From NCBI GenBank assembly GCA_964016885.1, contig OZ024742.1, positions 173,600,001 through 173,664,000 on the forward strand: DNA of 64,000 nucleotides, given 5' to 3'. Within the stretch, counting starts at the first letter, position 1, and every line of letters starts with the position of its first letter. Below the pieces are notes generated by a model, which was given only the letters and a program-made list of their open reading frames with translations, had not been told where the DNA came from and did no database searches. Of this stretch, positions 1-64,000 are shown in pieces. This DNA is from Eledone cirrhosa (lineage: Eukaryota). The translations under genes and the position numbers were made by a program.

Positions 1-38
1 ATTTCTCGTGGTGGTGGGGGTGGGGGTGCCAATCATAT

Positions 39-654
39 GAATAAATAAAAGGCAATAAAGTGAAGAAAATAGAAAATGAAAATAAGATAATATAAGCAAA
101 TAATTAAACAAAAAAATGATAAAATGGTTGAAGGAATAATATGGTAAAAGAATAACATAAGATAATCAAATAAAATGTGTGTGTGTTATAACCAAGTTAG
201 ACAAATGTGTAAGATCCATTCCTCCCATTGGTCAGTTGTGAGAGCATTCCTCAGTCAAAAGTCTATAACAATTCTTTGGCATGCTTATGAAGAAATAAAA
301 GGCAATAAAATGAAGAAAATAGAAAAGAAATGAAAAATAAGAAAATGAAGAATCAAATAAAATAAAATAAAATGTGTGTGTGTTATAACCAATCTCAAAG
401 TTATAAAGATGTGCTGCGGTCAGCCTAGGTCTTACTGCTGCATATTTTAGAAGTATATGTGTGTGGTTGCATCCATCCTGCGACCATGCTCGTGGTGGTG
501 GTGCGGGGAGGTGGTATCATGCGTATGAATAAATAAAAGGCAATAAAATGAAGAAAATAGAAAATAAATTAAAAATAAGAAAATGAAGATTCAAATAAAA
601 TAAAATAAAATAAAATGTGTGTGTGTTATACCCGATCTCAAAGTTATAAAGATG
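39..654. repeat. Three diverged ~245-bp tandem units, probably the 3' UTR of the adjacent PLE
   Basis: aataaaaggcaataaa(a/g)tgaagaaaatagaaaa...aaatgtgtgtgtgttata recurs at ~42, ~293 and ~531. Confidence 0.7.
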
Positions 655-726
655 TTGGCCAAATTAGAAAGGCTGTGTCAGAATCAATCTCTAGGCTATC
701 ATGGTGTCTGCTCAGCCTGGATGGGT

Positions 727-926
727 CCCTATGGCTTGAGGGGAGTTCCCAAACTATGGTGTTGTTACTGCCCATATAGCTTGAGGGAGGTCCGGTCAAG
801 AGATGTCTACATGTTCTGGAGAAGTCCCTATAGCTTGAGGGGAGTTCACATCACAGTGTGTTGTTACTGTCCATATAGCCTGAGGAAGGTCCCGGCTCTG
901 GGGTGTCTACATGTCCCGAAGAAGTC
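727..926. repeat. 100-bp tandem duplication overlapping the PLE ORF end
   Basis: ccctat(g/a)gcttgaggggagttc...tgtctacatgt..gaagt at 727 and 827. Confidence 0.8.
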
Positions 927-1836
927 GGTTCTGAGGTTTATCAGGCGGCTTCCACCTCTTAGTATCTCGAGGGTCTCGCTCAGACATAGTCTGCATATGC
1001 CAGATCCCCCTTTATCGGGTGGTACTTTTCTGATTATGGACGAGGCCAGGGAGTACGGGGTCCTGCCCAGCATAAGCTTCCAGATCAGGTCGGAAAGAGC
1101 CGTACTTTTCCTTTTGACCTCCTTATTGAAGGAATGGCGATATTTATACCAACGGTCTTTAAAGCTCATTGATGTGGCTCCTATGTAGAGGTGTTCGGAG
1201 TTGGGGGTTTTAACTCTACATCCGTATATTAGGTTATTCCTTAGGCATTCATTACTAAGGGGGCATGATTCGGGGTTTCTGCAGTTGCAGAGGGTGGTCG
1301 ATCTCTGCGTGCCTAGTGTGGGGTTGCCGTTACGTGTTACATGGTGATTTTCCCCCTGGTCCGGTGGTGGGTCCACGGGTCTGTTTGAGTTTCTTGGGTG
1401 GGCACTGGGTCCACCCTTATCTCCTTCCACATGGTTGTGCTGGGTGCTTATATTGCGATCTTCTGGTTGTGTGTGCTTTTTAAGCCTACTTCTGTTGATG
1501 CTAGCTATGTGTTGGGCCAAATTTGTCGTGGTGGAATAGGAGAGCTTCACAGTGTGTCTGTTGAAGATCTTGAGGTATCTAGGGTCCCTCGGGAAGCATT
1601 TATCACGTGCTCCAAAGAATAATCGGGCTAAGCTGTTCTTTAGGGCCGCTGAGTAGGGTGGGTTGTACCACGTTATTTTTCTGCGTCTACTCCTATATTG
1701 GTGGGTTGAGGGCGTCGTGAGTTGTTCGAGAGTTGTTGGGTTGCTGGTGGTTCCTGCATTGTTGCTTCCCCTTTGGGCGCTCTGCGTTTTGCTACCTTGT
1801 CGGCCCGAATCTGTGGGGTGGTTGCTACCCGCGCTG
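864..1836 (-). pseudogene. 5'-truncated Penelope-like element: RT thumb, Cys linker and GIY-YIG endonuclease (Hydra-clade-like)
   Basis: WYNPPYS...KLSYSTTTNL, CNCRNPESCPLSNECL, LIYGC...YIG, CRLCLSE motifs. Confidence 0.85.
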
Positions 1837-1930
1837 GGAGGTCACAGGCAAAGATGGCTGTCACCAAAATATATATAGCAGTAATAAACGAAGCTAAATT
1901 CTAAGTATATTCGACTTATTTTAGTTTATA
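1837..1930 (+). mobile_element. Inverted pLTR fragment with partial hammerhead at the PLE 5' end
   Basis: Reverse-complement match to 5325-5416; begins inside the ribozyme core and ends in (TA)n. Confidence 0.75.
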
Positions 1931-1939
1931 TACATTATA

Positions 1940-2029
<90 letters not shown>

Positions 2030-2301
2030 GTACATATATATATGTATTTGTGTGTGTTGTGATGTGTAATTGTGTGTGCGTCATGTGTAGCACACAGACA
2101 CACACACAGTCAAAACACACACACAGACTACGAAGTGACACGTGAGAGAATTTACGAAAATGTCACATGCAATTTCAATCAGTATGGAGAAAAAGAGATG
2201 TAAGCTTTACAAAATAGATCTGTATTGTTCTATACACACACACACACTCTTCACACCCTCTCACATACGGACACATTCCTATATACACACGCACTCACTC
2301 T

Positions 2302-2412
<111 letters not shown>

Positions 2413-2709
2413 TTGTGTGTGTGGACGTGTGTATGTGTGCGTGAGAGTACGTATGCGTGTGTTTGTGTCTATTGAAATGAGAACATTTTCGGGATGTGGA
2501 AATGGCTTTGCAATTAACATTCTGCCCTTTTTACATTAAACGACTTCTAACAATGAACGTCGGAGACAATCACCACTGCAGCCATTAAGCTAATGCTTCA
2601 CAATTGCAAATACTCAGTTTTCACATATGATATTGCTGTGATGACAAGCTAATAGTATTTCACTTGCTGTTTTTTCCCTTTGTTTAGTGGATGCAGCATG
2701 ATCGAATGT

Positions 2710-2938
2710 TTAACCCTTTAACATTTAAACCGGACATATCCGGCCAGAATTTGTTCACCTCTTTCTGTTCAAACCTACCATAACCAGCTGCTTATACTTA
2801 TGTTAAGGTATTGTTCTCAAAATAAATAATATCAAAATCTCGTAGATTCGATATTATGTGAGATAATTATGTAAGATAAAGCGTTTACCATAAAAATACA
2901 AGAGTAAATATAGAGTAATGTAAATGCTAAAAGGTTAA
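2710..2938. mobile_element. piggyBac-type MITE
   Basis: TTAA on both sides; imperfect TIRs ccctttaacattta / taaatgctaaaagg. Confidence 0.55.
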
Positions 2939-3351
2939 GCAATTGGCTCCGCAATCATATTGGTTAGGTTCCATTGACTGACATGTTTCATTTACCTTAG
3001 CATCAGTTCTTCTCGTGCCTCGTGAATAACGTTAGATACATACAAAATGTTTAGAAGCCTATCGGAGAGATGTTAATGCAAATCACTGGTTTTGTCACTA
3101 ACTCCGTCCCGCTGAATATCTATAAAAATTACGTCATTATGTGAAAAGAGCGTATAACTGATTTAGTGATAGATGTGTGAAGCAAGAACTTTCGTGATCA
3201 GTGTAATTTCGTGAATTTGTACACTTATGAGAACAATTCTTTTTAAGGTGTGTGTCTAAGAGCAATGTACTTAATTTTACGTGGATTTTTGTCGACCTAA
3301 TTGCTAAAGATGGATTATACGTGTAGGTGTCTTTCAATTTTTCCCCTATTT

Positions 3352-3386
3352 CTCCTCCTCCTCCTCCTCCTCCTCCTCCTCCTCCA

Positions 3387-3434
<48 letters not shown>

Positions 3435-3553
3435 CGTCGTCGTCATCATCATCATCATCATCATCATCATTTTTCTTCTTCTTCTTCTTCTTCTTCTTCT
3501 TCTTCTTCTTCTTCTTCTGTGTCGTCGTTGTCGTTGTCGTTGTTGTCGTCGTC
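3352..3553. repeat. Compound trinucleotide microsatellite (CTC)n(CAT)n(CTT)n(GTC/GTT)n
   Basis: Directly visible. Confidence 0.95.
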
Positions 3554-3972
3554 ACCATGCCTTTCATAAAAACGATGGCGATGGACGCGAAACAACCCAA
3601 ATGATGTAACCATGCCTCTGCCACTCGTTCAATTAGTTGCATTAAAACCGCTAGATATAACAAAACCCTAATTGCTAATGGCCATACAAATGTGAAGAAC
3701 GACCTAAATATATTTTCAGATCATTGGGATTAAATAAATGTGGATTATTGATGATTTATAGGTTTATTTGCTTTGTTATTATTATCTAGACAATAATAGA
3801 TCATATATAAATATTTAAAATGTTGTCTTGGATACATGCCATAGATGAGTTTTATTAGGTGAATAATCTTGTAATATAAATCAAATATTTAATGGAATGA
3901 ATATGATATTATGTTTATAATAGTTAAGCAAGAGAAGGATTATCGACACACACAAATGTATTATATATATAT

Positions 3973-4004
<32 letters not shown>

Positions 4005-4104
4005 TTATAAATATATATATATATATAAATATAAATATATATAAATATATATATATATATATGTATGTATGTATATATATATACATACATATAAATATAT
4101 ATGT

Positions 4105-4147
<43 letters not shown>

Positions 4148-4534
4148 TATAAATATGCATACATATAAATATATATATATACGTATATATATATATACAT
4201 ATATATAAATATACATATAAATATATATATATACATATAAATATATATATATATACATATATGTCTGAATTATTGTTGGCAGTTTGCTTACATTAATTTC
4301 TCTATTTTCATTTATATATAGATATATATATATGTAGATAAATCTACCAAGAGTTTACGGTAGTGTCCAATCCGTATGAAGAACTCAATGTATTCCGGAT
4401 ATCATGGAAAGAAGAGATGTAATGAAAAGTCACTTTCGGTGAAAGATAAACGGTATACAGAGTCAAGATAAAATATTAAACAAATAATGAATAAACAATG
4501 AAACAGTTCCTTATATTAAACAAAAAAAGTTCAT

Positions 4535-4668
4535 TATTTAACGATCGTTTCTAGGATATATATGTGTTAGAATTGGCATGCATATTCAACAGATCTATGT
4601 ACAAAATTATACAAAATTATACAAACTATCAAGATTAAATATACATACCAACACATATATACGCCGTC

Positions 4669-4672
<4 letters not shown>
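4535..4672 (-). ncRNA. Hammerhead ribozyme with ~115-nt stem II, truncated at C3
   Basis: TGAAGA..tatatatgtgttgg...ctaacacatatata..GAAA cgatcg TT. Confidence 0.6.
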
Positions 4673-4755
<83 letters not shown>

Positions 4756-4759
<4 letters not shown>

Positions 4760-4848
4760 TTCTACAGGACTAGAACTGTTTCATTCATTAGAAATCATCA
4801 GAGTACCTTACTTACTGTGGTTACCTCCGATTCAATCCGGAATAACGT
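4756..4848. mobile_element. Family A solo-pLTR fragment (inverted HHR plus tail)
   Basis: Two pieces match 5623-5826 in opposite orientations; flanked by (TA)n. Confidence 0.75.
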
Positions 4849-4859
4849 ATATATATATA

Positions 4860-4938
<79 letters not shown>

Positions 4939-4939
4939 G

Positions 4940-5002
<63 letters not shown>

Positions 5003-5004
<2 letters not shown>

Positions 5005-5192
5005 CGAAGTAGCTGTGGTAAGGAACCAGATGGACCATAACGCACCAGAGTACTCAATACTTAGGGTAGTAGAGTGGGTAATAGGAGCAAGTATGACCCC
5101 AACGGCAGAGCTGAAGCGGTTTCGATAGTTATTTCAGTCCAGAAATACCCGTCTAAACGGCTTGAGCTCTGCCGTCGGGGTCATACTTTCTC

Positions 5193-5195
<3 letters not shown>
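5003..5195. mobile_element. Family B fold-back element with hammerhead 3' half
   Basis: Homologous to 14898-15063; GAAA cggc-ttgagctct-gccg TC consensus. Confidence 0.7.
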
Positions 5196-5234
<39 letters not shown>

Positions 5235-5371
5235 TGTTGGTTGTATACCAACACCTCAGTATGCACATTGGAGCACTGGACGAAGTGCGCAGGTTGGTTT
5301 GGTTAATCCGGAGTAATGTAAAATGAACTAAAATAAATAAGTCAAATGTTTAAAATTTGGCTTCGTTTATT

Positions 5372-5426
5372 ACTGCTATATATATTTCGGTGACAGCTAT
5401 CTTTGGCTGTGACCTCTTCAGGCAGT
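5372..5426 (-). ncRNA. Type I hammerhead ribozyme (family C pLTR)
   Basis: actgc CTGAAGA ggtcacagc..gctgtcacc GAAA tatata TA gcagt. Confidence 0.85.
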
Positions 5427-5587
5427 CCGAATTAGTGTGGTAGAGACAAGTACACATGTTTTTAAGGTGTTTAACTTTGTCAATACTCTGATATGCCCAG
5501 TTCCTGGTTGGGTTGTTATTTCACTGAGGAACTGGAATCATATAATATGTATATATATATAAATGTATATATATGTATATATATATC

Positions 5588-5622
<35 letters not shown>

Positions 5623-5624
<2 letters not shown>

Positions 5625-5823
5625 GTTATTCCGGGTTGAATCGGAGGTAACCGCAGTAAGTAAGGTACTCAATACATAGCAGAGTATAACAGTTTTAATA
5701 TAGATGAGATTCTACAGGACTAGAACTGTTTCATTCATTAGAAATCATCAGGAATCTCTGATTCCTGATGATTTCTAATGAATGAAACAGTTCTAGTCCT
5801 GTAGAATCTCATCTATATTAAAA

Positions 5824-5826
<3 letters not shown>
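5623..5826. mobile_element. Family A fold-back element with two opposed hammerheads (5708-5756 -, 5760-5808 +)
   Basis: Perfect ~65-bp inverted repeat; gattc CTGATGA tttctaatgaat GAAA cag-ttctagtc-ctg TA gaatc. Confidence 0.85.
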
Positions 5827-5871
<45 letters not shown>

Positions 5872-6189
5872 TATATAGAGAGAGAGGGGGGGGAGAAAAC
5901 TATAAAGTATGAGAGAGAAAGGTAAGTAGACCGAGTGAACGTGAACAGGAAGTGTATAGAGATGATTGAATCAATTACAATTATTTGGTTTAAAAGTTTA
6001 CATTAAAATGAGGATATTGAGAATATGTCAGGGAACATAAGGTGTAACTGACGTATTTCTGATTACTTTCGAATAATATACAACCAATGGATAATATCCC
6101 TGTTCAATAACTAGAAGACACTATATTACACACATCTTGTATTATTACAATTACATATCAGTATATATTACATGCTTGCATAATTGTGG

Positions 6190-6510
6190 TCGTAATTTAG
6201 TGTTGCTATTGTCGCTGCCATTGCTGTTGCTACTGTTCCCGTTATTGCTACTGTTGTCGCAGTACTAGTTCTTCTTGTTGATGTTGTGGCTGCGTTGGTT
6301 GGTGTTGCTTGTGTTGCTGTCGTGGCCGTAGTCATTGCTCTCCTTTCTGGTGCTGTTGCTGCTGGTGGTGTTGTTGCTGTTGTTGTTGTAGTTGCTGCTA
6401 CTGCTGCTGCTGTTGATGATATTCTTACTGCTGTTGTAGTTGCTATTGTTGTTACTAATGTCTCTAGTGTTGTTTGAGTTTTGGTTGTTGTCGCTGTTGC
6501 TGTCGTTACT
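6190..6510. repeat. Degenerate (GTT/GCT)n low-complexity tract
   Basis: Directly visible. Confidence 0.85.
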
Positions 6511-6602
6511 CAATATCTTAAGCTTGATTAACTGGACATTTTAGGACATTTCATAATAAATATTTAATTTTATTCTCTTAACGAGCTTTAGCTTAAACTC
6601 AG

Positions 6603-6908
6603 AAGGAGCATGGCGTAGTGGTTAGAGTGTTCGACTAACGATCGTAATTTCGAATTCCTGGGGTGCATAATGTGATTGAACTAAACAATATATAGTGACA
6701 CTAAGCTGGAACAAATTAGTTGTGCCTGTAATACAATTGATCATCCTTGTTCCACCCCTTGCCTCGCTGAATCCTGCTGAGAACTACCTTAAGTGTACAC
6801 GTATCTGTGGAAAACTTAGAGACGTACCAGCTCATTTTACGAGCAGGCTGAATTGAATCAACAATTTCGATTCGAAACAACTGGAACATTCATCATAAGA
6901 ACCGACAG
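6603..6908 (+). mobile_element. Old tRNA-derived SINE (second family; relative at ~12575-12860)
   Basis: A-box tggcgtagtggttag, B-box-like ttcgaattcc; 3' region similar to 12745-12850. Confidence 0.5.
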
Positions 6909-6910
6909 AA

Positions 6911-7022
<112 letters not shown>

Positions 7023-7038
7023 TTATATATATATATAA

Positions 7039-7771
<733 letters not shown>

Positions 7772-7776
7772 AGAGA

Positions 7777-10465
<2,689 letters not shown>

Positions 10466-10487
10466 AATATATATATATATATATATT

Positions 10488-11338
<851 letters not shown>

Positions 11339-11401
11339 GGAAGTATTTAATAGGAAAGGTAAAGATAGGAGAGTGCTCTATGTAGGCTACAGAACTTTTT
11401 A

Positions 11402-11532
11402 GTTATGTAAAAACAACATAAGATAATTATTTCATTTACCAATGGTTTCTTGAAGACAGATACTTATGCCTGTCTTCATTCAAGAAACCATTGGTAAATG
11501 AAATAATTAACTTATGTTGTTTTTGCATAACT
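11402..11532. mobile_element. Fold-back element centred on hammerhead loop II
   Basis: Inverted repeat; gaagacag..ctgtcttc then GAAA ccattgg TA. Confidence 0.65.
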
Positions 11533-11566
11533 ATATATATATATATATATATACAATATATATATT

Positions 11567-11950
11567 GTATATCTAGCGATATACGGTACGTTCACGAATA
11601 AACATTTTGAAAGCATGCAGCTATGTTTGTGGGAACCGATGACGTAGCGCCATCTAGCGGATTCCAACAGAATCGAAAGGTAGGTAACTATCGACAACGT
11701 CGTTTCTGATTCCCATCGTTATCAAGACAGTGCTCTCTTATGGAACTCAATATAGGTGAAAATATATTGTTTTGACACATATGTACATGGGCTGAATAGC
11801 CTTATTTGCATATAGATCTATCGGCTGGCTCGGCTGGAAAATAGAATTAAAGAGTTCGCTTGAACATAGCTGTATACATATAAGTATGAGTATTTCGTAT
11901 ATCTAGCTATATACGGTATGTTTACGAATAAACTTTTTAAAAGCTATGTT
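11567..11950 (-). mobile_element. ~330-bp monomer with terminal direct repeat and U3-A8 HHR (11688-11730)
   Basis: Direct repeat at 11567 and 11897; ctgtc TTGATAA cgat-ggga-atca GAAA cgacgttg TC gatag. Confidence 0.7.
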
Positions 11951-13340
11951 AGAACGAACACCTTGGTTACATATCTATATATTGCTATATTTGGTGATGG
12001 TCATGTTGCCAATATTGTCAATACTAAACCTCTCGCACCATATGATTTCCCCCTTTTCACTTTATTTTTATAACTAGTTGTTGGTTAGTTTGGCTAAGTT
12101 ATATCGTCAGCATTCAGTCACCTCCTCATTAACTATCTGTTCCCTTTTGTGCCACTCCCTTTTGTAGTCTTAATCAATTACCCAAACTTGTTTTTTATTG
12201 ACAACACTGGCAAAATGACCGACACCAAATGTAGCAGTATGGGCTTCAATACATGGTTTCATATCAAGAATCTTTCAAATCAAATATATATATATACATA
12301 TATTATATTCAGATGCAAGGTTTTGGAATAGTTGTCCAGTAATACCAGATTATTGAGATATTGACTCAACAAATGTATCTAAGATAATATGGTAAACCTA
12401 AAATATACTATGTCAAAACTATACGCATAGATTTCTATAATTATATAAAACTATATCCAGAAGTTATTAAACACTGTACTGGGAGTTCAATAACATTTTC
12501 AGTCAATTCTCTATAGCTATATAACAGAGAAACCTGTTTAGTTTTGACCTGCTAATATAACAACAGGCAGTAATGACGTGTGTGTTAGCGTGTTCGGCTT
12601 TCGATCGTAATGCAGTGAGTTCAATTCCCAGCGACACAGTGTGTTCTCGAGCAATACACTTTATAATATGTTGTTACTATTCACGCTGCTGGGGAAAATG
12701 TGTTGTTTTTCTAATTCTAATATCAAATCTGCAAATCAATGTATCACGTTGTATCTCCTTTAGAACTACTTTATGCATCACGTGTCTATGAAATACTCAC
12801 GTACGTGCAGGTTAATTACGCCTGAACAGGCTGGAAAACTCATCGTCCTCATCATCGTTAGTCCTACACACACACAATCACACACATGCACCAACACACA
12901 AGCTCACACATATACTCCCTCAGATAATCACACATACTGACACACATGCACACACCTGCACAGCACTCACAAACCGCTACCGTTTTATGTTTGATGAATA
13001 AACTTAACAAATGTTCTTGCATATAATTAGGCTGGGATGTATATATATTAGGTAAATACAAACAATTTAAAATAAACCGTTTCATGTCATTGAACCGACC
13101 CCGGTGTCAGGTAGTTTGGCATGAAAAGTTTAAACGGGAAAGTCTATATATCTAGAGAAAAAATCTTTATGTATATGTCTGTCCACTTCTACCGCTGGTG
13201 TGTGAACCAGGAAATATTAGGTATCAAATGCTATTAGATTCAAGTGGTAAAGGAAATTGCATCGGTACGACGTCAAACAAGGCTCACAAAAGTGATAAAT
13301 TTACATTTTTAAGCAATTCACTACCAGGTCACCATTATTT

Positions 13341-14130
13341 TGGCAGTATCGCTAGAGAGTCAGACACCATAATTTGAGCAGAGTTATGTCCCTTTGCGTC
13401 TTGAGTTCAAATCCCGCCGAGGTTTGCCTTTCACCCTTATTGGGTCGATAAAATAAAACACTAGTATTGCACTTGGGTAATTGCTGGTCTTGTGCCAAAA
13501 GTCGAAACAATTAATATATGCAGGGTCAGTTAAACCACATCTACTGTCCAGCTCGGTATCCTCCCTACTGTTTTTCAAACAAGTGTCATTATTGATGGCA
13601 GTATCGGTAGAGGGTCGGACGCCATGCTTTGACGCATAGAGTTACGGCCCTATCCATTCTGAGTTCAAATCCCGCCGAGGTTAACTTTGCCTTTCATCCT
13701 TACGGGGTCGATAAAATAAAGTACCAGTAATACACTGGGATAATTGCTGGCCTTGTGCCAAAAGTAGAAACAATTATAGAGGGGGCGGTGAATTGGCAGT
13801 ATCGGTAGAGGGTCTGACGCCATGCTTTCCAGCATAGTTACGTCCCTTTACGGTCTGAGTTCAAATCCCGTAAAGGTTAACTTTGCTTTTCATCCTTACG
13901 GGGTCGATAAAATAAAGTATCAGTAATGTACTGGGTAATTTGCTGGCCTTGTGCCAAAAAGTAGAAACAATTATTTTGATGCTTTCCAGCATAGTTACGT
14001 CCCTTTACGATCTGAGTTCAAATCCCGCCGAGGTTGATATTGCCTTTCATCCTTACGGGGTCGATAAAATAAAGTACCAGTAATGCACTGGGTAATTGCT
14101 GGCCTTGTGCCTAAAGTAGAAACAATTATT
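13341..14130 (+). mobile_element. Head-to-tail array of four tRNA-derived SINEs
   Basis: A-box tggcagtatcgg, B-box gagttcaaatcc, core gcctttcatccttacggggtcgataaaataaagtacca (resembles the MetaSINE domain), (ATT) tail. Confidence 0.85.
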
Positions 14131-14157
14131 TTGGATTTAATTCATTACACGTACACA

Positions 14158-14210
<53 letters not shown>

Positions 14211-14232
14211 GCACACAAATACATATATAAAA

Positions 14233-14532
14233 AAATTAAAGGATATATGTTTATATATAGAGAGAAAGAGCAATATATCGTAAATGAAACACGGTATATT
14301 GCATATATATATATCAAATACATATTTTATAGAGGAATATATACACAGCAGTGTACGTATTCTTCTATAGAATATGTTCGCAGCTGTGTACATATTCTTC
14401 TACAGAATATGTACACAGCTGTGTACATATTCTTCTATAGAATATGTATTTGATATATATATACAATATACCATGTTTCATTTACGATATATGGCTCTAT
14501 CTCTCTATATATGAACATATATCTTTTAATTT
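14233..14532. repeat. Fold-back/MITE-like palindrome with internal 35-bp repeats
   Basis: Inverted arms around tattcttctatagaatatgtacacagctgtgtaca units. Confidence 0.7.
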
Positions 14533-14865
14533 GCTATTATGACTCTAGATAAAGTCTATTGCGATTACTTATTGAGAAACACAAAATTCTAAACATATTT
14601 GATATGTTTTGATATGTTTTTATTCATTCATCATTTATATACACACACAGACTTGTATATATATATACATATTTTAGTACTGCATTAACGAAGCTTTTGG
14701 CTGCGGCCAAGTTAACGAATGCAGATTCGGTAAGCAGCTTAGCACTCGATGGAGAATAATACCCCAGAGTTATATAAATACGTTTAGACACCTTTGCAAA
14801 TCAAATATAGCGACCGACAGTCTATCCGCATTGCCATAGCAACGAAAAAAACTGAACTCAGGAAA

Positions 14866-14897
<32 letters not shown>

Positions 14898-14901
<4 letters not shown>

Positions 14902-15063
14902 AAGTATGACCCCGACGGCAGAGCTCAAGCCGTTTCGACGGAAATAGCCGTCGAAACGGCTTGAGCTCTGCAGTCGGAGTCATACTTTTTCCTATTTCCC
15001 AATCGACTACCCTAAGTATTGAGTACTCTCGTGCGTTATGGTCCATTTGGTTCCTTACCACAA
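14898..15063. mobile_element. Family B fold-back element centred on HHR loop II
   Basis: tttc gacgg-aaatag-ccgtc gaaa at the symmetry axis. Confidence 0.75.
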
Positions 15064-15599
15064 TTCCTTTGTTTTTATATATATATATATATATATATAT
15101 TATGTTCCATATGGGTAACCCATTCCCATGAACAAATAACTATCGAAGTAGGATCGAAACATTGCATTGGCTTCTGTGCCATTGGTATCAAATCGAACGA
15201 AATTCCCCACTATAATTCACTCCCAGCATCCTAACTTGACCAGTTGAATTCCTTTTGTTTGGCCGAGTGAGGTGCTGCTATATTTAGCAACCACCCGCCA
15301 AACACACCTATAGCCCATACTCATTGAAAGCAGTTGCACAACTTGCCTCTGTATAGAAAACAAAAATATCGTCTTTCACTAGGTCTACCTGTTGAAAATT
15401 ACCTCTTAGTTTTAATTGGCCAATAATCAGTTTCCAATAGTTAGGGTTGTCAAAGTGTTACGGAGGAAGAAACCTCATTATTAACTAGGTGATGGATGTG
15501 TAAGTATCTTAACTCTTTCTTAGTTAAACAGTTCATATTCTTACACGTGTTTGATTGTTATCAGCCTATTTCTTCTATATGGGTGCTGCTTTCCTATGA

Positions 15600-15975
15600 A
15601 GGAATCACTATGGATGTGCTTCAAAACGGATTATCCAGGCATGTGGCATTGCTATCACCGGGAAGGAGGTAGATCGGTCATCTGGGACGCCATCTGCTGT
15701 GACACATTCTCCGCCTCCAACTTAGTCACTTCGGTTACAAACCCCGGCATGGTGGCCCGCCTCGCAGAAGAACTCGAAAGAAACAAATACCGGGATTTGT
15801 CCGGCCGCTTACTCTTCGCGAGACGTCAGGTGTACTTCGACCCCTTACTGCTTAGCTCCTCCACAAGATGGGAACGTCGGCGAACAGTCTGTGGAGGGAA
15901 CCTCGCGAGGTTGGGTGGCTGTTGCATGGGGTGTCACTATCCATCGTCCATGGGAATACTTTTGCCATCTTGAGC
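15600..15975 (+). pseudogene. CRE-clade non-LTR retrotransposon remnant (restriction-like endonuclease C-terminus)
   Basis: GRSVIWDAICCDTFSAS...AEE..RNKYRDLS, ETSG, LSIVHGN motifs across frameshifts. Confidence 0.7.
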
Positions 15976-16170
15976 AGGTGGCGCAACACTCCTTCCCCCC
16001 TGCTTAAGGCCCAGATCCCAATCACCCTCCCTTTCACACCACCCCTAACTTCTGTGACACCAGGACTATTGCCGTCCCCTCACCTTCCTGTTCTATAAAA
16101 TATGCCTCTGGTTCTGCGACTTTAGAATTCAATTGACCCAACTTCCCCTCTATCTTTATCCTTCGCACTC

Positions 16171-16257
<87 letters not shown>

Positions 16258-16260
<3 letters not shown>

Positions 16261-16454
16261 AAAATGGGGTCTTTTTTCCGAAATGAAGAAAAACGAGATG
16301 TCCTACACGAGTGAAAGTATAAGAAAAAAAGATGAAATCGAAAATGCAGCTGGAGACTTTTTAAGAATATTCATCGTGCTCCTTTACCGGTTTCACAGTG
16401 ATTGTGCTTTTCAAAAGTAGAATTAAGATGGACAGTTTGTAATATTTTCTCGCA

Positions 16455-16497
<43 letters not shown>

Positions 16498-16829
16498 AAA
16501 AAGATGAAATTGAAAATCTTACTGGAGTATTTTTTTTTTAAATATATATATTACTTTTCCAAAACCTAGCATTTCGAGCCACTTTTTTCCATATAAAACA
16601 GAAGTAACATTCGAACACCAGCCAGATGCGAGAAAAACAACAAACCCTCCATCTCAATTCTACTTTTGAAAAGCACAAGAACTGCGAAACCTGTAAAGGA
16701 ACCAAATAAATAATTAAAAAAAGAACAGACTCCAGTTGCATTTTCGATTTCATCTTGTTTCCTTATACTTTCACTCGTGTAGGACACCTCGGGTTTTTTT
16801 TTCATTTCATAACAATAGCTCACTTTCTA

Positions 16830-16830
<1 letters not shown>
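16258..16830. mobile_element. Two family E2 pLTR copies (HHR 16382-16417 -, 16663-16698 +)
   Basis: Homologous to 10488-11157. Confidence 0.75.
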
Positions 16831-16880
<50 letters not shown>

Positions 16881-16881
16881 T

Positions 16882-16977
<96 letters not shown>

Positions 16978-17320
16978 GTGTGTGCGTGTGTGTTTGTGTG
17001 TGTTTGTATATAACCTCAAGCGTAACATCAAGAGCAGACAAGAAGAAGAGAACAGAGACAATGTCAAACAGAGATTCAGGCAAATTGAAGATTTCCTCTC
17101 TGTAGAACACCAACATCTGTTCCACATAATGTAGGGGATGACAATCTAGAGAAACTATTTTACTACGAAATAGCAAACAATATTATGAATAATACTCGTC
17201 CAATCTCCACACGCCGCCGCCAACAAGACATAGTTTATATGTCAACAATATAAACAACAAAGATAACGTAAAAAAATATCAAAGACTGGCTTATTATAGA
17301 TCAACTTATACACCCCCTCC

Positions 17321-17389
<69 letters not shown>

Positions 17390-17426
17390 CATACTTATAT
17401 CCATATTTACATACTTACATATATAC

Positions 17427-17497
<71 letters not shown>

Positions 17498-19189
17498 TAC
17501 ATACATATATGTGTGGTATATCGGGTGTGTAAATGCGTACATAACATATCAAATATAAAAACACCGTATTGTATAATTATATTATATTAGCCGAAATAAT
17601 AAGCAAGACTAACAACAACATCAAATAGTACGAGCGAAAATAAAGATGAACACCGCTTTGCTGGTTTTCATGAAAACTCTGTATTAGAAGATAAGGAATT
17701 TTAAATTAAGTTGCCTGCATTTTTATGAGTGGCAATTATGATTTAATAGAACGAAGCTTTCTCTTCACGACATATTCTATCAGCCGAGATATTACGAGTA
17801 GGAAATAATTAACTGCTCCATCAAATATCCGAAGGAAATAATTAAGCATCCACATATGTATATATTAACATATACATATATACATACATATGCATACGTA
17901 CATAATACATACGCGATTACATACACATTCAATAAAACTTGTGTATATATATATATATATATAGTGGTCTACTAGCCATCATAGGTATTTATTCGCATTG
18001 CAGACCATATACCTCCGGCTAAGGCAATACAATATCTAAATTAAGTTATTGGAATAAAAAGAGTTCGGTGGAGAAAGACAGAGGGGTAAACAAACATGAA
18101 TGGTGAGGCAAGGTAAAGAGAGGAAAAAATGAGAAAATCAAGTCAATGATTCATTTTGAACATAAGAACTTGCGAATATTGACGAGAAGGCAAAAGACAC
18201 ACCTTGACCGTGTGAATGTGAGCGAGAAAAGAATTTCGTACGGTGTGGGACGATGGGGGAAGTGAGAGAGAGGGTGAGTAGCAGAGAGTGAGTGAGTGAA
18301 AGTGTGAGGAAGACAAGCCGAGAGAGAGTGACTAGCAGAGGAGGTGAGTGAAAGTAAGAGGGTGAAGGAGAGAGAATGGGGAGAGGGAAAGAGGATAGCA
18401 GTAAGAGAAGGAAGAGAAAAAGACAGGGCACAGTGAAGGGAAAAACAAATATGAATGAAAAATGGCGAGCAATGTTCTTGCAAATATGATATATATAATA
18501 AAGAAATAGAAATATAAGCCAGGACTATCCATCATCAGTGTTTGTGTGTGTTTGTATATATATGTATATATATAGTGTGTATATATACACACTCTATATA
18601 TACATATACATATACACACACACATAGTGTGTAACGTTTTTAGAAATATTTACTTCTGAGTTCACAGATTTACTTTTTTATTTTAGTTTTAGAAGGTCCC
18701 GTTAAGGGTGAAAGCAGCTATTCTTTTCTTAAACTTTAATCTGTTATTTTAATATATATATATATATATATATAATTATATATGCGTGTTCAGATATTTG
18801 TGCATACACACTAACAAAATATAAACAAAAGTATTTATTTTGCGATAAAGTATTGATTTCCTTCGCACGGAAAAAACCCTGGTAATCTACGACGAATTAT
18901 TTTTTTATTAGCACAAAATGTAGACATCATCCCAAGGCTGATGCATTCCATACTTCTCTGTACTGTTATATATATATATATATATATGTTGCTTCACCAT
19001 CTTTGTTTGTTTACACTCTCGTGTTCCCTTTATTTACGTGTCCCAACGACTTTTTTTAGCCGTTCCTCACACCAACCGGAGGTATATGGTCTTTAAAGCG
19101 ATGAAATACCAATGATGGTTGGAAGATCACTGATGAAGGACTAACTTTATTCATATGTAACCCATTAGCAACCACGCAGCACGTTTATT

Positions 19190-19247
<58 letters not shown>

Positions 19248-19371
19248 CAATTATATATTCCTGTACAGATATTTTTGCATACACAATAACAAAATATAAA
19301 CAAACGTATTTATTTCACGAGGCTCGATAAGGATAAATTTATTTCAAATATATAAGAACCCTAGAGCAAAT

Positions 19372-19400
19372 CCCGAGCAACGCCGGGCCATTCTGCTAGT
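19372..19400 (+). mobile_element. Helitron-like 3' terminus
   Basis: Hairpin cccgagcaacgccggg followed by ctag|t. Confidence 0.4.
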
Positions 19401-20404
19401 ATCAACTAAAATGAGTTAAGTTGAAATCAACCAAGGCATACAATATTGCATAAGATGAGTATTTTGAGCATAATGTGCAAACTATTTATAGCGTTAAACT
19501 TACCACTACTTACTCTATCTCCAACAGCATGAACTAAAGTATAGGTTAACGTTGTTTACGGCAATTCTCGTGTTATTCGCAACTAAGATTCAGATTATAC
19601 AATATGACCTAATTGTAGATATAAACATCCAATTACGGTTGCGTAATGAAATATTTCTCATATAGATAAAGAAAGTAAAATCAACATATAGTATAAACCC
19701 AGTTACTGATATTATGCTCGTTGAAAAATCTGTTATTGTGTAACAAACGTTTCTGTCATACAATATAGTATTAATCCCTTTTTCTTGAATATATTACAAG
19801 AATGATTTGTTTGGTCTTGACAGTCTATTAACTGATAAAAATATCATTTTATTTCCTATGAAAAACGAAAATCGTCTAAAAGATGTTGAATTGAGTGCCT
19901 AGCTATGATAATTCGTTACTGATGGAAGATAGCCACGAAGATGTGCTTAAAGAGACACTCCATTATATAGGGCCTCGTTCATGTGGAAGGTCAAATCTAT
20001 GAACTTAACAGCATGCTTGTAAGATTAACGTATAAATAGCTGAGAATTTCATAGACATTTGTATCCATTAATGTACCAGAATGATTCAGCGTTAGGGTGT
20101 GTATCACAAATATAAACATTTCAACTAATTACAGATAAAACACATGGTAACCACTAAACCTGGTACTATCAAATATACAAACATACATACACATATACAT
20201 ACATACAAAGATACATATATACATTCAAACACACATACATGCATACAACAGTACATACATATATACTTACATACCTACCTACCTACATACATACATACAT
20301 ACATACATACATACATACATACATACATACATACATACATACATACATACATACATAGAAAGATAATACGTATATACATACATACATACATACATACCTA
20401 TAAA

Positions 20405-20775
20405 CAAGGTGGGTTGAAGGAAACTCCCAATCGAAAATTACTTACAACTTTGACCAACTGTGACCACACGAGACAACATCAATGATATCATATTCATGGA
20501 AGATGGAGCGACTCATCATTTTGCACGCATTGTTTGTGATTGGCTTAAAGTCCAATTTCCATGATATTGGCTGAATCATCGAGGTCCACATCCACATTGG
20601 CAAGCAAGAAGCCATGCCTTAACGCCCTGCGATTTTTCTCTAGAGGGTGGGCGAAGAATTGACTCAATTAGAGGAAAGCATATCGTCAGGATCTGATAAC
20701 CATACTGCCTGAGTTCCTAATGAAAGCAGTCGAGGATATACCCAGACGATAACAAACACTGCTGGTCGACCCTGT
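20405..20775 (+). pseudogene. Tc1/mariner transposase remnant
   Basis: From 20472: IIFMEDGATHHFARIVCDWLKVQFP*YWLNHRGP..WQARSHALTPCDF, resembling the QDGAP..H / WP.RSPDLTP.DF motifs. Confidence 0.75.
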
Positions 20776-21117
20776 TCCCTTTATAGTATATTTTAAAACT
20801 GTACTATACTTCTATCATTTTACTGTTCAACAGTAAAGGTATTTTATGAAAAATCGACTAATATTTTATAGAATTATTAACAATTTATATAGGGAGTTTC
20901 TTTTAACCTACACTGTATATATATATAGCTTTTAATAATTGTTTGTGGGTGATTAATTCATATTTTTGAGGGAGATTAAATAGTGTTGTTTAATTGGTAT
21001 CTCCAAATATCGTATCTATATTATTTTCCGGTTCTAGTTGCGGAGGAATGTAATTTTGTTTTTGGGTAGATCGACATACGTTGTTTTCAAATGTGTATCG
21101 TTTCTATTAGGAAGAAC

Positions 21118-21307
<190 letters not shown>

Positions 21308-21635
21308 GTTGGTAATAAAGTTAAAGCAAAACAAAACCAAAACGCATACATATATACACACACATATATACTTACATACATACAAACATGCATACATACA
21401 TTCCTTTCCTACATACGTACGGTCTGGATTACGGGGATACATATATATAGACATACACACATCCACAAATATATACATACACCCACACATACATACATAT
21501 ATGCATACATACATATATACATATATACAAACATACACTCATACATACACATACATACGTATATTCATATATACATGCCTACATACATAAATACATATAC
21601 ACATACATACATACATACATACATACATACATACA

Positions 21636-21669
<34 letters not shown>

Positions 21670-22174
21670 CACATATATACATATATATATATATAGAAAA
21701 GATGAATATAAAATGAAAGTGCTTTTTTTAAAAAGGAATTTATTAGGTATTGACATATGTTTCTGTAACAGACGGAATACCTATGTATCGCTGCTTGCGT
21801 AATCATATAATGTTAGCAAGTATTCGATAGCAAATGTATAATCAGTTGTCACTTCTTCAGAGATTTTGGATAAATTGGATGAAATCAGAAAAATTGAAGT
21901 ATTTATATTAGTAATAGAGGAAGAAGAGAGGGGATAGTATATGACAGATGGTAATTCAATTTACTGCTAAACAAGTATATAAAGGGTTTCTAATGAGAAT
22001 ACCATGAGTAAATGGTTCCTTTTATCTAAATAAGAAGTTTTGGGAGTGCCAATTTTAATCTCTAATTGACCAATTGGACAGTGGACAGGACTGGTCATTT
22101 GGTGTAGTAGTATTAATTTTCATCTCTAACGTAACGATATATTATCACTACATTATTGATAACCTGAAATTGTA

Positions 22175-22205
<31 letters not shown>

Positions 22206-22240
22206 ATATACATACATATATATATACATACATACATATA

Positions 22241-22600
22241 CGGGATAACAAGTTCTCGTTGTAGGTAATCCACTTAGAGGTAGTCCAGTTCGAGTACTCC
22301 GTGTGTGGTTGGTTTTAACGTATGGCTTAGTTTGCCTCAACAAGACGCTTCCATAGTTCTGTAGCGAGTTCGCGGTGATTTCTATGTAGGTTATACTTTG
22401 AGTAATAATAATTCAAGAAAGAGGAGTTACATGGCTGGCTTTACAATAAGGGCTTTATTCACAGTGCTGACAATCGTTTCGTTGATCTCGTAGGTCTAGA
22501 GCTCGCTAATCGCTTGATGTTGCGTCAATCCAACTCCAGTACTTTGTTTACAACCAGTCAATACATCAGAGCGCGTGGATATGATGATAATATGCAAGGC
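22241..22600 (-). mobile_element. Family G pLTR with long-stem-II HHR (22464-22574)
   Basis: gcgct CTGATGt ...gatcaac GAAA cgattg TC agcac; homologous to 47545-47872 and 59000-59335. Confidence 0.7.
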
Positions 22601-22768
22601 ATGGCTTTTATAAAAGAGTGGTGTTAGACCAGAACAATAACATCAGTAACAAAATATCTAGATAGTGAATAATAAAAACAATAACATCTATACAAGTAAG
22701 AAATAGAATATAATGATAATACAAGCATATATATATTTATATATATACATACATATATATACATTATA

Positions 22769-22842
<74 letters not shown>

Positions 22843-22849
<7 letters not shown>

Positions 22850-23120
22850 AAATTATTTAGCCTGATAGTAGGGTTAAGAACCATCGGAGAAATGAAAAGA
22901 GATGAGTATTGATGTACATGGGAGTCGAACCCACATCTTTGGTTATCAGGATCACTGTGCTACCATTTACACCAAAACATCACCCTGGTGTAAATGGTAC
23001 ACAGTCAGTGGTCCGGATAACCAAAGATCTGGGTTCGACTCCCATGTACGTCAATACTCATCTTTTTCCATTTCTCCGAGGGTTCTTAACACCACTATCA
23101 GGCTAAATAATTTCTGTAAT
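22843..23120. mobile_element. Fold-back element with two divergent tRNA-like heads
   Basis: ~130-bp inverted arms; tggtgtaaatggta (A box) and gggttcgactccc (B box/T arm). Confidence 0.7.
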
Positions 23121-23632
23121 TTCTTTAGTCTACATACGGTGATAGCTTACATTTCCGGACAAAGAGCGCAGCTCCCAGGTCATAGTCTACAAATGGCTGC
23201 GATAGCTGTCACCTTCAAAATTTGAAAAACATTCTTGCGATTCAAGGGTATGACAATTTCTTTTCTTTTACAAACTTGCCACCAGGAGGGTGGCCGGTCA
23301 AAAATATACTCGAAATTAAGAGAAAGAGATAACATACATACATACATAGAAGGGAAAAGGCGTGAATAATTCCGTTCTGACATCAGTGCTAGAAATGATA
23401 TATGGGAGGGGTATGATTATTTGGATCGATTATGGTATATAACGACTTATATTACGGCTATTAGTTTTATTGGCTCTTGAGAGATGAAAGACAACGTCTG
23501 TGTATATTAGTGGAAAACAAAGACAAAGGAGATCTACAAACAACATTTAATACTGTGTATAATACATTAGATATTAATTCATAATTTATTCATATATATA
23601 TATATATATATATATATGTGTATATATATATA

Positions 23633-23668
<36 letters not shown>

Positions 23669-25121
23669 ATGTGTGTGTTTGTCTGTGCATGTGTGTATGC
23701 GGGGGGTGTTCGAGCAATAAGATTAATCTATGTTTTTGGTGAACGCATTGTTCTGGCCTCATACTCTATTCTTATTATAGTATATTTTGGCTACTTAGCT
23801 CACATCTAAACACACACACATATATATATATATATACACGAAAAGTAACTATCAACAGGAGCTCTAACAAAATCTATTTCAGGATAATACTCTAAGTATT
23901 AGGTTATACTATCTCCTCAGTTATGTATTTTGTTGTGGTTATTTATATTATATATATATCATCTTATGAAAACCCTAATAGGTTTGAAAGTTGTTTCAAG
24001 ATACTTATCATTTTTTTCAATTTACAATGAAGCATAAACAATTTGATTACATGTCTATTTTACTTATGGTGCAGATTTAAATACATATTTATGCAATCTC
24101 TGTATACTTTGTTCGCTGTTTATGCAGATATAAAGTGAAAGTATACTTTGGCAATGTTAAACTTTACCCTTTTGATATATCAGCTAATTAAATGTGTTCA
24201 ATAGAAATGTATAGAATTTTCTATTTAAAATTAACTTTCCTCTGTTTGGTACTTGCTTATAGCCTGAGACTGAATTATTTTGTAATCCAATGGTGGATTG
24301 TGTCTACTATCAGAGAAATTTGTAAAGACAAACAATTCTAAACCTTACGTTCTAATGATTATATTTTTGTACCGTCTATATACATCATGAACAAAAAAAA
24401 AATGTCTGGTATATTTCCATTAGTTACGTGTTCAAGTCAATTGTCATATATAATGTACCAATAGCACATTTTGGAGAAGTTGTGAAAAATATGCAATGTC
24501 TGTTTCTGAAGGGGAAAATTAGTTCGTTTTTCATTTTTTTTTATTAGGATGTTACAGTTGTAAACACAAGAGGAGCAATGTAACAATACATTGTGCAAAT
24601 CTTACTCTTTATTCGAGCTATAATATTTTTATCACAACACGAATTTCATATTACAATGATCAATCATTTGATATTTGAAACTAGTCTTGTATTCGTTCAT
24701 GATTGTTCATTCGTTTGTGCGTTGCTCTCCTTCTATTTAACTAATCCTTTGGATACATTATCTTCATTGGATAGGGTGATGTTTTTGAGGAGGGGAGCGT
24801 TGGCTTCTTTGGAAAATAATTCAGTATAATTCAGTATTACTATACGAGCAACCTTTCTTCAAACAGTAGCTGGAGAAATTGATCTGAATATATTTAAACT
24901 AAACCTGATACAATAGTGAACACAGCGTTTGTTCCCTTCTCCCTATCGACTCGCCACCAAAGTGTACTCGAGCAGAAAGTCTAGTAAACAATACATATAT
25001 AAATTTAAATGATGGATTAATTATTTTACTCATCGGATTGCGACCAGAGGCACACACAAACGTAAACTTAGATACACAGATACACGCACACACATAAACA
25101 CACACACACATACACGCATAC

Positions 25122-25184
<63 letters not shown>

Positions 25185-25734
25185 GGGTGCGTGTGTTTAT
25201 GTGTGTTCGTGTATCTCTGTATCTATGTTTACGTTGTCTGTGCCTCTGGTTTTCTCTAGTTTCTCTCTACCACATTTCACAGACAAGGCATCGTTTAACA
25301 CGAACTTATAGTAGAAGACACTTGGTTTAGCTGCAGTTCACGTGACTAAGCTCGAAACCACGTGGATACAAAATAAACTCCTAAACTACATCTGTCTTTT
25401 TGTTTATTAATCTGAAAATATTTTAATATATCACCTTCTTTTGAATAATTTACTCTTATTTAATTAACTCACTTGTATTAATTAACTCATTAATGGGGAT
25501 ATATTAACAAAAATCGATAATGGTAAATGTCTTCACTTTAATCATTTGTTGCAGTATTGCCTCAGGCCAACACTGTTGGGGCACACTTCTCGATACAGCT
25601 ATTGCAGAATTGATAATCCTGTGTTTTAGTGATATATATTATATTACGGTGAAGGCACGTATCTTCGTGGTTATTGCATAGAAACTGGAGAAACAAACTA
25701 CACAGACAGACAGACACACACACACACACACACA

Positions 25735-25801
<67 letters not shown>

Positions 25802-25967
25802 TATAAAGAAAACGAAAAATCAGTGATGCATCTGGACTTAGTTTATTTCGTGTTATTATTAAATGTTTCGCCGGCATGTAGCTCGAATCATGGTCCTTGT
25901 ATGGATCTGGCTGATTCTATTTTGGCATACCGCCTATGGAAGTAACATAGCTACCACTATACACAAC

Positions 25968-26000
<33 letters not shown>

Positions 26001-26363
26001 ATGTCAATGTTTACGTTTGAGTGTGTATCTGACTCCAATATAATGTCGTGAGTCCAACTATTAGATAGGTTAGCGCGCTGTGTTCTTGAGCACCAATAAC
26101 AGCTGTGAGTGAAGTGCCGGTCTGATGAGCCTTTGGGCTTGGAATAGACGTCAAATTAATTTTGGGGGTACTACGCTACAAGCGTGTCATTTACATGTTC
26201 CAAAATATAACGTGTGGTATTAGGCAAACGCTATTATAAGAATATACCAGCAAATGCGCCAAGGCAACTTTCGAGAAGAGGAAAATAGGAAAATATAACT
26301 AAGAACAATACTGTCTTTAATATTCCTAGTTTAATTTACACAGGAACATAGCGATAAAAAATA

Positions 26364-26820
26364 ACTTAGACCAAACACAGACTCAAAATCTTAGGTATAA
26401 AAATGCTTTAAAAAAATAATAGAACACTCAGAAATGAAAGAACGGGATTAGGATAAACATTATACATTCATTACATTCATTCGTAAAAAAAAAAAAAAAA
26501 GGGAAAGAAGGTAATAAGCGTGGGTAATCTAATTGCTCTAATAATTGTTTCTACTTTTGGCACAAGGCCAAAAATTATCCCAGTGTAAAATAAAGTACTA
26601 GTGATACACTGGGATAATTGCTGGCCTTGTGCCAAAAGTAGAAACAATTATTAGAGCAATTAGATTACCCACGCTTATTACCTTCTTTGTCTTTTTTTAT
26701 TTTTACGAATGAATGTAATGAATGTGTAATGTCCTAATCCCGTTCTTTCATTTCTGAGTGTTGTAGTTTTTTTTAAAGCATTTTTATACCTAAGATTTTG
26801 AGTCTGTGTTTGGTCTAAGT
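26364..26820. repeat. Inverted duplication of a SINE 3' end plus ~175 bp of flank
   Basis: Arms 26364-26586 and 26607-26820 are reverse complements. Confidence 0.85.
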
Positions 26821-28899
26821 GTTAAGCTTTAGTTATAGTACTCACAATGGACACTGAATGAATTATGAGGACAATACACAAAAAGAAAAAAAAATGTAAT
26901 ACAATAACTACATGTAGCAGAAGGCGGCGAATTGGCAGAGACCTTAGCGCTTTGGATTAAAAAGGTTTCTGAATTTGTTTCGGCTCATGGCATTCTGTGT
27001 TCAAATCTCCTCTTATGTCATCTTAGCCTTTCATCGAACTGAGTTCGATTCTTTCTTTCTTTCTTTCTTTCTCGTGACGAGCTATTGCGTGTGTTATGAC
27101 ATGAAGAGAGGTGTACTTTACAGGGTTTACAATCTCTAATGCCTGTCATATGTCTAGTTGACACACCTAAAATCACAATAAAATGTAAAAGCTTTTACCT
27201 TCTGTTACATTTAGTATACACCACCCAGTCTCTATTATATTTACGATAAATGAAGCCTTTTTAAACAGAAAGTTTTTAAGTACCTACTGCAAATCTAGGG
27301 AAACATTAAATACAAATAAGAGAGTTAGCTGAAATTGAACAAATGAGGATTATTTTTCAACATAGTTTTTCAGGGGAAAAGAAACAAAGCAGTTAATAAT
27401 AAGAATAGTTTAATTTGATGCATGCAAGATTTCACAGCTCTAGCATCAACTCCTTCATTGTCAGCCGATGAACGTTTCAACATAACCTCTTAGACTTGTT
27501 TTCCGTCTCTAAAGAAGGCAACAAGTATAAAACGTTGCTATAGATATATACTGTAAATGCAAGATTTGGTCGAGACTAATGTAAAGAAGCGGAGAGATTG
27601 AACCCATAAACATCATGATTGCGGAGCGAACTTCTTATACACTAATCAATGCATTTGTTGGTCGAAATTACATTAAGGTGACATTCATAGGTCGATTTAA
27701 ACAGTACTATATATTTGGAATCGTGGTAGTGATTGATATTATGCAAGAAGGGTTAAGTGGTTTAGGGTTAACTTTTTAAAATAAGAGTTAACATTAATCG
27801 TTGCTTTATATTTTGCTTTAGAATTTCTGTTCAATGTTAGAAGAATGTCTCGATTGTTACTCATTTCTAGTGTTATGATTAAGACTAATATTTGATTGAG
27901 GTTTAAAAGAAACTTTTTAGACGTCTAACTGTAGTAAAGAAAACAAATAATGAAAATGGAAACAAAAGTAATCAATAAAAAAACTAGGTGACATAAATGA
28001 AAGTAAATAATATGGAAATACAATATAAAGAAAAATAAATTTCAAAAATTTAACATGAATTGAAAGTTCTTAAATGAAAGCAAATGAGAATTATTTAAGC
28101 AAATATGTTCTGGATTCTATAATATTGACGATCAATTGTTCCTTGTGTAGATTAAATTCTATTATTTAATTTTGCTATTAGTTTGATATATTTCATATTT
28201 ACTTAATATTTTGTTTATTTATTTTTAATGTATACCTTATTTACTATGTTCTCTACTGTAAAATGTTCAGCATGTGACTACAAAATATTATTTTTTACAC
28301 CTTTCTTAAAAGAGTGTTATAATTCATACGTCTGCCATCTTCCTTCTTCAATAATTAGGTTTCAAGTCATTTAAAAAAAATTGTTAACGGTACTCTTTGT
28401 TAAGGTATGCGTTTTAATATTGAAATTCACAATTATTTCGCATTCATTCGCTATTATTTGGCATATATATCCTGTCTATTTATTACTACACTAACTTATA
28501 TAAAGTATTTTGTCTGTTTTATAAACTTGTCTAGAGAATTATTACCTGTCTAATTGTGCGATGAGGCGACGAATTAGAGGAGTCGTTAGAACGTCGATTA
28601 AGATGATTTGACGCATTCGTTCTATCTCTGCGCTCTGAGTTCAGATCTTGCCTAGGTCAACTTAACCTTTCATAAGTTTAGAGTTTGAAGCATAAAGAAA
28701 CTGTTATGTTCTAGGATAAATTCTTCTCTATATACTAATCTCACTTCCAGACAATCTCCCTCCATCCTTTCTTTCTCACATTATATTTCTTTCTCAAGAG
28801 AGACATAGTGTGTTGTCAAACCAGGGGAAGGCTGGATTCTCCCAGGTGTAAATGCCCAAATTGTTTCATGCAAAAAGATATTAACAAATAGCACAAGTT

Positions 28900-28947
<48 letters not shown>

Positions 28948-28949
<2 letters not shown>

Positions 28950-29134
28950 GTTTAGCAGTATCGGTAGAGCGTCAGACACCATGCTTTGCAGTATAGAGTT
29001 ATGTCCCTTTGCGTTCTGAGTTCAAATTCCACCGAGGCTAACTTTGCCTTTCATCCTTACAGGATCAATAAAATAAAGCACCAGTAATGCACTAGGCTAA
29101 TTGCTGGCCTTGTGCCAAAAGTAGAAACATTATT
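28948..29134 (+). mobile_element. tRNA-derived SINE (same family as 13341)
   Basis: Full-length match; older relatives at ~26920 and ~28565. Confidence 0.85.
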
Positions 29135-30296
29135 GCGCTCGTCCGCCAAGGATGTCCATCTCGTACCTCTTGTACGTATTGACTCTCGAGCCATTACTGC
29201 ACAAACTGGAGACGTTAAGGGGAGTCCCGCGCGAACTAGGATGCGGAAGATCCGTGTCAGCATATGCGGACGATGTCACCGTAGTTGTGTCGAACGCCAA
29301 ACACATCAAGGCGATCGGCACTACACTAAGAGAATACGAAGCGGTGACATGAGCAATGATCAACCAGGAAAGGTCGGTGGGCCTGCAGCTTGTCACGTGG
29401 AGAGGCAGGTCCATGCCGTCCAACAGCGTCGTCTGGCGCTAGACGGACGGACCGGTTAAATTGCTAGAGGCCTGGTTCTGTCCGGACCTCTAGACGGTAA
29501 AAAACTGGGACGAGATGACGAGCAGGGTGGCTTCTCTCACCCAGAAATGGACAGAGAGGAAGCTATCCCTAAAAGGTCGAGCGGAGGTGCGAATGCGTAC
29601 ATTGCGTCTGTCATCTACTACCACCTGACCGTCGTGCCTTGTCCTAAGCCCCGCCTGACTGCGCTGAAGAGATTGCTCTTTCGCTTTTTGTGGAAGGGAC
29701 GCGCTCCGATGGTCAGGTGGTCCATCTGCTGTCAACACCCGCTACTTGGATAGCTGGGCATGCCGTGGGTGATGATTCGCAGACACGCGCTCAGGCTACG
29801 ACATCACCACCTCTTCCTCGGCGGTGATCAGGTGTGGTCGCCGTTTGCTAGACGCGTCTTTCCCCAGATCGTCTCCTTGACGGAGCTGCAGTTCTGGGTC
29901 AAGCGAAGACCGAGAGGGAGCGCTTGGAGACTGGAATGTCTTCAGGCGCTCACGGCCCTCGACCAGTCAGGCAATGTGAGCGGTGGAAACTCCAACTTGG
30001 CGTTCTATAGAGTATTAGTGGAGGGGAAGAACGACGACGTACCTGGGGAATCTCTAGGTGTCGACGAAAATAAACTAGCCAATCTCTTCGGAAGAACTTT
30101 CGGGTTGGGGCCTATGGACAATTTCCAGAAATACCTGGCCTGGCAGTGTTACAGAGGAGCTTTGCAAGTTCGGGATAAACTCTACAGGCAGGGAAGTGCC
30201 GTCACCCGGGCATGTCCGAGATGCTCGGATACCGTCGAAACAGTCCTGCATGCACTCGTCAGTGTCCGAGCATTGCTGACTTGTGGGTTTATATAG
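29135..30296 (+). pseudogene. Tx1/L1-clade LINE ORF2 fragment (RT C-half and C-terminal zinc knuckle)
   Basis: LYVLTLEPLL, SAYADDVTV, LFRFLWKG, CPRC...ETVLHAL; stops and frameshifts. Confidence 0.85.
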
Positions 30297-31699
30297 TCAG
30301 ATAGAGATATTGAAATATACATACGTTGGTAACTAGTTATCTTTCTGGTTTGCTACTGCTTAATATAGAATATTTGGGGGTGGTGGTGCTGTGAAAATAT
30401 TTATGAAGGTTGCAATAAATATTCTATGATTGTACTCGTTTCTTTTTATCATATTACACTTCTTAGTAGTGTTAGCATTATGCCAAATGAAGAAAGGCTG
30501 ATAATTATCAGATTGTTCATCTTAAAAACCACCATAGTGTTACTTCATTTTAAAAAGTTATATACATAAGAAAATTTGGTTTTCATTTTTCCCCTAAAGA
30601 TTTTGTTCATCTTGATTAAATAAAAAGATAGTTTGTGTATTTGCTCGCGCGTGTGTGTGTCTGTGTGTTTACTCTTGAGAAGAAAATAATGCGAATGATC
30701 AGAAATAACTTGCACAAATAATTCAAATATTCCTAAACCGAAAGGTCCCTAAAGAGCAAGACATTGCGGATAAAAGATCAAAGTTACTTTAAATTTATTG
30801 GCAATAAGAATATAACCTTTTTATATGTTAGAAGGTTTTTGATCAGTTTCCCTTGAGTTTGTTTTCTTCTGTGTCTTTTTTAAAAATCTTTTATGTCTTG
30901 CTTACTGAAATCAAGCATAACATGTTTGTGGATATTTAAGCTTCATTTCAAGTTTCTAAACAAAATAGACTCTGTTGTATTTCCATAATTCTGTTTCATA
31001 CTTTTGTATTCTTTACAGTGAATTGAAGGTTGGTTTTTGCTGTTCCTTCTAAATAACAGTCGACTCTGTTGTAGTAAGGGAAATAGATTTATCTTCGTTA
31101 TACAAAATTGAAAAGTGGAAATAATGAATGCGATGAAAGTATTGTTCTCAATCATATGAAATGTGGGCAAATCAAACCAACGGCCAGCATGAATACTTAT
31201 TTATGTTGTGAATAGAAATTTGTATATGAAGCTGATTATATCTACAATGAATATTAGAATTACTGACCATCCTTTGACCAAACTAGTTTCTATTCATGTT
31301 TTGTTCTGCTGATTTACTGTTATCACAAGTGGTAATTTAATGTCTTTTCTTGTTATGCATAACTGACAAAAACGAATCCCCACCATATATTTTTTATCTT
31401 CATAACAAGTGAATCAAAACAACTATGATTTTTGCAGTCTTTCGTAAAGTGTTGAGAATGATATAAGTAATGTGCCCCGGTTTAATCATCCGTAATACAA
31501 AGAAAGTCAAGGTTTGTAAGATAACCGAAGTCAGTAAAAGTACCGAGTAAATGGGACTAAAGAAAGTGAACTCAACTAAATATACATAATTACGACATGG
31601 TGGTTTTAAATCGGTGTGTAATGTAATCGGTGTGTAAAGTGTGCAGCATTCCCTCTCATATATATACACCTGTAAAGGGGACCGACTACTGACCTGCAA

Positions 31700-32520
31700 T
31701 GTCATGTCCCCTACCTCGTTATGTGGAACGAATGTACCATGGTGAAAACTTTTGTTATGTAATTTTCAATGGTAGATCCCCTAAGCGCTTTAACATCCAC
31801 AACGGCGTCGAACAACGTTGCGTTCTATCTCACATAATCTTCGGGATCTTCTCCGCAATGGCGATGAATTATGACTTCGTTGACAAACAAGGAGCATCTG
31901 AATGTGAACTAGATCAGACGGCAAGCATTGCAATCTATCTTGCAGCACTACCAATATCATATACGTGTCATACTCAGTAAATACAATGATACTCAACGAT
32001 CGTATAGTAGTTACCGACAGATTAACATATGGAGTATTACCAAGTACTATATTATTGTTTTGTAGACTTCCTAAAGGCATATCACCACGTTCTTCGTGTC
32101 TTGCTTTGGAAGGTTCCACTGTAGTATATGATGGATATTTAGCTTCTTGTTGTACTAATGTCTCTATAAGAATGTCCTAATATTTGTGTTCCTTGCTAAA
32201 TCGAAACCATTCAATGTGGGAGTCAGACTTCGACTAGGGTGCGTACTGTCATCGCACGTGTTCATTATTTTCATGAACAGAAGTGGTGTGCAAAGCCGGA
32301 TTGGAAACGATATCACGACAGACAGATGTATATCAACCGGTTGGAATTTGTAGAAGACGTTGTATTACATAAAAAGTCAGTTATCATGGGTTTGATACTG
32401 AGTGCTGCATGGCTGGAATGAAAATCAGTGCTGCAACAACTGAGACACTCGTCCTCTCAAGGAAGCTTCTCACTGAAGAAGGTGGAGAAGTTCAAGTAGC
32501 TTGGGACCGTGTTCCCAAGC
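31700..32520 (+). pseudogene. Highly decayed RTE-like LINE RT remnant
   Basis: FNIHNGVEQRCVLSHIIFGIF (GVKQGCVLAP-like), LEFVEDV, MKIS...TE, VEKFK*LG. Confidence 0.6.
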
Positions 32521-33380
32521 TAACTTAAATCTAAAATCCCAGGTCTTATTGTAAATCCCCGTCACTACAGATTCATCATTCCTTTTGATAGTGACATCTA
32601 AATAATTAACTTTGTTAACGCCACAACCTTTGCTTTTCGCCTACACACTATCAGGATAAATTGTAACTACTAAGTTTTCGATGTGCCCTTAGTTCGGAAT
32701 AAAAATCATCATCTATGTATTCGTGTTGGCTGCAACTCGATTTCCGGTAATGCCATCGCTTGATACTTAAGCATGGACTTACCTATGGGCAGCAATGCCA
32801 TGCATCGCAAAAGTATCACATATCAAGCGATGCCTGTCGTTGAAACTTTTTTAAGTGAGGAAAGGCTTTGGATGGGACACATTCCACTCTCTGAACCAAA
32901 AAGAAAAACTGGTCTACATCATTGGACAGAAACGAAGTCGCAGGTTTTATATCAGAGTGACCTTCTCGAGAGATGTCTTAATGAAGACCAGGAGTCTCTC
33001 GCTCCCCCCACCAACAAAAATTAAATGTTTTATTTCATGGGTGTTAACTACTTCGAGTTCCCCCACCCTTTGACAGGTTTCATTTTTCATCCCACAGGGT
33101 GTCCACTATCATCTTCCTCACCAAGCAAGCTTGGTGGGGTTGCCGATTCCGTCACTGACGATCTGACCATGCACAGGTTGTACTGGGATACATGTTGCCA
33201 GTAGAACTGAAGAGCGACTTGACATATATAAATACATGAATCCACGCACACATATCTAATCATGCACGCATACACACAGGCACATACACAGATACACACA
33301 CACACATACTTATATACACACACACAAACACACACATACGCACACATATATACACATATATAAAGATATATATATATATA

Positions 33381-33480
33381 ATTGTTTCTACTTTTGGCAC
33401 AATGCCAGCGACATCCCAGTGCATTACTGGTACTTTATTTTATCGACACCGTAAGGATTAAATGCAAAGCTAACGTCGGC
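33381..33480 (-). mobile_element. SINE 3' half
   Basis: Reverse match to the 13341 family. Confidence 0.75.
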
Positions 33481-34390
33481 GAATGGTTATTCCTTCATTA
33501 CATGTATTGGTTGGTGACGCACGTTTCACTACTGATCAGCTCAATGTTCGATCTGTATTGATCTCGCCTGGCTCTGGCATCAAACGCACATAGGACGTCT
33601 GTAGTAGCAATAATCAAATTAAATTAATTCAACGGTTAAACACACATAGGTATAATATGGTTGTTACCCAGAAGATTGACAAATTGACCCTAAATATTAT
33701 TAATAGCACTAGGAATGTCTTGAACGACACATCTTTTTAAATTCGATTTTGAAAGTAGGTTTATAAATATTAATATTCATTATACTTTCGTAGCTGACTC
33801 AGCGGCCTAGTTGGAGAATCATAGATGGTGGTGATGCTGGTCTGAAGTTCGATCCTGTTCCGAAGTAGGCTTCCTTTAAATCTTTTCACTTTTTTCCTGA
33901 GGGATGTAAAATAAAAACTGAAAAAGATTACATGTACCTCTCTACTAGGATTGAATCCAAGATCAGGATCTTCACCGTCTCTAGTACATACCGTTAGGCC
34001 ACTGAGAAAATTCATATTTATAAACCTACTTTCAAAATGTTTAATAGAAAATGATGTGGTGTCGTTTATATCTTTCTTAATATCATTGCTCCTACTTAAA
34101 GCCGACTTCTGAATTATTTGGGGTTCCATAAACTTCATCCTCGTTTTGTTCCTAATTTATCTAGACTATATTTTGACCTGTGATCCATGTTTCATTTCTA
34201 TTGCACCTCATGTCTCCCCCTCCTCTCTATAAATAAAGAACAAAGCGAGAATGTCATTACTAATACAGAGGTCCGACGAGCTTTTGATTCCTGAGTCGGG
34301 CCAGATCAATAGAGATCGAACCATGAGCTAGTCAGCAGTGAAATGAGCGTCACCAACCAATAAACATAATGAAGGAGTAACCATTCGTCA
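33480..34390. mobile_element. Old ~900-bp fold-back element with decayed HHRs and inner tRNA-like boxes
   Basis: Arms 33480-33615/34255-34390 and 33746-33770/34015-34038; ggt CCGACGA...GAAA tgagcg TC acc. Confidence 0.55.
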
Positions 34391-34392
34391 TT

Positions 34393-34566
34393 GTAGAGGG
34401 TCGGACGCCATGCTTTGCAGCACAGTTACGTCACTTTACGAACTGAGTTCAAATCCCGCCGAGGTTAACTTTGCCTTTCATCCTTACGGGGTCGATAACA
34501 TAAGGTACCAGTAAGTAATGTACTGGGTAATTGCTGACCTTGTGCCAAAAGTAGAAACAATTATTA
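34393..34566 (+). mobile_element. tRNA-derived SINE
   Basis: Match to the 13341 family. Confidence 0.85.
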
Positions 34567-34696
34567 TATTAAACTCTGTCTAGCTCTATACCTCGATTCT
34601 GACGTGAACCTAAACATCGAGTGCTCATACGGGTGAACCTTCAGTATCTCCGCGTTACACTCACTGGATGTATATATATATATATATATATATAAT

Positions 34697-34785
<89 letters not shown>

Positions 34786-34936
34786 ATACTTTGGGAGGGT
34801 CATGTTGCCAATAAGAAACACACGCACCAGTTGTTTCACTTCAATTTAATTTAATATATATTTATAAATTTACAAATTTATAAATTTCTGGTTGGTTGGT
34901 TGGTTCCACAACCAGATAGTTGTTTATATATATATA

Positions 34937-34979
34937 GTCATAGTTCTTTCGTCACACACTCTGTGACCTCTTCAGTGAC
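34937..34979 (-). ncRNA. Hammerhead ribozyme in the 3' pLTR
   Basis: gtca CTGAAGA g gtcaca-gagtg-tgtgac GAAA gaac TA tgac. Confidence 0.85.
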
Positions 34980-35284
34980 TGGGGATTTCTTTCTTCGTTT
35001 CTGTGCCTTTCCTTTCTTCTATCCTACGCCATTTTGTTTGTGTGTGGGTTGCGTGCTCAGTTTGCGCATGCGCCACATCCGGGTGTCTGTGTGTGTTTGT
35101 GTTCATTTTTCTATTTTTCTATGTTTATATTTATATTTGTTTGTTTATTTATTTATTTATTGTTGGTTGGTTGTTTGTTCTATGTGTGTGTGTGTTTTCA
35201 TTTTGTCTTGTGTGTGTTTTCATTTTGTGTGTGTTTTCAATTGTAAGTTGTTTATATATGTGTGTGTGTGTTTTCATTTTGTCC

Positions 35285-38200
35285 TTAATTGTAAGTTGTG
35301 ATGTTGCTGTTCCACTCATATTTTCTATTTAATTTTGGTTTTAATTCTTTTATGCTTACTGCCTCTGTAATTTGCCTAAACATTGCGTCTTTCTTGTGTG
35401 TGGATTCTATTTTTATTTCTATGCTCTCTAATTTACCCCTGTGTTCTATCTTAGCATGTTGGTAGAGCACAGATGATTCTTTACTATCTTGGAGGTCTCG
35501 CCAGTGTTCATTTATTCGTTCCCCTATACTACGAGCTGTCTCACCTATGTACACTATATTTTTGTTTCTACATTGTCCCTCAGTACATCTTATGCTATAT
35601 ACTACATTTCTAGTTTTACAGTTAATATGGGGGCTTATTTTACAGGTTATACATTTCTTATCTATACATGAGGGTCTTTGGAACGGGTATGTCTTGCTAA
35701 TAAGTGTTTTTACGGAGGTACCAGGTCTTTCTACTATCTTAATATTGAGATTATGTTTCTTTAGGGCCCTTCTAAATTTGTAGGCTAGTTCACCTCTAGG
35801 GGTTGTATTGATGAACATTACACTCTGGTATTTATTGCTATCATACCATGAGTTTATTCTATTGGCCTTGTTCTTAGTTCTTTCTATTCTATTCCAAAAT
35901 TTGCTCCTATACAAGGGGCAGGTCCCATTTATGTCATTATTTACCATTTTTTCCCATTTGGTTCTGGCTCCTTTATACACTCTGATTCTATCTCTCTGAT
36001 TGTAGCCAGAGAACTGCATACGGTGGATGAAGTGTTGTATGTGTCTCTCTAGTTCTTCGGGGTTGCACATGCGGGACACATTTCTCATCACCCGTATCAA
36101 ATCCGCAATCAGTATGTTGATTTTGGTATGGTCCGAAATGGCCGAGTTTCGGTGGATCAGATGTTTGGAAGTCATGGGTTTGGCATAATGGGAATGGAGG
36201 ATTTGTTTTTGGTTGTTAATAGTATCTAACCAGAGCTCTGTGTCTAGTACAGGTAATCGATGGTTGGGGTGTCTACTTGGGTAGTCTATAGTAACTCTAA
36301 TGCTCTGGTGGATGGAGTTTGCTATTTGCTGGATGCTTTCCATTGTGTTTTTCTCAGGTTCCTGACTGTTCTTTAGTGGGGGTGTCTTAACTACGATGTT
36401 TATATCATCTACGTAGCGGGAGTACATTATCAGGGTTAATCTGTCTTCTAATTGTTCTTTAAGTTTTTGTTTAAGTCTACTGTCCCACCATACCATGAAC
36501 AAGTTAGCTATGTCGCCTGCAATGCTAACACCAATGGCTGCTCCTTCCTCTTGGGCATATGTTTTACCATTAAATTTGAACATATGTTCCTTAAGGGTTA
36601 ATTTTATGCTGGCCCCTACCGCATGTGCAATCATTTTCTTCAGTTCATCGTGGTTTTCGGGTGTCCGTATGGCTCTGGTCCACCCGTTCCATCTATCTGT
36701 GTGGGTTTTCTTGGCCATTGAGGTAATGGTAGGTGGTCTGCCTCTTGCTGGTCTTGTAGGGCACAGGTTGCTAAGGTCATAAGTGTCTAGGTAACTATTA
36801 CTATGGGTAAGCTTAAGTAGAAGTCCCAGCTCACTGGTATCAATCCCACGGAACTCAACCTTGCTCTCGCTGATCATTTCGACGCATTTCTCCACAGCAA
36901 AATCCACGTCAATAGATGGATACAGGGACACAACATCCATACTGCCTATTATGCAGTTTGTTAGGTCCCCAGATCGGTTACCCGCGTCGATTCTGCTGAG
37001 GAGGTCCTCCGTGCTGTCACACACATCTGGGGACATCTCAATGATGGGGCGTATGATCAGGGAGAGGAAGTAGGACAGTCTGTAGTTACTAGCAATGTTA
37101 GCCCCACAGACTGGCCGTGTTGGTGGTCCCGCGACAGGGTCCCAGCCCGTTTTATGGTCTTTTCGAAGCCCATACAACGCCGGCACGTCATTGTTCCAGG
37201 CCTGGAAGTTGTTGGCAGTCCTTTTGTTGGGCTGCATTATATTTGTCCACATCACCATATGGGCATTGAGGGTTTTTTCTCTGTCCTCATGCTCCTGTGG
37301 TGTTACCTCTCTTGTGTTAGTGATGTGGGGTTGCATTGCCTGGATGTAGTTTGGCAGGCTGTCAACCGACATTCTGCCAGACTTGTCTGTTGGAAAGCAT
37401 GCTATCTCTCCATTACGCGAGCGCTGCATGAGCTTACGCAAGCCATTTGCAGATTCTTCTCCCAGTTGCTGGGCCTCTATTCTATTATGCTTCTTGCTAT
37501 ACTGTTCTATAATATTTCTAAGTTCGGATTTAGCTATACTAAATTGTGCTTCTGTTTGTTCATCGACCTGCGACGGCAACTGCGTGCGTTTGTTAAATGG
37601 CAAAGTCGTGGCGTGGACTCGTCGTAGGTCGAATGATTTATCGGAGTGGTTATAAAACGGAGAGTTCCAGGCTGCTGCTTTATGTGTACTTGCGCTATTG
37701 TTAGTTGTGTTGTTTCTATTTCCACCAACAGCAGCAGCCTCAGCTTCATGGTTGTTTCTATGTCTCTCATAATTACTCCTGTCTCTTTCCACTGGCTCAA
37801 TGTTGTTATCTACCCTATTTTGTGTGTCTGTGTGTTCGTCTTGGTTATTCTCTTTGTCCTTAGTCTCCCTACTCCTTTTAATCCTATTACTTTCTCTTAT
37901 TTCTCTGATTTCTGTGCTACTGTCATTACTTGTTTTCTGTGTCTGTGTGTTTGTTAAGATTGTAGTGGTGGTGAGAGGCATTGAATGTGTGTGTGTTGTT
38001 GTTGTTGATGTGTGTTGTTGTTGATGTGTGTTGTTGTCTCCGTGTGTGTGTGTGTTATCGTTGTTGTGTGTGTTGTTATTGTTGTTTGTGTTTGCGTGTC
38101 TGTTGTTGTTGTATCTGGGTATGTTGCTGTTGTTGTTGTTGTTGATGTGTGTGTTGTTGTTATTGTTGTCTCCGTGTGTGTTGTTATTGTTGTTTGTGTC

Positions 38201-39058
38201 TGCGTGTCTGTTGTATCTGGGTATGTTGCTATTGTTGTTGTTATTGTTTGTGTCTGTGTGTCTGTTGTTGTTGGGATGTGTGTTGTATATGTGTGTGCGT
38301 ATATTGTTGCTTTTGTTTTTGTTTTTGATGCTCCAGCGTAGTTTCGTAAATGATTTTTCTATTTCTGACAGACAACTAATCATATTTACCTTCTTGAATG
38401 TCGCAAATTTGGGTGGCAAACGTAACACAGACATTTCATTATTATCTATTTTCGTGTTTCCATAAATGTTGGTATTTTCATTGTTGAACTCTTCAGATAA
38501 TGAGGTGTCGGCCATGTTGATACCGTCAATTTTGTCGGGATATCTATTGGTATACTCTATAGTATCCCGATTTAGCTTTGCCTGTTTAAGCCACTTTAAT
38601 TTTCTGTTAAAGTGCTTATTACATTCTTGAGTAATGTACTGTTCTTCGGGGCGTATAAGGCTTATAAATGTTAGTTTTTCTGCTGGTGTGGTGATTTTAG
38701 ATATTTCATCTATTAGGTTACGCTTTAGTTTTTCTTGATGACTTAATTCTCTATAGATCTTCTTTTTTATGTTTAGAATTAAAGTTCGTTTTAGCCTATC
38801 TGCTTGTTTTTTGGTGAGTTGTAATCTTCTAACGTCGGTATTGATGGTGTTGGTGTAGATTCTAGAAGTGGTGCACAGTTTTATGAAGTGTAGTTGTCGA
38901 GATGTTATGGTTTTTCGTAGACAACAGAACATGGTGGTTTTCAGTATCTTGTTAGCCTGGCTAAGGCTTACGATATTTCGTTTCTGAATTTGTTTAGCAA
39001 GATTCTTTATCTGAAATCGTGTGTTGAAACCGATATTGTTATACTTTGGGAGGGTCAT
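35285..39058 (-). CDS. PLE reverse transcriptase-GIY-YIG endonuclease polyprotein, 1257 aa from the first ATG (Nematis-clade-like)
   Basis: TDKSG, LYGLRKDHK, GSMDVVSLYPSI, QEEGAAIG, RYVDD, CxxxxCxxC, VVYSIRC...YIGETAR, ITEAV, LN; uninterrupted. Confidence 0.95.
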   Translation of the reverse strand: MTLPKYNNIGFNTRFQIKNLAKQIQKRNIVSLSQANKILKTTMFCCLRKTITSRQLHFIKLCTTSRIYTNTINTDVRRLQLTKKQADRLKRTLILNIKKKIYRELSHQEKLKRNLIDEISKITTPAEKLTFISLIRPEEQYITQECNKHFNRKLKWLKQAKLNRDTIEYTNRYPDKIDGINMADTSLSEEFNNENTNIYGNTKIDNNEMSVLRLPPKFATFKKVNMISCLSEIEKSFTKLRWSIKNKNKSNNIRTHIYNTHPNNNRHTDTNNNNNNSNIPRYNRHADTNNNNNTHGDNNNNNTHINNNNNSNIPRYNNNRHANTNNNNNTHNNDNTHTHGDNNTHQQQHTSTTTTHTHSMPLTTTTILTNTQTQKTSNDSSTEIREIRESNRIKRSRETKDKENNQDEHTDTQNRVDNNIEPVERDRSNYERHRNNHEAEAAAVGGNRNNTTNNSASTHKAAAWNSPFYNHSDKSFDLRRVHATTLPFNKRTQLPSQVDEQTEAQFSIAKSELRNIIEQYSKKHNRIEAQQLGEESANGLRKLMQRSRNGEIACFPTDKSGRMSVDSLPNYIQAMQPHITNTREVTPQEHEDREKTLNAHMVMWTNIMQPNKRTANNFQAWNNDVPALYGLRKDHKTGWDPVAGPPTRPVCGANIASNYRLSYFLSLIIRPIIEMSPDVCDSTEDLLSRIDAGNRSGDLTNCIIGSMDVVSLYPSIDVDFAVEKCVEMISESKVEFRGIDTSELGLLLKLTHSNSYLDTYDLSNLCPTRPARGRPPTITSMAKKTHTDRWNGWTRAIRTPENHDELKKMIAHAVGASIKLTLKEHMFKFNGKTYAQEEGAAIGVSIAGDIANLFMVWWDSRLKQKLKEQLEDRLTLIMYSRYVDDINIVVKTPPLKNSQEPEKNTMESIQQIANSIHQSIRVTIDYPSRHPNHRLPVLDTELWLDTINNQKQILHSHYAKPMTSKHLIHRNSAISDHTKINILIADLIRVMRNVSRMCNPEELERHIQHFIHRMQFSGYNQRDRIRVYKGARTKWEKMVNNDINGTCPLYRSKFWNRIERTKNKANRINSWYDSNKYQSVMFINTTPRGELAYKFRRALKKHNLNIKIVERPGTSVKTLISKTYPFQRPSCIDKKCITCKISPHINCKTRNVVYSIRCTEGQCRNKNIVYIGETARSIGERINEHWRDLQDSKESSVLYQHAKIEHRGKLESIEIKIESTHKKDAMFRQITEAVSIKELKPKLNRKYEWNSNITTYN

Positions 39059-39192
39059 GTTGCCAATAAGAAACACACGCACCAGTTGCTTTCACTTCAA
39101 TTTAATTTATTAAATATTTATAAATTTACAAATTTATAAATTTCTGGTTGGTTGGTTGGTTCCACAACCAGATAGTTGTTTATATATATATA

Positions 39193-39235
39193 GTCATAGT
39201 TCTTTCGTCACACACTCTGTGACCTCTTCAGTGAC
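39193..39235 (-). ncRNA. Hammerhead ribozyme in the 5' pLTR
   Basis: Identical to 34937-34979. Confidence 0.85.
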
Positions 39236-39267
39236 TGGGGATTTCTTTCTTCGTTTCTGTGCCTTTC

Positions 39268-40855
39268 CAGCGAGAGCAAGGTTGAGTTCCGTGGGATTGA
39301 TACCAGTGAGCTGGGACTTCTACTTAAGCTTACCCATAGTAATAGTTACCTAGACACTTATGACCTTAGCAACCTGTGCCCTACAAGACCAGCAAGAGGC
39401 AGACCACCTACCATTACCTCAATGGCCAAGAAAACCCACACAGATAGATGGAACGGGTGGACCAGAGCCATACGGACACCCGAAAACCACGATGAACTGA
39501 AGAAAATGATTGCACATGCGGTAGGGGCCAGCATAAAACTAACCCTTAAGGAACATATGTTCAAATTTAATGGTAAAACATATGCCCAAGAGGAAGGAGC
39601 AGCCATTGGTGTTAGCATTGCAGGCGACATAGCTAACTTATTCATGGTATGGTGGGACAGTAGACTTAAACAAAAACTTAATGAACAATTAGAAGACAGC
39701 TTAACCCTGATAATGTACTCCCGCTACGTAGATGATATAAACATCGTAGTTAAGACACCCCCACTAAAGAACAGTCAGGAACTAGAGAAAAACACAATGG
39801 AAAGCATCCAGCAAATAGCAAACTCCATCCACCAGAGCATTAGAGTTACTATAGACTACCCAAGTAGACACCCCAACCATCGATTACCTGTACTAGACAC
39901 AGAGCTCTGGTTAGATACTATTAACAACCAAAAACAAATCCTCCATTCCCATTATGCCAAACCCATGACTTCCAAACATCTGATCCACCGAAACTCGGCC
40001 ATTTCGGACCATACCAAAATCAACATACTGATTGCGGATTTGGTACGGGTGATGAGAAATGTGTCCCGCATGTGCAACCCCGAAGAACTAGAGAGACACA
40101 TACAACACTTCATCCACCGTATGCAGTTCTCTGGCTACAATCAGAGAGATAGAATCAGAGTGTATAAAGGAGCCAGAACCAAATGGGAAAAAATGGTAAA
40201 TAATGACATAAATGGGACCTGCCCCTTGTATAGGAGCAAATTTTGGAATAGAATAGAAAGAACTAAGAACAAGGCCAATAGAATAAACTCATGGTATGAT
40301 AGCAATAAATACCAGAGTGTAATGTTCATCAATACAACCCCTAGAGGTGAACTAGCCTACAAATTTAGAAGGGCCCTAAAGAAACATAATCTCAATATTA
40401 AGATAGTAGAAAGACCTGGTACCTCCGTAAAAACACTTATTAGCAAGACATACCCGTTCCAAAGACCCTCATGTATAGATAAGAAATGTATAACCTGTAA
40501 AATAAGCCCCCATATTAACTGTAAAACTAGAAATGTAGTATATAGCATAAGATGTACTGAGGGACAATGTAGAAACAAAAATATAGTGTACATAGGTGAG
40601 ACAGCTCGTAGTATAGGGGAACGAATAAATGAACACTGGCGAGACCTCCAAGATAGTAAAGAATCATCTGTGCTCTACCAACATGCTAAGATAGAACACA
40701 GGGGTAAATTAGAGAGCATAGAAATAAAAATAGAATCCACACACAAGAAAGACGCAATGTTTAGGCAAATTACAGAGGCAGTAAGCATAAAAGAATTAAA
40801 ACCAAAATTAAATAGAAAATATGAGTGGAACAGCAACATCACAACTTACAATTAA
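39268..40855 (+). pseudogene. 5'-truncated inverted copy of the PLE ORF (RT C-half and GIY-YIG)
   Basis: The 477-aa ORF differs from the full copy at about 4 residues. Confidence 0.9.
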
Positions 40856-41160
40856 GGACAAAATGAAAACACACACACACATATATAAACAACTTACAAT
40901 TGAAAACACACACAAAATGAAAACACACACAAGACAAAATGAAAACACACACACACATAGAACAAACAACCAACCAACAATAAATAAATAAATAAACAAA
41001 CAAATATAAATATAAAAATAGAAAAATAGAAAAATGAACACAAACACACACAGACACCCGGATGTGGCGCATGCGCAAACTGAGCACGCAACCCACACAC
41101 AAACAAAATGGCGTAGGATAGAAGAAAGGAAAGGCACAGAAACGAAGAAAGAAATCCCCA

Positions 41161-41203
41161 GTCACTGAAGAGGTCACAGAGTGTGTGACGAAAGAACTAT
41201 GAC
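41161..41203 (+). ncRNA. Hammerhead ribozyme in the pLTR of the inverted copy
   Basis: Identical motif on the + strand. Confidence 0.85.
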
Positions 41204-41416
41204 TATATATATATAAACAACTATCTGGTTGTGGAACCAACCAACCAACCAGAAATTTATAAATTTGTAAATTTATAAATATATATTAAATTAAATTGAA
41301 GTGAAACAACTGGTGCGTGTGTTTCTTATTGGCAACATGACCCTCCCAAAGTATAACAATATCGGTTTCAACACACGATTTCAGATAAAGAATCTTGCTA
41401 AACAAATTCAGAAACG

Positions 41417-41452
<36 letters not shown>

Positions 41453-41689
41453 ACAGGGGGAAAGAGACGATTATGAGGAAGAAAAATATATATTTTTCCT
41501 TATGTCGTCTTTCTCTCTCTTTTTTCTGTGCTAGAAAATGATTAAAACGAAATGTTTTACTTTGAGTGAAGTGTTAAGGTATTAGTTGATTTATTTATTA
41601 TTTAACAATGGCATTTATTTATCTATTTATCTATTTATATATATATTTATCTATCTATATATATATTTATATATATATATTTATATATA

Positions 41690-41750
<61 letters not shown>

Positions 41751-41761
41751 TTATATATTTA

Positions 41762-41793
<32 letters not shown>

Positions 41794-41901
41794 CATATAT
41801 ATATATATACATATATATATATATTTATATATATATATACATATATACATATATATATAAGAACCGTAGAGGAAATATTTATTAATCTGTTATTTTAATA
41901 A

Positions 41902-41932
<31 letters not shown>

Positions 41933-41933
41933 A

Positions 41934-41967
<34 letters not shown>

Positions 41968-42112
41968 TTAAAATAACAGATTAATAAATATTTTCTCTAC
42001 GGTTCTTATATGTTTGATATATATTTATCCTTATCGAGCCCCCTTTGGATTTTAGTCTTCAAATTTATTATTATTACTATATATATATATATATAGTTAA
42101 AAGAATAGAGGT

Positions 42113-43036
42113 GTAACACACAAGTTATTATATATTGGTAAACGGAATAGAAAATGCTGACAGATTGTTCACAGTTGAAAAATGGTTTAATTAGGAATAA
42201 AAGAGTATTAGTAATTGTATGGGTTAGTATTCAGTTGTGGTTTTAAGTTTTTAAGTGTTTACCGGTTGCGCATTTCTAAATGCTTTTCAAAAATAATTTT
42301 GAGATAGAGTGTCCGTGTTGTTTGCTCTGATCTGATTAGTTTTTGGAATTCTACCTGTTTTTATGTTAAAAAAGTGGCTCCAGCGCTACTTGGTGTTTGC
42401 AAAAATTCTTGTGGTCAAAACAATTTTGATTGGTCTGTAGAGGTTATGTGAATAAAAAATTGGTTTTGCGCCAAGATTGAGAAATGACTCTTTCACAACA
42501 AATATGAGTGTGTGTGTGTGTGTGTGTGTATAGTAGTAGTAAGGTGTAAGATGTTGTGATGATGGTTAGCAGGGATGTGTGTCAAATGGCTATTAAGATA
42601 AGTGTGCGTGTGTGTGTGTGTATGTGTGTGTGTGTGTGTGTGTGTGTTTGTGTGTATAGAGCAGAGTAATTCGTGGTAGCAGGGATGGTCAGTAAGAATG
42701 TGTCTGTAAGCAATGGGGAGTATGTTAGCATATCAAAAGATATATTTCAGCTTTTGTCTTATACGGAGAACTGCGTGTGTGTGTGTGTGTGTGTGTGTGT
42801 ATAAGTCTCTTTGTATGTTAATGTACGCGTGTGTATGTGTGTGTGTATATATGTGTGTGTGTGTGTGTGTGATAATGTGTGTGTGTGTGTGTGGACCAGT
42901 CTTTTTTCCCCCTGGTAAAATGGTGTACATTATTCGATTTTTTCAGTAAAATCGGTTCTCTTAATAGAACATCAAAAATCTTAACAATAAAAGGTGTGAA
43001 ATGATATTCACTATATATATATACACATACATATAT

Positions 43037-43080
<44 letters not shown>

Positions 43081-44636
43081 TTTTTTTGTGTTGCACCATA
43101 GAGCATGTGTGTTTACGTATGTCATTGTGTTTATATCTGGGTAGAGATGTGTGCTGATGTAGGTATGTATGTTGACGTGTGTATGTTGTGGGTTCGTCTT
43201 AGGGAGAAGTGTTTAGACGGGGTCCGTATTTGTTAATGAAGTAAGATTCCTTGCTGATGCGCTGGGTGTGGGTGGCATTATCTTTAAATTTGTAGGGGGG
43301 AAAGGTTCTGAAGTTGGGATGATTTGGGGCGGCACAGGTATAAATGTGTTCACTCAGTGGTATTTTCCTGTATTCCCGTATTTTAATTTGGGATCTATGG
43401 ACAGTCATGCGTTGGCGGAGGCTGTATCTGGTCTAGCCTATGTATTGTTCTCGACAACCTGAGCAAGTTAATCCATATATTAGCTTTTCCCATGCACATT
43501 TGAAATTGTGTTTTTCTATAAAACGTTGTCCTTCTTTGAAATAGAATTCCGAACCCTCTATTAGGTTGAAGCAAATGCCACAGTTGGGTCTATCGCATTT
43601 TTTTACTGTGGGTTTCGTTGTTGTGGTTGGCAGTACTTTGGCATGTGTTAGGATGTTTTTCATTGACTTGGATTGTCTTTTGCTCTTTATGATATCGTGT
43701 GTTCATAGGATTTGGTTCATTCTATGGTCCTTTTTCAACACAGGGATGTTCTGGAGGATGGTGTCAAAGGCCTCATTGTTGAGGGGGTTGTGTGTGGAGA
43801 TGTATGGAAGAGCTTTTAGTTTCGGTTGATTTACTTTAGGATGTCTAAGGTCCTGGGTACTGAGTTTTAGGGCACGTTGGATTCCATTGTCAATTAGTGA
43901 TGCAGGGTTGTCCCTGCCTATGAGTGTGTCCTTTAGTTCTTGTAGCCGTAAGTAGCAGATGTTTTTATTGGAGACTATAGTACAGACTCTCTTGGCTAAG
44001 TTGTAGGGAATATTAATTTTAACGTGTCTAGGGTGGCAAAAGTTGAAAGGGAGATATTGCTTGGAGTCTGTGGGCTTGTAGTATATGTCTGTTTCTATTT
44101 TTTGTTATGGATCTTAATGAGGATGTCGCAAAACCAACTTTTTATTCACATGACGCAAAACCTATTTTTTATTCACATGTCGCAAAACCAATTTTTTATT
44201 CACATGACCTCTACCGACCAATCAAAATTATTTTGACCGCAATAATTTTTGCAAACACCAAGTAGCGCTGGAGCCACTTTTTTAACATAAAAACAGTCTT
44301 GGCGCAAAATCAATTTTTTACATTCACATGACCTCTGCCGACCAATCAAAATTGTTTTGACCACAAGAATTTTTTCAACACCAAAGTAGCGCTGGAGCCA
44401 CTTTTTTTACATAAAAACAGGTAGAATTCCAAAAACTAATCAGATCAGAGCAAACAACACGGACACTCTATCTCAAAATTATTTTTGAAAAGCATTTAGA
44501 AATGCGCAACCGGTAAAATCTTAAAAACTTAAAACCACAACTGAATACTAACCCATACAATTACTAATACTCTTTTATTCCTAATTAAACCATTTTTCAA
44601 CTGTGAACAATTTGTCAGCATTTTCTATTCCGTTTA

Positions 44637-44640
<4 letters not shown>
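42113..44640 (-). mobile_element. Decayed Neptune-like PLE: thumb/EN remnant (43199-44110), pLTR (42135-42500) and inverted pLTR (44125-44640)
   Basis: YYKPTDSKQYLPFNFCHPRH, CDRPNCGIC, LIYGLTCSGCREQYIG, ESYFINKYGPRLN; inverted pLTR pair. Confidence 0.85.
44481..44519 (+). ncRNA. Variant hammerhead (U3-A8, A13C); copies at 42256-42294 (-) and 7834-7870 (+)
   Basis: attt TTGAAAA gcattt-aga-aatgc GCAA ccgg TA aaat. Confidence 0.6.
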
Positions 44641-44685
<45 letters not shown>

Positions 44686-44735
44686 AATTTATATCTAGTA
44701 ACATTTATATACACACAGATGCATATCAATACTAG

Positions 44736-44770
<35 letters not shown>

Positions 44771-44854
44771 AGGTTTAGCAAATAAGAAAAAGTTTCAAAA
44801 TAAATTTTTAAAAATTAACGTTACTTACTATAATTACCTTTACCGATATATATG

Positions 44855-44926
<72 letters not shown>

Positions 44927-44927
44927 A

Positions 44928-45012
<85 letters not shown>

Positions 45013-45030
45013 TACATATATATGCATATA

Positions 45031-45084
<54 letters not shown>

Positions 45085-45089
45085 TATAT

Positions 45090-45171
<82 letters not shown>

Positions 45172-45245
45172 CGTAAAATAAGAAAATTATAAAATTAACA
45201 TACTTACTAAAATATCACTTCCAACTAATTAGTTTCTGGAATGGA

Positions 45246-45281
<36 letters not shown>

Positions 45282-45287
<6 letters not shown>

Positions 45288-46196
45288 CGTAAAATAAGAA
45301 AATTATAAAATTAACTTACTTACTAAAATATCACTTCCAACTAATTAGTTTCTGGAATGGAATAAATATATTTTCCTAAGAAGATACAGAGGAGCATTCC
45401 GTCGTCAGGGAGGTCTATTCTCATCTAAGTATCGAGGCAAAGCGTGCACACTGGAAACTTATTAAAAAATAATTCAGTGGATAGGAAATAGCAAAGCGTG
45501 GACTGAATTCCTAGCCATTGAGAAAATCACTGCCTCTGTGTCGGTGGCAATTTCAAAAAGAATCAATCACGTGACATCGAGGTCAATCAGTGGAAAGTTG
45601 TTTGCTAATAAGACAGCGGCCTGCTACCAGTCATTGCCAATATTGCTCGACAAATAATTTGGAGATAATTATAAAGAATTAATATCTAGTAACATATATA
45701 TACATACAGATGCATATCAATGCTAGCAAATATATAGGTTTTGTCTTAGTAACTTTGTGGTTCAATGCATTGACCTCGATGTCACGTGATTGATTCTTTT
45801 TGAATTTGCCACCGACGCAGAGGCAGTGATTTTCTCAATGGCTAGAAATTCAGTCCACGCTTTGCTATTTCCTATCCACTGAATTATTTTTTAATAAGTT
45901 TCCAGTGCCCACGCTTTGCCTGGATACTTAGATGAGAATAGACCTCCCTGACGACGGAATGCTTCTCTGTATCTTCTTCGGAAAATATATTTATTCCATT
46001 CCAGAAACTAATTAGTTGTAAGTGATATTTTAGTAAGTAAGTTAATTTTATAATTTTCTTATTTTACGTCTCTCATATTATTGTTCGGCAACCCCATGCA
46101 TTGAACTACAAAGTTACTAAGACAAAACCTATATATTTGCTAGCATTGATATGCATCTGTATGTATATATATGTTACTAGATATTAATTCTTTATA
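45282..46196. mobile_element. Family K non-coding element: two opposed, circularly permuted ~510-bp monomers with HHRs (45336-45411 -, 45945-46020 +)
   Basis: tcc CTGACGA c ggaatg...cattcc a GAAA ctaattag TT gga; arms 45282-45584/45771-46076 and 45670-45770/46097-46196. Confidence 0.85.
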
Positions 46197-46271
<75 letters not shown>

Positions 46272-46287
46272 GTATATATGTATATAT

Positions 46288-47387
<1,100 letters not shown>

Positions 47388-47390
<3 letters not shown>

Positions 47391-47872
47391 TAATATTGAA
47401 GAATAACATGGTCGGCTGTACAAAAAGGTTTCATTTCTAGTATTAACAATTGTTTCATTGATCAGGTGAGTCTAAAGGCCGCTAATAACTCGAAGTTGCG
47501 TCACTCGACCTTAAATACAGTGTTTACCTCTGATCAAATCAACCGTATTTTTCGATGATTTGATCAGAGGTAAACACTGTATTTAAGGTCGAGTGATGCA
47601 ACTTCGAGTGATTAGCGGCCTTTAGATTCACCTGATCAATGAAACAATTGTTAATACTAGAAATAAAACCTTCTTGTACAGTCGACTATGTTATTCTTCA
47701 ATCTTTCACTATTATTACTCCAAGAATAACCTGCATAGGAATTCTCACGAACTTGCTACCTAACGATTGAAACCTCTTGTTGAGTCAAACAACGGCGTAT
47801 GTTAAAACTATCCACAATACAGAGTACTCACAACCCCGAACTGGATTATCTATAACGATAACTTGTTATCCC
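47388..47872. mobile_element. Family G fold-back element; HHR at 47545-47657 (+)
   Basis: ~145-bp inverted arms; gtatt..tcGATGA tttgatcag...ctgatcaat GAAA caattg TT aatac. Confidence 0.75.
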
Positions 47873-47882
47873 ATATATATTT

Positions 47883-47969
<87 letters not shown>

Positions 47970-47989
47970 GTATGTATCTATATCCATAT

Positions 47990-48530
47990 TAATGGGTTAA
48001 AACTTGTGTTATAACCATGTATTAGGTTACGTTAGAATACGTACCTGTGTAAACATTTTTTATGCACTGGTTGCATAGGGATTTAATAGGAAATTATTGA
48101 TACAGCGTTTATACAATGTGGGCTTTCGCGAAGGTTCTTGACTATTTGGGGATTTCAAATAAACCACGAACGGTTAAGCGTTGGTAGATGAGTTTCGGAT
48201 TTTCCATTGAAATGTTGATGCGGTTTATGTCAGGAAAGAAAGATGGATGGCGGATTGATGGTTTGGGATTTTACATAGAAATCTTAATTATATATGATGG
48301 GGATATTTCAGGTTTAGGCAATTCTCTTTCAGTATAAGCAGGTGGTGATATGTGTGTTTGAAGAGATTGTTCTAAAGAGTACATTATTTCGGGTTCGTTT
48401 CTCATTGTTGGCTTGGTTGTAAATCGTCGGAATGCGTTTGAAAAAATGATATTGTTGAGTGGTACGTTCGTTAGGCGTCATCCCACATAGAATTGGATCG
48501 ATATGAGAAGCAACCTTGCACATCTAAGTA
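47990..48530 (-). pseudogene. Possible very old PLE thumb remnant
   Basis: YLDV, NIIFSNAFR, LKYPHHI, NISMENPKLIYQRLT in shifting frames. Confidence 0.3.
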
Positions 48531-49206
48531 AATAGCTTCCTCTTCATTCAGGCATTTAACCTACTTCATTCCATAGTCCTTCCTATTTGCTTCTATGCTA
48601 TATGTATATATATTTTGTACTGTGCTAGAGAAAGATTCTCAACTCTTGTTGACGCACCTGTTTTGAATGATCTCGTTTGATATTCTATTTTATTATTTTT
48701 ATTTTTTTTTTATTTTTGCAGGAGTGATCATCAAATGTTTATATCAATATTTACACCATTTTCAGCTGTATAATTAATAATATTCGCCCTGTGGGTTTGT
48801 TCGCTCGGTTTGGTTACTTTTCATCTGTTTTCTATTTTAATCTTTCCTAATACATATTTTACAAATGTTTTCCTAGAAACATATTGGTTTATGTTGTTGT
48901 TGTTGCTGCTACCACTGTGAATGTGCCTCTCTTACCGCTAACCTAATACAATAAAAGATCTTGAAATATGGCAAGCGAAACAAATTAAATAAAAGATTTG
49001 AAAACAGTTTTTCCACTTCCAAACAGGAAAACATTTAAAAACCTAATCTCGACTAGTTTTTAATAAGTCTGCGTGACACGACAGAGGGGATAATCCCCAC
49101 ATTGTTAGAAAAATCCACAATAATCACGTTCTGACACGGGGGCGATGCTTATCATGTCTTTCAAAAACAGACACAAGAAAGAAAAATACATTAGCAACTA
49201 CGATAA

Positions 49207-49722
49207 TAATTGTTTCTAATGTTGGCACCAGGCCAGCAATTATCCCAGTGCATTGTTGGTGCTTTATTTTATCGACCCCGTAAGGATGAAAGGCAAGCCA
49301 ACCTCGGCGGGATTAGAAATCAGAACGTAAAAGCCATAACTCTATGTTTCAAATCACGGTGTATGAGGTTTTACCGATACTGCCAATCCACCGCCCTATA
49401 ATGATACAACTACAATAATAATAATAATAATCGTTTCTACGTTTAGGCACAAGGCCAGCAATAACCCAGTGCATTACTGATACTTTATTTTATCGAACCC
49501 GTAGGGATGAAAGGCAAAGTTAACCTCGGCGGGATTTGAACTCAGATCGTAAAGGGACGTAACTATGCTGGAAAGCATGGCGTCCGACCCTCTACCGATA
49601 CTGCCAATCCAATAATGGTTTCTGATTTAGGCACAAGGCCAGCAATTTTGGTGGGGAAGATGGTTGCATTAATCCCAATGCGTTACTGGTATTTTATTCT
49701 ATCGAGCTTGTAAGGATGAAAA
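49207..49722 (-). mobile_element. Head-to-tail array of three SINEs
   Basis: Reverse matches to the 13341 family separated by (AAT)n. Confidence 0.85.
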
Positions 49723-50136
49723 CTCTTACTACTAAAACATTCTTACTAATACTACTAACACCACTACTACTAGTGCCGGCGGTGTTGGTGCTTGTGGTAA
49801 CAGTAATATGTTTTCGTCCCAACATAAATGACTGCAATAATAATCGTCTCTCACTATCAACATTTGTTGAAAAGACTGGGTAAAGTATCCTGGGGAATGA
49901 AACAATGGAACGTGGCACCTGCGGTGAATATAACCCTACAATCCTCTCGGATGCCGAGCGATTACATTGATCAAAACTTTAGCAGGGAACCTGGTGACTC
50001 ATTTTGGAACATTTTAAGTGTATAGTTGGAAATGTTAACATCCAGTTGATATAAGCAGCACTCACACACATATTGTTATATATATGTGCATACTATATAT
50101 ATATATATATATAAATTATATATATATATATATATA

Positions 50137-50400
50137 GTTATACTTTGGGATGGTCATGCTGACAATAAAAAGGCACCCACCTGTTATTTTCAATTTAATT
50201 TACTAAAGGTTTCCGGTTTGTTGGCAGGTTGGATCGACACCAGGCGGTTGATTATATATTGTCATAGCTCTTTCGTCCCACAGTCTGTGAATACCTCCCC
50301 CCCCCCCATTCCAGTGATTTTGTTTGTTCTATCCTACACCATATTGTCCTTGTGTGCTCTATGTGTCTAGTTCGCGCACGCGCCACACCCGGGCCTGCGC
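50137..50400 (-). mobile_element. Diverged solo pLTR related to the intact PLE
   Basis: gttatactttggga..gtcatg, gtcatagctctttcgtc and ttctatcctac(a)ccat align with 34783-35085. Confidence 0.8.
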
Positions 50401-50401
50401 G

Positions 50402-50891
50402 TGATAAGTACCAAAAAGTACGAAACAGAGCTCTCTCAGCTTTATCTCCCCCTGTTTGCTGAAAATTTAAAGTAAGTGAGACTGTCACTACTCTAAAACA
50501 ATAGCGTAAGGTCTTCGAAATGCTGTTAATTAAGCATACAGTGTATTGCAAAATACACTATATATACATTCATATATATATCGCTATTTCAGAGCACCAA
50601 TTCTAATTTTCAATTTCTGCTTGACCGGCAACCACTCTGCATAATCAGTTCCTGATTATTACTACAATTCTATAATAATCAAACATTCATTATTTTCAGC
50701 AAACTAGTGGAGTACTTAGATTTGATAAGTACCAAAGAGTTCGAAACAGAGCTCTGTCAGCTGTATCGCCTCTGTCTGCTAAAAATTTAAAGTGAGTGCG
50801 ACTGTCACTATTCTAAAACAATAGCTTAAGGTCTTCGAAATGCTGTTAATTAAGCATACAGTGTATTGCAAAATACACTATATATACATTC

Positions 50892-50893
<2 letters not shown>
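50402..50893 (+). mobile_element. Family D tandem (321-bp period) with HHRs at 50402-50441 and 50718-50762
   Basis: TTGATAA gtac-caaaaa-gtac GAAA cag-agct-ctg TC agct consensus. Confidence 0.85.
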
Positions 50894-50922
<29 letters not shown>

Positions 50923-50923
50923 C

Positions 50924-50969
<46 letters not shown>

Positions 50970-50974
50970 ATGAA

Positions 50975-52249
50975 ATATGAAATATAAGAATCAAAGAACT
51001 GTTCAAAACATTCTTGTGCTTACAGCTGTTTCCTCCAAACCGAGGTTTGGATTCTTCGGAGCAATTTATTAATGCATGGACAGTTATATGACCTCCTTTT
51101 CAGCCGAGAGACATACCAATACATATTCAAACATTGATACATATTCAAACATTGTGGGTCAACATTCATTACAGAATTTAGAGTGGCAGTACACACTTCG
51201 AGATTACATTTATATTAATAGGTACAATCAAAAATCAAAGATATAGGTTAAAGTACAACATGAAGATAAGTGGTTATATAGTGCAAATGTTATATGTGTG
51301 GCACGCATGTGCGTCTTGTTTATATAGTGTGGCAGAGAGATATGTGTGGTAGAGGCACTTAGGTAGGTAAATAAGAGTGTTAGGTTGGTAGATCTGGTGG
51401 CAAAGTCTTTATATGATTGATATAGTCTGTGTGTGGAGAAATATTATAAGCATTAAAGATAGTGCAAGCATTAAAAGTGTTATAAGTATTGGAGATGCAC
51501 AGCGCAGGGATGTCAAGTAATTCATGTACTTCGGCATTTTCATGGTCAAGGGAGTGTATATTTCGAGTATATGCCTTTCACATAATCCACGACAATCCAG
51601 TTAGAGATCGTAGTCTGGTGTACTTTAGTTCGATACAGGAGGTTGTTACGTTTCGAGAAACGCCATTGAAAATCTACCAACCTAACACTCTTATTTACCT
51701 ACCTAAGTGCCTCTACCACACATATCTCTCTGCCACACTATATAAACAAGACGCACATGCGTGCCACACATATAACATTTGCACTATATAACCACTTATC
51801 TTCATGTTGTACTTTAACCTATATCTTTGATTTTTGATTGTACCTATTAATATAAATGTAATCTCGAAGTGTGTACTGCCACTCTAAATTCTGTAATGAA
51901 TGTTGACCCACAATGTTTGAATATGTATCAATGTTTGAATATGTATTGGTATGTCTCTCGGCTGAAAAGGAGGTCATATAACTGTCCATGCATTAATAAA
52001 TTGCTCCGAAGAATCCAAACCTCGGTTTGGAGGAAACAGCTGTAAGCACAAGAATGTTTTGAACAGTTCTTTGATTCTTATATTTCATATAACTGCTCTG
52101 TAAATCATCTGATGTTTTTACATTGAGCTACTTAACTTACTGGTAATAAGGTAGTAATACATTACTGCCTACCACTATTTAGGGTGTGTGTAAAATACTT
52201 ACAACTGCTTAAGGTTTTGTGTTTACATAACCATAAATAGTATAACTAA

Positions 52250-52253
<4 letters not shown>
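50975..52253. mobile_element. Family L: ~419-bp apparently identical inverted arms with U4C HHRs (51017-51063 -, 52002-52048 +)
   Basis: tgct CCGAAGA atccaaac-ctcg-gtttggag GAAA cagctg TA agca. Confidence 0.85.
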
Positions 52254-52309
<56 letters not shown>

Positions 52310-53389
52310 AGGAAAAGCGAAGTAGATTCAGATGTTCAAGTCCTTTAATAATAATGCTGTGATATATATCTCAATGGCAACAGTGGCCACACTGTTCCGT
52401 GCGCCAGTGCCGCGACATCGTCAGACAGCTTGTTACAAAATAAGGTTTTGTTTCCGAGGCCATCCAAATTGAATCGACATGGGAACGGACGAACTGTGTG
52501 CTCTTGGGTTCTTCGTCCGTTCCCTTGTGAGTACCAATTCACCCCCACCGGTCTGTGCAGGCGCAGGTCCGAAGGAAATTGACTATTAGCTACAGCAGAT
52601 TTCAACGAAATTCGCCTAATCAGTTCTCCCTCACAACCAAACAATGACCCATTTAGACCTGTTATATATAGCTTACTGCTAACCACCCCGTCAATGGCAG
52701 TCAGCCGAAAGGCAATGGGGATGGGAGAGTGCTTGAATTGAATTGCATCAATGTTTAACCTAAGAAGTTAGCTCCAATTAGTTGAGCGCTCTATGATGTA
52801 ACCGATATAGTGGAGAAGAGAGGAACCAGCCACCAGTTACACCCGGAAATTCCCTCTACCATGGGGAGGGAAATCCCTGATTCTGGCCCGACATAAAAAT
52901 AACTTCCGGCAGGATAAATTGGATGAAACAAAAACAACAATAAACCCCTATTTTCCTGCAACAAATTGCATTTGAATAGAAGCCCCCTCAATTCAATCTA
53001 TATATGGACAAATTGACAATCATATTAATCATGTATCCCCTATCTCATTTTGCATATATGTACTGTATGTGTTTTTTGCATTTATTGGATATTTTTTGTG
53101 TGTTTTTTTTTTTGTACTTCATATCTGTGTTTTTCTTTGTTTTGTTCCATGTGATAGAAATTCTAGCTATGTACCCGCCTAACTACTACCTTTCATAATT
53201 TACCCTCCGTTCTACTGTACGGTACCATCGTTCAGTATGTAGATAATATATCTGTAACATTAATACCCCTTTCAAAACTTCTTACTTAAACATCTCCCTA
53301 TGTAGTAGATAGTATAGGTGCATATATTTTTTACTCACTTCAATCTATATTTTTTTACTCACCTCAATCTAGATTCTCACTTGTAAATC

Positions 53390-53537
53390 TTTTTAATTTT
53401 TAATTTTTAATTTTTAATTTTTAATTTTTAATTTTTAATTTTTAATTTTTAATTTTTAATTTTTAATTTTTAATTTTTAATTTTTAATTTTTAATTTTTA
53501 ATTTTTAATTTTTAATTTTTAATTTTTAATTTTTAAT
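53390..53537. repeat. (TTTTTAA)n heptamer array
   Basis: About 21 perfect units. Confidence 0.95.
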
Positions 53538-53977
53538 ATTTGATTTCTAATTTCCAACTCTCATTCATAACTTCCACTGTGAAACCATGATACTTAGAAT
53601 TAAGTATATTTTATCTTAGAGGTTGATGGTCAATTATACTGTCCATGCTTAATGAGGGGTAGTATTGAGACCTATTGATACTCACACTCTCCCATCCCCA
53701 TTGGCTTTCGGCTTACTGCCACTGATATAGCAGTAAGCTATATATACCAGGCCTGAATGGGTCATTGTTTGGTTGAGAAGGGGAACTGATTAATCGAATT
53801 TCGTTGAAATCTGCGGTAGCTAATGGTCAACATCCTTCGGACCTGCGGCTGCTAAGACCGGTGGGGGTGAATTGGTACTCACAAGGGAACGGACGAAGAA
53901 CCCAAGAGCACACACTTCGTCCGTTCCTATGTTGATTCAATTTGGATTGCCTCGGAAACATAACCTTATTATGTAAC

Positions 53978-54054
53978 AAGCTGTCTGACGATGTGGCGGC
54001 AGTGGCGCACGGAACATGTGGCCACTGTCGCCATTGAAATATATATCACAGCTT
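53978..54054 (+). ncRNA. Canonical type I hammerhead ribozyme
   Basis: aagctgt CTGACGA tg tggcggcagtggc..gccactgtcgcca tt GAAA tatata TC acagctt. Confidence 0.9.
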
Positions 54055-54178
54055 TATTATTAAAGGATTTGAACATCTGAAACTACTTCGCTTTTCCTTA
54101 TTCGATATTTACTCCGTCACTCCTATGTGGATTAAGTACGTTGAGTGCTGGAATTGAATTGCATCAATGTTTACCCTA

Positions 54179-54284
<106 letters not shown>

Positions 54285-54289
54285 TAGAT

Positions 54290-54366
<77 letters not shown>

Positions 54367-54399
54367 TACACGGGTGTGTATGATTGTGTATAGAAGATT

Positions 54400-54754
54400 A
54401 TATTAATAAGAGAAATTCCAACTTTGTCTGATTTACTCGTTTTATTTACAATCCTTTAAAATTTATAATGGTATTATAATGAAATAGTATGATAGAATAT
54501 TTAATTCTAAGTGTTAATTGAACAAGTACTTTCATGCTTTCGCAATCTTTACGTTTATAATATGTGGTGACAGTCTTGCAAACTTGACTGACACCACATA
54601 TTATGAACCTGAAGATTGCGAAAGCATGAAAGTACTTGTTCAATTAACACTTAGAATTAAATATTCTATCATACTATTTCATTATAATACCATTATAAAT
54701 GTTAAAGGATTGTAAATAAAACGAGTAAATCAGTCAAACTTGGAATTCCTCTTA

Positions 54755-54760
<6 letters not shown>
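54400..54760. mobile_element. Family N fold-back element; minimal HHR at 54604-54642 (+)
   Basis: ~175-bp arms; tgaac CTGAAGA ttgc-gaaa-gcat GAAA gtac TT gttca. Confidence 0.85.
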
Positions 54761-54802
<42 letters not shown>

Positions 54803-54804
<2 letters not shown>

Positions 54805-54917
54805 TAGAGGGTCTTAGCAGCAACAAGTTACGGCCCGTTATGATCTGAGTTCAAATCCCGCCGAGGTTAACTTTGCCTTTCATCCTTACGGGGTCGATAT
54901 AATGAAGTACCAGTAAT
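54803..54917 (+). mobile_element. SINE fragment
   Basis: Match to the 13341 family. Confidence 0.75.
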
Positions 54918-54949
54918 ATATATACATATATATATATATATACATCCAT

Positions 54950-56075
<1,126 letters not shown>

Positions 56076-56076
56076 T

Positions 56077-56131
<55 letters not shown>

Positions 56132-56188
56132 TACATATATATATGTATATATATGTATAAATATATAAATATATATATATACATATAA

Positions 56189-56292
<104 letters not shown>

Positions 56293-56901
56293 CGGGCTTC
56301 CACGATTTCAGCCCAACAATTTTAACTCAGAAGGTATCGGATAATCTGAATCTATAACATTATATGCCACGCCATGGGATTAAACCTAAAATGACATGGT
56401 TGCGAAGCGAACTTTATAACCACCCAGTCATGTCAACGAATGAACCCCATTATGACCTCACTGCTATATCAAGTCCAATAACAATTAAAATGTGCAAATA
56501 ATTTAAACTGTAAAACATTATGCGACACTAAATACAAAAAGAGCAAGACACTGGCAAAATGTTATTTATATGATCGTGCAGACATAAATATTTCTAGTCT
56601 AATTAATTTTTTAAGTTGAGAAAAGCCAAATAAAACCCATTAATGAGTATAAAATATTTTTCACATAATTATTAATTATCGTATAATTTATCTAAAGTTA
56701 TTGTTTGTGAAATTCTATCCATATATCAAACGCGAAAATTAATTCTGACAATTAAGAACATCAGTAAATTAATCACTGACAAATACTAACGGTCGGTTGA
56801 TATTTTCCTGATTTATTTCATATCATATTCCACAAATATAACACATTCACCACACACACTCACACACACACACACACGCACACATATATATAGAGATACA
56901 T

Positions 56902-56968
<67 letters not shown>

Positions 56969-57300
56969 AATATATACACGCACAAACACATATACACACA
57001 CACGCATATATATATGTATGTGTGTGTGTATGTTGAATCCCCAAGTCTGACGAAGAGATCCATGCTGGATTCGTGTCCATAACATCCATAGGGGACCTTG
57101 AACGAAACATCTGTGAAACGTACGTAATCAATATAATGATGTAAATGAAACTTCTTCGATTTTTTCTCAATATAAACAATCTGCCTGTACATCATGTGCT
57201 AATATTAATACCACCACTAGTATATCAATACATCTCCTATACTATATGTACATGTATATATAACTATATATATATATATGCGTGTGTGAGTGTGTGTATT

Positions 57301-57341
<41 letters not shown>

Positions 57342-57452
57342 TTATTAAAATAACAGATTAAAGTTTAAGCAAAGAATCGCTGCTTTCACCCTTAACGGGA
57401 TCTTCTGAAATCTTTGGATTTTAGTCTTCAATTTTATTATTATTACTATTAT

Positions 57453-57515
<63 letters not shown>

Positions 57516-57589
57516 TATAGACATATATATATATAGACATATATATATACATACATATATATATATAAGTAATATGATATTATTCTATA

Positions 57590-57680
57590 ATAATTGTTTA
57601 TACTTTAGGCACAAGTCCAGCAATTTTGCAGTACATTACTGGTACTTTATTTTATCGACCCCGTAAGGATGAAAGGCAAA
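57590..57680 (-). mobile_element. SINE 3' half
   Basis: Reverse match to the 13341 family. Confidence 0.7.
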
Positions 57681-58962
57681 TTTCTATAATAATAATATGT
57701 ACACTCTGTATCTCTTTAGTAAGGACAACTACGTTAAATGATGGTCTTAAAAAATACCATCTCATCCATATATAGAAGAAGAAATTCAGTTTCCTAAACG
57801 TGTTTTATTTGCATAATATTTCACTAATCTACATCGTTAGATTATTTATATTATGCCAGCATGGAGGAAAAGACAAGAAAAGGAAAGAAGCCATTTTGGA
57901 TATGATATTTATATTTTTTGCAAATTAAACCTCTCACTTCCTCACCTCTATCCCAGAATCTCTTTCTATTTACTAATTATTGTTCTGAGAGTGATATCAT
58001 CATATTCAGATCCAAGCAAGATCACATACCTCTTAACTAAAATTATTGACAGAATATAGAGTAAAATGCTTACAAACATGTGCCCTTATCCAAATATGTT
58101 TTATGTATATATACGTGAATTTTCCTTCGCACGAGGGACTAGTCAATTTACGTTAGATTGGTACCCCTACATTAGCTGATATAGTGTTGTTGTTTTTTTT
58201 TTTTGGGGGGGGGGGTGCAGTTGCTCGAAAATAAATTGCAGTCTTAATTTCATCTCATAAAAACTGGCGATGGGATTGCGACCTGTCCTGGGAGGTGTGA
58301 GATGGATGCACAAAGATTGCGTACCATGAGACACAAATGAAATTTCGGAAGGGGGTAAACCTTGTACAATTGAAAACTGGAACAAACACACACACGTATA
58401 TCGGCATCAAAGGACGAATTCTTAACCAATCAGATGCAAGAGAAGCTGATAATGTAAAAACACACCTACATACAATACGAGATCACTCACAATATATCAA
58501 CTTCTACTCTTGCCCACGCCTCACATATAGTATCATTTATTTTTATTTTATAACATACATTGTATACATCATTCTTCACTTTTATTATGATATTATTTTA
58601 TCTTTTATTACCTATCAGACATGTAATTCCCTAATTTTATTTATTTCGTTTTTCGTCTTCCTGTTTATATGAATTGGGATAAATACGTTGTATCGCTGAC
58701 TCTACAATCTGTGTTTTGATAATTTGCCTGGTATAAACAGTATTTAAAACTGAATTTCACAATAACATTGTAGATAGTGAATTTAAGACGCAATCGATTA
58801 CATACTAGGCAATGAAAATATGTTAATCCTTGGAATAAAACCATATTGTATAGCTTAACCGTCTAAATCTTCATTCATTCGTTTATGTTTCCCATCTTGA
58901 CGACATAGTCGCATATATGTTATGGAATACTGTTAGCTTCTCGCTAAAACAATTTCTATACC

Positions 58963-58999
<37 letters not shown>

Positions 59000-59000
<1 letters not shown>

Positions 59001-60692
59001 GGATTAACAAATAATAGTTAAATGCAGTCCACTTAGGTGAAGTCCAGTTATGGTATTCCAGGTAGTGGATGATATTAACGCTTGGCTTTGTTTGACTGAA
59101 CAAGGCGTTTTCATAGTGATGCTGCGGGTATGCTGTAATTCCTATGTTGTAAACACTTGGAGTAATAATAAATCAGGAAAGAAGGTTTACATGGTTTGCT
59201 ATACAAAAAAGTTTTTAATCACATAGCTTACATTTGTTTCACTGAACTGGTATGTCTAGAGATCGCTATCCGCTTAATTTTGCGTTACTCGATCGCCAAT
59301 ACAGAATTATAACTAGTCAGATCTTCGGAGCATGCGAGAATGAAGAAAATACACAGGCAAGAAAAGAAAAGAAAATACATGCTACTATATGAAGTAGTAA
59401 TGGCATTCAATTAGAACAATAACAACAATTACAACAATGCTATCAATAAATTATTTAAGGAGACCCTGACATTACTTAGGTGGGGTGTATATAATGTATC
59501 GAATGTTACGGCGTGAAAACTAGCTGTTATAAGGCAAAATGAAGCGTTGACATGTACAGAGTATCGTAGTGTATATCAATTTTAAATTATAAAGATAAGC
59601 TTGTTTTTACAGTCTTTCTCTTCATCTTCAACAGTATACATGAGTGGGACCACTGTCAAAGCTAAATAGTTGTAGAGTTAATACAGAGATTAACGAATTA
59701 ATATACGCATATATTTATGCACACACACACACACACACATACACATACACACACACACACATATATATAAATATATATACACATATATACACATGCATGT
59801 GTACATAGACACATACATACACATCAATATACACTCGTACAAAAATATACATACATGCAAAGAGAAAAGCGTGCTAATTGTAATTATGGTAAAAAGAAGG
59901 TAAAGTAACATTGTAGTAGTGAAATGAGAAAAACTAGGATTTAGGATCAAATGATGGCAGCAGCTGAGAAGGAGTAAGATTGTTGGTAGATGAGGTATTT
60001 ACAGACAATTGTGTGGTATAGACTTGTGAAGGATATAGTATACTTAATGAATATATTTCTGTGGGTAGTAGTTATCCTAAATTAAAGCTATGTTATGTTG
60101 GTTCGATTCACGGAGGTTTGAATCTTATGAATTTAGTGGCTATTCTATGTCTGCAGAAGATAGATCTTTCCAACTTATTATTAAGTAGCCTTTTAACATT
60201 TCTAAGGATATACAATAGCTCAAGATCACACAGCCCGCAATAGGACATCCCTGTACTATAGGTTTTAGCAGCCGACAACTTCGACCAGTTGATACTGTAG
60301 TTAGTGTTGCTGTCCTTCAATTCCCATATGTTTCTGGCGAGGGTGGTGGAACCCATAAGTGCACGGTTTTTCATTGAGTGCCTGTGCACATACCATATTT
60401 TCTTAAAAGAACCCGCGGTGGATCATATGTAATTCCAGGTGGAGTTACCCGAGATGACAGTGCACATGTACACCAGGCTCGAATCGAGACATCTGTTCGC
60501 CAATGGGCACCTATTACAACCCACTTATAACAGAGTACTAAAAAGGAATGTAAAAGCTGCACAAAATAGCGCCTCAAACTGTAACTGTCACCTCCCAGAT
60601 AGGTGCCCATTGGCGAACAGATGTCTCGATTCGAGCTGGTGTACATGTGCACTGTCATCTCGGGTAACTCCACCTGGAATTACATATGATCC
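59000..60692 (-). mobile_element. Truncated Hydra-clade-like PLE: pLTR with HHR (59226-59331), GIY-YIG remnant (60108-60513) and 5' inversion (60514-60692)
   Basis: CNCHLPDRCPLANRCL, STTLARNIWELK, CGLCDLE, CRH; gct CCGAAGA...GAAA caaatg TA agc. Confidence 0.85.
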
Positions 60693-60788
60693 GATAAAAT
60701 AAAGTAATAATAACGCACTGGGGTCGATTTAATTGACTCCCCCCCCCCCCAATTACTGGCCTTGTGCCTATTCTAGAAATTATTATTA
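60692..60788 (+). mobile_element. SINE 3' half
   Basis: cgataaaataaagta...ctggccttgtgcc..tagaaattattatt. Confidence 0.65.
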
Positions 60789-61032
60789 CTGTATTTATAT
60801 ATATATATCATTATTATTATTATTATTGCTCTAAGCGGACGTATTTTGCTCGCTCACAGTAAGTCGCTTTATTTGCCTGTTTAAATTATTTGTTGTTAAA
60901 TATTTCTTGTTGTGTAAGTGATATAAGCCCTTAGACTTTTCCCCGTGAAGGGGAAAGTATAATATTTGGACCAAAAGGCCCAAATAGTTGAACTTTTTTT
61001 ACATGTTAAAAAATTTACGAAGAAAATAAAAC

Positions 61033-62997
61033 ATGGCTGAGCCACGTCCCCCAGCGATATGTTTGCTGTCGTGCGACAACGACGTGGAAGTTGAGAGGAG
61101 CGCTACAGCGAAATTAACACACATTGATAACACGAACACCACCACAAACAAGGTAAACAAAGACACCAATGATACCAATAAGAACTCTAATTTTGGAAAA
61201 AATGACAGTAACAGCGACATTGAAAATACAGATAACAAAATAAAAATAACAAATACAACAACAATATCAACACCACTAACATGAAAACAAATAGCGACAA
61301 CACCAACAGCAACAATACCAACTGCACCGAGAACAACAGTGGCAACAAAGACAACAATGATAACAGCGACAGTGCTAACAACAACACCAACAAGAACAAC
61401 GTCAACAACACCCCTAACCAAAACAAGACCACTTTCGCTGCGGCAGCAGCAAAAAAGAGGCCATGCTTCAACATGGACTTCTCAAACAAAGATGAAAAGA
61501 TGGCCCAGGCATGGAAGCTCATCAAGCAAGAGCAAACTTGGGCCAACTTAACTGTCCCGGTAGAAGCTATTGAGGCAGTGGTGCGCAAAACAGTGCATTA
61601 TAGTTGCATCTCAGCACAAACCAAAAGGGCAGCGTTAAATCCACAAGAAGATGTCGAAGTCGCGCTGAGATGCATCAGAGAAGACACCCAGTACATAGAG
61701 AGGGGGCAGACAGTACGGCACCATTTCGGTGTTGCTCAAGTCAGAAGCCCTCGCTATGAAACACGCTATGACTCCTTGCAAAACCACCAAGGTCATAATG
61801 TACCCCTCCCACATGGGAAAAAGAACGGCCCGTCTCCGCATTCCCAGAATCCCAACAGGGCTTGACGTGTGGCTTCTGGGATGTGTGATTGTGGTCGGGA
61901 CGGATACAGTCCCTATAGAAGTGACCAGAACGGCCAGAGAGGACTGGTCCGTGGTTGACCTGGAGATCCCTCTTCAAATCAGGCCCGAGAATGTGAAGAC
62001 AATCCCGGACCACATCCGCCTTCAGAATGGGACTGTCATTCACATTATGACAGAAGGCAAAAGGCCGCAGTGTTTTGTTTGTGGGGAAAAAACCCATTTG
62101 CGAGCCTTCTGCCCTCAACTGCTGAAAGAGGCAAGGGGTCGAAAGGCTCCACTGCTGCCGATGCCGGGGCGAGGACCACAACCATCACCTGCACCGGCAA
62201 AACCACCAACAACAACACCAATAGAAAGACCACCACCAACATTGACCACACAGGGGGGAAACGAGGAAAGCTGTCAAATTCCCCCTCCCCCCCAAAATAC
62301 ACACAACAATAACACCTTAAACATACATACAGACACACTTACAGACACAGACCCCTCATCTACCAGTAGTGAAAATGAGGGAAATCCAAAATCCCCCAAA
62401 ATACAAAAAAGGAAACACAAAAAGAAAAAAAAAACTCACACAAGCGCAAAGGCACCCACAATAAAAAACGCAGACACCACCCACGCAAGCATCTCTCCAA
62501 TAACACCAACATCAACACCACCATCACTATCACCGGAATCCCCCAAACGCAAACAACCGAAACAGACGCAAGTACAAATATACACATACAACACAGACAC
62601 CGCACTCACAACAAACACAGATACAACCGAAACAACACCACCACAATCATCACCACCACAGCGACGCAAACAAATAAAATCACACCAACAAAACATACAA
62701 AACTTCGTGCTCGTCAGGAGGGCCAACAAGGAACTGATGGCCCTCGTAGCACGGAGTGAAAATATACAAAAAGAGGGGGACATTTTTAAATCGAGCACAT
62801 TTCGCGTGCCGGAAGATTTGGTTCTGGTGCGAATGTCGCTCGACATATTCAAAGAAATACGAGACAGCTTTCCTCGGGACGTGGGAACCCCGGACGTAAA
62901 ACCCACTTCAAGACTTTTAAAGGGGTTTCCAAAAGAAACCCCACTAACTATGGAGGTCGAACAACCCGACCTTCACAAGAGCCCGGAAGGTAAGTAA
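61033..62997 (+). pseudogene. LINE ORF1 (gag-like, CCHC zinc knuckle) with two frameshifts
   Basis: TFAAAAA, CFVCGEKTHLRAFC, Pro/Thr/Lys-rich tail; split across three overlapping ORFs. Confidence 0.8.
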
Positions 62998-63028
62998 ACC
63001 TTCCTCTGTCTCTGTTTAACCTGCCAAC

Positions 63029-64000
63029 ATGGCCGTATTAAGAGTAGGATGTTTAAATGTTCGAGGCCTGGGATCGTCCTGGAAGCAGGTTCCCCTGCTC
63101 AACGACCTCAGGTCTATAGAAATGGACGTAATTTCAGTCAGCGAGACCAGGATCTCCGACACGCGCGCACTAGCCCCCATTTTCGACGACTATCAGATCT
63201 TTGCATCTGTTAGCCGGCCGGTAATGGGAGGCGGGGTGGCAGTGCTGTTTAGGAAAGGCCTGGATCTCGAGGTAAGGTCGATCTTCCGGGACCCGAACGG
63301 GAAGTTGGTGGTCCTGGATGTGAGCAATAATGAAGGTGGTGCCTTTAGACTGGTGGCAGTCTATGCTCCTACCGGGGCAGGACGGACGGACTTATTTAGA
63401 CGCCTGGAAACCTTTCTGGGTACGTCTCGCCCTTTACTGTTAGCGGGGGACTGGAAGGGCATCTTAGACGCACGCTGGGACTGTGTGGGAGTATCCTATA
63501 GGAGCGAGGGGTGCAAAAGCCTCAAGAAACTACTGATCAGCCAGTTCCAACTGTCTGACAGGTACCGACTAGATTTCCTTAATGCGCAGTGTGGACCGGG
63601 GCTAACTGCATAGGGTCATCTAGATCGTATATAGACAGGATATTCATTAGGAAAATTATCAGAAATAGTGTAAGCTGTCCGCGTTTTGAAACGGTCGCCT
63701 ATTCAGATCACAAGTTTGTGATCTGTATGGTCGACCTAGATAAGACGCGTAGGTTAGGACCTGGTTACTGGAAGCTAAACATGTCATTTCCGGCACGTAA
63801 GGCTTACAGGGACCAGGTCAACAATTTAGTTAGGAAAAAGTTGACAGGGGGAGTCGTCAACAATAGATGGTGGGGGGCTCTCAAAAGAGAGATTAGAGTA
63901 ATGTCGATAGAGTTTAGCAAAGAAGTAGCATTAGAGAAAAATAGAAAGGAGGGGGAGTTGGGAGATAAGTTAGACGAGACTATTGGTAGTGGCATTGCAA
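63029..64000 (+). pseudogene. LINE ORF2 APE endonuclease, frameshifted
   Basis: LNVRGL, SET, GGGVAVL, VYAP, AGDW, then SYIDRIFI, SDHK and GPGYWKLN in another frame. Confidence 0.85.

Follow-up and report, generated by a model that had tools for sequence, protein, structure and literature searches.

A 518-nt hammerhead repeat of Eledone cirrhosa: a likely new member of the animal retrozymes, probably copied by a Penelope-type enzyme from circular or tandem RNA

Results

Two truncated arms of one cyclic unit are joined head-to-head

The window, i.e. the whole 64,000-nt stretch of Eledone cirrhosa DNA analysed here, contains two inverted pairs within positions 45278-46196, with (AT)n tracts on either side (Table 1). 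In the first, 45278-45587 and 45769-46078 form inverted arms that are 97% complementary, and in the second, 45670-45770 is matched by 46096-46196 at 99%. Both arms were placed on the scale of a natural tandem monomer (L003, 518 nt). The sequence-only reading had described them as different circular permutations of one RNA of ~510 nt, closed into a circle by a 20-bp linker (46077-46096), with one hammerhead and no ORF. The cyclic unit was borne out, and 510 nt is the correct length for this locus, because the minus arm carries an 8-nt deletion relative to the 518-nt monomer. Free start points were not: the arms are both truncated at their 5' ends, and each begins at one of two fixed sites, A and B. 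The linker proved to be 17 nt long (unit 502-518), its edges being blurred by AT microhomology. Each unit holds a single hammerhead motif, and the longest ATG-started frame of the cyclic unit is 27 aa (at most 74 aa from stop to stop). With regard to the circular or multimeric template that had also been claimed, tandem arrays do exist in the genome, but the window by itself requires just a linear template of 1.2 units. As each arm has one hammerhead and the two lie in opposite orientations, this locus cannot release a monomer and represents a dead-end product.

Table 1 Features of the repeat locus and its immediate surroundings. Positions are those of the window; unit numbers refer to the 518-nt monomer.
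Feature	Position	Strand	Remarks
Separate short fragment, unit 35-101	44679-44745	-	92.5% identical; site A end in (AT)n
Local duplicate of the arm B end (unit 408-501)	45162-45255	-	Within a 116-bp tandem repeat that includes the AT tract
Arm B	45278-45770	-	Unit 1-501 (0.97 unit), lacking the 8 nt of unit 142-149; fixed site B in (AT)n
Arm B type I hammerhead motif	45333-45414	-	Core 45408-45402; predicted cut after 45339; one C-A mismatch in stem I
Head-to-head junction of the two 5'-truncated arms	45769-45770		Overlap of 2 nt
Arm A	45769-46196	+	Unit 192-518, then 1-101 (0.83 unit); fixed site A in (AT)n
Predicted pseudoknot	45934-45967	+	45934-45938 with 45963-45967, GAGAA/UUCUC; GAAAA/UUUUC in sister families
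Arm A type I hammerhead motif	45942-46023	+	Core 45948-45954; predicted cut after 46017
Unit position U391	45968 (45388 on arm B)	+	Hypervariable between passes across the family; T in both arms here
118-nt 'tail', site B (unit 501) to site A (unit 101)	46079-46196	+	Linker 46079-46095 (17 nt) plus segment X, 46096-46196
(AT)n target tract, right flank	46193-46390		Left-flank tracts at 44846-45165 and 45246-45281

The repeat is abundant and occurs in tandem elsewhere in the genome

A search of the same genome (3.0 Gb) returned 2,429 first-look candidates. Among the 40 that were scored, dozens were full-length at 97-99% identity, which excludes chance as the origin of the arm pattern, and many were spaced ~520 nt apart. 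The ORF-less 518-nt unit recurs as a family of many hundreds of genomic copies. Exact hammerhead patterns recovered 1,041 motifs of this type together with 9,073 in sister families, compared to none for the reversed controls. Thirty sister loci that were fetched were 68-90% identical to the unit, had tandem periods of 542-571 nt where these were visible, and mostly shared both fixed ends. Contigs from three sequencing runs of one sample contained only the repeat and variants of it.

Tandem arrays reached 2.7, 3.9 and 9.3 units elsewhere in the genome, whereas the present locus lacks two consecutive hammerheads. The longest array (L190:1828-6805) belongs to a sister subfamily and combines near-identical units with a short inverted B arm. 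It is possibly a master locus or a later expansion. Its five differences in ~4,850 nt follow a period-3 pattern, so the array may reflect later local duplication or the assembly; we consequently dropped it as proof of rolling-circle copying.

The 518-nt repeat is non-autonomous. On its sequence characters it is probably a new addition to the animal retrozymes already known, and a Penelope-type retrotransposon enzyme probably made the copies, using circular or tandem RNA as template. No title or abstract beginning in the literature searched described this 518-nt family, its strict pairing of ends or its substitution hotspot (both described below); supplements may list such repeats.

Arms end at two fixed sites that are paired within insertions

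Ninety loci retrieved with three DNA queries resolved into 51 insertions comprising 88 segments. When permuted start points were looked for across these copies, as the sequence-only reading had proposed, the two types of end behaved differently. Forty-five segments ended at unit 101-103 (site A), 39 at unit 499-504 (site B) and 4 elsewhere, the two sites lying 118 nt apart, whilst 5' ends were scattered and no position was used more than three times. Addition of a position-ordered sample brought the total to 73 insertions, a set that still includes two pairs of segmental duplicates. Within the head-to-head insertions (n = 49), 43 combined A with B, four combined A and two combined B with another end, and neither A+A nor B+B occurred. 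The remaining 24 insertions were single-armed, ending at A (15), B (8) or elsewhere (1).

(AT)n adjoined 111 of 116 A or B ends, and most copies were flanked by it on both sides, which masks any target-site duplication of the kind (>4 bp) that retrozymes may show. Arms overlapped by at least 2 nt at the junction in 30/45 two-segment cases versus 17% expected by chance, a comparison in which BLAST-derived edges inflate the overlaps. Two linked SNPs (unit 294 and 367) were concordant in 37/39 and 46/50 pass pairs versus ~0.5 expected, after removal of two duplicate insertions. This agreement indicates that both arms of an insertion derive from one haplotype.

An inverted 5'-truncated arm and a tail between two fixed ends, as found in derivatives of Penelope-like elements (PLEs), are thus present in the family. 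The pairing of arms with two fixed ends is the footprint already known for Penelope inverted arms and 'tails', set here in (AT)n targets. This geometry could alternatively arise if a single cDNA or antisense template folded back and primed its own copying, a model that was put forward for head-to-head arms in rotifer Penelope elements (accessible text of PMC3846280). In 17 of 30 palindromes the lengths are compatible with one arm having copied the other, and in two of the 30 the 5' ends coincide. However, in the other 13, this locus included, the arms are too long for either to have copied the other, which refutes fold-back as a general model, and it offers no reason for a second fixed site on the second arm. 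We consider it very unlikely as the origin of the palindrome; it may account for a minority.

The hammerhead is conserved as a structure

A search against Rfam missed the hammerhead both at the gathering threshold and at E values up to 10, and the call is based on the motif and its covariation. Across 17 aligned motifs, 96.6% of cells paired and 27 cells were changed on both sides, compared to 10.8 in shuffled alignments (0/500 shuffles). The number of covarying pairs in the same alignment, four, was no better than in shuffles, and relatedness inflates scores of this kind. The motif has been retained, with compensatory changes, across families that are 68-95% identical. Judged from these alignments, it is real as a conserved structure. 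The stem I mismatch is found in both arms at this locus, and arm A has a second, a G-to-T change at 46019. Since this breaks a second stem I pair, the arm A hammerhead is likely weak or dead.

Stem III is a perfect palindrome, which would be suited to cleavage as a dimer, by analogy with the hammerheads of PMC4209133 as its accessible text describes them. A 5-bp pseudoknot is predicted between the strand that precedes stem I and the internal loop of stem II, with a mean pairing of 4.83 versus 4.28 (0/500 shuffles; 63 distinct rows). The linear natural monomer has a stable predicted fold (z = -4.33, 0/100 shuffles), and the circular majority sequence gave z = -2.8 (60 shuffles). Folding of the hammerhead alone (96 nt) gave z = -0.03 and no active fold; minimum-energy folds in general fail to form the active hammerhead.

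This covariation in RNA structure bears on a further explanation, in which the repeat is a minisatellite that was spread and inverted at the DNA level by recombination or repair, without an RNA intermediate. Local duplications do exist, namely the 116-bp repeat beside arm B and the near-identical inner units of the nine-unit array. Yet the copies are dispersed, with fixed 3' ends, variable 5' truncation and a hotspot at a single site, and together with the covariation these features make a purely DNA-level origin highly improbable.

No copy runs into a coding body of its own

Two PLE proteins were used as queries in a survey of RT matches at 200 loci, with flanks that were mostly 1.5 kb. The survey bears on the possibility that the arms are pseudo-LTR (pLTR) fragments of an autonomous PLE whose coding body is carried by other copies. 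Such hammerheads and tails are indeed borne by PLE pLTRs, according to the published accounts available in part, and at one locus (L175:1323-1970) site A directly abuts an RT frame. No extension of a copy into its own RT body was seen among the 200 loci, in agreement with the cyclic unit of the sequence-only reading. Instead, copies cycle in tandem, running back into the unit past both sites, and an AT tract separates every RT match near a hammerhead apart from that at L175. The L175 joint lies mid-RT, at a 5-nt microhomology, in a 5'-truncated PLE (the family at 39200-40855) that is unrelated to the repeat and dissimilar to its unit. It may have arisen by a later insertion or as a template-switch chimera, and as a single case it gives a weak lead towards a partner. 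The hallmark of autonomous PLEs, an ORF with RT plus GIY-YIG between pLTRs, was not found in the repeat's copies. An origin of the arms as pLTR fragments is accordingly assigned a very small likelihood.

Two other hammerhead patterns were tried as signs of a partner and rejected: one with a shorter stem II (25 matches) and one with another palindrome (6 matches), all of which were derivatives or chance matches judging by the matched strings. Comparison of the unit with the young PLE family close by (43199-44104) revealed no sequence similarity.

PLEs are themselves present close to the locus. Window positions 41970-44646 hold a truncated copy, with inverted arms, of a young and very abundant PLE family (18,643 first-look candidates), full copies of which carry an RT frame of 784 aa, overlapped by one of 455 aa, and show a tandem period of 4,734 bp. 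Its targets are (AT)n and its two ends lie ~40 nt apart; the scan found no standard hammerhead in it. A second PLE family forms a 2.1-kb inverted pair (34778-36872 and 38973-41422, 99.6% identical); its RT frame is 551 aa long, and its ends, set in (AT)n, are separated by ~60 nt.

A circularised monomer is the favoured template

We propose that the locus is a single insertion, produced when a Penelope-type enzyme cut an (AT)n tract and primed from both DNA ends on a circularised monomer RNA, and we give this reading a probability of about 0.55. Its basis in the sequence comprises the cyclic unit, the fixed ends A and B and their pairing, the scattered 5' ends, the AT targets, the single haplotype and the covarying hammerhead, from which we infer the following steps. 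A source locus with two tandem hammerheads would be transcribed, and the RNA would cleave itself, probably while dimerised via the palindromic stem III, to free a monomer that a host ligase closes into a circle. A PLE RT-endonuclease acting in trans would then nick both strands of the target, after which priming from one DNA end would start at A, 179 nt beyond the cut site, and from the other at B, 61 nt beyond it. Both cDNAs would be extended back across the hammerhead, in many cases going around more than once, and their 3' ends would be joined by microhomology, giving the head-to-head palindrome.

The predicted cut site, which follows unit 440, was crossed by 111/116 arms, and at least twice by 30/116, in samples that had been chosen on hammerhead-bearing or long copies. 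Genome-wide there were 1,745 intact cut-site junctions versus ~10 independent 5' ends at the site (<1%). Two patterns designed to capture 5' ends at this position returned 5 and 22 matches. The former comprised two 5' ends at unit 441 and three representatives of one duplicated deletion of unit 361-440; the latter comprised 11 point variants of stem III, eight 5' ends at unit 436-441 and three rearranged copies. Non-native 5' flanks from the 22-match pattern numbered 11 at the cut site versus four at a control 10 nt upstream (P = 0.12). Five copies (L196, L207, L208, L210 and L213) run through one intact hammerhead before stopping at the following cut site. In addition, L197-L202 represent one duplicated insertion in which unit 361-440 is deleted exactly to the predicted cut site, as if the RT had jumped across a cleaved hammerhead.

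These data also bear on the strongest competing explanation, which retains two-ended priming by a PLE and replaces the circle with a linear multimer transcribed from long tandem master arrays, the hammerhead cutting partly and mainly setting the 5' ends. The stops at a cut site after an intact hammerhead fit partly cut linear multimers and are not easily reconciled with a monomer circle; the duplicated deletion ending at the site and the 11 versus four flanks point the same way. Long arrays are present, and the accessible text of PMC11167929 favours unprocessed multi-copy RNA in vitro. However, the enrichment at the cut site is weak, and the stops amount to <1% of the 1,745 junctions. Read-through from a short parent would give recurrent two-arm junctions, yet none recurred among the 51 insertions apart from evident segmental duplicates, and arrays would be expected to shrink in each generation unless regenerated. 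We regard a linear multimer as possible, and as less probable than the circle.

Two further comparisons were of limited help. Variants private to an insertion and present in all of its passes numbered 10/214, giving no clear signature of a single template molecule, and distances within (1.8-2.3%) and between insertions (2.4%) did not separate circle from multimer. A circularised monomer is somewhat favoured as template, mainly because the ribozyme has been conserved across divergent families and yet the RT almost always crosses its site, from which we infer a step of cutting and religation.

A single uridine varies between passes

Unit position 391 differed between passes of the same insertion in 13/32 insertions versus 317/14,089 (2.2%) elsewhere in the unit (P ~ 1e-13). 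Its alleles were T (71), C (16), A (5), G (1) and a gap (1). All four bases were also found at this position in the position-ordered sample (27 motifs), where differences between subfamilies contribute. CpG decay was rejected as the cause, as other CpGs had decayed in 24/977 cases (2.5%) and A, G and gap alleles also occur. A heterogeneous master was rejected likewise: alleles occur on both haplotypes and in any pass, tracking neither pass number nor haplotype. A-to-I editing left no signal (A>G 24 versus T>C 33). Given that the base lies at the edge of the predicted pseudoknot, misreading by the RT at a modified or strained uridine appears the likeliest source of the variation.

In its most specific form, the proposal would make each insertion a DNA record of one ribozyme-made circle, read simultaneously by a PLE dimer whose two active sites are locked to A and B, with U391, as a modified or structurally strained uridine, misread in about a quarter of passes. 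We hold this combined version to be doubtful, less probable than the linear multimer. If true, the genome would hold thousands of in vivo readouts of PLE priming geometry, along with a specific RNA mark on a retrozyme.

Comparison with known systems

In the papers cited below, statements refer to their accessible parts. Metazoan non-LTR retrozymes (Cervera and de la Pena 2020, PMC7229834; Li, Clavereau and Pollet 2026, bioRxiv 10.64898/2026.07.22.740005) resemble the family in having an ORF-less tandem unit with one type I hammerhead each, a short palindromic stem III, low GC, a stable predicted fold and thousands of motifs; they coexist with PLEs, through which their mobilisation was proposed. 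Circular RNAs from animal hammerhead repeats were reported in PMC7229834, and the 2026 preprint linked retrozymes to pLTRs and observed cleavage in one of nine dimers. The family's units (518-571 nt) exceed the 170-400 nt of PMC7229834 and fall within the 51-972 bp of the preprint. The accessible parts of these papers describe neither (AT)n targeting nor head-to-head arms bounded by two fixed ends. For the present family the comparison covered DNA sequence, and no pLTR partner was found in the survey above. The family behaves as a retrozyme mobilised by PLE machinery would, and it shows the retrozyme characters readable from its sequence, namely a type I hammerhead in each unit, tandem units, no coding capacity and a stable monomer fold.

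The inverted pLTR and tail arrangement of PLEs (Frangieh et al. 2024, PMC11167929; Craig et al. 2021, PMC8557442; Arkhipova et al. 2013, PMC3846280) shares with it partial tandems, an inverted 5'-truncated arm, a tail at one end only, two RT starts downstream of the hammerhead, AT-rich or (TA)n targets and microhomology at 5' junctions. In PMC11167929, a PLE protein cut and extended both strands of AT-rich DNA, two internal RT starts defined the tail, and insertion in vitro was independent of hammerhead cleavage. Inverted truncated arms with a 30-40-nt tail at one end were described in PMC8557442 and PMC3846280. The present family differs in lacking an ORF and in the length of its tail (118 nt versus 30-40 nt). 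Pairing of A with B is also strict in the genome (43 A+B, none alike), in contrast to the PLE in vitro (PMC11167929), where start sites were the same on both strands.

The minimal hammerheads of PLEs (Cervera and de la Pena 2014, PMC4209133) share the type I order, a long helix II, a helix I of 5-6 bp, a palindromic loop 3 suited to dimers and an unpaired base at the 5' end of stem II. Helix II of the family differs from these in having an internal loop and a distal hairpin, and in its predicted, covarying pseudoknot of 5 bp with the strand that precedes stem I.

The accessible literature debates the way in which PLEs generate inverted arms and tails, and also whether transposition really uses retrozyme circles as its template. 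As the class is already known, the present locus contributes one more case and two details, and not a new system. Footprints can nevertheless be counted in a family this young, short and numerous: the pairing of A with B constrains the geometry of the enzyme, stops at the cut site bear on the choice between circle and multimer, and U391 is a position that could be probed for an RNA modification. PLE priming and the nature of the template become testable through three features of the family, namely its strict pairing of ends, its pseudoknot and its U391 hotspot.

Other features of the window

Two further hammerhead-bearing features were observed. A different small hammerhead family, with head-to-head arms and fixed ends of its own, lies in (AT)n at 4756-4848 and 5625-5826, and a hammerhead-like motif with a long stem II, not related to the 518-nt family, occurs at 57047-57122 (plus strand). 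The window also contains a weak tRNA match at 22910-22981 (minus strand, 38.6 bits), which is probably a tRNA-derived repeat, and a perfect 419-bp inverted repeat with a spacer of 278 nt at 50975-52090.
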